Positions 1 through 48,650 are shown, counted from the first letter of the stretch. The stretch: 48,650 nucleotides of DNA from Nanobdellota archaeon (GCA_028867075.1 JAGWGZ010000002.1:1-48650); one strand, 5' to 3'. Numbers and translations: made by a program. The notes: generated from the letters alone by a model not told the origin.

Positions 1-2
1 TG

Positions 3-677
3 GTTGAAAACAGGGAAAACAGGGGATTTTCGGGGGGGAACAATGATGGAATAAAGTATGCCTTTCAGAAATATGACCCTAATTTTTTCTATCTGTTAAA
101 TAATGATACCAAGGTTACAAGGGGCTGGCTAACTGAAGCTGTTAAAACTGCTGAAGGAGATAGAAAGATAGGAATTGTCGGCAGTAAGCAGCTTAATTTT
201 GAAGGAAAAGCAACTATTAGGGCAGGTCGGATTCATACTTTTGGGGTGAAGTATTATTGGGGCGAAGAAGACAAAGAGGTAACGTGGGTATCTGGGGCCG
301 GATTTCTTATTAAAAAAGAGGTTATAATGAAAATTGGGATGTTTGATGAAATGTACAATCCAGCCTATTATGAAGAGACTGATTTTGAAAAAAGAGCTAT
401 TACTGCAGGATTTAAAATATTTCAGTCTGCCAGATCCATTTTTTTACATAAGGGCGGGGGCACTACGGAGAAGGATAGAAAGGTAAATTATGATCTAATC
501 TTTTATAAGAATAGGGCGAGATTTTTTTCAAAATATAACCTTCCCGGATTTCTAATAAGGATGATAACCGATATCATCAGAACTTCCAGAAGATTAAAAT
601 TTTCAGATTTAATTAAAGCATACTCTCTTGGAGTAAAAAGTAGAAATAAATCTCTAATCGAAAATCCCTATGCCTAA
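3..677 (+). CDS. glycosyltransferase family 2 (5'-truncated by window edge)
   Basis: Frame 3 is open from nt 3 and is continuous with ORF 246..677. The upstream part translates to VENRENRGFSGGNNDGIKYA...YLLNNDT, the GT2 ENxGFxxGNNxG signature. YYEETDFEKRA lies downstream. Confidence 0.7.
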   Translation, partial: VENRENRGFSGGNNDGIKYAFQKYDPNFFYLLNNDTKVTRGWLTEAVKTAEGDRKIGIVGSKQLNFEGKATIRAGRIHTFGVKYYWGEEDKEVTWVSGAGFLIKKEVIMKIGMFDEMYNPAYYEETDFEKRAITAGFKIFQSARSIFLHKGGGTTEKDRKVNYDLIFYKNRARFFSKYNLPGFLIRMITDIIRTSRRLKFSDLIKAYSLGVKSRNKSLIENPYA

Positions 678-1773
678 GATGAAACCCCTTAAAGTTTATC
701 TTCAATACCCCTGGAAATTCCCGGATTCTCCTTATTATAAATATCTTGTAGAGAACCCTCCGGGCGGCGTTGAATTTTTAAACGAGGTTAAGCAGGAAGG
801 TGCAATAACGAGCAAGCGCTTCTTCAAATTCGCTGGCATATCCAAGAAGATTATTAGGTTTATATTTAGGGTCATTTATCCCTCTATCCCAAATGCCCAT
901 TATCCGCGTAAAGGAGATTATGATTTGATCCATTGTGCGCATTGCCTCTCTATAAGTAGGGATGTACCCTGGGTTGCAGATATTGAAATGAATACTTCTA
1001 TGTTCCTAACGGGGAAAGTTGGTGCACCCGGAATAAAAAAAATAAGAAAGCTGGTAATGGGAGACAAATGCAAAAAATTGCTTCCATGGACCGAATATGC
1101 AAAAGAGGGCATTTTGAAGGTGTTCCCTGAATTTAAGGACAAACTTGAGGTAGTTTACCCGGCAATTCCGCCAAAAAATAATCTGAAGAAAAGATTCAAT
1201 AAAAAATTAAAAATCCTATTTGTTGCTAGATATTTTGATATAAAGGGCGGGCTTGTGGCCCTGGAGATTCTCGAAAGACTAAGGAGGGAGTTTGGGATAG
1301 AGGGTATTGTTGTTTCAGTTGTTCCTGCGGAGATAAAGTCAAAATACCCTAACCTTGAAATACATGATCTTATGCCGCAAAAAGAGTTATTTAATCTTAT
1401 GGAATCATCAGATCTTTTCCTGTATCCTGGTTCATATGACACCTTCGGTTTTTCACTTCTTGAGGCTATGAGATTTGGCCTTCCAATTTTAACAATAGTC
1501 ACGCCAAATTCTGCCAGCAGGAGAGAGATTGTAACACTTGGCAAAACAGGGGAATATATAGAGCTGGATAAAAATCTCTCGGGAACGTTGATAGGGGATT
1601 ATGAGGAAAAAGCAATAGATGAACTGATAAAAAGGGCGGAGTTACTTATCAAGAATAGAAAAAAAATTGATCAAATGCGAAAGGAATGTTTAAAAGAGAT
1701 AACGTCTGGAAGATTCTCTATTCTTAGGAGAAACAGACAACTTAGGAGGATTTATGATGAGGCGCTCGAATAG
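670..1773 (+). CDS. glycosyltransferase family 4 (GT-B fold)
   Basis: The C-terminal motif FGFSLLEAMRFGLPILT...GKTGEYIE is typical of the GT4 E-x7-E region. The start overlaps the upstream stop. Confidence 0.8.
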   Translation: MPKMKPLKVYLQYPWKFPDSPYYKYLVENPPGGVEFLNEVKQEGAITSKRFFKFAGISKKIIRFIFRVIYPSIPNAHYPRKGDYDLIHCAHCLSISRDVPWVADIEMNTSMFLTGKVGAPGIKKIRKLVMGDKCKKLLPWTEYAKEGILKVFPEFKDKLEVVYPAIPPKNNLKKRFNKKLKILFVARYFDIKGGLVALEILERLRREFGIEGIVVSVVPAEIKSKYPNLEIHDLMPQKELFNLMESSDLFLYPGSYDTFGFSLLEAMRFGLPILTIVTPNSASRREIVTLGKTGEYIELDKNLSGTLIGDYEEKAIDELIKRAELLIKNRKKIDQMRKECLKEITSGRFSILRRNRQLRRIYDEALE

Positions 1774-2614
1774 GGAGATAGAGGTTTCTTTTATTATTGT
1801 TAATTACAATGGAGGTGAATTTCTGAAGAAAGTTATTGATTCTATAAAAAACCAAGACTTTCCAAAAAATAAGAGAGAGATACTTCTTGTGGACAATAAT
1901 TCAATAGATGGAAGCCCAAATATATTTTTGAATGATAAAGAGGTTTTCCTTATAAAGTCAGAAAATAATCTTGGTTTTGCAGGAGGGAATAATCTTGGAA
2001 TAGGTAAAAGCTCTGGCAAATATCTTGCACTAGTTAACAATGATGTTATCCTGAACAAAGATTGGACAAAAATTATGGTATCCAAAATGAATGAAGATAG
2101 CAGAATTGGAATTGCAGGAAATAAGATATTTCTTAGAGACACAAAAAATATCTGGCATGGCGGGGCAAAAATATTTTTTCCCGGTTTTGTAAAGCATATG
2201 AAATTAGAAGTGGAATGCTCCTTGAAATTTGTGACATTTGCTTCGGTTATGATAAGAAAAAATGCGGGAATAAAGTTTGATGAGAATTATTTCTTATACT
2301 ATGAAGACACCGATTATTGCAGAGAGGCAATAAAAAGAGGTTTGAAAGTCATTTATCTCCCAAATGCAGAATCAAACCATTTTATAAAATCAGGGAGAGC
2401 TTCTCCTTCAGAAGAGTACTATCTCAATCGAAATAGAGTCTATTATTACGCAAAAGAACTTAACGGTTTAATGAAAGTTCTATTTTTATTCGGAGATATA
2501 ATATTATTCTTCCCTATTTTTACTCTGTATAGGATAATAAGACAGCCAAATAGAATTAAATACTTCGGTAAAATATTAAGAGCACGAATAGACTCAATAA
2601 AGATGCTAAAATGA
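1754..2614 (+). CDS. glycosyltransferase family 2
   Basis: VSFIIVNYNGGEFLKKVIDSIKNQ, VDNNSIDGS, NLGFAGGNNLGI and YYEDTDYC are classic GT2 (rhamnosyltransferase-like) motifs. Confidence 0.85.
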   Translation: MMRRSNREIEVSFIIVNYNGGEFLKKVIDSIKNQDFPKNKREILLVDNNSIDGSPNIFLNDKEVFLIKSENNLGFAGGNNLGIGKSSGKYLALVNNDVILNKDWTKIMVSKMNEDSRIGIAGNKIFLRDTKNIWHGGAKIFFPGFVKHMKLEVECSLKFVTFASVMIRKNAGIKFDENYFLYYEDTDYCREAIKRGLKVIYLPNAESNHFIKSGRASPSEEYYLNRNRVYYYAKELNGLMKVLFLFGDIILFFPIFTLYRIIRQPNRIKYFGKILRARIDSIKMLK

Positions 2615-2808
2615 AAAGACAATTAATAGATTCATTCAAAAAATTGAGAGAAAGATTTTATGGCTTCATTAAGAGGCCGCGAATTTATTATAATACAAAT
2701 CCTTATCTTGAACCTTATCATCTACCTAAAGCGGACCTGGAGTTTTACAGAAAGAATTCTCTAACCAACTCCGACCTTCTGGAATTTCTTAAAAAGTTTA
2801 AATCTTAA
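2611..2808 (+). CDS. small hypothetical protein (65 aa)
   Basis: ATGA overlap with the upstream GT2 stop suggests coupling. No recognisable domain. Confidence 0.35.
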   Translation: MKRQLIDSFKKLRERFYGFIKRPRIYYNTNPYLEPYHLPKADLEFYRKNSLTNSDLLEFLKKFKS

Positions 2809-3547
2809 TTTGCGCCAACTCTTTTTCCCAATCCACCAGGGGCGGGAGAGTATCTACATGTAAATGAGCTGCTAAACTTTCTACAGGGGATATGCATGGA
2901 AAAACCTTCCAAATCTTATTTATTGTCTTATCCTCACCACCTCTGGAAGTCTTATTAAAGTCTGCGAAATCTGAGAATAATTTTTTATGCTCGAAAAATG
3001 TCTTTCGCGGAACTATGAATGTCCACGTGGTACTGAGGATGCTTCTCCAATGATTATACTTTCCCAAGAAGATGTATGAGGGCTCAAGATGAACATATCT
3101 ATCGGGGTAGTCTGTGGGATGAATTGCAAATTTATCTGTTCCGATTATCTTTTTGTCGTATGCATCAAAGATAGAGCCAAAGGAGATTTGCCGGTGGAAG
3201 TAATCATCCTCCAAGAAATAGAATAAATCTTCTTTTGACTTTTCAGCAAGATTATAGCAGACTTCCATTGAGCCTCCACCCCCCAGAGATTCAAAGTGAT
3301 TTATTCGAAATCTAATAGGATACCTGTTTAGCAATATTTCCATTTTCTTTAGAAATTCAGGGGGGCTAGAATCATCCACAATCTCAATAAAAATTCGTTT
3401 TGCAAAGGGGATAGCCGAGATTAATACTGAAGATAAGCATTTAAGTGTAATATCCTCTTTAGACAATTCAAAGGGTCTTGCACTTGCTGATGGGCTCGCT
3501 TTTTTGGGACTGATATATGTTCTTAAAAAGATCTTCATAGTTAACAT
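2798..3547 (-). CDS. putative GT-A fold glycosyltransferase-like protein
   Basis: IEIVDDSSPPEF and a FLEDDY (DxD-like) motif, in a glycosylation gene context. The assignment is weak. Confidence 0.45.
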   Translation of the reverse strand: MLTMKIFLRTYISPKKASPSASARPFELSKEDITLKCLSSVLISAIPFAKRIFIEIVDDSSPPEFLKKMEILLNRYPIRFRINHFESLGGGGSMEVCYNLAEKSKEDLFYFLEDDYFHRQISFGSIFDAYDKKIIGTDKFAIHPTDYPDRYVHLEPSYIFLGKYNHWRSILSTTWTFIVPRKTFFEHKKLFSDFADFNKTSRGGEDKTINKIWKVFPCISPVESLAAHLHVDTLPPLVDWEKELAQIKI

Positions 3548-3642
3548 CCGAGAAACATGAAAGGAAGGTTAATAAAATTATGTGCATAAAATTAGGATGT
3601 AAACAACAAAAGTTTAATAAATTAAATTTGGATAGTTCTAAA

Positions 3643-4158
3643 ATGAAGCTAAATCTTGGATGCGGGAATTGCAAAAGAGAAGGATATGTGAACTGTGACA
3701 TCTCTGAGGATGTAAAACCAGATAAGATTATCGATCTTGAAAAGAAGCTCCCATTCAAAGATGATACTGTAACAGATATTTATTCCCGTCACACTTTTGA
3801 GCATATAACCAATTTCATGCAATTAATGGAAGAAATTTGGAGAATATGCAAAAATGGCGCAAGAATAGAGATAATCGTCCCATACTTTGCACATCCTGGT
3901 GCTTTTTGGGATCCTACCCATAAGCGATTCTTTACTTTGAGAACCTTTGATTACTTTAGGGGAGATGGGCAACTGAGTTATTATTCTAAAGCAAGGTTCA
4001 AGATTTTATCAAAGAAGATAGTATTCTTCGTGACCCGTCCAAAAATAAGCAGGTTCTTTGATTCTGTCATAAATAAGATTCAATCATTTTATGAACGGTT
4101 CCTCTCAAGAATATTCCCTGCAGAAGAATTAAGATTTGTTTTAGAAGTTGAAAAATGA
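3643..4158 (+). CDS. class I SAM-dependent methyltransferase (type 11-like)
   Basis: MKLNLGCGNCKREGYVNCDI (glycine-rich SAM loop) and FEHI. I prefer the internal ATG at 3643 over the ORF-track start at 3580. Confidence 0.7.
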   Translation: MKLNLGCGNCKREGYVNCDISEDVKPDKIIDLEKKLPFKDDTVTDIYSRHTFEHITNFMQLMEEIWRICKNGARIEIIVPYFAHPGAFWDPTHKRFFTLRTFDYFRGDGQLSYYSKARFKILSKKIVFFVTRPKISRFFDSVINKIQSFYERFLSRIFPAEELRFVLEVEK

Positions 4159-5039
4159 AGATTTATGATTGTTTTACTTTCTTCAACGAACTTGATTTGC
4201 TTGAATTGAGATTGGAAGAGCTTTATCCTTATGTGGACTTTTTTGTGATCTCCGAAGGGGATAGAACCCACTCTGGAATAAAAAAAGAGTTTATCTTTGA
4301 GAAAAATAAAAAGAGATATGAAAAGTTTCTTAAAAAGATAATTTACCTCAAAGTGGAAATGCCGGAATTCAACTGGTTTGACCGATTATTAATAAAAGTG
4401 GAAAAGAAAACACATGGGTTCATCACGAGATTTATAGGCAGTAATTTTAGACTTGGAAAGTGGAGGCTGGACAATTTTCAGAGGAGTGCAATAATTCGGG
4501 GACTATCAAATTGTGAGGGGGAAGATATCATTCTAGTTTCTGATCTAGATGAAATTCCAAACCCTAAAAAATTTGGCCAGATGAAAATGTTATTAAAAGA
4601 AAGCCCTAAGGCGGGATTTATGCAAAAGTACTTTAATCATTATCTAAATGGATTTGTAAATGACGAATGGCTAGGAACGAGAGCCTGCACTTTTATTTAT
4701 CTAAAAAGAAAATTAAGATCAGATCCCCAGTATATACGGTTGAAAAAGTTTCACTTTTTGCTTGATAGGTTTGGAATTGGGAAGATAAAGGTCATAACTG
4801 GCGGTGGTTGGCATTTTAATAATGTTGGAAAGAGAGAGGAAGTTATTCAAAAGATAATGTCTAAAACAGAAGCGGATTTATTTAAAGGTAATCTGGCTGA
4901 GAAGCTTAGAAGAAATGAATCATCTGACTACTTGGGTATAATAGATGCCAAATTAAAATACGTCCCCATAGATAATAGTTTTCCAGAAGCGATTCTTAAA
5001 AATAGGCGGAAGTATTCAAAGTTCATCAAAAAGATTTGA
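4155..5039 (+). CDS. glycosyltransferase family 17-like (bisecting GlcNAc-transferase family homolog)
   Basis: IYDCFTFFNELDLLELRLEELYPYVDFFVISEGDRTHSG, VSDLDEIPNP and GGWHF align by eye with conserved blocks of MGAT3/GT17 (NHEFDLLDVRFHEL..VVCES, DDADEIP, GWHCSWC). Confidence 0.7.
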   Translation: MKIYDCFTFFNELDLLELRLEELYPYVDFFVISEGDRTHSGIKKEFIFEKNKKRYEKFLKKIIYLKVEMPEFNWFDRLLIKVEKKTHGFITRFIGSNFRLGKWRLDNFQRSAIIRGLSNCEGEDIILVSDLDEIPNPKKFGQMKMLLKESPKAGFMQKYFNHYLNGFVNDEWLGTRACTFIYLKRKLRSDPQYIRLKKFHFLLDRFGIGKIKVITGGGWHFNNVGKREEVIQKIMSKTEADLFKGNLAEKLRRNESSDYLGIIDAKLKYVPIDNSFPEAILKNRRKYSKFIKKI

Positions 5040-5119
5040 TGGTAGATGGATTTCACTCTTTTTAGTTAATTAGTTAAAGCCGGTCCTTTTATTATTCAAG
5101 ATTTATGAAAGAAATAAAA

Positions 5120-6052
5120 CTATCGTTGGATGACTTTTGATAGTTTATGGATAATAAAATCTTGAATTTTTAGATTGTATAAGAGCTCCGACTTGGTAAC
5201 AAGAGGTTCGCCGCTGAGATTGCATGCGCCAATAAATTGTTGAATGGAAACTTTTAATGGGTCCTTGATTTCTATAGAATTTTTATCATATTCTACAGTC
5301 TGCGAATAATTCTCTCCTATCTTCCTTTCAAATTCAACCCCATTAATCTTGAATTTAACCTTTCTTGGTCTTTCTCTTTTTAAACTGAAGTGGTATTCCG
5401 CGTTACATCTCCCATATTTAAACCGGATGATCACTTCATCATTCTTGACTAGGGGGAATTTTAAATTCTCTATCCTTTGATTTCCCATTAATTTAATAAT
5501 AAAGCTGTTCATATGGGGGATAGCTTCAATTACTAAATTAATTGCTCCTTCAATAGATGGCTCCATATACATCGAGAATTCTTTTATACCGGTAAGATAA
5601 TTTTTAGGGATTTGCTCTAGAATTGAAACAAGTTGGGTATTCACAGATAAAACTTTATTATCCTTCTCTGCCGATAAAATTAATTCTTTAGCTATTTTAT
5701 AATTCTTATCCAAGGAATCGTAAATAAAAGGTTTTTCGCATAAGATATTGAGATTTTTATTTAAACATTTTTTTATATACTCTGAATGAGATTTTGATGG
5801 CGTACATATGCTTATCATATCCAGGTTATTGTTTTTTAATAAATCATCTATATCCCAATAAGGGACAGCATTTATCCCGTATAGCTCTTTTAATTTATTT
5901 GCCTTTTCGATAGAGCTTTCCTTGGATGAAGTTAAAATTGCAACAACATCACACCCTGAATTGTTAAATTCGCGAGCATGAAATTCTCCTATGCTTCCAA
6001 CCCCAAGAACAGCTACCTTCTTTCTGTACACATTTATCTTGCGCATTTTCAT
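5120..6052 (-). CDS. Gfo/Idh/MocA family NAD(P)-dependent oxidoreductase
   Basis: N-terminal Rossmann motif VAVLGVGSIGEFHAREF, then ICTPSKSHSEY and CEKP, which are typical of this family. Confidence 0.7.
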   Translation of the reverse strand: MKMRKINVYRKKVAVLGVGSIGEFHAREFNNSGCDVVAILTSSKESSIEKANKLKELYGINAVPYWDIDDLLKNNNLDMISICTPSKSHSEYIKKCLNKNLNILCEKPFIYDSLDKNYKIAKELILSAEKDNKVLSVNTQLVSILEQIPKNYLTGIKEFSMYMEPSIEGAINLVIEAIPHMNSFIIKLMGNQRIENLKFPLVKNDEVIIRFKYGRCNAEYHFSLKRERPRKVKFKINGVEFERKIGENYSQTVEYDKNSIEIKDPLKVSIQQFIGACNLSGEPLVTKSELLYNLKIQDFIIHKLSKVIQR

Positions 6053-6191
6053 TTTAAAAAAGTTTGTTAATTGTTTGGATTAGACTTAATTTTATTGTAT
6101 TTGGGTACAATCGGGCCCGAATATTGTGAAAAAATAATTTTTAGTCCAAGACAGAGAGTCTCCTAATGCAGTTAGGAAACTAAAAAAGGCA

Positions 6192-8876
6192 CTAAATGAT
6201 CTTCAATTCCGGATAGGGAATAATGAATTTAACTCCTTTATTTCTTTGGCTTTCATTATTCTTTAGAATTTCTTCTGTATAATTCCATGCAAGAACATAA
6301 ATATAATCAGGAGGGTCTATTTCCAAAAAGTCTTTTCCTTTGATTGGAATCTTTATCCCTGGCACTATCTTCCCTCTTTTTAGGGGGTTATCTTCTACTA
6401 TATAATCTAAGTATCGGTTATCTATCTGATAAAAATTCAAAGCAGTAGTTGCTTTTGCAGGAGCCCCATAGCCAACAATTTTATTGCCCGTCCCTTTTAA
6501 GTTTATTATGACTTCTCTTATTTTTTCTTTTACATTCAAGATATTTTGCGCAAATTGTTCATAAGTGGAGAATTTATCAAGTCCAAATATCTTTTCATTA
6601 TCCAAAAAAGTATCGACACTTGTGTCTCGTTTTTGTTTCCCCCCACTCTTCTGGATAAATACTCTGATAGATCCCCCATGAACATCAAATCGCTCAACTT
6701 TAAAGATTTCCAGATCCTCTTTTTTAAAGAAATTTTCTAGAGCTAAAATGCTGTAATAAGAAACATGTTCGTGATAAATGTTATCAAAGGTCACCCCTTT
6801 TAGAGTATCTAAGAGATATTGCGCCTCAATAACAAATATCCCGTCATCTTTTAGGAGCTTCTTTACATTTTCTGCAAAACCATGAATATCGCTTACATGT
6901 GCAAACACATTAGTGGCTGTGATAACATCCGCTTTTCCATTAATTCTCAAGATCTTTTCGGCAGATTCTTTATCCCAGAAAACATTAAGAGTCTCTATTC
7001 CTTCATTTCGAGCAATCTCTGCTATATTACTGGCAGGCTCTACTCCCATTACTTTCATCCCGCCTTCTCTGAAATATTTTAGGAGAGTTCCGTCATTGCT
7101 TCCAATATCAACAACTAAAGAATTCTTTTGTAAACCATACTGGATCATGATTTCCTTTGCCATCTCTTCAAAATGCCTCCTATTTGTTTCCGTAGTGGAT
7201 GTTACAAATAGGTAATGTCCAAACATTTTTTTTGGGGGGACAATATAGGATAATTGGCATAAGTGACAATCTTCACAGTACATTACCTCTAGGGGATACA
7301 ACTCCTCTCCCCCATTAATATCCTTTTCATCAAGTAAATTATTGGCTAATGGACTTTTACCAAAAGAGATAACTTTTTTTAATTTAGTGCTGTTACATGC
7401 CCTGCAGTTTAATTGAGGACCAACATAACATGCCCTATTATAATATTCTTTATATGATCCGATCTCTGATGGTTTTATTAATTCATAGGGGATAGTGTGT
7501 TTCCCATAGTTCTCCTGCTTCCTTTCTCCGGTTACAAGATTAAGTGATATGGTGTCTTCAAGGAATATTTGCGCATGGGCCATATTTGGGGGGGTAATCA
7601 CCAAATCTCCTGCTCTAACAAGATTATGCTTTACACTGCTATTTGGACTTGATAAATCCTTATAGAGGCTTATGTAAGATCCGGAGATAACTAGAACTCT
7701 TTGTTCTTGTTCCGGGTGGTAGTGATTTCCTCGGATAGTGTCTCCATTTTCTTTAACTCTTTCAGTGGTTATCAAGCCAATCCAATTTACAGGCTCATTA
7801 AGATAATAATTACTAATGGATCCTCGTTTATCGTTAAAGTTGTCTGCGCCACGGATGATAATCTCCTCTCTTAGATCATTATTTTCTTTTTTCGGAGCAC
7901 TAAAATCAGTTATATTTATTTCTTTCTCTAATTCTTGAAATATTTTTATATTGTAATAGCTCTTATTTTCGAAATCCAAAAATTTTTCTTGATTTGTAAA
8001 GAGGTCATCAATTATGTCTTGAATTCGGTGTTGCGGTTTAAACCCCAGAATTGTTCTTGCTTTTTCTATTGAAACCTTGTAGTTTCTGAAGTCTTGTACA
8101 TTCCTTGTATCCCCTTTGATCTCTTTTTTTATTCTCTTTTCAACTTCGACTTTTACCACCTCCGCAACTTGTCCAACACTATAATTCTCAGAAGCAATGT
8201 TAAAAACGCCGCTTATTGATTGATTAGCTTGAATTGCTTTTATGTAAGCATTAATAGCATCTCTTATATCTAAAATAGGTCTCCAGATGGAAGGGTTGTT
8301 GACAATTATCCTCCCTTCTGAAACGGAAGTCTTAAACATAGTATTGACTATTAAATCGAGCCTCATTCGAGGACTGTAGCCTGAAACAGTTCCCTGCCTT
8401 AATACTATAACTGAAAAATCCTCATCTCTCAGTTGAGTACATACTACCTCCCCTTGAAGTTTGGATACTCCATAAGGGTAATTACATGAAGTCGGGTCTT
8501 CTTCAGTATACAACCTATCTAATGTGTACCCGTAAATAGAACATGAAGAGGCATAGATAAATCTCTTTACACCTGCACCTTTTGATTGGAAGGCAAGATA
8601 TGCAGGAAGGGCCACATTATACATAAAATTTAATTTTGGGCTAAATTCCGCCATGGGATCATTAGAAAGTCCTGCAAGGAATATCACTTGGTCATACCCA
8701 TTCAAATCCTCCTTATTTAAATTGAATAAATCTTTTTGAATAACTCTTACCTCTTTTGGAAGATGATTTCCAAACCATAGATTATCTATGACATCGACTT
8801 CATAACCCATGTCAATAAGTACAGGAACAAGTCTTGAACCAATATATCCTGCACCACCAGCAGCAAGAATTTTCAT
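6192..8876 (-). CDS. tri-domain fusion: NAD-dependent sugar epimerase/reductase (SDR) + cupin (CapF/FdtA-like) + Zn-ribbon NDP-hexose C-methyltransferase
   Basis: aa 1-~310: MKILAAGGAGYIGSRLV with YGVSK (YxxxK). aa ~340-470: RGSISNYY...RGNHYHPEQEQRVLVISG...MAHAQ, a cupin. aa ~500-894: CRACNSTKL...CEDCHLCQL Zn ribbon, VVDIGSNDGTLL SAM motif, and a C-methyltransferase C-terminal-like tail (TylCIII/EvaC type). Confidence 0.75.
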   Translation of the reverse strand: MKILAAGGAGYIGSRLVPVLIDMGYEVDVIDNLWFGNHLPKEVRVIQKDLFNLNKEDLNGYDQVIFLAGLSNDPMAEFSPKLNFMYNVALPAYLAFQSKGAGVKRFIYASSCSIYGYTLDRLYTEEDPTSCNYPYGVSKLQGEVVCTQLRDEDFSVIVLRQGTVSGYSPRMRLDLIVNTMFKTSVSEGRIIVNNPSIWRPILDIRDAINAYIKAIQANQSISGVFNIASENYSVGQVAEVVKVEVEKRIKKEIKGDTRNVQDFRNYKVSIEKARTILGFKPQHRIQDIIDDLFTNQEKFLDFENKSYYNIKIFQELEKEINITDFSAPKKENNDLREEIIIRGADNFNDKRGSISNYYLNEPVNWIGLITTERVKENGDTIRGNHYHPEQEQRVLVISGSYISLYKDLSSPNSSVKHNLVRAGDLVITPPNMAHAQIFLEDTISLNLVTGERKQENYGKHTIPYELIKPSEIGSYKEYYNRACYVGPQLNCRACNSTKLKKVISFGKSPLANNLLDEKDINGGEELYPLEVMYCEDCHLCQLSYIVPPKKMFGHYLFVTSTTETNRRHFEEMAKEIMIQYGLQKNSLVVDIGSNDGTLLKYFREGGMKVMGVEPASNIAEIARNEGIETLNVFWDKESAEKILRINGKADVITATNVFAHVSDIHGFAENVKKLLKDDGIFVIEAQYLLDTLKGVTFDNIYHEHVSYYSILALENFFKKEDLEIFKVERFDVHGGSIRVFIQKSGGKQKRDTSVDTFLDNEKIFGLDKFSTYEQFAQNILNVKEKIREVIINLKGTGNKIVGYGAPAKATTALNFYQIDNRYLDYIVEDNPLKRGKIVPGIKIPIKGKDFLEIDPPDYIYVLAWNYTEEILKNNESQRNKGVKFIIPYPELKII

Positions 8877-9021
8877 GAAAATTTCAATAAAAAATTATTT
8901 ATAAACATTATTATACTTGCTACAATAGGTATAATATAAGAAAGATCTGTAAATAAAATAAAATTCTTTTCCTAAAGCTCTTTTAAAGAGTAAAAAGAAA
9001 TATTCCCGGTTCATAAAGGAA

Positions 9022-9834
9022 TTAACCTAAATTCTTCTTTAGAAGTTCATCATTTTCCCTTTCAATCATTTCCTCAAGAACTTCAGCCTGCAAATTTTGC
9101 TTTACAAATTCTTCGCAAATAGCTCTGCTTTTGAAAGTTCCTGCATCTCCCCAGAATCCATTAACAAGATGATATCCGAGCCTTCCTTCTTGAAGATACA
9201 AATCACTTACTCCCGTTATCTCATATTCCCCTCTTGAAGAAGGCTTAAGAGTCTTTATTTTATCAAATACAGTTTGGTCATAGAAATATAATCCAACACT
9301 TACTAGGTTGGACTTTGGGTGTACTGGTTTTTCCTCAATACTTATTACTTTGCCTCCCATTACTTCTACTATTCCAAATCTAGCTCTTCTGATTCCATTA
9401 GCGTCTGTAAAGTACAAATCATCTTCCCGACCGGGTTTCAGGAAAAGCATCGCCCCCAGATCTGAATCTTCGAACTCCCTCGCAGCGTCTGTAAAATCTT
9501 CTTCAAGTATATTATCTCCAAGAACAACCGCAATCTTTCCTCCATTTAGTACGGGCTTGGCAGCTTCAAGTGCTTTTGCTATTCCACTTGCATTAGTTTG
9601 ACAATAATATGAAAAGTTTATTGAGGGGTGGACCATTGAAAGATATCTCTGAACATCTGAGAAGTGCTCACCTCCTGTTACAACGCTTAAATCATTGATT
9701 CCCATTTTTCTTAAAGTGTGGAGAGGATATTCTATCATCGGGACATCCCCGATAGCAACAAGATGTTTGTTTGTCGACGCTGTGAGGGGGTAAAGTCTTG
9801 TTCCTTTTCCGCCGGCCAGAATTACTCCCTTCAT
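9022..9834 (-). CDS. rfbA: glucose-1-phosphate thymidylyltransferase-like sugar nucleotidyltransferase
   Basis: MKGVILAGGKGTRLYPLT nucleotidyltransferase signature. It sits adjacent to the dehydratase and reductase genes. Confidence 0.8.
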   Translation of the reverse strand: MKGVILAGGKGTRLYPLTASTNKHLVAIGDVPMIEYPLHTLRKMGINDLSVVTGGEHFSDVQRYLSMVHPSINFSYYCQTNASGIAKALEAAKPVLNGGKIAVVLGDNILEEDFTDAAREFEDSDLGAMLFLKPGREDDLYFTDANGIRRARFGIVEVMGGKVISIEEKPVHPKSNLVSVGLYFYDQTVFDKIKTLKPSSRGEYEITGVSDLYLQEGRLGYHLVNGFWGDAGTFKSRAICEEFVKQNLQAEVLEEMIERENDELLKKNLG

Positions 9835-10670
9835 TTTAAATGCTCCTTATACTGTAATAAACACTCTTCAACTGCTTCATGGATCTCAGGAAGAGTTATC
9901 CCTGCATTTTTTAATTTATCTGTATTCAAGTAACAATTTGACCTTGTTCCAAGAGTTATTTGATTTAATTCTCTCAAGGAAAATTTGCCGAAATTATGGG
10001 AGGAATCGGCGATTTTTTTATATGCTTCCATAATCTCAAATGGTGAAATTATCCCGGGATTAACCAGGTTGTAAACCCCTGTCTTTCTTTCTTCTATAAG
10101 TTGCTTTATTGCCCCGAGCAAGTGAGGAACAGTGGTCATGGAATTTTTAACATCTATTAAATTTTCATATTTCTTAATTTTGTCAATCAGATTTCTTTCA
10201 TCTGGATGGTCATCAACAGGCATTCTCACCCGGAGAATCAATGCACTCGGATTTGAGGCAGTGATTGCTTTTTCCGCCAATATTTTTGTTTTTGCATAAA
10301 ATTGAGGACCATAAAAGTTAGGTTCATCATCTTCTGTAAACCCCTCACCTCCCTTATCTCCTAGATACATGCATCCGCTTCCGAGATGAACAAAATATAT
10401 GCCTCTTAATGCACATGCAGAAGAGAGATTAACTGCAGCAGAAACATTTGAGAGTATTGTCTCTTCTTTATGCGTCTCGCACCAGTCTATGTTTGGGCGC
10501 CCTGTTTTTCCGATGGCATTAATAACGACATCTGGTTTTTCTATATCAAGAATCTTCTCTATATCTGATAAATCAGTTGCATCGGCAATTTCTCTTCCTA
10601 TTACTTTATATCCTAGATAATTCGCTATTCTTGTTCCCAAGAACCCTCTTCCAAACACAAGCCCCTTCAT
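9831..10670 (-). CDS. dTDP-4-dehydrorhamnose reductase-like (RmlD-type) sugar nucleotide reductase
   Basis: SDR-like protein of about 280 aa that lacks the extended dehydratase motifs. The start is set at the ATG at 10670, which forms an ATGA overlap with the rfbB stop (tcat at 10667-10670). Confidence 0.6.
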   Translation of the reverse strand: MKGLVFGRGFLGTRIANYLGYKVIGREIADATDLSDIEKILDIEKPDVVINAIGKTGRPNIDWCETHKEETILSNVSAAVNLSSACALRGIYFVHLGSGCMYLGDKGGEGFTEDDEPNFYGPQFYAKTKILAEKAITASNPSALILRVRMPVDDHPDERNLIDKIKKYENLIDVKNSMTTVPHLLGAIKQLIEERKTGVYNLVNPGIISPFEIMEAYKKIADSSHNFGKFSLRELNQITLGTRSNCYLNTDKLKNAGITLPEIHEAVEECLLQYKEHLK

Positions 10671-11662
10671 TTTCCCTTCAAAGGCCTCCACCATGATTGG
10701 TTCTCTTCATACCATTTGCATGTTTCATCTAATCTCTTGTAAAAAGAACCAGGATCTACTTTAAATCCTAAATCAGCCAATTTATCTCCGGAGATTGAAT
10801 ACCTAAAGTCATGCCCTTTCCTGTGAGGTATATGTTCTATCATTTCATCTCCTTTACCAAAATAGTATAGGATTGCTCTGGTTATTTCAAGATTGTTTAA
10901 TTCACTGTTCCCAGGAATGTTATACACTTCTCCGACTTTTCCATGATTCAGAATATGCCATATAGCGCGGCAATTGTCCTCAACATGAATCCAGTCTCTT
11001 ACATTCAATCCGGGATTGTCTTCAGACCACATAAGAGGGACCTTTTTCCCGTCGATAAGATTTGTTATGAAAAGAGGTATCAGTTTTTCCGGGAGCTGAA
11101 ATGGCCCATAGTTATTTGAAGACCTTGTTATAATTACAGGGGCACTATGTGTTTTGTGATATGCTACAGCAAATTGCTCTGCTGCGGCCTTACTTGCTGA
11201 ATAAGGGCTTGATGGATTTAATAGGTCATCCTCATTAAACGAACCTTCTTTTCTGCTTCCATAAACTTCGTCCGTTGAGATTTGAACAAATTTCTCTAAT
11301 TTTCCAATGGAGACATCAAGTAAATTAACTGTTCCGCTAACATTTGAAGTGACAAAGTCCATAGAATTACTAATACTCCTATCCACATGACTCTCCGCGG
11401 CAAAATTAACAATCACAGATGGATCAAACAAGTCAAGAGCATGTTCTACTTGCTCTCGAATAGAGACATCTCCTCGGATAAAGGTATATCTTGGATCATG
11501 GCTTAAACCCATATGCCCTATGTTCTTACCCTGTCCTGCATATGTTAGCTTATCAAAGTTGCATATCTCCAAATTCTCTTCACCAGAATCCTCAAGGAGA
11601 AATCTTATGAAATTGCTTCCAATGAATCCGGAGCCGCCGGTTATCAAGATTTTCATTCCCAA
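10667..11662 (-). CDS. rfbB: dTDP-glucose 4,6-dehydratase
   Basis: MKILITGGSGFIGSNF, STDEVYG and YSASKAA (YxxxK), with a length of about 330 aa. Confidence 0.9.
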   Translation of the reverse strand: MGMKILITGGSGFIGSNFIRFLLEDSGEENLEICNFDKLTYAGQGKNIGHMGLSHDPRYTFIRGDVSIREQVEHALDLFDPSVIVNFAAESHVDRSISNSMDFVTSNVSGTVNLLDVSIGKLEKFVQISTDEVYGSRKEGSFNEDDLLNPSSPYSASKAAAEQFAVAYHKTHSAPVIITRSSNNYGPFQLPEKLIPLFITNLIDGKKVPLMWSEDNPGLNVRDWIHVEDNCRAIWHILNHGKVGEVYNIPGNSELNNLEITRAILYYFGKGDEMIEHIPHRKGHDFRYSISGDKLADLGFKVDPGSFYKRLDETCKWYEENQSWWRPLKGK

Positions 11663-11704
11663 GATATTTTATTCTAAGTTTTAAAGGTTATGAAATACAG
11701 TTCA

Positions 11705-13120
11705 TCAGGGATTATTGTCTGCGAATGTCCCAGAAACAATCTTTTTTGATTCAAATCGTCGTGAAATTATTAGTCCGATCAGGTAAACCATATTGCTTAC
11801 TATAACTGCAATGATAACCCCGTAAGTTGCAATCGACTCGCTGAATTGAAGAAGGTATGTAACAAGAGTGTAACTAAGTGTTATATTAACTGCTGTAGAA
11901 ATTAGGAGAAGTATAATAAGTAAAGACGGTTTGCCTTTTGACATAAAGTAGGTGCTGTAAATCCCAACAAGAGGAGCAATAATTAAAAGAGGGGACAGTG
12001 CTCTTAACATTTCTGCAGCGGGGTTATAAGCCGAGCCATATATTATCAAGATTATAACCGATGAAAAGATAAGAGTTCCTGCAAAAAAGCCAAGCCCTAT
12101 TAAAAGTGTGGACCTAAGAGATTTAATTATTCCTCTCTCCAATTGGCGAGGATTTATTCTACTAAAAATAGGAAGTAGCACTGTACCAAAACCGATTATT
12201 GCGGCAAGAGCTGCAACTAAATTGAATGCAGCGGAATAATATCCTATGAATTCAGCACTGACAAAATGACCTAGAATAATCTTGTCTACATAGCCGAAGA
12301 ACACGCCGGATAATGATAAAGCAGAGGCTGCTAAAAAGAATTTATTGGAATCTTTAATTTCGTTTCTTCCAAGCTTTGATCCGGATAAGGGGAGAGGATT
12401 TACTCTCTTAAGTTGGGAAAAATAAATGAATCCGGATGAAACAAGATAGGATGCGGATAATGCAATAAAGAGAAACATTAGCACTATCTCGTTAGATTGA
12501 GTATACCTTAATACAAGAAGGGTTGCTAGGGGAACAAGAACAATCCTGGATATTTCAAAAACCACCTCATTATTGAAAATCCCTCTAAAATAGTTAAAGG
12601 ACTGTAGGGCTGATTGAACAAAGGAGACTATCTCGAAAAAGATTATATATACAACTCCTGCAAGAAGGGCCAAAAGGATCGGCTTGTTAAAGTAAACTTT
12701 AGAGATAAAATTAGCAGAGACAATAAGGGCTGTTATCGAGAATAAGACCAAAAAGAGCTTCATTTTTCTAAAATAAACATAAAATGATCTGGCTGTCTTT
12801 TCATCCTTTTTCCCTAAATGAAAAGAAACAAACCGTATCATAGTCTGCCCAAGCCCAAGTTCTGCAAATGTGGTGAAAATTAAGATTACAGATAAAGCAA
12901 GATTGTACAATCCGAAAAGGTCCGGAGTAAGCATTCGTGCAAGAATTATTGTTAGAACTAATGCACCAAGTTTAGAAACAATTTGTGATGAAAACTGAAA
13001 CAATCCATTTTTTATGGCCAGGCCGGTATTTCCTGAAAAATCCCTCTTTTTTATTCTCATTAAGATATCTGTGATGTCTTTCTTTTCTGAAGTGAAGTTT
13101 TCTTTTATGCTCGGAACCAT
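11705..13120 (-). CDS. polysaccharide/oligosaccharide flippase (Wzx, MOP superfamily)
   Basis: 471-aa polytopic membrane protein in a glycan cluster, with a typical polysaccharide-biosynthesis-protein hydrophobic pattern. Confidence 0.7.
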   Translation of the reverse strand: MVPSIKENFTSEKKDITDILMRIKKRDFSGNTGLAIKNGLFQFSSQIVSKLGALVLTIILARMLTPDLFGLYNLALSVILIFTTFAELGLGQTMIRFVSFHLGKKDEKTARSFYVYFRKMKLFLVLFSITALIVSANFISKVYFNKPILLALLAGVVYIIFFEIVSFVQSALQSFNYFRGIFNNEVVFEISRIVLVPLATLLVLRYTQSNEIVLMFLFIALSASYLVSSGFIYFSQLKRVNPLPLSGSKLGRNEIKDSNKFFLAASALSLSGVFFGYVDKIILGHFVSAEFIGYYSAAFNLVAALAAIIGFGTVLLPIFSRINPRQLERGIIKSLRSTLLIGLGFFAGTLIFSSVIILIIYGSAYNPAAEMLRALSPLLIIAPLVGIYSTYFMSKGKPSLLIILLLISTAVNITLSYTLVTYLLQFSESIATYGVIIAVIVSNMVYLIGLIISRRFESKKIVSGTFADNNP

Positions 13121-13180
13121 TACAGCCTGAAGTCATAAGAAGTTTTAAAAATCTTCTATAGGATAAGATGGGAGAAAGGT

Positions 13181-13594
13181 CTATACTTTCTCTCTTCTTT
13201 TTATAACTCTACATGGAACTCCGAACGCGACAACATTGTCCGGAATATCTCTGGTTACAAAACTATAAGCTCCAATTACAGAATTCTTTCCAATCTTAAT
13301 CCCAGGCATAATTGTGCTGTGAGTACCAATACAGGCTCCCTCTCCAATGATGATTCTCCCTAGTTTACTGTCGATTGTACTCTCAGATAAGATAGCTGTA
13401 AATGGGCCTATCTCCACATTATCTTCTATTCTGACACCGCCTCTAGCCTGTATATAAACAAATTGGGATATGTCCACATAATTCCCTAAATCCAATCCTT
13501 CAGGATAGTGAACTAAGAAGTTATAGGCAGTTAAAACCCCATGTTGTATCTCTGGTCTCTTCCATTTATTTCGCCATTCATCTGTATGAGTCAT
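13181..13594 (-). CDS. hexapeptide-repeat (LbH) sugar acetyltransferase
   Basis: Repeated [LIV]G-x4 hexapeptides: IGEGACIGTHSTIMPGIKIGKNSVIGAYSFV. 4-nt overlap with the upstream aminotransferase gene. Confidence 0.75.
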   Translation of the reverse strand: MTHTDEWRNKWKRPEIQHGVLTAYNFLVHYPEGLDLGNYVDISQFVYIQARGGVRIEDNVEIGPFTAILSESTIDSKLGRIIIGEGACIGTHSTIMPGIKIGKNSVIGAYSFVTRDIPDNVVAFGVPCRVIKRREKV

Positions 13595-14730
13595 TGTGTT
13601 TTAATCAAAGCCTCCTTAATTTGAGTGACAACATAGTCCATATCTTCTTCGCTCAGCTTATTATAAAAAGGGATGGCAATTGTTTGTCGTGAAATTCTCT
13701 CAGCTATTGGAAAATCTCCTCTTTTATAACCAAATTGGTTCGTATAAAGGGGTTGCAAATGTATTGTTGGAAAATACTCCCTACACCCAACACCATTGTT
13801 TTGAAGGTAGGTCATAATCTGATTTCGTTTACTTTCTTCTACGCCGATCACAAAAACAAACCAACTTCTTTTTTTGTTTTGAGTGTTCTTAACTGGCAAA
13901 GTAACTTCCTCCAGTGAACTTAATTTTTCTATATATCTTTCAGCAATATCTTCTCTTCTGGAGAGGATTTCTTCAATTCTATCAATTTGAGCAACCCCTA
14001 ATGCAGCATTTATCTCATTCATCCAATAATTATACCCCATTCTTTCAGTGTATGCCACTTTCGAGTCTGGTTTTCCATGATTTCTCATACTCCTGCATAA
14101 TTCAGCTAAGTCTCTTCTTGGGGTAACTATTGCTCCCCCTTCTCCTGTTGTAATCTGCTTATTTGGAAAAAAAGATAATACTGAGAGGGTAGACTCTCCG
14201 CCAACTTTTTTTCCATTATACTCAGCACCTAATGCTTCGCAAGAATCTTCTATTATTGGGAGATTGTACTTTTCTGCTACTTCCCTAATTTTGTCCATCT
14301 CACAAGGGTATCCAAAGATATCTGCTGGAAGAATTGCTTTTGTTCTCGAATTAATTTTGGATTCAATTAAGGAGGGATTAATATTGTATGTTTCAGGATC
14401 AATATCGACAAAAATGGGTTTTGCTTTCTCCATGAGTAAACAGTTACTTGAAGAGACAAAACTAAATGGGGTTGTTATAACCTCATCATCATTGCTTATA
14501 CCGAGACTTTTAACACTTAAATGCAGTGCGGCAGTCCCATTATTCACAGCGATTACATAGGGAATTCCTAGATAGGCGGATAATCTTTCCTCAAATTCTT
14601 GAATTATGGGGCCTCTACTCAAGAAATTTGTGTCCAAAACAGCAAGTACCTTTTTCTTCTCGGTGTCTGTTACATCTGCTAAGGAAATTGGTACCTCTCT
14701 TCTTAATTGCCCTGCTATTGCCATCACCAT
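13591..14730 (-). CDS. DegT/DnrJ/EryC1/StrS family PLP-dependent sugar aminotransferase
   Basis: NGTAALHL, and SFFPNKQITTGEGGAI containing the PLP lysine. About 380 aa. Confidence 0.85.
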   Translation of the reverse strand: MVMAIAGQLRREVPISLADVTDTEKKKVLAVLDTNFLSRGPIIQEFEERLSAYLGIPYVIAVNNGTAALHLSVKSLGISNDDEVITTPFSFVSSSNCLLMEKAKPIFVDIDPETYNINPSLIESKINSRTKAILPADIFGYPCEMDKIREVAEKYNLPIIEDSCEALGAEYNGKKVGGESTLSVLSFFPNKQITTGEGGAIVTPRRDLAELCRSMRNHGKPDSKVAYTERMGYNYWMNEINAALGVAQIDRIEEILSRREDIAERYIEKLSSLEEVTLPVKNTQNKKRSWFVFVIGVEESKRNQIMTYLQNNGVGCREYFPTIHLQPLYTNQFGYKRGDFPIAERISRQTIAIPFYNKLSEEDMDYVVTQIKEALIKTQ

Positions 14731-14797
14731 TATTGAGTGGTATGCTTTTTAAATATTATCAAATGGAGATACATCTCTCAAAAGAGATACGGGGGAA

Positions 14798-16330
14798 TCA
14801 TTCTTTCTCAATTCTATTGATGATATCAACAAATGCCGGTCTTGTTATCAGAATTCCGACGGTGATTCCGATGATCGTTGTAAATGCAAAACCTTTGAAG
14901 AACCCTGCAACTGCCCAAACAAGAGGGATAAGGGAGACGAATGCCGTGAAGTAAGAACCGAGGATGATTGAAAATGCTCGCTTAAGTCGCTGTTTCAAGG
15001 TCATGAGTTTAGTCTTTGCCTCATCAAGAATAATTATCTGGCTGTCTATTCCTGTCCCGATTGTTGCAAGAATTCCGGCAATGCTTGGAAGATCGAGATT
15101 CCATTTAATAAAAGCGGCGATTCCGAGAATGATAATTATCTCCGAGATGCTTGTGAGTATCAATGCAAGTGAAGCTTTTAGCCTCTTATATCGTATGAAA
15201 ACAATTATAGAGACCGCCAATATTGCAATCAATCCGGCAAGAAGAATCGTGTCTGTAAAGTTCTTTCCGAGGAGCGGGGAAATTGTATTAAGTTGGACAA
15301 TTTCAAGTTTAAAGGGCAAGCTGCCCGTCTGTAAAATCGTCTGTAATTGCTTCATTTGAGAAGTTGCATTAGTAATGGCATCATTCTCCGTTGCGCCAAC
15401 CCCAGAACCCTGGATTGAGACCTGGGTATTAATTCTTCCTTTCAGGTCAGCACTTATCTGCAAACTTTCCAACTGCTGTCCATCCAGGAAGAGGTCTATA
15501 TTTTTTGACAGATAATTCCCATTGGAATTTGAGATCACGGAAAGATTTTGTGTCAAAACTGCAAATCTCTCTGCGGCACTTTGGCTGAGGTAAACAGCAA
15601 AACTGAACGTACAAACATAAGACCCGTCTGACTGTTGGTTACATTGTTGCAATCCCGACTGCTGTCCGGATGTTGCAACCGAGGCAATGTCCTGCTTTTC
15701 ACCCTGGAAAACAGTATCATTCCCTATTTTAGCTTCAAAATTTCCCTGTTGAGAAATCAGACTTTCCAAATCGCTGGGTGTTTTCCCGCCGATTTCCACA
15801 CTTACGTAATTAGTTCCACTCAAATCCTGTATTGGAGAGACTTTTATATCCTCCAACCCGTAGACATTCAACCTGTTGTTTATCATCTGGGCAACTTCGC
15901 TCGCCTGTTCAGAGGTCATAGATTGATTTGCTGCTCTTACAAGGGCACTTGCTCCACCGGACAAATCCAGACCCGTCTTCAAATTTGTCGGCGATAAGTC
16001 GTCCACGACAATCTGCGGAGGGATGTTTGAATAATAAATTACTTGCCCCTGGTCTGTATCAAATGTTACCTTCATGCTATCATTAGAGTCGAAGAGATTC
16101 TGTATTGCTGCAGAGTAATCTTCGGTATTCTTTATCTGCTGGCTATTAATCGCGGTTATAATTTCTCCTGCCTTGAATCCCTGTACAGATGCTGTTGAGT
16201 TTGGGATAATGCTTGAAACAACAACTCCATTCTGAAAGAGGTATGCTCCAGAAAATATTGAAACCAATGATAGAAATAGAGCTATTATCAATAGCCAAAT
16301 TTTCCAGCTAAGCTTAAGATTTATTTTCAT
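14798..16330 (-). CDS. secD: protein-export membrane protein SecD with an N-terminal PDZ-like insertion
   Basis: The C-terminal TM bundle LLAGLIAILAVSIIVFIRY...GTGIDSQIIILDE is SecD-like. aa ~35-100, VVSSIIPNSTASVQGFKAGEIITAINSQQIKNTEDY, looks like a PDZ domain. Confidence 0.8.
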   Translation of the reverse strand: MKINLKLSWKIWLLIIALFLSLVSIFSGAYLFQNGVVVSSIIPNSTASVQGFKAGEIITAINSQQIKNTEDYSAAIQNLFDSNDSMKVTFDTDQGQVIYYSNIPPQIVVDDLSPTNLKTGLDLSGGASALVRAANQSMTSEQASEVAQMINNRLNVYGLEDIKVSPIQDLSGTNYVSVEIGGKTPSDLESLISQQGNFEAKIGNDTVFQGEKQDIASVATSGQQSGLQQCNQQSDGSYVCTFSFAVYLSQSAAERFAVLTQNLSVISNSNGNYLSKNIDLFLDGQQLESLQISADLKGRINTQVSIQGSGVGATENDAITNATSQMKQLQTILQTGSLPFKLEIVQLNTISPLLGKNFTDTILLAGLIAILAVSIIVFIRYKRLKASLALILTSISEIIIILGIAAFIKWNLDLPSIAGILATIGTGIDSQIIILDEAKTKLMTLKQRLKRAFSIILGSYFTAFVSLIPLVWAVAGFFKGFAFTTIIGITVGILITRPAFVDIINRIEKE

Positions 16331-17222
16331 ATTTCTTTGATGCGTACCATTTAATTATAACTGCATTAGTCACCCATGTGTTGAAAACATCAAAACAGAG
16401 TCCTATTGCAAGAATTGTAAAAATCTGAGACATTGTGTTCGAGAAAGAACTTAGTATAAGAAGTGCCGAGAGTACGGCAACCAAAGCAGCAATAGTCATC
16501 GTTATTCCTGTTTTAAATGCGCCAAAGATTTTAGAATTCACAGAACCAGAACCTGTAGATTTCAAAACACGATTTGTAAGCAAGATGTCTGTGTCCACCG
16601 AGTATCCGATAAGCATAAGGAAAGCTATAATTCCTGCAGAAGATAATTTCATTCCAGATAAATCAACAACTGCCAACGTCATTAAAATATCTGCAAATGC
16701 AGAGAGAACAACAGCCAACGACGGGATAAATGTTCTGAACAGGATGAAGACAACTATTGACATGAACACAAATGCGATTAATATTGCAATAAGAAGCTGC
16801 TGATAAAAGCTTGTTCCGATTGATGGGTTTGTAAACTCAAAACTGCTGTTCTGCTCAGTAAGATTATAACCTAAGTATCTTTCAAGTGTCGTCTTTGCCT
16901 GATCTGCATTTTCATGAGTCTGGATTATTACTGCTTTTTGCTGTTGGGTAACAATGTCTTTTATTGAGTTGACATCGATATCCCCCAAATACGTAGGTAA
17001 ATCCCTCTGAAGCTGACTAACACTAAGATTGCTACTGTAAATTGTTACAGAAGTCCCTCCTGCTAGAGAGATGTCCCTGTAAATAAAATCGCCGGTTTTG
17101 GCATGAAAAACGAAGATATAAATCAAAGCCAGAATAATCAAAAGTGCGGATGCTAAAAAGAGGAATTTATACCTCTTGTTATAGAATGCAGAGATTTTTT
17201 CTTTTAATTTTCCTTTTTCCAT
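16314..17222 (-). CDS. secF: protein-export membrane protein SecF
   Basis: LLIAILIAFVFMSIVVFILFR...IGYSVDTDILLTNRVLK is SecF-like. Overlaps the secD start. Confidence 0.8.
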   Translation of the reverse strand: MEKGKLKEKISAFYNKRYKFLFLASALLIILALIYIFVFHAKTGDFIYRDISLAGGTSVTIYSSNLSVSQLQRDLPTYLGDIDVNSIKDIVTQQQKAVIIQTHENADQAKTTLERYLGYNLTEQNSSFEFTNPSIGTSFYQQLLIAILIAFVFMSIVVFILFRTFIPSLAVVLSAFADILMTLAVVDLSGMKLSSAGIIAFLMLIGYSVDTDILLTNRVLKSTGSGSVNSKIFGAFKTGITMTIAALVAVLSALLILSSFSNTMSQIFTILAIGLCFDVFNTWVTNAVIIKWYASKKYENKS

Positions 17223-17230
17223 CTTATCAA

Positions 17231-17364
17231 TGCGCCGGCCGGGAGTCGAACCCGGACCATCTGCTCTCTACTGTATTCCTGCTTGGAGAAAAACTGCATT
17301 TTTCCGCAGTGGTTTCCCCGAAACACACTGGAAGGCAGAGATTCTACCGCTAAACCACCAGCGC
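17231..17364 (-). tRNA. tRNA-Gly (anticodon UCC) with a 63-nt intron at position 37/38
   Basis: Hand fold: acceptor GCGCUGG/CCGGCGC, D arm GUUU-AGCGGUA-GAAU, anticodon stem UCUGC/GCAGA, loop CUUCCA|intron|A, T arm CCGGG-UUCGACU-CCCGG, discriminator A. Exons 17364-17329 and 17265-17231, intron 17328-17266. Confidence 0.8.
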
Positions 17365-17390
17365 TTAAAAATATGTGTTAAAATGGAGTT

Positions 17391-17816
17391 TTAAAGATTG
17401 TTGTTTGGGTAGATTATCCACTGAGCTTTTCCAGGGAGTCTTTTTTGAAAACCTGCTTTTACGGGAATTTTTAGAGGAGTAATCATTGAAAGATTAATCC
17501 AGGAATTCATCCATCCGTTTCTTGTTTTCAAAAGATAATGCCCTATAGGGTACTCTTTAGAACGCCTAATAAACACAATTGAACCGAATTCATTAACGTA
17601 TCTTTTAGTTTTATTAACAACTTTGGAATATTTGTAATTTAATTTTTTCTTCTCTAACACTTTAACAATATCTCGGCAATAAGCGCCTTTTTCTTTGCTG
17701 TAATATCTCCCAAATAATTTTAATGATTTTTTATAGGAAATCCCTAAAAGGCTAGCTACACAAGATACAGAACATCCATTGTAATCTTCTTGGGCAACTG
17801 GTTGAAATGCTCTCAT
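17391..17816 (-). CDS. putative papain-fold cysteine peptidase (peptidase C39-like domain)
   Basis: Q-x8-NGCSVSCVASLLG (candidate Gln and Cys), then PIGHYLL (His), then NGWMNSW. The order and spacing resemble C39-like peptidase domains. Confidence 0.4.
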   Translation of the reverse strand: MRAFQPVAQEDYNGCSVSCVASLLGISYKKSLKLFGRYYSKEKGAYCRDIVKVLEKKKLNYKYSKVVNKTKRYVNEFGSIVFIRRSKEYPIGHYLLKTRNGWMNSWINLSMITPLKIPVKAGFQKRLPGKAQWIIYPNNNL

Positions 17817-17822
17817 TTTAAA

Positions 17823-17899
17823 TGCGCCCGATAGGATTTGAACCTACGACTCCCTCCTTAGGACGGAGGTACTCTGATTCCAGGCTGAGTTACGGGCGC
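17823..17899 (-). tRNA. tRNA-Arg (anticodon CCU)
   Basis: Hand fold: acceptor GCGCCCG/CGGGCGC, D stem ACUC/GAGU, anticodon stem CCUCC/GGAGG with loop GUCCUAA, T arm GUAGG-UUCAAAU-CCUAU. Confidence 0.85.
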
Positions 17900-17909
17900 G
17901 TTATGGTAA

Positions 17910-17993
17910 TGCAGGGAAGAGGATTCGAACCTCCGAACTCACTAAGAGACGGGATCTTGAGTCCCGCGCGTTTGACCACTTCGCTATCCCTGC
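17910..17993 (-). tRNA. tRNA-Leu (anticodon CAA), class II
   Basis: Acceptor GCAGGGA/UCCCUGC, anticodon stem CGGGA/UCCCG with loop CUCAAGA, long variable arm, T loop UUCGAAU. Confidence 0.85.
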
Positions 17994-18036
17994 TTAGAAA
18001 AGAGTACAATTGAAACTTTTTAAAAATATCAGAAAA

Positions 18037-18753
18037 CTACTTCAGAGTCTTGGAAACTAATTCCAGATCTTTTGTCAAAGCCGCTATTGAACGCTTAAAG
18101 ATTTCAGAAACATTAATCTGACCGAAAGATTCTATTGTAATAACTAACTCGTCTTTGGGTATCATCTCGGCTTTCTTTCCCTCTTCTCTGCAAATTTCCT
18201 CACAAATATCTGCAACTTCTTTTTTCTTATTGTCTATGACAATAATGTTCTTTCCTTCTTTTTTTACTTCATTGTGGGAAATCGCAGACTTAATCTTATC
18301 ATATAATTCTGAATCCATCTTTATCTCAACAACATCCCTATAGTAGAATAGGCCAGGGGAGAACTTGGAATGTTCACTTCCTTTGCCGGTTTTAGCGACG
18401 GCAACCACTTGAAGCTCATTATCTTCTCCAAGAGAAGTTATTGGAATCCTCTCGTAAACAACACCGAGAGCGCCCTTAAAGTCTCCAGAGTAGACCATGC
18501 CCGGACGTTTAACATCCAGTTTCATTTCCATCTCTGTCTTTTCATTGACAGCCTTGTCCATCTTCAGAGGTATCAATCCGATTCTATGAGCGATAGTCTC
18601 ATCATATAACGGAGAATCGTTTCTGTAAATTTCAACCTCATCAACAGCAAGAACCGGAATTTGATTTATGTAACGCCTTATTGCATTAGCCAGACTGTCT
18701 GTTATTTTTGCGCAAAAGACAATCTGATTTTCGTTTTTTTCTATAAGTTCCAT
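18037..18753 (-). CDS. rpoD: DNA-directed RNA polymerase subunit D (Rpo3)
   Basis: LANAIRRYINQIPVLAVDEVEIYRNDSPLYDETIAHRIGLIPL. Lies downstream of S13-S4-S11 as in the conserved archaeal operon. Confidence 0.85.
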   Translation of the reverse strand: MELIEKNENQIVFCAKITDSLANAIRRYINQIPVLAVDEVEIYRNDSPLYDETIAHRIGLIPLKMDKAVNEKTEMEMKLDVKRPGMVYSGDFKGALGVVYERIPITSLGEDNELQVVAVAKTGKGSEHSKFSPGLFYYRDVVEIKMDSELYDKIKSAISHNEVKKEGKNIIVIDNKKKEVADICEEICREEGKKAEMIPKDELVITIESFGQINVSEIFKRSIAALTKDLELVSKTLK

Positions 18754-18777
18754 TTTAATGAAAAATTTTGGGGTTTT

Positions 18778-19233
18778 TTAAACTCTTCTCCCTCTCCTCC
18801 CTCCTTTCTTCTTTGGTCCTCCACGAGGTATTTTGGTGACGTCAAGTATATTTAATATCTTAAATCCGGATCTGGAGAAACTTTTTATTATGGCATGTGC
18901 ACCTGGGCCGGGGGTTGGATTTCCTGTTTGAGACCTAATGCGAACATAAAGAGATCTGACGCCCAGGGGAGCAAGCTCCTCTGATACCCTCTTTGCAATA
19001 AACATAGCAATTGTCGGGTTGGCCTTAAGTCGAGAATGTTTTGTGACCATTCCTCCGCTGACTTTTGAAAGAGTGCGACCAGACATGTCTGTTATGTGGA
19101 CGATAGTATTATTGAAAGATGTATAAATATGGGCAATAGCTTCTGCTTCTCTTTTCTTTTTCTCGGCTTTTTCTTCATTCTCTTCCGATTCTTGCTCTAT
19201 GGTTTGTTCTTCCAGTTCATTCACCATTGACAT
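18778..19233 (-). CDS. rps11: 30S ribosomal protein uS11 (with an acidic N-terminal extension of about 30 aa)
   Basis: IAHIYTSFNNTIVHITD...GPGAHAIIKSFSRSGFKI is the uS11 core. The N-terminus is EEQTIEQESEENEEKAEKKKRE. Confidence 0.9.
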   Translation of the reverse strand: MSMVNELEEQTIEQESEENEEKAEKKKREAEAIAHIYTSFNNTIVHITDMSGRTLSKVSGGMVTKHSRLKANPTIAMFIAKRVSEELAPLGVRSLYVRIRSQTGNPTPGPGAHAIIKSFSRSGFKILNILDVTKIPRGGPKKKGGRRGRRV

Positions 19234-19720
19234 TTTCTCCTATTATGGGTAATTTGGGATTCTCTCTTTTTGGACGACTGTTCTTAAGTGAGATCGCTGA
19301 TTCTGCATCAGTACGGACCAGATAAGCAGGGCTGTTAACAATGCCTTCCCCGACAAATATTTTCTTATGCGTAATCATCTGTCTTGCAGATTTTATTGTC
19401 GGTGCGAGTTTTTTTTCAAAAACCAGAGTCTGAAGCCTTCTCTTAAGATAATCCTCCTTGTTTAGGGAAAGAACATCTGCAATGCTGTTTACATCAAGCC
19501 CAATTTTTTTAAGCCTGCCAAAAAACGCACTCTTTTCATCCTCTGAAGCGGAAATCAGGCTCTTGGCTTTTTCCCTTATCACATTAATCTTAGCTTCCGC
19601 TTTCCATATCTCTTTCTTGTTTTTCAATCCAAATTTCTCAACTATAACTGCTTCATCCTGGATTCTCTTCTTATCATACGGGCGTTTGGGCCTTGAATAA
19701 ACTTTATGTTTTCTTTTCAT
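19217..19720 (-). CDS. rps4: 30S ribosomal protein uS4
   Basis: KHKVYSRPKRPYDKKRI... S4 N-terminal and S4 RNA-binding domain pattern, in operon context. Confidence 0.9.
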   Translation of the reverse strand: MKRKHKVYSRPKRPYDKKRIQDEAVIVEKFGLKNKKEIWKAEAKINVIREKAKSLISASEDEKSAFFGRLKKIGLDVNSIADVLSLNKEDYLKRRLQTLVFEKKLAPTIKSARQMITHKKIFVGEGIVNSPAYLVRTDAESAISLKNSRPKRENPKLPIIGENVNGE

Positions 19721-20175
19721 TTTTTACCTTTCTTTTTAATTCCAACACCTCTGCTCCTGTTTCTTCTGAAATTTGCTTTTGTTCTTTGTCCTCTAAGGGG
19801 CAACCCAAGAGCATGCCTTACTCCACGATAATTTTTGATCTGTTTCAATCTTTTGATATCAAACTCTTTGGCTAATTCAAGGTCCGTTCCAGTGAGATGC
19901 CTGTTCTCTCCGGTTTCCCGGTCATTTCTTCTGTTTAAGATATATACCGGGAGCTGGGGCTTTTTAGCAAACTCGGAAATTTTTTTTATTTCGGATTCTG
20001 AGAGCTCACCTATTTTCTTATTCCTCTGAATATTGAGGGAGTGGCAGATTGCATTTGAAAAATTCCATGAAATTCCCTTAATGGTTGCAAGACCCGCATA
20101 AACAGTCATAGCTCCTTCTATGTCTTTTGATAAGATCCTTACAATCCTCTCTGTGCTTTGCTGTTTTGTTTCCAT
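19717..20175 (-). CDS. rps13: 30S ribosomal protein uS13
   Basis: IVRILSKDIEG...YRGVRHALGLPLRGQRTK. Confidence 0.9.
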   Translation of the reverse strand: METKQQSTERIVRILSKDIEGAMTVYAGLATIKGISWNFSNAICHSLNIQRNKKIGELSESEIKKISEFAKKPQLPVYILNRRNDRETGENRHLTGTDLELAKEFDIKRLKQIKNYRGVRHALGLPLRGQRTKANFRRNRSRGVGIKKKGKK

Positions 20176-20176
20176 T

Positions 20177-20713
20177 TTAGTGAATGAAAAGGTTATATCT
20201 TTCCATATCTACAAGTTCTTTAAAAATTCTCCTCTCCACTGCTTTTTGAGGGTCCGGGAGATTGGGAATTCTTTTCCTTATGTCTTCAAAAGATTCAAAT
20301 GGTTTTTCTTCCCTTTGGTTAAGGATATCCTTCATATGCTTTTTTCCTAGTCCGGGAAGAAGTTCAATCTGATGAATCCTTTTGTTTATCGCTTCTGATT
20401 TGTTGAAAAATTCTACAAACTCAGGTTCTCTTTCCTTTACAATTTTCTTTATAAATTCTTCCAATTGCGCTTTCGCAGATTCCGTGAGTTTCTCTCTCTG
20501 AAGACGCCCTCCGATGTAATAAACTTTATCACGCTTTCCTTCACCGATGTAAACCCGTTCACCTATCTCAAATGTTGAATCGCGGCGGGGGATTAATTCA
20601 AGCAGAGTAAGATTTTTCTCGCCTATAGCCTGAACTACAGGAATCATTCTTTTCTCCAGGGGATAACCGTTCGGCAGAAAATCTAATACTATTGCAAATT
20701 CTTCTTTTTCCAT
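20177..20713 (-). CDS. DUF655-family putative nucleic-acid-binding protein (OB + HhH)
   Basis: EEFAIVLDFLPNGYP...LLPGLGKKHMKDIL (HhH). Conserved archaeal L21e-RpoF-DUF655 neighbourhood. Confidence 0.7.
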   Translation of the reverse strand: MEKEEFAIVLDFLPNGYPLEKRMIPVVQAIGEKNLTLLELIPRRDSTFEIGERVYIGEGKRDKVYYIGGRLQREKLTESAKAQLEEFIKKIVKEREPEFVEFFNKSEAINKRIHQIELLPGLGKKHMKDILNQREEKPFESFEDIRKRIPNLPDPQKAVERRIFKELVDMERYNLFIH

Positions 20714-20718
20714 TTTCT

Positions 20719-21024
20719 CTATTTGATAAACTCTTTAACTGTATTGAGGATCTTATGAGACTCATCTTCATCAAGGCTAATATCCACAAAAATTTTATTT
20801 AAGTCTTCAGTTGTTTCTGGCAGGAGGTCTATTATTTTTGAAATTTGATCTGATTTGACCTTCATCAGGTTTAGTTCTGAGATTTTGAGTCTTAACTCTC
20901 TCGCTTTCTTCAGATCAATACCGGAGAATTTTTTTATAAACTTGGTGAGTTCAACAGCATTTTCATTAGATTCAATGAATGCCTTTGATTCTGCCATACT
21001 GAGCGATTCACGGTTAGATATCAT
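20719..21024 (-). CDS. rpoF: DNA-directed RNA polymerase subunit F (Rpo4/Rpb4-like)
   Basis: About 100-aa helical protein between L21e and DUF655, which is the canonical position of rpoF. The call rests on sequence pattern and context only. Confidence 0.6.
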   Translation of the reverse strand: MISNRESLSMAESKAFIESNENAVELTKFIKKFSGIDLKKARELRLKISELNLMKVKSDQISKIIDLLPETTEDLNKIFVDISLDEDESHKILNTVKEFIK

Positions 21025-21025
21025 T

Positions 21026-21286
21026 TTAAGCTGAGAGACTTATCCTTTTAAGATGTGCAGGTGCGATTATGAATTTCTTTTTCTTGTTTTGAGTATTTAT
21101 CTCAACAATGTATGAACCCCCTCTCCTGCCCGACACAACTCCTGTAGAGCCCTGAATTCGCAGAGGGAATCTTGAGTCTATTGAAGGTTCTTTTAAAACC
21201 GCTACAGAATCCCCATTATCAAATTTCCTGAAGACTTTACCCAGCCCAGGCCGTCCATTACTCTCAATTCGTTTTGTTTTGCTCAT
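21026..21286 (-). CDS. rpl21e: 50S ribosomal protein L21e
   Basis: GRPGLGKVFRKFDNGDSVAV...RIQGSTGVVSGRRGGSYIVEI is the L21e SH3-like pattern. Confidence 0.85.
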   Translation of the reverse strand: MSKTKRIESNGRPGLGKVFRKFDNGDSVAVLKEPSIDSRFPLRIQGSTGVVSGRRGGSYIVEINTQNKKKKFIIAPAHLKRISLSA

Positions 21287-21335
21287 GGATTACCAAGAAA
21301 GAGTTCATTTAAAAAGCTATTGATGTCTTCGGCTC

Positions 21336-21533
21336 TCAGGAAAACCTCTTATTCGTGCCGTCAAGAAGATCCGGTCTCATGGGTTCCAGATTTCCTTTAT
21401 CTCTTGCCTCATCAGTGGTCTTTTTTATTGCATCAAACATTTTTTTGCCCCAGACTTTTTCCCCGCACCGATCACAGATTTCCATAGACCGGTCATCAAG
21501 AAGGTCTGTCTGACAATAAACACATCGCCTCAT
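21336..21533 (-). CDS. small zinc-ribbon protein (65 aa), function unknown
   Basis: CVYCQ-x12-CDRCG four-Cys motif. Confidence 0.4.
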   Translation of the reverse strand: MRRCVYCQTDLLDDRSMEICDRCGEKVWGKKMFDAIKKTTDEARDKGNLEPMRPDLLDGTNKRFS

Positions 21534-21630
21534 TTTTTCACCTGATATTGCTTGAGAAGAAATTAGTTTTTAAAGATTTGTATCTTTAGCTGATAGTAAC
21601 GTTTAAAAACTAATTTTAAGCATTAGTAAT

Positions 21631-21828
21631 ATGATAATTCCTGTACGATGCTTTTCATGCGGCAAGCCAATCGGCCATCTCTGGGAAGAGTACAAAAAGA
21701 GAGTGGCTTCCGGAGAAAAATCCGGAAAAGTTCTTGATGAACTCGGCCTTGAGAGATATTGCTGCAGGTCAGTTTTCTTAGGACAGACAGACCTTATAGA
21801 ATTGATAGGAAAATTCAAGAAAGCTTAA
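21631..21828 (+). CDS. rpoN: DNA-directed RNA polymerase subunit N (Rpo10)
   Basis: MIIPVRCFSCGKPIGHLWEEY...ERYCCRSVFLGQTDL. Confidence 0.9.
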   Translation: MIIPVRCFSCGKPIGHLWEEYKKRVASGEKSGKVLDELGLERYCCRSVFLGQTDLIELIGKFKKA

Positions 21829-22081
21829 TTTTCCATCGAGCAATATAACCACAATTGTTGCACGTTACTGATTTCCTTCCGCGATTAATTCTTACTTTTT
21901 CTTTTCCACCATATGGTAGAAAACATTTTTTGCAGAACAACTTTCTCTTCTCACCAAGATTGACTTTGTAATTCATGGCAGTCTTTCTGATCTTTTTAAT
22001 AGACAAAGGCGTATGGATCTTTATATCTGAAAAGAATTCTTCAATCTTTTTTTCAGTTTCTTTTTTTGAAAGTTTTTTCAT
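21815..22081 (-). CDS. rnp4: RNase P protein component 4 (Rpp21/Rpr2)
   Basis: FCKKCFLPY...VTCNNCGYIARWKI zinc ribbon after a basic helical N-terminus, as in Pyrococcus Rpp21. Confidence 0.7.
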   Translation of the reverse strand: MKKLSKKETEKKIEEFFSDIKIHTPLSIKKIRKTAMNYKVNLGEKRKLFCKKCFLPYGGKEKVRINRGRKSVTCNNCGYIARWKIKLS

Positions 22082-22101
22082 GTCCCTTAAATAAAAATAA
22101 A

Positions 22102-22214
22102 GAAGACAGCTTAATGACTTAGCTTCTTTTCGAAACTATAACCATCAACGCAAAGAGCTTAACTTCTGGGTTCGGAATGGGACCAGGTGTTTCCCCTTTG
22201 CTATGGCCGTCTTC
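22102..22214 (-). rRNA. 5S rRNA (orphan, about 113 nt)
   Basis: The minus strand reads GAAGACGGCCAUAGCAAAGGGGAAACACCUGGUCCCAUUCCGAACCCAGAAGUUAAGCUCUUUGCGUUGAUGG...GCUGUCUUC. It has the conserved 5S loop and helix signatures, and helix I closes GAAGACGGC with GCUGUCUUC. Confidence 0.75.
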
Positions 22215-22276
22215 AAAATTTTATCATTCACGACATTTATAAAACTTTTTATAGGGTATAAGTTTAGGAGAATTAT

Positions 22277-22360
22277 GCGGGGGTGCCGGAGCGGTCAAAC
22301 GGGCGAGATTAAGGCTCTCGTGGCTTAGTGCCTGCGCAGGTTCGAATCCTGTCTCCCGCA
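22277..22360 (+). tRNA. tRNA-Leu, class II; anticodon reads AAG under canonical numbering
   Basis: Acceptor GCGGGGG/CUCCCGC, D stem CCG/CGG, anticodon stem CGAGA/UCUCG with 7-nt loop UUAAGGC, variable arm GGC-UUAGU-GCC, T arm GCAGG-UUCGAAU-CCUGU. The architecture is collinear with tRNA-Leu(CAA) at 17910-17993. Confidence 0.8.
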
Positions 22361-22375
22361 TTATTTGCAGATACA

Positions 22376-22837
22376 TTATTGATTTGGGGCTATATCCCCA
22401 CTAGAATCGACAACAATTGCAAAGTCATCTCCAAGATTATAATCATTGTTGTCCGCATCATCGCCCAAAGATCTTTCAATAAAGTAAAGGCTCTGACCTG
22501 AATTCAGAGTATATGACTGATTCACATATCCTGCGGCAATTGCTGTAAGGGTGTAAGTCATAGTTCCATTTGCATTTGTTGTTTTATTAAGATCAAAACC
22601 TGCAAGAGCCTGTTGAGCCTCAGAACTAAGAGTGTCTGAAGAGATTAGATAAGCATATGGGTAGTAAGGGGTGTCTGAAAATTTAACTGCCGAGGAGGGT
22701 AGAGAGGAAGTTCCGGAAACAACATTTGAAGTGACGTTCTTATGAGGGTTAAAGACGATAAAACCAATTACGACCAGAACAACTATGATCGCGATCGGAA
22801 GAATAATCCTTATGGTTCGTGGGCTCTTTTTTTCCAT
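22376..22837 (-). CDS. membrane-anchored extracellular hypothetical protein
   Basis: N-terminal TM helix IRIILPIAIIVVLVVIGFIVF followed by a Ser/Thr/Asn-rich domain. Confidence 0.5.
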   Translation of the reverse strand: MEKKSPRTIRIILPIAIIVVLVVIGFIVFNPHKNVTSNVVSGTSSLPSSAVKFSDTPYYPYAYLISSDTLSSEAQQALAGFDLNKTTNANGTMTYTLTAIAAGYVNQSYTLNSGQSLYFIERSLGDDADNNDYNLGDDFAIVVDSSGDIAPNQ

Positions 22838-22985
22838 TGGGGACTTTAACGATAGTTAATTTATAAAGATTGTGAATTAACTGTCCAAAAATCTGAATAA
22901 AAACATTTAAATATCTTCATTAGAGAATAAGTTTACCTGCGAGTCTGACTCGGCGTTAGCGGGAGTATAGACTTCTGCAACCAAC

Positions 22986-23354
22986 ATGAAATCAAAAACA
23001 AAAATAAACAGGCAATCTGAAAGAAAAAGAAATCCTGAGTTAGTCAAAACTATAAAAGATGCGCAGAAAAGTAGAGGATGGTTCAAGATCTCCGAGATAC
23101 TCGCCTCCCCAAGGAGAAATCATAAGGACATCAACCTTAACCAAATTGAAGAACAAACAAAAGAAGGTGAAACGATTGTTGTTCCGGGCAAAGTTCTTTC
23201 AATGGGGGAGATAAATAAGAAGATTAAAATTGTGGCTTTTAATTTTTCAGATGGTGCCAGGGAGAAGATATTAAAGTCCGGTGGAAAAATATCCACTATC
23301 TCTGAAGAGATTAAAATTAATCCTGATGCAAAGGGGGTCAGAATATTAGGATGA
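22986..23354 (+). CDS. rpl18e: 50S ribosomal protein L18e
   Basis: RKRNPELVKTI...ASPRRN...VVPGKVLSMGEI...V. Followed by L13 and S9 as in archaeal operons. Confidence 0.85.
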   Translation: MKSKTKINRQSERKRNPELVKTIKDAQKSRGWFKISEILASPRRNHKDINLNQIEEQTKEGETIVVPGKVLSMGEINKKIKIVAFNFSDGAREKILKSGGKISTISEEIKINPDAKGVRILG

Positions 23355-23743
23355 GGATCATCGACGGAACAGATGCTGTTCTTGGGAGAATCGCAAGTTA
23401 TGTTGCGAGACTGGCACTAAGAGGAGAAGAAATAAGAGTTATCAACTGTGAGAATATCCTCGTAACTGGCAACAGAAAAGTTTTCATAAGAGGCATTGAA
23501 GAAAAAAGGAGAAGAGTCGGGAGCACCCAAAAGGGGCCAAAGTATTCAAGAAAGATTGAGAGGATAGTCAAGACAACTATAAGAGGAATGCTCCCTGATT
23601 ATAGAGAGGGGCGGGGAAGGGAGGCATTCAAAAGGGTAAAATGTTATCTTGGTATTCCAAAAGAATTTGAAGGTTCTGAAATGGAGAGAATGAAAAAAAG
23701 AATGCCTAAAGTTTATAATAAAATTGGAGATATCCTTCAATGA
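23351..23743 (+). CDS. rpl13: 50S ribosomal protein uL13
   Basis: IIDGTDAVLGRIASYVA...IRGMLP. Confidence 0.9.
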   Translation: MRIIDGTDAVLGRIASYVARLALRGEEIRVINCENILVTGNRKVFIRGIEEKRRRVGSTQKGPKYSRKIERIVKTTIRGMLPDYREGRGREAFKRVKCYLGIPKEFEGSEMERMKKRMPKVYNKIGDILQ

Positions 23744-24153
23744 GCGACAAGATTGGAAGAATAATAACCTCTGGAAAAAGAAAAGCGGCAATTGCAAAAG
23801 CCACAATAAAAGAGGGCAATGGGGAGGTTTTCATCAACAATAGGGATTACAGGACTCTCCAAATATTTGACAAATTCAGAATAGAAGAGCCGCTGAGAAT
23901 CACAAAGGAGGTTGCCGGAAAAACAAACTTTGAGGTTTCAATAAAGGTTTCAGGCGGAGGGCAAAGAGGACAAATTGAGGCTTCGCGATTAGCTTTGGCA
24001 AGAGCTATCTCGGACTTTTTTAAATCAAAAGAGTTAACAGAAACTTTGGAAAATTATGATAGGAATCTCCTAATTGCAGATGTCCGGAGAAAGGAAGCGA
24101 GAAAACCCGGAGATTCTAAAGCGCGTGCACAAAGGCAGAGCTCCAAGAGATGA
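23740..24153 (+). CDS. rps9: 30S ribosomal protein uS9
   Basis: GKRKAAIAKATIKEGNG...GGGQRGQIEASRLALARA...DVRRKEARKPG. Confidence 0.9.
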   Translation: MSDKIGRIITSGKRKAAIAKATIKEGNGEVFINNRDYRTLQIFDKFRIEEPLRITKEVAGKTNFEVSIKVSGGGQRGQIEASRLALARAISDFFKSKELTETLENYDRNLLIADVRRKEARKPGDSKARAQRQSSKR

Positions 24154-24681
24154 TCATTTTATCTTCAACCTTTCCAATTTATTCTGCACGTGGTTAAACA
24201 ACGTCGAAGAGATTATTGGCTGATGAGAACCTTGGAAAACCTGATTGTTAAATTTTATTTTCCCCATATAAGTGAAGTTCTTTAAAATTTTCTTTAATCC
24301 GTTCACAGAAAGATGGTGTTTATGTGCAAGCTGCCTGAGGCTTATTTCATTATTTAGAAAATCTTCAAAGATTTCCTCAACCTCCCTGTAATTTTGGGCT
24401 GGAACGAGATTTTTCCCTTCAATTTTGTATCCAAAGGGTGTTCGAGACATAATTTTTCCATTAGATGCCTTCACCATCATCCCCTTTTTTTGCCTCTGAC
24501 CTGAATTTATAGAATATCTTTTAAAAGTTTCTAGTATCTTTCCGTCAATTTTTTCATTTATGTATTCCAAGAACTCTCTTTCATTATCTGGAGAGAAATG
24601 GTAGCAAATTTCGCACAGATCTTTTCCAAATTTTTTTCTTTTTGGTACACTGCCGCATTTAAAACAGAATCCTTCTTCCAT
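24154..24681 (-). CDS. Zn-ribbon + recombinase-domain protein lacking the resolvase catalytic domain
   Basis: N-terminus CFKCG-x14-CEICY. The C-terminus FGYKIEGKNLVP..EVEEIFEDFLNNEISLRQLA..GLKKILKNFTYMGKIKF..HQPIIS is paralogous to aa ~150-250 of the serine recombinase at 25475-26233. No YxRVS catalytic motif. Confidence 0.6.
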   Translation of the reverse strand: MEEGFCFKCGSVPKRKKFGKDLCEICYHFSPDNEREFLEYINEKIDGKILETFKRYSINSGQRQKKGMMVKASNGKIMSRTPFGYKIEGKNLVPAQNYREVEEIFEDFLNNEISLRQLAHKHHLSVNGLKKILKNFTYMGKIKFNNQVFQGSHQPIISSTLFNHVQNKLERLKIK

Positions 24682-25301
24682 TAGATCACTCCATATTTTT
24701 TAAGTTGCATCATGAATTGTCGTTTATTTTTATATAAGATGGGTTTTACCCCAATTTTCCTCGGGGCGATCAGATTCCATTTCTGATTATCCGTAAATAA
24801 TGCTTCGTGTGCAGAAACATCCAGCTTCCTTAAAGCAACTTTAAAAATTTCTGTTCCGGTTTTTCTTGAGCCAACATCGCAAGATGCGATAACCACATCA
24901 AACTTTTTGTAATATCTATTGTCTAATAATGCCTCTTTTGCGATGCACCATATGTCTGATATAATCGCAATCTTATACCCTTTCTTTTTCAGATCAAGAG
25001 CAAGATGATATAGCCCTTTATCCCGTCTGAAATTTTTTTTATAAGCTTTAAAATAAATCTCCTTTAGGGCTTTCGGGGTTATATTAAGATTCTTCGACAT
25101 TATTGCAACAACTTTCTGGCGAGGTATTGTTCCTGATATTGCGGCGGAGTATATCTCATCTATTGAGTCCATATACTGATCCAAAGACAATTTAAGTTTT
25201 TTAGCTACAAACTCATGAACCCCAATTGCAAACTCTTCCTTTTTTCCAACAGACAAAACACCCCCCAGATCAAAGATTATTGCCTTAAACCTCTTTTCCA
25301 T
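24681..25301 (-). CDS. HAD superfamily hydrolase (subfamily IA, DLG variant)
   Basis: KAIIFDLGGVLS (motif I), ISD (motif II region), and the C-terminal FTDN motif region. Confidence 0.75.
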   Translation of the reverse strand: MEKRFKAIIFDLGGVLSVGKKEEFAIGVHEFVAKKLKLSLDQYMDSIDEIYSAAISGTIPRQKVVAIMSKNLNITPKALKEIYFKAYKKNFRRDKGLYHLALDLKKKGYKIAIISDIWCIAKEALLDNRYYKKFDVVIASCDVGSRKTGTEIFKVALRKLDVSAHEALFTDNQKWNLIAPRKIGVKPILYKNKRQFMMQLKKYGVI

Positions 25302-25302
25302 A

Positions 25303-25473
25303 TTAGTTCCTGTTAATTTTGTTTAAATTATTTTTCATGAGCTCTCTCTGATTCAAGAGCATAAGTATAACTGCACCGATAAGAAACATCCAGCTAACTG
25401 CAAAAGTTAGGACAATGCATGCCAGCGCAAGTAGAGAAAAGACCACAATTCTCGGATTCTTTATTTTTATCAT
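25303..25473 (-). CDS. 56-aa membrane peptide (below the ORF-track cutoff)
   Basis: Hand translation: MIKIKNPRIVVFSLLALACIVLTFAVSWMFLIGAVILMLLNQRELMKNNLNKINRN. It exactly fills the gap between the recombinase stop and the HAD start, leaving 1-nt spacers on both sides. Confidence 0.45.
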   Translation of the reverse strand: MIKIKNPRIVVFSLLALACIVLTFAVSWMFLIGAVILMLLNQRELMKNNLNKINRN

Positions 25474-25474
25474 C

Positions 25475-26233
25475 TTATTTTTTATTTATTCTGCCTTGAA
25501 CTAATTCAAATAATTCTCTTGGTATCAGGGGTTCATGATTTCCATTTGATTCTTTTCCACTAAATTTTACTTTTCCAATATAAGTTGAATTCCTTAGTAG
25601 TTTTTTCAAACCAGTAGTGGTTAACTTATTCTTTTTTGCCAGTTTTGTCAGACTGATTTCTGAATTTAAAAATTCATTAAACAAGCTCCTCACTTCCTCA
25701 GCTTCTTTTTCATCAATCAAAAGTTGCTTATTAATCAGCCTGTAACCCCTTGGTGCTTTTGTGATAAAACCACCTTCTTTTGCCTTCCTCTCCATCCCAA
25801 ATTTTGTCCTGTCCCCAATTATGTTCCTTTCAAATTCAGCAAATGCACCAATAATCTGGAACATAAGCTTTCCGCTGGCACTGGCTGTTTCAATTTTATC
25901 CTGCAGAGAAATAAAATCAATGTTCCATTCCTTTAATCTATCAATTGTCAAAATTAAATCTTTGAGGCTTCGAGAGAATCTGTCCAGCTTGTAAATGAAA
26001 ATTGCCTGAAACTTCCTTGACTCAGCATCCCTAAGTAATTGCATCATTTCCGGCCGGTTTAAGTCTTTTGCAGATTTTCCTTCATCCCGATAAATCTTGA
26101 ATATCTCATAACCAAGTGCCCGAGCATAATTTTGCAGTGCTTCTTCCTGGGCATCTAAGGAAAACCCATGTTGGGCCTGATCTTGGGTTGAAACTCTAAT
26201 ATAAATTGCTGCTAGGGGTTTATTCGGGGTCAT
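25475..26233 (-). CDS. small serine recombinase (resolvase catalytic domain + recombinase domain)
   Basis: AAIYIRVSTQDQ (catalytic Ser), YKLDRFSRS, FAEFERNIIGDRTK, then the recombinase-domain motif NSTYIGKVKF. 252 aa, with no zinc-ribbon or coiled-coil domain. Confidence 0.85.
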   Translation of the reverse strand: MTPNKPLAAIYIRVSTQDQAQHGFSLDAQEEALQNYARALGYEIFKIYRDEGKSAKDLNRPEMMQLLRDAESRKFQAIFIYKLDRFSRSLKDLILTIDRLKEWNIDFISLQDKIETASASGKLMFQIIGAFAEFERNIIGDRTKFGMERKAKEGGFITKAPRGYRLINKQLLIDEKEAEEVRSLFNEFLNSEISLTKLAKKNKLTTTGLKKLLRNSTYIGKVKFSGKESNGNHEPLIPRELFELVQGRINKK

Positions 26234-27177
26234 TTTACTAGCTCCTGAAATTTGTCTAATCCCAAATTATCTAAATTAAGGTATTTTATCCATGCAATTT
26301 TCGCCCATCTATAAACCTCTTCTTTCTTTTCGGGGTGTTTCGAAACTAAATTAATAGACCATACTGCCCCATCTAAGAGCCTCTTTTTAGCAAATAAATA
26401 GACTGCTTTAATTTCCTCTTTATTGAGCTTGAGATATTTCTGATACTCTTTGAAAAAAATTCCGATTAAGTCTGTTCTTACTCTCCTTTCTTCTGTTAAA
26501 ACATGTCCGACAAAGACTGCAACATCAAAGGCGAGATAATTATACTGAAAATCATCCCAATCAATTATAGCCTTTAATTTGTTATCCTTAACAAGAAAGT
26601 TTGATTCGCAAATGTCCCCATGCATGACACATTTTCTTAACTTGCTTCTATCAAGCTTGTTGCATTCTTTAATTACTTTTAGAGATTCTTCTTTGAAGTC
26701 CATATTGTCTATTTTTTTGAGGCTTTCTCCTTTCATAACTTCAAAGTGTATTTTCCCTTGCCAACGGATTCCTTTTGAAGAATATTTTAAGAGGAGTTTG
26801 TCAAGAATCCCAATTTTTTCTCCCATGTCCAAGGCAATCTTGCTGTTTATCGTTTCTGTTTCTTTCCCTTCGACAAATTCCTGTATTACTACCTTCTTTT
26901 TTTTGTAAATCAGTATCCCTTTTCCTAAAGAAGTGTGAACAATTCTTGGTATTGCTACACCCCGCTCGTTTAGGAAATCAGAGAGTTTATTTTGGGTTTC
27001 AATAAACTTCATTGCGGCATGTTCAAAAATTTTCAAGATGAATTTTCCCTCTGAGGTTATCAACCTAAACACAGTATTTCCGCCCGTAAATAGATACTGG
27101 TGAGACTTATACTTCCCAATAGAATAAATTTCTAGGATATTTTCAAAATCTTTTTTCGCAAATTTGGTTAAGACCAC
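26230..27177 (-). CDS. APH/ChoK-family phosphotransferase (homoserine kinase type II-like)
   Basis: CVMHGDICESNFLV (HGDxxxxN catalytic loop) and IIDWDDF (DxD metal site). The start is GTG at 27177 per the ORF track and is uncertain. Confidence 0.7.
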   Translation of the reverse strand: MVLTKFAKKDFENILEIYSIGKYKSHQYLFTGGNTVFRLITSEGKFILKIFEHAAMKFIETQNKLSDFLNERGVAIPRIVHTSLGKGILIYKKKKVVIQEFVEGKETETINSKIALDMGEKIGILDKLLLKYSSKGIRWQGKIHFEVMKGESLKKIDNMDFKEESLKVIKECNKLDRSKLRKCVMHGDICESNFLVKDNKLKAIIDWDDFQYNYLAFDVAVFVGHVLTEERRVRTDLIGIFFKEYQKYLKLNKEEIKAVYLFAKKRLLDGAVWSINLVSKHPEKKEEVYRWAKIAWIKYLNLDNLGLDKFQELVK

Positions 27178-27231
27178 GCTTATTCCCTCTTTAAACGTAA
27201 ACTTAGGGTCAAAAACCGCAAGTCCACAGCA

Positions 27232-27249
27232 ACTTAGGGTGCCCTAAGT
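27232..27249. promoter_or_regulatory. perfect palindrome ACTTAGGG-TG-CCCTAAGT (candidate recombinase crossover site or operator)
   Basis: Read directly: 8-bp arms around a central TG. An identical AACTTAGGGT half-site lies at 27200-27209. A TATA-like tttatata (minus strand) abuts it at 27250-27257. Confidence 0.4.
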
Positions 27250-27366
27250 ATATAAATTTAATGGAAAATTCATAAATTCCCCTAATTTTTCTTAATTTTT
27301 TAGATTTGGGGCAAAGTGTGCACTAAGGTTAAGTTAGTTAAGATGAATCAGAGGATCAGAAAAGAC

Positions 27367-27687
27367 TTACACCGAGGCTAAAATATCGCAAACTCTTTGT
27401 AAGCATTCTCTTTTGATTGTTTCTGGAAAAAGGATCCAAAATTTTTCAACCAATTGTCCTTTTGAAAGAGATTGTTTCTTTGATGAAAGATATTTTATTG
27501 CTTCCTCATGATTTTGAAATCTTTGAACATATTGGGGTCCCAAAGCCGTGATTGCCCCCCTTCACAAGATAAGATCTCCAGGCACACGGGAGACTCATGG
27601 ATTATATATAACTCTGGGCCAAGAATTCCAGCCATTAGGGCAAATTGCATAAGGAGATTCTTTTAAGGCAGGACTTGGTTCAGGCAT
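27367..27687 (-). pseudogene. 107-codon frame interrupted only by two in-frame TGA codons (pseudogene or recoded gene)
   Basis: Hand translation: MPEPSPALKESPYAICPNGWNSWPRVIYNP*VSRVPGDLIL*RGAITALGPQYVQRFQNHEEAIKYLSSKKQSLSKGQLVEKFWILFPETIKRECLQRVCDILASV(TAA). The TGA codons are at 27595-27597 and 27562-27564. Confidence 0.45.
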
Positions 27688-27792
27688 ATAAAAAATAAAT
27701 CTGAATAATTTTAAAAATTATTATAATGAAAATAAAAGAGAATAAATGTTCACTAAGGTAAACTTAATTAAAATAAAAAGAAAGAAGTTAGC

Positions 27793-27972
27793 TTATCTTC
27801 TCCTTCTCTTGCCGTAGTTTCGGATCAATTTGGTTACACCAACAGCTGCTACCAAAAGTGCAAGAACCCACTGGACCCACATATCACCCCAGCTAAATCC
27901 GGGTATCCCCACCAGGCCAAGGATCATGAATACGCCAATAACGGTTATTAACCATGCAGTTACTTTTGCCAT
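27793..27972 (-). CDS. 59-aa small membrane protein (below the ORF-track cutoff)
   Basis: MAKVTAWLITVIGVFMILGLVGIPGFSWGDMWVQWVLALLVAAVGVTKLIRNYGKRRRR, preceded by a strong GGAGGTG Shine-Dalgarno 4 nt upstream of the ATG. The plus-strand ORF 27830..28015 is antisense to it. Confidence 0.55.
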   Translation of the reverse strand: MAKVTAWLITVIGVFMILGLVGIPGFSWGDMWVQWVLALLVAAVGVTKLIRNYGKRRRR

Positions 27973-28156
27973 GTCTCACCTCCTTATGTATGATGGAATT
28001 GTATTAAGGTTATAAAGTTTTCCTCTAAGATCTTTTAAGAGGGTTTAATCTGTGAATAAATGAAGCTACAAAAACAGTATTATGCAAATCAGAGGGTGTA
28101 AACTTGCCTTATTCTCCAAACGAAAGAATTCCGACGGAGAATTAAGTTCTATATTT

Positions 28157-28193
28157 ATAAACAGTTGTTTATGGGTGTTTAAACAGCCTGTTT
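28157..28193. promoter_or_regulatory. array of overlapping AAACA/TGTTT palindromes in a divergent intergenic region
   Basis: ATAAACA-GT-TGTTTAT (28157-28172), TGTTTAAACA (28176-28185) and AAACAG-C-CTGTTT (28181-28193), read directly. Confidence 0.4.
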
Positions 28194-28342
28194 GCCATAT
28201 TATTTCTTTGAATCTCCCTTTAACAAAAGAGATTTTTAATAAGAAAAAGAAATTCATCCAGATCTCAATAATTTCCCATTATTCCTCTTTTTTATATCGG
28301 TAGGAAGCAAAGATTTTTAAATTAGTTTTTATATTATTTATC

Positions 28343-28957
28343 ATGTTTAATTGGTTTTCTAAAAGAGGAGCAATAGATTCTATAAAAAAGGATACAAAGA
28401 CTGGTTTTGAGTCAGTAAAGAAAGATATAAATTCAATTAACGGATGGATAAAATATTTAGAATCTGAAAAAACAGCACATAAAAAAGATTTAGAGGATAT
28501 TCGTGATGAATTATCGACGATAAAGGAAGAGATTGCCGGAATAAAGAATATCATTTCCATGGTTGGTGAAATGAAGATTAATCCCGTGTTTAAAACAGCT
28601 AAACAGGTGTTTAATAAACAAACAGCTGTTTTCCCTGTTCAAACAGGTGTTCAAACAGGTGTTCAAACACCTAAATTAGAACAGTTTTCAATAACTGAAA
28701 GGGCAATATTATGGATCCTCTTAAACTCTGATTTGAAATTAAGCTATGATGATTTAGCTGCAATGTTGGGGAAAGAGAGATCTACAATAAGGGGCCAAAT
28801 AAATGCAATAAAACAGAAAAGTGAGGGATTAATTGAAGAAGAAATAGAAAAAAACGGTAAAAAGAGAGTATTTGTACCTGAAGAAATTAAAGAAAAGATG
28901 ATAAAAAAGGCAAAAGTGAGAATTAAAACAGATCAAAAAAATAAAAAAGAGAGATAA
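28343..28957 (+). CDS. coiled-coil / repeat-linker / C-terminal winged-helix DNA-binding protein
   Basis: N-terminal heptad-like region (FESVKKDINSINGWIKYLESEK...), linker FKTAKQVFNKQTAVFPVQTGVQTGVQT, and a C-terminal wHTH-like segment ITERAILWILLNSDLKLSYDDLAAMLGKERSTIRGQINAIKQK. Confidence 0.55.
   Translation: MFNWFSKRGAIDSIKKDTKTGFESVKKDINSINGWIKYLESEKTAHKKDLEDIRDELSTIKEEIAGIKNIISMVGEMKINPVFKTAKQVFNKQTAVFPVQTGVQTGVQTPKLEQFSITERAILWILLNSDLKLSYDDLAAMLGKERSTIRGQINAIKQKSEGLIEEEIEKNGKKRVFVPEEIKEKMIKKAKVRIKTDQKNKKER
28637..28669 (+). repeat. in-frame 12-nt tandem repeat GTTCAAACAGGT x2.75 (encodes VQTG repeats)
   Basis: Read directly. It is embedded in an 85-nt stretch (28586-28670) dense in AAACAG/CTGTTT palindromes, including the perfect AAACAGCTGTTT. 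Confidence 0.9.
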
Positions 28958-29093
28958 AAGAGTACACCAAATGACAAAAGTGAGTATTGGGGAAAGAAAA
29001 GAGAGGGGGATAAATAAGATGTAAGAATATCTAATCTTAAAAGAGAGTGTTGAAGGAGTAGTTATTCGGTGGGCGGAATAATTATTTAGGAGG

Positions 29094-29771
29094 TTATAGG
29101 TCCCTAAGCTGCAAGATTGCGTTAAGTGAGACCAAGTTTTTTAGATTTTGGGAAATAGAAAGTTGAATGTTCTTATTGTTTATTTTTGTTTTATCGACGG
29201 GAATTCCTTTTCTCATGATTCGGCCGACATAATCTCTTATAGAACTCTCGCTGAGATTCATTTTTTTGGAGAGTAACTTATAGTCGGGAATGCCCCCTTC
29301 CTCTTCAATTTGATAAATTGTGGAAAATACGAGAAATTCTTGATCTGTAAGCTCTTTAAACTTTAGGCGTATCTCCTTTTTTATGCTATCCAGAGAATTG
29401 AGAATCTCTAAGGCATTATCAAGATTTTGAGGGGAATTAGTCTTATTTATTATGTGTCTGTTTGTCTGTTTGTCTGTTTGTCTGTTTGTTGGAACCCCTT
29501 GATTTCCTATGGAGAAAGGTGAAAATTGGGGCTCTTGAGGGTTAATAGGTAAGCTTTGTGTTGGATTCTCCTGTCTGTTTGTTGGGATTAAGTGGTTCTG
29601 TGTTGGATTTTCTTGTTGAGGATTAATTCCTTCTGGAGAGGTATTTATCTCAGAAATAAGATTTTTTAGGTTCTTTATTGAATCTTTTAATGAAAAGACT
29701 TCCATTTTAAGTAGTTCTATGTCTTCCTTTACCCGCTTAAATGCTTCCTTTATTTGATCCATTAACTTCAT
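29094..29771 (-). CDS. coiled-coil / low-complexity linker / C-terminal winged-helix DNA-binding protein (architectural paralog of 28343-28957)
   Basis: N-terminus FKRVKEDIELLKMEVFSLKDSIKNLK (compare FESVKKDINS... in the paralog), a Pro/Gln/Asn/Thr linker with PTNRQ repeats, and C-terminal LTDQEFLVFSTIYQIEEEGGIPDYKLLSKKMNLSESSIRDYVGRIMRKG. Confidence 0.55.
   Translation of the reverse strand: MKLMDQIKEAFKRVKEDIELLKMEVFSLKDSIKNLKNLISEINTSPEGINPQQENPTQNHLIPTNRQENPTQSLPINPQEPQFSPFSIGNQGVPTNRQTDKQTNRHIINKTNSPQNLDNALEILNSLDSIKKEIRLKFKELTDQEFLVFSTIYQIEEEGGIPDYKLLSKKMNLSESSIRDYVGRIMRKGIPVDKTKINNKNIQLSISQNLKNLVSLNAILQLRDL
29455..29490 (-). repeat. 8-nt tandem repeat TGTCTGTT x4.5 inside a CDS (coding strand AACAGACA; unit is not a multiple of 3)
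   Basis: Read directly: four perfect units at 29455-29486 plus tgtt. Encodes TNRQTDKQTNRH. Confidence 0.9.
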
Positions 29772-29796
29772 AGAAATTGAAAGTATAAAAGATATT

Positions 29797-30069
29797 CTAT
29801 TTTAGGGTGCTATTCTTATAAGCTCCATAGGCTTCATCAGTAAGCTTCCAGCGAATCCTTTTTTTGTAGGCAATTCCTCGGGCATTTTTTGTTATTCCCA
29901 GGACCAGGCCTTTTTTCCTGAGGTTTTCAAGGATTCCTTTTATAAACTCCTCGTCCCTCACCACCTCTTTGGCCAGATGAGAAGTAAAGAAAGGTTTTGG
30001 GGAATTATAAAACAAAAAAGAAAGTATCTGCTCGGAAATTTTATCCTGTTTTTCAGAAGAAATTTTCAT
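29797..30069 (-). CDS. small winged-helix DNA-binding protein (90 aa)
   Basis: FFTSHLAKEVVRDEEFIKGILENLRKKGLV...: helix-turn-helix plus a wing-like basic hairpin. Assignment by pattern only. Confidence 0.45.
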   Translation of the reverse strand: MKISSEKQDKISEQILSFLFYNSPKPFFTSHLAKEVVRDEEFIKGILENLRKKGLVLGITKNARGIAYKKRIRWKLTDEAYGAYKNSTLK

Positions 30070-30119
30070 CTTTAAAAGAAATAGCCCGCTGGATTTTAAA
30101 AGCCTATTGTTAATCAGTT

Positions 30120-30530
30120 CTACTTGTCTTCTTTTTGTATAAATGGAAGAGGTATGTGGAGGGGGAGGTTTAGATCATCTTCAAGTTCAAGAGCTTTAAG
30201 GTTGGCTTTCCTTAGGATGATATTAAAGACGAAAATCCTGAATTCCTCTGAGAGCTTCTTATCCTTCCAGTCTTTCATCACTTCTTTCGCCATTTTGGGC
30301 TCAGCTTCAAGGACCATGTCCCCTGAAAATTCTATTTTTGCATATTCCGGATCATATTTTATAGTATACTCAAATTTTACTGATATCAATTCTTCTTTTG
30401 TTTTTATAAAGTCAGCCTTTGCGGGGATAATCTCCAGGATATTTATATTAGTATTAGCCTTTAATTCTTCAAGCTTGTTGGAGAATCTTTCAATACTTAT
30501 TTTATTAAAGCTGAATCCTATTGCTTTCAT
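30120..30530 (-). CDS. hypothetical protein, possibly SecB-like chaperone fold
   Basis: Beta-rich N-terminal half (FSFNKISIER, ISVKFEYTIKY, AKIEFSGDMVLEA), then a helix and VFNIILRKANLKALELEDDLNLPLHIPLPFI. This resembles the SecB C-terminal block CPNILFPYARE...FPQLNLAPVNF. The function is speculative. Confidence 0.3.
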   Translation of the reverse strand: MKAIGFSFNKISIERFSNKLEELKANTNINILEIIPAKADFIKTKEELISVKFEYTIKYDPEYAKIEFSGDMVLEAEPKMAKEVMKDWKDKKLSEEFRIFVFNIILRKANLKALELEDDLNLPLHIPLPFIQKEDK

Positions 30531-30577
30531 AATGTCTTATCTCTAATCGGTTTTTTAAAGGTTTGGTTGAGCAGAAA

Positions 30578-30835
30578 TTAAACAAGATCTTCCTCAGATA
30601 CAATGACGAAGTCCCCTATTGCTATTATAGAATTATACGGGACTAAAAGCTCATTTGTGCTTGTTCTTTCAAGGTTAAGGTTCCTTGTATATGGGGTGGA
30701 ATCACGAACGACAATACTAATCAATTCTCCGGATCTGGTTTCAAAAGTAATATCTTTTACATAACCAAGCCTTTTACCCTCTTTTGTCACAATCATCTTC
30801 CCGACAATTGCACTGAACGGATTTTTTTCCTGCAT
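30578..30835 (-). CDS. PRC-barrel domain protein
   Basis: IVGKMIVTKEGKRLGYVKDITFETRSGELISIVV...LVPYNSIIAIGDFVIV is a typical archaeal stand-alone PRC barrel. Confidence 0.7.
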   Translation of the reverse strand: MQEKNPFSAIVGKMIVTKEGKRLGYVKDITFETRSGELISIVVRDSTPYTRNLNLERTSTNELLVPYNSIIAIGDFVIVSEEDLV

Positions 30836-31006
30836 GATGAAATTAGAGGGAAATGATATATAAACTTTTCTGTGAGAGAATATAATATCTAGAGTTTAAC
30901 TTTTGATTGCCATAAATTTTACAGACAAGATTCAAAATATATTTTAGAACATAACTATTCTTACAATCCTTACAATCAAAAGTTAGAAAGGCTACTTGTA
31001 ACAAGC

Positions 31007-31033
31007 CTCCCACCCCTTTATTTCTAATAGAAC
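31007..31033 (-). repeat. ORB-like element (inverted orientation)
   Basis: The minus strand reads GTTCTATTAGAAATAAAGGGGTGGGAG: a core similar to the other two copies, plus a G-rich string. Confidence 0.45.
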
Positions 31034-31223
31034 AATTTAAAAAGAAATTTTGGGTTTTGTTTTTATTATTTTTATTTAAAAAAATATGTATAGTATAGTA
31101 TATACTTTATCTTCATCTTTATCTTTATTTTTACTCAAAAAATATTGATGCACTAGTCCAATAAAATTCTCTTCTTAAAATGCTTTAAGATTTTATCTGG
31201 CGAAGATTCATAATCAGAAATAG

Positions 31224-31245
31224 AACTCCATAAGAAATTGAGGTG
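31224..31245 (+). repeat. ORB-like element
   Basis: AACTCCATAAGAAATTGAGGTG. Confidence 0.45.
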
Positions 31246-31321
31246 TTTTTCTTTTTCAGTAGTTATAATTGTTTATATAATATTATGTTACTTCACGAAT
31301 ATAAATTTAATAACTAAAAAT

Positions 31322-31350
31322 GTTCCATAGGAAACAAACGTGTGGGTGTG
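31322..31350 (+). repeat. ORB-like element (best match)
   Basis: GTTCCATAGGAAACAAACGTGTGGGTGTG. Compare the archaeal ORB core TTCCAnnGGAAAC followed by a G-string. Confidence 0.55.
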
Positions 31351-31359
31351 AAAGATAAA

Positions 31360-32586
31360 ATGGGGTTGGAGCTTGACAGTATTTTTGAATCATTTGATAA
31401 GAATACTATCTTCAAAGATAAGACTTTTCTTCAGATAAATCATCAACCTTCTGAGATTCCCCATAGAGATAATCAGATAAAACAGATAGCTTCTATACTT
31501 GCGCCTGTTTTAAGAGGGGAAAAAAGCAGTAATCTTTTTCTTTATGGAAAAACCGGAACAGGAAAGACTCTTTCTATACAGTATGTTCGTGATGAACTTT
31601 TGAAGAGAGCAATAGGAAACACTAATTTCAAGCTAAGGATAGAGTACCTTAACTGCAAATTAAGGAAGATCTCAGATACAGAATACAGGATATTGGCGGA
31701 AATGATAAAAAAACTAGGCGGAGAGATTCCAGATACCGGTCTTCCCACAGAAGCTGTTTATAATAAATTCATAAAAATAATCGATTCTGAAAAACAACTG
31801 ATTGTTCTCATTCTTGACGAGATTGACCAGGCAGTCAAGAAGATATCAAGCGATTTTCTTTATAACCTTACCAGACTTAACTCTGAACTCTCCAAGACGC
31901 AGATTTGCATTGTCGGAATAAGCAACAATCTCACTTTCCTGGATGAACTTGATCCGCGTGTAAGAAGTTCGCTTTCAGAAGAAGAAGTCGTTTTCCCCCC
32001 TTATAATGCATTGCAGCTGCAGGATATTCTGAAAAAGAGGGCACAATCCGCATTCAAGGAAAATGTTCTCCAGGAAGGGGTCATTGCAAAGTGCGCTGCA
32101 TTTGCAGCGCGGGAGCACGGGGATGCGAGAAGGGCGCTTGATTTACTGAGGGTTGCGGGAGAGCTTGCAGAAAGGGAGAATTCCGGAAAAATTCTGCTTA
32201 AGCATATAGATGAAGCAAATAACAAGATTGAAAAGGACAAAATAATCGATGTCATCTCTTCAGAACCAAAACAATTTCAATATGTTCTGCATTCAATAAT
32301 TTATCTTTCAGAGCAAAGAAATAAAGATAAACAACACCACTCCGAACCAATCTTTACTGGAGATGTCTACAATTATTACAAGGAAAACATAAAAACTAAA
32401 ATGGAAATCCTGACTCAGAGGAGAGTGAGCGATATCATCCAGGAGTTTGACATGCTTGGGATTATTAACGTAAGAGTCATCTCAAAAGGGCGTGGTGGGA
32501 GAATGAGGGAGATAAAACTTGCAATATCTAATGATATCATAGAAAAAGCCAAGGAGATAATTAAGGATTCACTGCAATTCTTGTGA
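31360..32586 (+). CDS. cdc6: Orc1/Cdc6 replication initiator
   Basis: LFLYGKTGTGKT (Walker A), LILDEID (Walker B), GDARRALDLLR (sensor 2) and a C-terminal winged helix. I prefer the ATG at 31360 because the GTG at 31342 lies inside the ORB-like element. Confidence 0.9.
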   Translation: MGLELDSIFESFDKNTIFKDKTFLQINHQPSEIPHRDNQIKQIASILAPVLRGEKSSNLFLYGKTGTGKTLSIQYVRDELLKRAIGNTNFKLRIEYLNCKLRKISDTEYRILAEMIKKLGGEIPDTGLPTEAVYNKFIKIIDSEKQLIVLILDEIDQAVKKISSDFLYNLTRLNSELSKTQICIVGISNNLTFLDELDPRVRSSLSEEEVVFPPYNALQLQDILKKRAQSAFKENVLQEGVIAKCAAFAAREHGDARRALDLLRVAGELAERENSGKILLKHIDEANNKIEKDKIIDVISSEPKQFQYVLHSIIYLSEQRNKDKQHHSEPIFTGDVYNYYKENIKTKMEILTQRRVSDIIQEFDMLGIINVRVISKGRGGRMREIKLAISNDIIEKAKEIIKDSLQFL

Positions 32587-34154
32587 TCATGCTCATGGAC
32601 CAACGGGAAATACTTAATTTTTGCATAGAGAGGGGAATACTCTTAGATAAAGATGTTCTGAGTTTGTTCAGCGAGGCAGGGGACATGGAGTCTGTGCGCC
32701 TCATGATAGAAAAGATAAGGGAGAACACTCATCAGAAGGTGATAACGAAGAGCATTTTTACGAACGGAATAAAGAACATCACTGTTGAAAACTTTCCGCA
32801 GACCAGCCAGACAAATCTAGAGAGGCTTAAAATCAGGCTTGGACTGGAACTGGAGATTTCAAAAGAATATTCTTTAATTGAAAATAAGAACCCTGTCCTT
32901 GAAAGGAATTTTGAAGACAGAAGGGTAAAAGTCCAGTCTTTTCCCACCGGGAAAGACAAGAAGCTGGACGTGGATGATTTCACAGAATATTTTCGCAACA
33001 GATTCCAGAAGCTAAAATCAGTTCTCCAGGCGCATCCCAACCTGAGGAATTTAGTTTCCATAAATAAAATTTCGGGAGACAGGCAAAAGATATCCATCAT
33101 GGGGATAGTCTCTGACAAAAGCGTTACAAAAAATGGAAATATCATTCTGGAACTTGAAGATTTGACCGGAAGCACCCGCGTTTTAATAAATCAGAACAAA
33201 AAAGAGCTGTATACTGAGGCTGAGGATCTTACGCTTGATGCAATTATCGGAATTTCAGGCTCAGGAAACAGAGAGATAATTTTTGCAAATGAGCTGGTGC
33301 TCCCTGATGCAGCTATTCCTGAAAGAAAAAAATCCCCTGTAGAAGAGTATGCTGTTTTTATCGGAGATTTGCATTATGGCAGTAATCTTTTTATGAAAAA
33401 AAACTTTTTGAAATTCCTTGATTATTTAAATGGGAAAATACCAAATACACCGGAAGTCAGCAAAATAAAATATCTATTTATAGTAGGAGATCTTATTGCG
33501 GGGATTGGCATTTATCCGGAGCAGGAAATGTTCCTGGACGTTCCTGATGCAAAGAGGCAATTTGAGGAGATTGCGCAATTGCTTGGCCAGATAAGAAAAG
33601 ATATCACTATAATAATTATTCCCGGAAATCACGATTGTATCCGTTTGATGGAACCTCAGCCTCTTTTAGACAAGAAATATGCAGAACCTCTTTATAAATT
33701 AGAAAACGTTATCCTGGCAACAAACCCATGCTATGTTAATATGGGGGCACGGGAAGGTTTTCCTGGGTTTGATGTTTTGATGTACCATGGATTTTCATTC
33801 TTTTATTATGCTGATAATATCCCTTCTTTGATTCAGGCAGATGCGGGAAATGCTCCCGAGAAGATAATGAATTACTTATTGAAGTATCGGCATTTAGCCC
33901 CGACACATGCATCAGCACAGTATTTTCCACTGAATGAAGACCCTCTTGTAATAGATAAGGTGCCAGACGTTTTCTTTTCAGGGCACACCCACAAATGCGG
34001 AATAACTTTTTATAACAATGTCTTAATTATTTCCGGTTCAACATGGGAAGCAAAGACTCCTGAACAGGAAAGACGTGGCAACGAGCCTGATTTCTGCAAG
34101 GTTCCTATTATGAATCTTAAAACAGGGGGAGTGAAAATACTTGATTTTGAATGA
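32583..34154 (+). CDS. polB: DNA polymerase II (PolD) small subunit DP1
   Basis: OB-fold region, then calcineurin/MPE phosphoesterase motifs GDLHYGS, VGDLI, IPGNHD and GHTH. The start is GTG at 32583 (GTGA overlap with the cdc6 stop) or ATG at 32589 or 32595. Confidence 0.9.
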   Translation: MIMLMDQREILNFCIERGILLDKDVLSLFSEAGDMESVRLMIEKIRENTHQKVITKSIFTNGIKNITVENFPQTSQTNLERLKIRLGLELEISKEYSLIENKNPVLERNFEDRRVKVQSFPTGKDKKLDVDDFTEYFRNRFQKLKSVLQAHPNLRNLVSINKISGDRQKISIMGIVSDKSVTKNGNIILELEDLTGSTRVLINQNKKELYTEAEDLTLDAIIGISGSGNREIIFANELVLPDAAIPERKKSPVEEYAVFIGDLHYGSNLFMKKNFLKFLDYLNGKIPNTPEVSKIKYLFIVGDLIAGIGIYPEQEMFLDVPDAKRQFEEIAQLLGQIRKDITIIIIPGNHDCIRLMEPQPLLDKKYAEPLYKLENVILATNPCYVNMGAREGFPGFDVLMYHGFSFFYYADNIPSLIQADAGNAPEKIMNYLLKYRHLAPTHASAQYFPLNEDPLVIDKVPDVFFSGHTHKCGITFYNNVLIISGSTWEAKTPEQERRGNEPDFCKVPIMNLKTGGVKILDFE

Positions 34155-37100
34155 AAACAGAATCTTATTTCAGGAGATTTGATAATGAAATAAAAGAAGT
34201 TTATGAAGTTGCAGATGCAGCAAGAAGCTTGGGTTTGGACCCTGTCGCAAAAGTTGAAATCCCCCTCGCAAAAACGATGGCTGAAAAGTGCGTTGGGCTG
34301 ATCGCCACGATTTATCCTCAGATGAACGGATGCGGGATTGACAGACACATCCTTGAACTGGAAAAAATCTACGGAAAAATGGATCCTGCTGTTTCATTCA
34401 AGATTGCAGAGGACGTTGCAAAACAAAAGTTCTGTGAATTCAAAGACCTTCTTGAGGCAATTGATGCAGGAGCACGAATAGGGATGGCTTATTACACTTT
34501 AGGAGTTGTTTCTTCACCCATAGAGGGATTCACCGGGATAAAACTCATGAAGACCAGAGATGGAAAAGATTATTTTGTTGCTTATTTTTCAGGTCCGATA
34601 AGAAGCGCAAGTGCAACGGGAGCGCCTTTCTCTGCAGTCATTGTTGATTATCTAAGAGAACTTTTCGGATATGCAAAGTATGACCCAACAGAAGACGAGA
34701 TAAAAAGATACTTTGTGGAAAATACAGACTATCACGAGAGAATTACCAACCTGCAGTATATGCCGACTGAGGAAGAAGCAATCTTTTTAGCTTCTCATCT
34801 GCCTCTTCAGATAACAGGAGAACCAACCGAGAAAAAGGAAGTCTCAAGCTATAAGAATCTCCCGAGAGTTGAGACCAACTTTATCAGAGGAGGAATGTGC
34901 CTTGTATTCTCCGAGGGTTTTGCACAGAAGGCCGCAAAAGTTCTTAGACTGATTGACCAAGCAAAAAAGAACGGTATCGTTTACAGTGGATTTGATTTCT
35001 TAAAAGAATATGTTGAGGTTCATGAGAAGAGAAACAAAATCTCCAAGGAAAAGGCAGGAACAAATGTCCGGCCGACTTATATTCAGGATCTTGTTGCAGG
35101 CAGGCCCGTTTTCGGACACCCCTCAAGAAGCGGAGGGTTCAGATTAAGATATGGGAGAGGAAGAGTTTCAGGTTTTAGCGCCGCATCAATCCATCCCGCG
35201 ACAATGGGAATAAGTGATAATTTTATTGCAATAGGAACACAGCTTAAAATTGAAAAGCCCACCAAAGGAACCTGCGTTACTGTTTGCGATTCAATTGAAG
35301 GTCCAATCGTAAAATTAAAAGACGGGAGCGTTAAGAAACTAAGGACTCTTGATGAAGGGAAAAAAGCATACAAAGATACAGAAGAAATAATCTATTTTGG
35401 TGATCTTCTCTTCCCTTTCAGCGATGTCGCAAACAGAAATTCTGTTCTTGTCAAACCCGGATATGTTGAAGAGTGGTGGGCACTTGAGCTTGCAGAAAAG
35501 GACAAAAAATTCTCAGAATCAATAAACCCGTTTAAGGTCAATTTTGACGAGGCCATCAAAATAAGCAGGGAATATCAGATACCCCTGCATCCAAATCACA
35601 CTTTTTTCTGGACCCAAATTTCAAAAAGTGAGATGGATGCTCTTCTGGACTGGATTAACCATGCCCGAATAAGCGAAAAGATAATTCTCCCATATTCCCG
35701 CTCAGAAAAAGAAAAATTCAGTATTGCGAAGAGAGGATTGGAACTTCTAGGACTTGAACACGACGTCACTCTGGAAAATGTTGTAATAAGCAAAGATATA
35801 AGCAGGGCTTTATTCGCGAACATTGGAATTGATTTCAATATAATTGAGAATGAAGAGTGTTTCCTCAGGGATAATTTTGATGTTAGCAAACTTAAAAATA
35901 CTCTGAATGAATCTAAAGATGTGCTCGCTTTTGTAAATTCGGCGTCTGAATTTGAAATAAAAGACAGGGCAGGTGATTTCATTGGAACAAGGATGGGCCG
36001 TCCTGAAAAAGCAAAGCTCAGGAAGTTGACCGGGAGCCCCAATGTCCTTTTTCCCGTGGGCAAAGAAGGGGGAAGATTGAGAAGCGTTTATGAAGCGGTG
36101 AACATCGGCACCGTGCGGGGAGAATTTCCCATTAATTACTGTGAGAATTGCAATGCAGAGACAGTTTACCTAACATGCGAAAATTGCGGGCAGAAAACCA
36201 GGCAAATGTATTACTGCAGAGAGTGCGGAGAAAAGAAAACTTCTCCATGTGAAGAGCATAAGAGCATACAAACTTCTGCTTACCAAACTCTTGATATAAA
36301 ACATTACTTTGAAAAGGCGAAGCAAAGCATCGCAATTATGAAAGAGCAGATGCCGGCGCTTGTCAAGGGGGTAAGAGGAATGTCCTCAGCCGGAAAAGAA
36401 CCTGAGAACCTTGCGAAAGGAATCTTAAGAGCAAAATACAATCTTCAGGTTAACAAAGACGGAACAATAAGATTTGATGCCACAGAACTTCCGATAATAG
36501 CGTTCAAACCTAAAGAGATATCTGTCAGTGTTGAAAAATTAAGGGAACTCGGATATGACAAAGATGTTTTAGGGCAGGAACTTACAAGAGAAGATCAGAT
36601 AATTGAATTAATGCCGCATGATATCTTGTTGCCATGCCCCACAGAAGGAACTGATGAAAAAGCAGATGATGTCTTTTTCAGAATTGCAAACTTTATAGAC
36701 GATCTCCTTGTGAAATTTTACAAGAAAGAGCCTTTCTATAATCTTAAAACGCGGGATGATCTGGTGGGAAAGCTTGCTGTTTGCATGGCACCCCACAATT
36801 GTGCAGGTGTGATCTCAAGAATAATCGGATTTTCACAGGCGCAGGGGCTTTATGCCAGTCCATACATGCACGCTGCGATTAGGAGAGACTGCGACGGCGA
36901 CGAAGCGGCAGTGATGCTTCTTTTAGACGTGCTGTTAAATTTTTCCAGAAAGTTTTTACCAAGCCACCGTGGAGGAACCCAAGATGCCCCTCTTGTCCTT
37001 AACGGAAGAATAAGTGCGGGGGAAGTAGACGACCAGATTCTTGATCTGGAAGTACTTGAAGAATTTGGATACCCTCTTAGACTTTACCGCGCCGCGGAGC

Positions 37101-37645
37101 AGAGGAAGCATTCTTCAGAAGTTAAGATTCCAAGCATCAGGTCTGTTTTGAGAGAGGATAAAGATCCATTTAGGAACATCGGTTTTAGCCACGATACCAC
37201 GAATTTCAATGAGGGGGTGGTTTGTTCATCATACAAAATCTTCGGGACGATGCAGGAGAAAGTTGCACACCAAATGGCACTTGTTGAAAAAATAAGGGCT
37301 GCAGACACAGTTGATACAGTGCGCCTAACAATTGAAAGACATTTTATAAGGGACCTTAGAGGTAATCTGAGGAAGTTTTCAATGCAGGAGTTCAGATGTA
37401 TTAATTGCAATGAAATTGTCCGGAGACCTCCATTAACTGGTAGGTGCCCTGTGTGCAGGGGAAGATTAATTTTCACAGTGAATGAAGGGGGAATCAAAAA
37501 ATATCTTGAACCAGCGCTCAATCTTTCAGAGAAATATCACCTTTCAACATATTTACGCCAAAACCTTGAGTTGGTAAAGAGATATGTGGACAGCATTTTT
37601 GGGAAAGAGCCCGAGAAGCAAGAGAATCTCAAACAATGGTTCTGA
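34151..37645 (+). CDS. polC: DNA polymerase II (PolD) large subunit DP2
   Basis: 1164 aa with RRDCDGDEAAVMLLLD (catalytic acidic cluster) and several CxxC zinc modules (CENCN...CENCG, CRECG, CINCN...CPVCRG). ATGA overlap with DP1. No intein-sized insertion. Confidence 0.9.
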   Translation: MKTESYFRRFDNEIKEVYEVADAARSLGLDPVAKVEIPLAKTMAEKCVGLIATIYPQMNGCGIDRHILELEKIYGKMDPAVSFKIAEDVAKQKFCEFKDLLEAIDAGARIGMAYYTLGVVSSPIEGFTGIKLMKTRDGKDYFVAYFSGPIRSASATGAPFSAVIVDYLRELFGYAKYDPTEDEIKRYFVENTDYHERITNLQYMPTEEEAIFLASHLPLQITGEPTEKKEVSSYKNLPRVETNFIRGGMCLVFSEGFAQKAAKVLRLIDQAKKNGIVYSGFDFLKEYVEVHEKRNKISKEKAGTNVRPTYIQDLVAGRPVFGHPSRSGGFRLRYGRGRVSGFSAASIHPATMGISDNFIAIGTQLKIEKPTKGTCVTVCDSIEGPIVKLKDGSVKKLRTLDEGKKAYKDTEEIIYFGDLLFPFSDVANRNSVLVKPGYVEEWWALELAEKDKKFSESINPFKVNFDEAIKISREYQIPLHPNHTFFWTQISKSEMDALLDWINHARISEKIILPYSRSEKEKFSIAKRGLELLGLEHDVTLENVVISKDISRALFANIGIDFNIIENEECFLRDNFDVSKLKNTLNESKDVLAFVNSASEFEIKDRAGDFIGTRMGRPEKAKLRKLTGSPNVLFPVGKEGGRLRSVYEAVNIGTVRGEFPINYCENCNAETVYLTCENCGQKTRQMYYCRECGEKKTSPCEEHKSIQTSAYQTLDIKHYFEKAKQSIAIMKEQMPALVKGVRGMSSAGKEPENLAKGILRAKYNLQVNKDGTIRFDATELPIIAFKPKEISVSVEKLRELGYDKDVLGQELTREDQIIELMPHDILLPCPTEGTDEKADDVFFRIANFIDDLLVKFYKKEPFYNLKTRDDLVGKLAVCMAPHNCAGVISRIIGFSQAQGLYASPYMHAAIRRDCDGDEAAVMLLLDVLLNFSRKFLPSHRGGTQDAPLVLNGRISAGEVDDQILDLEVLEEFGYPLRLYRAAEQRKHSSEVKIPSIRSVLREDKDPFRNIGFSHDTTNFNEGVVCSSYKIFGTMQEKVAHQMALVEKIRAADTVDTVRLTIERHFIRDLRGNLRKFSMQEFRCINCNEIVRRPPLTGRCPVCRGRLIFTVNEGGIKKYLEPALNLSEKYHLSTYLRQNLELVKRYVDSIFGKEPEKQENLKQWF

Positions 37646-38845
37646 TTAAAAAAGATATAAAATGATTGTCGGGACAAGGAGACAACCCATCATTTCTGTT
37701 TTTCTTACATTCAATTGGTTGCAGTAAATTCCGGTAATGGTCGAGATTGCCAGGACAATCAGCCCGAGAAATCCGGAGAACACAACCACAATTATCGTGA
37801 GAAATACAAGAGTCATTATGGACAAAAGAGAGTAATTTATTCCGGCAATCTTTTGGGAAAGAATTTCAGCAAGAAATCTCACAAGAAAGAATGAAATTAT
37901 TCCCGTTATTAGAATGCAAACAAGGATGACTGCAAGCATTTGCCATGAAAGTGTTCCGATTATCTGATGGATTGCAGCAGCAGCTCCCGTTCGTGTTTTT
38001 GATATCGCATAAATTGAAATGAAAGAAATTCCCATCACAAGAATGTTGGTTGCTCCGACGAGAATAAGAAAACCCTTTCTTTCTGTTTTTAACAGGCTGT
38101 TTCCGAGTATTGCCGCCTGTCCGCTTCCAAGGCCGGGAAGGAAACCGCACAAAGGGGAAGCGATTATAGAGCCGATAATCGGTCTTAGAACTTTTTCTTT
38201 TGGTTTAGTAATCTGTTGTGGCGGCAATTTTACTTTTGTCCTTATGCTTGTGACAAGCATTGAACTTCCAAATAACCCCGAGAGCAAGGGAAGCAATGGT
38301 TCTTTGATGTTCATATTTAAAACACATAATCCAAGGATCCCTGAAACAGTGAATACAAAAAGCGCTGATATTTTTTTATTCTCTCCGAAAATTAGTATTG
38401 CTGATGTCAGAATTAAAATGATGGGCATGATTGAATTAATAGGCGAATATACTTTCGGGACAAGCAGAGAAAGGGGGATTGCAATTATCATCAAGATAAT
38501 CGAGGCGATTATCCCTCCCTGCGCCGATAGCATCACTGCTTCATAACCCTTCCCCTCCCTTAACATTTCATGCCCTGGAAGGACTGACAATTGTGTTTCT
38601 GAATCCGGGCATCCCAAGAAAATTGAGGGAATAAAGTCTACAAATGTATGGGTTATCGCCATGGCTGCAATGAAGATGACAAGAAAGAACGGATTCACTG
38701 CCGAAAGGATAGTCGCAGATATTCCTACGAGAAGTGCGCCGACAAGATTTATGTGAATGCCCGGGGTCAGGCCTGTAATGGTTCCTGCCAAAATCCCCAA
38801 GAGCATGAAGAGAATAAGCTCTATGAGCATTGACTGAGAAAACAT
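37646..38845 (-). CDS. TctA/DUF112-family integral membrane protein
   Basis: Polytopic, with GTITGLTPGIH and GFLPGLGSGQAA loops typical of the TctA/DUF112 family. Confidence 0.6.
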   Translation of the reverse strand: MFSQSMLIELILFMLLGILAGTITGLTPGIHINLVGALLVGISATILSAVNPFFLVIFIAAMAITHTFVDFIPSIFLGCPDSETQLSVLPGHEMLREGKGYEAVMLSAQGGIIASIILMIIAIPLSLLVPKVYSPINSIMPIILILTSAILIFGENKKISALFVFTVSGILGLCVLNMNIKEPLLPLLSGLFGSSMLVTSIRTKVKLPPQQITKPKEKVLRPIIGSIIASPLCGFLPGLGSGQAAILGNSLLKTERKGFLILVGATNILVMGISFISIYAISKTRTGAAAAIHQIIGTLSWQMLAVILVCILITGIISFFLVRFLAEILSQKIAGINYSLLSIMTLVFLTIIVVVFSGFLGLIVLAISTITGIYCNQLNVRKTEMMGCLLVPTIILYLF

Positions 38846-38873
38846 TTAATAATTATATTTGTTTGTAATTCCG

Positions 38874-39833
38874 ATGAGCGCAAACGAAAGGATGGAACTG
38901 ATAAAAAGAAATACTTCTGAGATAATCACAGAACAGGAACTGTCCTCTCTTCTGAAGAAAAAAAAGAATCCAATTGTATATTGCGGCTACGAGCCCAACG
39001 GTCCGATGCATCTCGGACATTTCGTCACAATCACAAAGCTCATGGATTTGGAAAAAGCCGGATTCAAAGTCATCATCCTTCTTGCAGATGTTCATGCAAT
39101 GTTGAACAGGAAAGGCTCGCGAGAAGAAATAAAAAAAGAAGTCGAGAACTGGGAGAAAACAATCGAAGCGATTGGATTGAAAGCCAAAATTGTCGTCGGA
39201 AGTGAATTCGAGTTTAAAGAAGATTACCAGATGGATGTAATGAATCTGGCGCAAAATTCAACGATACAAAGAGGATTGAGAAGCATGCAGGAAATTGCAA
39301 GAGATGTGGAGAACGCGACAATTTCCCAACTGTGGTATCCCCTGATGCAGGTCGCTGATATAAAACATCTTAAAGTTGATGTCGCACTCGGAGGAATGGA
39401 GCAGAGAAAAGTTCATATGATAGGAAGAGACATGAAAGACATTTTGAAATACAATTTCGCGGCGATTCACACGCCGCTCATAACTTCCCTGAAAGGGCCA
39501 GGGCAAAAAATGTCGAAGTCTGTTCCGGGTTCGGGGATAAGCATGACTGATTCGTATGAAGAAATAAAAAAGGCAATAAACAATTCTTACTGCCCTGAAA
39601 AAAACATCGAGGATAATCCTCTCCTTCAGATAATGAAACTGATTGTTTTCCCCCACCTCGGAAAAATTTCAATAAAGAGGCCCGAAAAATTCGGCGGCAA
39701 TTTGGAGGTTAATAATTACCCCGAACTCGAGAAGATTTACTCGTCGGGAAAACTTCATCCGCTTGATTTGAAATCCTGCCTGATTGAGGCTCTCGAAAAA
39801 ATAATTTCTCCGATAAGAAAAAACTGGAAATGA
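38874..39833 (+). CDS. tyrS: tyrosyl-tRNA synthetase (archaeal type)
   Basis: Collinear by eye with M. jannaschii TyrRS: IKRNTSEIITEQEL, YCGYEPNGPMHLGH (HIGH), GGMEQRKVHM, KMSKS, IKRPEKFGGNLEVN, LHPLDLK. Start set at the ATG at 38874. Confidence 0.9.
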   Translation: MSANERMELIKRNTSEIITEQELSSLLKKKKNPIVYCGYEPNGPMHLGHFVTITKLMDLEKAGFKVIILLADVHAMLNRKGSREEIKKEVENWEKTIEAIGLKAKIVVGSEFEFKEDYQMDVMNLAQNSTIQRGLRSMQEIARDVENATISQLWYPLMQVADIKHLKVDVALGGMEQRKVHMIGRDMKDILKYNFAAIHTPLITSLKGPGQKMSKSVPGSGISMTDSYEEIKKAINNSYCPEKNIEDNPLLQIMKLIVFPHLGKISIKRPEKFGGNLEVNNYPELEKIYSSGKLHPLDLKSCLIEALEKIISPIRKNWK

Positions 39834-40573
39834 ACAAAAAACCAATTGTCGCTCTCGCACAGATAAAATATTTTGACAAATCTACGACAAATAATCTTAA
39901 TAAGATTCTTTATTATATACGGAGAGCAAAAGAAGAACATGCAGATATAGTCTGCTTTCCTGAATCTTGCCTGCATAAAAAAGATTCTTTAAAAATTAAT
40001 CATGAGATAATAAAAAATATTCTGGAAGAATGCAAAAAGAATTCTATATGGTGTATCATTACTGATGATATACAGAAAAAAAATAAAAAAATATATAATA
40101 CGGCCATTTTAATCGACAGAAACGGAAAAATGAGAGGAGAATACAAGAAAATACACCTCTACGGAGACAAAACGTCCGCAGGAAATAAAGCATTTGTTTT
40201 CAAAACAGACTTTGGAAAAATAGGAATAGCAATCTGCTGGGACTTGGCATTTCCCGGGTTGTTTAGAAGAATGAAATCTATGGGTGCGCAGATTGTTTTT
40301 TGCCCCTCTATGTGGGAAGGATATGATTTGGGGATGCATAACGACGCAAAAAGAGAATTTGATATACTCAAGTCCCTTGTTCTTTCAAGGGCTTATGAGA
40401 ATATTTTCTTTGTTGCATTGTGCAACCCGACAAAGAATTCCAGATATCTCATCCCGTACTCAGTAATTTGTTCGCCGACGAAAGTGCTTAAGGAAATAAA
40501 AAGCAAGGAAGGTTTGATTGTTCAGAAGATTAATCTGGAAGAAATTAAGAAGCTTCATGAGATTCATGAGTGA
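39830..40573 (+). CDS. carbon-nitrogen hydrolase (nitrilase superfamily)
   Basis: Glu-Lys-Cys triad contexts: IVCFPE, KKIHLY, IAICWD. Confidence 0.8.
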   Translation: MNKKPIVALAQIKYFDKSTTNNLNKILYYIRRAKEEHADIVCFPESCLHKKDSLKINHEIIKNILEECKKNSIWCIITDDIQKKNKKIYNTAILIDRNGKMRGEYKKIHLYGDKTSAGNKAFVFKTDFGKIGIAICWDLAFPGLFRRMKSMGAQIVFCPSMWEGYDLGMHNDAKREFDILKSLVLSRAYENIFFVALCNPTKNSRYLIPYSVICSPTKVLKEIKSKEGLIVQKINLEEIKKLHEIHE

Positions 40574-41411
40574 TTTCTTTTTTTAGAAAATCAATAACCT
40601 TTCCTATGATTTCTTCTCTTTCTTCTTCAAAGAAATCAAAAGCGGGATCTGAGTTTACTTCAAGCACCAACCATTTTCCCTCTTTTTTTAATAGGTCAAC
40701 CCCGCAAACTTTTATTTTTACGAATCTCATGAGCCTCTTTATAATTTCAGAAAGATTCTTATCTACCGCAAACCGGCCGATTTTTTTTGCATAAACCCCC
40801 GTTGCTTTCCAGCCAGATTTGTTATACTTTATCGCGGTCTGTACAATCTTTCCGTCAATAAGAGTCACCCTGTAGCTTGGAGATTTTATGAACTCTTGCG
40901 CGATTATCGGGAGTCTTTCAGAATCTTCTTTCCAAAATCTTTTTATTATCTTCTCCGCCCGGTTAATAGTTTCGGCCTCTTCAACATATTCCCCCATTGT
41001 TCCCGAGACCCCTTTGAGTACAACGGGCCAATGATTAAATTTAATCAATTCCTCTTTTGCGGCAGTTATATTTTGCGACAGAAGAATAGTTTCCGGTACG
41101 GGAATTTTATTTTTTCTGCATTTCACATAAAACATCCACTTTTCTTCTATATAATAGAATGATTTTGAAGAATCAACCACTTTCTTTCCAAGTTCTTCCA
41201 GGGTCTTCACAAGTTCAACAGAGAACTCTTCCGCGCTGCTATTATACAAGATATCGCACCCCTTAGCTGTTTTTTCAAGTTTCTTCTCATCGATTCTGTC
41301 AATATTTATAAGAACTGTTTTTACATCTTTTTTCTTTGCCACTCTTGCGAATACCTCTTCATCTTTTGATTTTCTTCCGCTGTAGATTAGGCCAATTGTC
41401 CTCTTTTCCAT
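40545..41411 (-). CDS. ATP-grasp ligase (RimK-like)
   Basis: About 290 aa, with WPVVLKGVSGTMG, QEFI and VLEVNSDP ATP-grasp blocks. The 3' end overlaps the convergent nitrilase gene by 29 nt. Confidence 0.7.
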   Translation of the reverse strand: MEKRTIGLIYSGRKSKDEEVFARVAKKKDVKTVLINIDRIDEKKLEKTAKGCDILYNSSAEEFSVELVKTLEELGKKVVDSSKSFYYIEEKWMFYVKCRKNKIPVPETILLSQNITAAKEELIKFNHWPVVLKGVSGTMGEYVEEAETINRAEKIIKRFWKEDSERLPIIAQEFIKSPSYRVTLIDGKIVQTAIKYNKSGWKATGVYAKKIGRFAVDKNLSEIIKRLMRFVKIKVCGVDLLKKEGKWLVLEVNSDPAFDFFEEEREEIIGKVIDFLKKEITHESHEAS

Positions 41412-41445
41412 AGCCCAAAAAACATTTTTTTATATTTAAACATTC

Positions 41446-42366
41446 TCATCTTGTCCTGAATTCAACAGTGTCGAGATCCTTCAATCTGTGTTTCAGCCCA
41501 ACTTTTTGTCCTGGGAATTTGCTGCTTGGCCCCCAAATTTTTATTTCTTTTATCTGCTTAAGAGGGGCATGAAATATCTTCCTGGCGACTTCCTCCACCA
41601 TAGAATCCGGCTCCAGTATAATTGGCCGTTCTTTTTTCACGTCCTTTCCCGGTTCTTTTGTATAAACTCTTATTTTTCCGAAATTAAGAAATAACCTGTC
41701 TCGCAGTTCAGGTATATTCCTGTTATTCCTGCATGAAATCATTACGAAGTCATACTTCCTGCTTTGCATGGTTGAAAATATCTTCCTAACCTCTTTTTCA
41801 TCAAGCAAGTCTGTCTTATTGAATACAATCAGTTTTCTCCCCCGTGCTTTCTCAAGATATTTCTTTAGAATCTCAATCTGGTTTAGATCAGTGATTAACA
41901 TCAAAATTACATCTGCATTGTTAACAATTCCCCGATCATAATATTCTGATTCTACCGCCGGTATCTCAACAATCTGAACCCGTGTTCCATGATAATCCAT
42001 CATCCCAACCACCGGCTTTCTGGTCTTGAATTCATATTCCCCGGATTCTGTTTTTATATTCGTAAGGCGTTCCAGGAGGGAAGATTTTCCCGAGTTTGTC
42101 ATGCCGATTATCGCCGCTTGCAAATCTTCTTTTTTGATTCCGGATTTTACTGTTCCCCTTTGAGATTTTCCTTTTTCAAGTTTCTCTTTCAGCTTTTTGT
42201 ATCTTGTTTTTAGCTCCGCGCGCAGCTTTTCAGCACCCTTATGTCCGGGTGCAAGAGAAATCATCTTTTCAAGCGCTTTCAGCTTCTCTTCCGGAGTTTG
42301 CGCGGCAAAATATTCTTTTTCAGATGCAATATATTCGGGATGTGCATTTATTGGCATGAGGAGCAC
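41446..42366 (-). CDS. DRG/Obg-like GTP-binding protein with C-terminal TGS domain (divergent G3)
   Basis: G1 GMTNSGKS, G4 NKTD, TGS-like IRVYTKEPGK...PIIL...VGLKHRLKDLDTVEF. The expected DxxG reads EIPA. Confidence 0.6.
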   Translation of the reverse strand: MLLMPINAHPEYIASEKEYFAAQTPEEKLKALEKMISLAPGHKGAEKLRAELKTRYKKLKEKLEKGKSQRGTVKSGIKKEDLQAAIIGMTNSGKSSLLERLTNIKTESGEYEFKTRKPVVGMMDYHGTRVQIVEIPAVESEYYDRGIVNNADVILMLITDLNQIEILKKYLEKARGRKLIVFNKTDLLDEKEVRKIFSTMQSRKYDFVMISCRNNRNIPELRDRLFLNFGKIRVYTKEPGKDVKKERPIILEPDSMVEEVARKIFHAPLKQIKEIKIWGPSSKFPGQKVGLKHRLKDLDTVEFRTR

Positions 42367-42461
42367 CCTGACTATCAGTGATCAGTTTTCTCTAAAAGAG
42401 GATTATTCTTTATCAAACTTTCCATAGTATATCTTTTAAAATTGACTTCATTTAAGACTTC

Positions 42462-43241
42462 ATGGAAAAAGATGAGCTCATTGAAAAGATTATGGAGAGG
42501 AGGCAGTTCTCCGGGATTCCAAGATCTGATGTGGAAAAAGCATTTGAAAAGTTTGATCGGGAGAGATATTCGGATGAAGAAAAGGTGAAGCTCACCCGAG
42601 ATTTCCTGCGAACAACATTTTCCGGTTTCTCCGGGAAGAAACTTCTTGCATCAAAGAATAAAAACCCTGAAGAAATTTTGCAAAAGCACTTGTCTACAAG
42701 GGAGAGATACGGCCTTTACGAAAGTCTTTATTCGAGAATCCTGAAAGATCTCCCTCAAGATATAACTGTTGTGGATCTGGGTGCGGGTGTTAATGGATTA
42801 AGTTACGATTCTTTTGGGAGAGCGGGAAAAAAGGTGCACTATCTTGGAATTGAAGCAATAAGGCAGATTGTTGAATTGGTTGAGAATTATTTTAAGGCTG
42901 CTAAAAAAGACGGAAAGATACTGCAACTGAGTATATTTGAACTCGACAAACTGAAGAAAATAATTCAGGAAACAAGGAAACCCCGGGTGATTTTTCTGTT
43001 CAAGGTTATTGATTCGCTGGAAAAAGCTGAGAGGGACTTTTCAAAGAAGTTATTGAAGGAGATAATGCCTCTTGCAGACCGTGTAATCATAAGCTTTGCC
43101 ACAGAATCATGGATGAGGCGCAGAAAGTTTCATGTAACCCGCAAGTGGCTTATTGATTTTATAAGAGAGAACTGGAATTTCATAGATGATTTTGAACTCG
43201 GGGGGGAAAGGTACCTGGTTATCACAAGAGAGCAAATTTAA
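42462..43241 (+). CDS. Arm/Rmt (FmrO)-family rRNA methyltransferase homolog
   Basis: Blocks collinear with RmtB as recalled: KHLSTRERYGLYESLYSRIL (LHASTKERL..LYDFIF), VVDLGAGVNGLSY (VLDIACGLNPLAL), VIFLFKVIDSLEKAE (LALIFKLLPLLEREQ), VIISFATES (MAVSFPTRS). Confidence 0.55.
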   Translation: MEKDELIEKIMERRQFSGIPRSDVEKAFEKFDRERYSDEEKVKLTRDFLRTTFSGFSGKKLLASKNKNPEEILQKHLSTRERYGLYESLYSRILKDLPQDITVVDLGAGVNGLSYDSFGRAGKKVHYLGIEAIRQIVELVENYFKAAKKDGKILQLSIFELDKLKKIIQETRKPRVIFLFKVIDSLEKAERDFSKKLLKEIMPLADRVIISFATESWMRRRKFHVTRKWLIDFIRENWNFIDDFELGGERYLVITREQI

Positions 43242-43264
43242 AAGGGAAGATACTTATTTTTAAA

Positions 43265-44467
43265 ATGCCAAAATTCATAAGAAAGGTTCTGGATAACGGG
43301 ATGACAATTCTATTTGAAAAGAGAGAACTGCCTGTTGTCAGCATCGCATTTGCAATCCGTGCGGGCGGAATAAATGAAGTCGCTGATGAAAGAGGAATAT
43401 CCCACTTTATTGAGCATATGCTTTACAAGGGAACCCCATCGCGCGATGCAAGGAAGATTGCAGAAGAAATTGAGAAAAACGGCGGAATTTTAAACGGGTT
43501 CACAGACGAAGAAGTTACTGCATTTTGGTGCAAGATACCCAGCAGGCATCTTGATTTGGCATTGGATGTTCTTGGAGATATGATAAAAAACCCTCTTTTC
43601 AATTCCAAGGAAATTGAGAAAGAGAAAAAAGTAATTTTTGAAGAGATCAAAATGATAACCGACAATCCTCTGATTTATTCGCGTGATAAAATTTCAGGAT
43701 GCCTGTATAAAGGAATTCTTGAAAAGTCCCTTATCGGGGATGAAAAAACGCTCTCTTCAATAACCCGGGAGAAATTGATTTCCCGCTTTAGGCAGATTTA
43801 TCAGCCAAATAACATGATCCTTTGCGTTGTCGGGGATGCGGACTTAAGTAGTCTGGTGAGATTTGCCGAGAGAAGCTTCAAGAAAGAATCAGGTTTTGTC
43901 CCCGAATCAAAGATTGTTCTGAATAATGCACAAAAAACCGAATGCCGAAGAGGAGTGACTCAGTCAAATTTTATTTTTGCACATCATGTTCCCCTCGCAG
44001 GAGATAAGAAAAGCTATGCCGCAGAGGTTCTAAATACAATTCTTGCAGATGGAATGTCCTCGCGGTTGTTTCATGAGCTAAGAGAGAAAAGAAATCTGGC
44101 TTATGCTGTTAAGGGTGGGTGTGAAATTAACAAGCATTATGCATACAACTTTGTTTACGTCGGAACTGATAAAAAGAATCTGGAGAAAGTTAAGGAAGTT
44201 ATTCTCGGGGAACTCAAAAAGATATCTAAGAATCTGGAAAAAAAAGAACTGAACCAGTCTAAAGAGCAGATTATAGGGAATCATCAGATTTCAACTGAAG
44301 ATTCACAAGCTCAGATGGCTTACTTAATCTCCGAGGAGCTCGCGGGAAATATTGATGAGTATTATAATTATGAGAAGAATATTTCACAGGTAAATCTGGA
44401 GGACGTGAAAGAGTTGGCTAAAAAAGCATGTTCTGAATACAGTTCTTTCACACTGATCCCAAAATGA
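43265..44467 (+). CDS. M16-family zinc peptidase (pitrilysin/insulinase-like)
   Basis: GISHFIEHMLYKGT (HxxEH inverted zincin motif) with a downstream Glu. Confidence 0.85.
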   Translation: MPKFIRKVLDNGMTILFEKRELPVVSIAFAIRAGGINEVADERGISHFIEHMLYKGTPSRDARKIAEEIEKNGGILNGFTDEEVTAFWCKIPSRHLDLALDVLGDMIKNPLFNSKEIEKEKKVIFEEIKMITDNPLIYSRDKISGCLYKGILEKSLIGDEKTLSSITREKLISRFRQIYQPNNMILCVVGDADLSSLVRFAERSFKKESGFVPESKIVLNNAQKTECRRGVTQSNFIFAHHVPLAGDKKSYAAEVLNTILADGMSSRLFHELREKRNLAYAVKGGCEINKHYAYNFVYVGTDKKNLEKVKEVILGELKKISKNLEKKELNQSKEQIIGNHQISTEDSQAQMAYLISEELAGNIDEYYNYEKNISQVNLEDVKELAKKACSEYSSFTLIPK

Positions 44468-45285
44468 TTCCATTTATTGTCAAAGTTCCCGGGATAAACG
44501 GGCTTGGAAAAACAAAGGGCTGCGAAAAAGCAGGAAATGCTGTTCTTAAATCATTAAATGAAATCTATTCAAACGAAGAGGGAAAGCAGATCAACACCAA
44601 ACTTCTGGACCTGGAAGAGATACACTTGGATAATTCTGATTTGGAAATGACAAATGACCTCATTTATAAAAATGCAGCAAAAATATTTAGCTCAAAACCT
44701 AGAGCAATCTTCTTGGGAGGAGATCATTCTATAACCTATTCTCTTACGCGGGCCTTTTTAGATCACTGCAAGGATGAATCAAGAAAGCCCTATCTGATAA
44801 TCTTTGATGCGCACCCGGATTGCATGGAAGCTCCGGGTTCACCGAATAGGGTTTTTCCAACTCATGAGGACTGGCTTAGAAGTCTCATAGAATCCGGATT
44901 TCCCGTTTCAAATATTCTTCTTATAGCGGCAAGAAATTCCGACGAAAGCGAGATAAGCTTTCTGAAGAAGAATAAGATAAAATCAATCTCAATGAACCAG
45001 CTCCTTGAAGACCTGGAGGGGGTGTGCGACGCCATAACAGAATTCTCCTCCGGAAATGAACTTTATGTCTCAATAGACATAGACGTGATTGATCCTGCAT
45101 TTGCGCCCGGGACGGGTTACATTGAGCCCGGGGGGCTCACAAGCAGAGAATTTATTTACATTCTTCAGAGAATCAACAGGATAAAATGTCTCAGAGCAGT
45201 AGACCTTGTGGAAATAAATCCGACAAAGGATAAAGAAAACCTCACAGTAAGACTCGGGGCAAAAATCTTAAGCGAACTCATATGA
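44464..45285 (+). CDS. arginase-family ureohydrolase (agmatinase-like)
   Basis: LGGDHSITY, IIFDAHPD and SIDIDVIDPAFAPGTG, which are Mn-binding motifs. Confidence 0.8.
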   Translation: MIPFIVKVPGINGLGKTKGCEKAGNAVLKSLNEIYSNEEGKQINTKLLDLEEIHLDNSDLEMTNDLIYKNAAKIFSSKPRAIFLGGDHSITYSLTRAFLDHCKDESRKPYLIIFDAHPDCMEAPGSPNRVFPTHEDWLRSLIESGFPVSNILLIAARNSDESEISFLKKNKIKSISMNQLLEDLEGVCDAITEFSSGNELYVSIDIDVIDPAFAPGTGYIEPGGLTSREFIYILQRINRIKCLRAVDLVEINPTKDKENLTVRLGAKILSELI

Positions 45286-45803
45286 GGACATTTATTTCAC
45301 TCAACATTCCTCCCGATATAAAAAGACAAATAATGAGAGTCCAGGAAAATCTTCCAAAATTCATGGGCAAGATTATAGAACCGGAGAACCTGCACCTGAC
45401 TCTTAAGTTTCTCGGAGATATCAGGGAAGAAAAACTTGCATTAGTTGAAGACATTCTCAGGAAGATAAAATTCAAAGAATTTGAAATGACCATTGATTCT
45501 TTGGGAATTTTCTCTTCCGGAAATCCAAGGATCGTATGGCTGGGCTCAAGCGGCTCGTCTCTTTTGCAGGAGAAAATTGATGAATCACTTTTTCCCCTTT
45601 TTGCAAAGGAGCAGAGGTTCATGGAACATCTCACAATAGCAAGACTCAAGTCGGTAAAAAATAAGAGGGAGTTTTTGCAAAAGCTGAAAGATATAAAAAT
45701 TCACAGGATGGAATTTCATGTAAAAGAATTCTATCTTGAAGAATCAGTCCTGCTTTCAAAAGGCCCCAGATACAAGGTTCTTGGCAGATATCCTCTGGTT
45801 TAA
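45282..45803 (+). CDS. thpR: RNA 2',3'-cyclic phosphodiesterase (2H family, LigT/ThpR)
   Basis: Two HxT/S motifs: LHLTLKFLG and EHLTIARL. Confidence 0.8.
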   Translation: MRTFISLNIPPDIKRQIMRVQENLPKFMGKIIEPENLHLTLKFLGDIREEKLALVEDILRKIKFKEFEMTIDSLGIFSSGNPRIVWLGSSGSSLLQEKIDESLFPLFAKEQRFMEHLTIARLKSVKNKREFLQKLKDIKIHRMEFHVKEFYLEESVLLSKGPRYKVLGRYPLV

Positions 45804-46483
45804 TCTGGATAGTTTTCATCAATTATCCCGAATACATCTGCTTTTTTCCCTATAATCTCTTCAATTTCATTCTGGGAGGCATTAAACAGTTCGCGCAGAG
45901 TCATGAAATGTTCCAGAAGTTTTTTTGCAGTTTTTGGGCCTATGCCCGGGAAACTTTCCAGTATAAACTGCATTCTCTCCCCCTTATCCAGATTCTTTCT
46001 TGAAATATTAAGGGATGCTTCTTTCTTCTGCCTCTTTGATAATACGGAGATGAACCTTGCAGTATCTTCCCCATCTTTAGTGAATATTATCGGGGTTTCG
46101 TAATCCAGGATAATGGAAAGAAGAAATCCGCGTACTGCATTTGGATGAACGCCATGAACAGACTTTTCATCAGAATAAAGTTCCTTCTCGTCTATTCCTT
46201 CTATTATCAGGATTCTGTTTTTATACTGCTGTAGATTTTTCAGCTGAGAGACAAGCCTTTTGTTTAACATTGATGAAATAAAATCACTGATCTCTTTTCG
46301 CTCTATCGCGACGTCATTTATGATATAATCCGCTACTTTAAGTTCCATAATTTCTGGGTTTAGACCAAGAGATATCAATTCAGAATATACCAGCGAATTT
46401 TTTTCCCGATAGTCCACGAAAACTTTTGTTTTCTCTTTTTCAGGACTTTTCTTTTTTGAAAAGATATCAAAAATATTTTCCAT
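45800..46483 (-). CDS. ERCC4-type nuclease (short XPF/Mus81-like) with C-terminal (HhH)2
   Basis: VADYII..VAIERKEISDFISS (ERK nuclease motif) and FPGIGPKTAKKLLEHF (HhH). Start set at the ATG at 46483 (MENIFDIF), which avoids overlap with the divergent pilin gene. Confidence 0.75.
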   Translation of the reverse strand: MENIFDIFSKKKSPEKEKTKVFVDYREKNSLVYSELISLGLNPEIMELKVADYIINDVAIERKEISDFISSMLNKRLVSQLKNLQQYKNRILIIEGIDEKELYSDEKSVHGVHPNAVRGFLLSIILDYETPIIFTKDGEDTARFISVLSKRQKKEASLNISRKNLDKGERMQFILESFPGIGPKTAKKLLEHFMTLRELFNASQNEIEEIIGKKADVFGIIDENYPD

Positions 46484-46557
46484 TTTTTTATTAAGCAACC
46501 GCCAAATTAAAATGTTTTTATGATAATATTTAAAAAAGATCAATACTATTCTGAACC

Positions 46558-47055
46558 ATGAGGAGAGGTGCCAGCAGTATAATTGCAACAGTGCTGCTGA
46601 TTCTGATGGTTGTTGCTGTACTAATGGGGGTTTTTATCTGGATGCAGAATTATCTTTTCAAAACATCCCAGGAAGCAAATGTTGACAAACTTTGTTCGGG
46701 AGTGCTCTTTACGGCGGCTGATTTTTGTTCTGAGACCTTATTGGTTCCAAATATCCAAACTGGCCAGACAGAACCCCGAGAGAGGCTTATCCTCAGCGTC
46801 GAAAATAACATGAATTACCCTATAGACGGATTTCTCCTTTCTCTCAGGTATAACGACGGAAGCTCCGCTCCGCTTTCCGTTTTATCCGGGCAGGTAAATG
46901 CGAGCCAAATAAAAAAACTGACCACTGACTTTATAGCCAGTACAGATAACATAAATGAAATAAAAGTCATGCCCCAGGTTATCGTGGGGAATAATACTCT
47001 GACGTGCAATAGCAATGCACAAACTTTCAAATGGAGCGGAGTGAAACAATGCTGA
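46558..47055 (+). CDS. archaeal type IV pilin-like protein (class III signal peptide)
   Basis: MRRGASSIIATVLLILMVVAVLMGVFIW matches the archaeal prepilin/archaellin N-terminal domain (R/K-G-x-S then a hydrophobic helix). Confidence 0.7.
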   Translation: MRRGASSIIATVLLILMVVAVLMGVFIWMQNYLFKTSQEANVDKLCSGVLFTAADFCSETLLVPNIQTGQTEPRERLILSVENNMNYPIDGFLLSLRYNDGSSAPLSVLSGQVNASQIKKLTTDFIASTDNINEIKVMPQVIVGNNTLTCNSNAQTFKWSGVKQC

Positions 47056-48650
47056 ATAAAAAATTCTTTTTGGTTTTTGCATTTTTTATGCTAGTTGCGG
47101 TTTCGCTAAACTTTGGTTCTGCTTATGTAAGTCTTAACCCCTGGAATGCAATTCTCGGGGGAAATATTAATTTCAGCATTTCTGACTCCAGTTTCAGCCC
47201 TTTCGTTTATTTTTATGATTACTCAGGACATTTTTTAGAGACCGTTAACCTCGGATGCGGAGGCGTTTCAGGGTATTGTTCCGGCCCACAAACTTTTTCA
47301 GTCCCTCTTTCATCAAGCATTTTTCCTTTAGGAGTATATAGGTTTGACATTTATTCCTACTCTCAAAATTCATGGATTAGCACCTATTTTGATGTAAGTT
47401 CCTACTCTTCTTATACCAAAACCTGTTCCGACGGGACTGTGGCAGGGACATGCTCATCAACAAAACCCCTTGATTGTCTTGGAAGCTCTTTGGATAGTGG
47501 CGCTCTTGGATTTGTAAATAACTGCCAATTGTGCGGATGTGACAGCGGTTCTGTTTGCCAAAGTGATGGAAGTTGTGCTTTATCCTCACAGGCCCCGGCT
47601 CCTGTAACTTCTGGGGGGCTCTCAGTAGCAAATTCTGTAACGGTTAACGTCGGAAACTCCGTGACTATTCCGATAAGCGGTGGAAGCGGAGTTTATGGAC
47701 TTGCTTCACACCCCAATACAGCTTATGCTTATGCATCTGTTTCAGGAAGCCATGTTACTATTACAGGGGTTGCTGCCGGAGCCACTGATGTTGTTATAAC
47801 AGATAGCAACAGCAACACCGCGACAATTTCCATAACAGTTATGCCCTCATCTATTTCAACATGTACTGATTCTGATAATGGAAGTATTTATGTGCAGGGA
47901 ACAGTAACCACTCTCTCCGGCTCTTATACAGATGGGTGTTTTCCTGATGGAGCAACCCTCTCTGATGGATATTGTTACGGTCCAAATAGCATCGGGATAA
48001 AAAACGTTGTTTGCCCTGCAGGGTGCGTTAATGGGGCTTGTGTTCAATCAAGCTCTTCAGCCGCTTCGCCTTCTTCTGCAAATTTGAATACAGCACCCTC
48101 CATTCCGCCTGTTGGTCCAAATGAAAAATATTCTGCATTATATTCTCCGAAAGAGACATTTTTGGTTTCTGATGCAAACTGGGGGGATGTCCTTCCAATG
48201 GTTTCCGCTACAACATGGACAGACAGCAATGGAAACGTGCAAAAATATCCTCTTTTGATTTATCACGAGGAAAATCAGAGCATAACCACGCATTATCAAA
48301 ACGCATTTTCTTCAAATGCCCAGGGATATCCCAGCAATGTCGTATATGCCTATTCCATTGACGGCAATAATATTGCTTATATTACTAACGGTGACATCTA
48401 TTTGTTTAATACCCAGACCTTGCAGGATACTTTAATTGCAACCCCGCCATCTCTTGATGATTTCTGGACATCTATAAGGACTGTTTCTATTTCCGGAGAC
48501 AATATTGTGTGGATTGAACAAGATTCTTCAAACAAGACAGGCACGGATATTACTCCTGTTCCATATGTTTACAAGATTTATTCCTATAATCTGAAAAACC
48601 AAGCTCAGACATTATTGAGCTCTTTTAATGTTGACCCTAGTTCAGGTACT
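47049..48650 (+). CDS. large secreted Cys/Ser-rich surface protein (3'-truncated by window edge), not in the ORF track
   Basis: I translated all 534 codons by hand and found no stop. It has a signal peptide MLNKKFFLVFAFFMLVAVSLNFGSA and a Big_2-like Ig segment (VTVNVGNSVTIPISGG...VTITGVAAGATDVVITDSNSNTATISITV). It also has Cys-rich modules and beta-propeller-like repeats (IDGNNIAYITNGDIYLFN, ISGDNIVWIEQD). The ATG overlaps the pilin stop. Confidence 0.7.
   Translation, partial: MLNKKFFLVFAFFMLVAVSLNFGSAYVSLNPWNAILGGNINFSISDSSFSPFVYFYDYSGHFLETVNLGCGGVSGYCSGPQTFSVPLSSSIFPLGVYRFDIYSYSQNSWISTYFDVSSYSSYTKTCSDGTVAGTCSSTKPLDCLGSSLDSGALGFVNNCQLCGCDSGSVCQSDGSCALSSQAPAPVTSGGLSVANSVTVNVGNSVTIPISGGSGVYGLASHPNTAYAYASVSGSHVTITGVAAGATDVVITDSNSNTATISITVMPSSISTCTDSDNGSIYVQGTVTTLSGSYTDGCFPDGATLSDGYCYGPNSIGIKNVVCPAGCVNGACVQSSSSAASPSSANLNTAPSIPPVGPNEKYSALYSPKETFLVSDANWGDVLPMVSATTWTDSNGNVQKYPLLIYHEENQSITTHYQNAFSSNAQGYPSNVVYAYSIDGNNIAYITNGDIYLFNTQTLQDTLIATPPSLDDFWTSIRTVSISGDNIVWIEQDSSNKTGTDITPVPYVYKIYSYNLKNQAQTLLSSFNVDPSSGT

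Follow-up and report, generated by a model that had tools for sequence, protein, structure and literature searches.

The 107-codon reading frame that runs on the minus strand from position 27687 to 27367 is most probably a frameshift pseudogene of a small mobile-element gene, carrying two compensating indels and involving no recoding of TGA; we put the probability of this at about 0.9. The match to intact relatives changes frame at two points in the locus, and the two TGA triplets that interrupt the frame fall in the segment between the switches. Positions are those of the window, i.e. the whole 48,650-nt stretch of DNA that was analysed, which is one complete contig of a 575 kb assembly (26 contigs, 88.7% complete, 39.7% G+C). 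The host assembly is that of a very small archaeal genome, with intron-bearing tRNAs and genes for Cdc6/Orc1, PolD DP1/DP2, L18e and an Rpb4-like protein. Judging by its size, the genome may be DPANN-like. The stretch occurs in 14 sequencing runs from mine-drainage, mine-tailings, soil and wastewater metagenomes, taken from four studies and none recorded as RNA.

The frame, termed frame A here, runs from ATG to TAA within a 615-nt stretch (27178-27792) that has no long ORF. It contains just two stops internally, both TGA, one as codon 31 (27597-27595) and the other as codon 42 (27564-27562), spaced by 33 nt, and the remaining 104 codons are sense. In this our reading of the minus strand agrees with the initial annotation, which had drawn attention to a 107-codon frame broken by two TGA codons only.

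The locus comprises three segments on the minus strand that are separated by two breaks. The head (27607..27687) contains the ATG and codons 1-27, and its ancestral frame is frame A; 25 of the 27 residues are identical to residues 1-27 of P0002, a 62-aa protein called on a contig of a sister strain (run X2). At break 1 (27603..27606) the window allele has a 4-nt TATA insertion within the TA run gttataTATAatcc that is not present in the contigs of runs X2 and X8. The middle (27534..27602) is 23 codons long and reads IHESPVCLEILSCEGGQSRLWDP in its true frame, which the profile score of a composite translation (see below) identifies as A+1, i.e. the frame of a 51-aa ORF at 27495..27650. Break 2 (27531..27537) corresponds to one base lost within ccccaat, as judged by collinearity with the family, and is common to all alleles seen. 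The tail (27367..27531) is again in frame A, reading YVQRF...ILASV followed by the TAA stop (27367-27369), and is assigned by its homology to P0006, an intact relative. From its ATG the window allele can encode 30 residues only.

Both TGA triplets arise by reading the middle out of its ancestral frame; in frame A the middle contains no type of stop but TGA, which occurs twice. In the true frame the first (27595..27597) spans caT GAg, encoding His-Glu, and the second (27562..27564) spans tgT GAa, encoding Cys-Glu. Each TGA is thus the last T of one codon joined to the GA of the Glu codon that follows. P0002 retains HE at the first site and SCEG at the second, and the Glu at the second site is the conserved Glu of the YSEGQ motif of the family. 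Tryptophan, which had been proposed for both positions by eye, is therefore not the residue carried there by homologues.

The directions of the two indels are judged from comparison with distant family members, in place of an intact outgroup allele, and are to be taken as probable. In the TATA-less alleles of X2 and X8 the sequence RVIIHES is collinear with GKIVEES of the family, and P0002 reads ...GVIIHES... across the site. Because of this collinearity TATA would be an insertion in the present lineage, plausibly generated by slippage in the TA run. At break 2 the family has W-D-P-x-Y-V. In the window LWDP is in frame +1 and YVQRF is in frame A, and the single residue x of the family is represented by just two bases (aa). 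Since two bases stand where one family codon is expected, one base appears to have been lost, which may have been an A or one of the run of Cs. A gain of four bases and a loss of one sum to three (+4 -1 = +3), and the head and tail consequently share frame A.

P0002 was the sole true match, from three candidates, when frame A read with TGA as tryptophan (P0001) was used in a word-indexed search of a collection of 5.8 billion proteins. It follows frame A for residues 1-27 and then the +1 frame of the window to its own TAA. In other collections P0001 found little. It matched no Pfam family, and in PHROGs it gave two matches only, with E values of 0.24 and 0.38. The best non-self match in a protein search of 61 related genomes had an E value of 0.026, i.e. 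nothing significant, and no related locus was found in viral contigs or in JGI metagenome contigs, where 2 and 138 pattern matches respectively failed tblastn.

Intact relatives exist as single ORFs: P0006 (121 aa), P0007 (146 aa), P0003 (about 147-152 aa) and P0004 (101 aa). Searching 401 genomes of the order at DNA level led to same-genus loci in which an HTH gene and a 58/59-aa membrane ORF are followed by variable cargo, and in one of these genomes (G003) P0003 occupies the same place in the element as the window locus, after the membrane ORF. P0003 is 34% identical to the frame-A tail over 35 aa, and P0004 is related to P0003. P0006 was found by an exhaustive HMMER search with P0001, and is 44% identical to the tail over 55 aa (library E 4.4e-5, pairwise E 1e-15); P0007 is a full-length relative of P0006. 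A further candidate, P0005 (2337 aa, library E 1.7e-6), was judged spurious, being a repetitive protein with many weak matches of 29-39 aa. A profile made from three sequences (A1) found matches with E ≤ 0.01 in 25 of these 401 genomes, and matched the window tail (27367-27540) with an E value of 1.7e-7. Stops counted within the A1 matches of other members include natural terminal ones, as in the match of the window itself, and were not taken as signs of decay elsewhere.

From these an alignment and HMM of 21 members were constructed, consisting of 19 ORFs (loci L025-L044) together with P0004 and P0006. The consensus is approximately IEKPWAVYGW..G.WGIGKIV.ES..S..I.YSEGQ.YP...WD.K.VKRFD.P.KAI.YFL...Y.K.E.I..FL..FPSEK..LE. 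All six of the members tested against Pfam were without a match above cut-off. Members are sometimes arranged in tandem, with two copies in L026. The AlphaFold2 model of P0004, made with an alignment of 10 sequences, is of high confidence (pLDDT 89.5, pTM 0.81) and has five strands (residues 10-55) followed by three helices (58-99), so that the fold of the family is predicted to be a five-stranded SH3-like barrel plus three helices. A Foldseek search of PDB with this model gave no match at E ≤ 0.001. Weak partial matches were to SH3-like barrels, i.e. retroviral integrase C-terminal domains, NusG/KOW domains and ribosomal proteins of the L14e/L27e type. A role in nucleic acid binding would be only a guess based on the model.

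The change of frame can be seen directly by comparison with the closest relatives. For P0006 and P0007 the sequence is ...RYSEGQLFPLQLWDPHYV(K/T)RF...; its counterparts in the window are ...ILSCEGGQSRLWDPNMFKDF in the +1 frame and ...LGPQYVQRF in frame A. From this comparison the family sequence corresponds to the +1 frame as far as WDP, and to frame A from YV onwards. LWDP in the middle is an exact match to both P0006 and P0007.

This was put on a quantitative basis using a composite translation, consisting of the head (27687-27607, frame A), X, the middle (27602-27534, frame +1), X and the tail (27531-27370, frame A). The composite scores 41.7 bits against the 21-member HMM as a single domain covering positions 9-95 of the 114 in the profile. 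Frame A alone scores 26.1 bits and aligns at profile positions 49-95 only, and the +1 and +2 frames alone score 14.4 and -1.2 bits; the profile gives no alignment to frame A across codons 28-52. With the head and tail retained and the middle varied, the score is 24.2 bits with frame A, 24.6 bits with frame C and 24.5 bits with no middle at all, compared with 41.7 bits for the +1 frame. The +1 middle thus adds 17 bits. None of 500 shuffled versions of it reached the observed score (mean 25.7, sd 2.2, maximum 35.7). The head contributes little (approximately 2.5 bits), and 10 of 500 head shuffles reached the observed composite score. In Smith-Waterman alignment with P0007 the composite aligned over residues 1-104 with a score of 145, whereas frame A scored 121 and aligned from residue 51 only.

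Allelic variation at the locus was analysed by comparing Logan contigs from four runs (X1, X2, X7 and X8) across 26900-28100. Contigs of X1, which may be the source sample, and of X7 are the same as the window across the ORF (0 differences) and contain TATA. X2 and X8 come from two other studies. In the X2 contig (1445 nt), from which P0002 originates, there are 15 substitutions, the 4 nt at 27603 are absent and a T is added behind 27708. Of the 26 substitutions in the X8 contig (60.7 kb) 24 are listed, and this contig shares the 4-nt deletion and the T insertion with X2. In addition it has 1-nt deletions at 27630 and 27348, and a change of CAA to TAA at frame-A codon 72. Both TGA triplets are unchanged in the X2 allele, and a TGG allele was seen at neither site among the differences available (all of those for X2, 24 of 26 for X8). 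No indel was reported at break 2 in any of the contigs compared; P0002 continues in frame +1 to its TAA.

The substitutions in these alleles are concentrated in the locus. There are 10 in X2 and 16 in X8 within 27367-27687, against 2 in each within the flank at 27793-28100 (308 nt, mostly small ORFs). The divergence of the pseudogene is thus 3-5% compared with 0.65% in the flanking genes, and the rate of change in the stretch exceeds that in its coding neighbours some five- to eightfold, matching that of the intergenic flanks. Synonymous changes in frame A make up 3 of 10 (X2) and 6 of 16 (X8), compared with a fraction of 0.33 expected for random transitions, and the other frames do no better. 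The substitutions in the pseudogene therefore look neutral, at counts that are small, and weak residual constraint on the locus is compatible with counts of this size. The initial annotation had described the inactivation as recent; it is not very recent, as the 1-nt loss is common to alleles that differ at 3-5% of the sites of the gene.

We note that a third haplotype, approximately 9-10% divergent, is present in the same communities. It covers 27235-27494 in one X1 contig (record 4; 24 differences and 5 gap letters) and 27465-27551 in an X7 contig (record 13; 9 differences and no gap).

The initial annotation had also considered the locus to be a pseudogene, but formed by two TGG-to-TGA changes in a gene for which frame A was true throughout. 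The frame switch and the indels support the first part of that reading; the second is not supported, because the middle aligns in the +1 frame. The 104 open sense codons are in keeping with two point mutations, and tryptophan looks plausible by eye at both sites in a family that has aromatic residues in this region. However, the profile score gains nothing from the frame-A middle but 17 bits from the +1 middle, the sister alleles go from the head straight into the +1 frame, and no TGG allele is found among the differences listed, so we regard this mechanism as very improbable. A further possibility is that the TGA codons might be recoded as selenocysteine, as Trp or Gly, or by read-through, or that the gene came from a donor reading TGA as sense. 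That both internal stops are TGA in a frame that is otherwise open, and that the gene is within a mobile element, would fit such a reading, but TGA is a common stop in this host, as the initial annotation had stated; 105 of 341 ORFs of at least 200 aa terminate with it, and the other genes of the element are open under table 11. In the 88.7% complete assembly there were no matches to SepSecS (PF05889) or selD (TIGR00476), and the four matches to selB (TIGR00475) were all below cut-off (best 158.8 against 242.25 bits), corresponding to general translation GTPases. ARAGORN found no UCA anticodon among 25 tRNAs (27 when introns were allowed) in the same assembly, and the anticodon of tRNA-Trp is CCA. 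Given that degree of completeness the Sec genes and a suppressor tRNA are best described as not found, rather than as proven to be absent. Moreover the TGA codons fall in a segment that has its homology in another frame, and the sister alleles contain frameshifts and a TAA. Recoding is consequently an extremely unlikely explanation. The same weight is appropriate for programmed frameshifting, in which the ribosome would shift by +1 close to the TA run, and by -1 at the C run, to give the full-length protein. Both breaks are in short repetitive sequences (tatata and cccc), and tRNA-Pro could conceivably slip by -1 on CCCC. Yet members of the family are single uninterrupted ORFs, the first of the two sites lacks conservation since TATA is absent from the sister alleles, neither break has an X XXY YYZ heptamer, X8 has an additional 1-nt deletion and a TAA in the tail, and the substitutions look neutral.

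A chance open frame in AT-rich non-coding DNA that was never a gene has to be weighed as well, since the openness of the frame is weak evidence on its own. In first-order Markov simulations of the same composition (n = 5000, 615 nt) a frame of 106 codons or more, beginning with ATG and free of stops other than TGA, was obtained in 2.7% of cases, and mononucleotide shuffles of the 615-nt stretch gave a comparable frame in 1.8%; if any one stop codon may be ignored such a frame is found in 19% of the simulated gaps. The frame had been called improbable for non-coding DNA; its openness is just mildly unusual, and it is the homology that shows the stretch to exceed chance. The log-odds score for codon usage in frame A is 13.1, lying between the means for genes (29.8, sd 11.3) and for off-frame readings (1.7, sd 10.1), and the score does not discriminate, since plus-strand frame 2 scores 20.4 despite having five stops. 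Against a chance origin there is significant homology to a family that is found at the same place of the element in relatives, and the likelihood of such an origin is practically negligible. Lastly, fragments of the gene might still function, either as a 58-aa ORF containing the tail (TTG, 27543..27367) or as the 62-aa head-plus-barrel product of the sister strain. Conservation is highest in the tail, where third positions account for four of the six substitutions in X8, and P0002 was called as a gene. On the other side, X8 has its TAA at codon 72 within the tail ORF and a 1-nt deletion within the head, the barrel would be left without its helical partner, and no such architecture was found in the family among the length classes searched. 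We consider functional fragments to be very unlikely, and the pieces would probably be non-functional. Nor is there much to commend a non-neutral TATA insertion, whereby leaky TGA codons would permit translation of a full-length protein that has the start of the barrel and the helical tail joined by a scrambled 25-residue linker. If true this would be a frameshifted gene rescued by a compensating indel together with stop-codon read-through, but we think that exceedingly improbable.

The frameshift pseudogene may have arisen as follows. The ancestor would have been a gene of approximately 105 codons, carried as cargo by an integrative element in small-genome archaea. In the first event ccccaat (27531-27537) probably lost one base; this would have thrown the helical tail out of frame, leaving a product truncated past the barrel, i.e. 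the state seen in X2 with its 62-aa P0002. Later, in the lineage of the present genome, TATA would have been inserted into the TA run at 27603-27606, and X8 would have independently acquired its 1-nt deletion and TAA. Restoration of phase requires no selection, since about one in three second indels would suffice.

The locus lies within a block of mobile genes of about 7 kb (approximately 24154-31300), situated between rpS9 (23740-24153) and cdc6 (31342-32586), and we read this as an integrated mobile element. The downstream neighbour of the pseudogene is a gene for an APH-type phosphotransferase (kinase) on the minus strand (26230..27177; Pfam PF01636, E 3.1e-22), and upstream there is a 59-aa membrane-like ORF (27793..27972, minus strand) that is conserved within the genus at the same place of the element. 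It has 70% DNA identity to G003, G011 and G002, with homologues of 58-59 aa in L014, L015 and L018. The block also contains a serine recombinase of 252 aa (25475-26233), a 175-aa ORF with a match to the Recombinase domain that abuts rpS9 (24154-24681), two HTH proteins (28343-28957 and 29094-29771), a HAD hydrolase and small membrane ORFs. In the same-genus genome G011 the recombinase follows directly after the membrane ORF, placing the pseudogene and kinase in a position of variable cargo.

At gathering threshold Rfam found 5S rRNA and tRNAs only in the window. The 5S rRNA gene (22101-22214) adjoins tRNA-Leu(aag). Two of the tRNAs (17231-17364 and 17823-17899) were missed by ARAGORN in default mode; one is 134 nt long and presumably contains an intron. 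Relaxing the threshold to E ≤ 10 for 27100-27850 brought in six weak matches, each far below its gathering score, to eukaryotic snoRNA, miRNA and viral families and none to a SECIS family; they were judged to be due to chance.

The pseudogene is flanked by direct repeats on the minus strand, an upstream copy (27744..27777) that contains the intergenic motif TAAGTTTACCTTAGTGAAC of the element, and a downstream copy TAACTTAACCTTAGTGCAC (27314..27347). Repeats of about 28 bp had been reported in the initial annotation; they are real and slightly longer, being 34 nt in length, 79% identical and spaced by 430, with only these two copies in the window at up to 3 mismatches. In many related loci, copies of the motif TAAGnTnACCTTAGTG(C/A)AC stand on the coding strand where one gene of the element gives way to the next, for example three in L028 and four in L038. 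The repeats are thus copies of a motif that punctuates the intergenic spaces, the two of them delimiting one gene cassette, and for the same reason an interpretation as a target-site duplication or as att sites was rejected. Often (loci L014-L040) the motif follows closely on a stop codon, or is no more than about 25 nt away from the start that comes next.

A second conserved sequence element is found upstream of the kinase gene (27183..27268, minus strand), resembling a promoter or operator and 78-83% identical over approximately 80 nt in eight loci of other genomes. It comprises, in order, TTTATATA, the palindrome ACTTAGGGCACCCTAAGT, approximately 22 variable nucleotides, the half-site CCCTAAGTTTAC, AAAGAGG and a GTG start. 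The palindrome is 8+8, i.e. ACTTAGGG(CA/TG)CCCTAAGT, and the consensus of the second half-site is CCCTAAGTTyAC. Its centre of 2 nt is too short to serve as the loop of an RNA hairpin. The palindrome and the intergenic motif have a CTTAG/CTAAG core in common. With up to 2 mismatches allowed, the 25-nt core of the module (27232-27256) gave 43 matches in 42 of the 401 genomes of the order, representing 27 of 153 genera, and occurred once per genome except in G243, which has two; the reversed core gave no matches in the same 401 genomes. The genes downstream of the module vary: in the window it is the kinase that follows, whereas L016, L019 and L023 have a serine recombinase. The strain contigs lose synteny at the module, X8 to the left of 27234 and the X1 and X7 copies to the left of 27189. 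The module looks like a repressor operator on a promoter of the integrative element.

The locus conforms to what is known for frameshift pseudogenes carrying a compensating indel. The alignment with intact relatives changes frame at two points. The indels, situated in short runs of TA and of C/A, have lengths that three does not divide, and they vary between strains; the substitutions look neutral and accumulate faster than in neighbouring genes. We see no essential difference from this class, the curiosity being that the phase has been restored and that the 25 misread codons have TGA as their sole stop. The likeness to selenoprotein genes and other TGA-recoded genes is superficial, being limited to in-frame TGA codons in an otherwise open frame; here by contrast the TGA codons are outside the ancestral frame, and the Sec machinery and a corresponding tRNA were not found. 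The relationship to the unnamed element family of proteins of about 100-150 aa is that of a member, except that the copy in the window is broken twice where the members are uninterrupted ORFs.

A pair of compensating frameshifts can create a long frame that TGA alone interrupts, which is then a false-positive pattern in the search for recoding. As compensating frameshifts mimic recoding in this way, homology in the other frames should be checked before a reading as selenocysteine or as a change in the genetic code is entertained. The locus itself is unremarkable, a decayed gene among the cargo of a mobile element. The protein family, the 25-nt TATA-plus-palindrome sequence and the intergenic motif all belong to one integrative element of small-genome archaea, apparently undescribed, and these may outweigh the finding made at the pseudogene.
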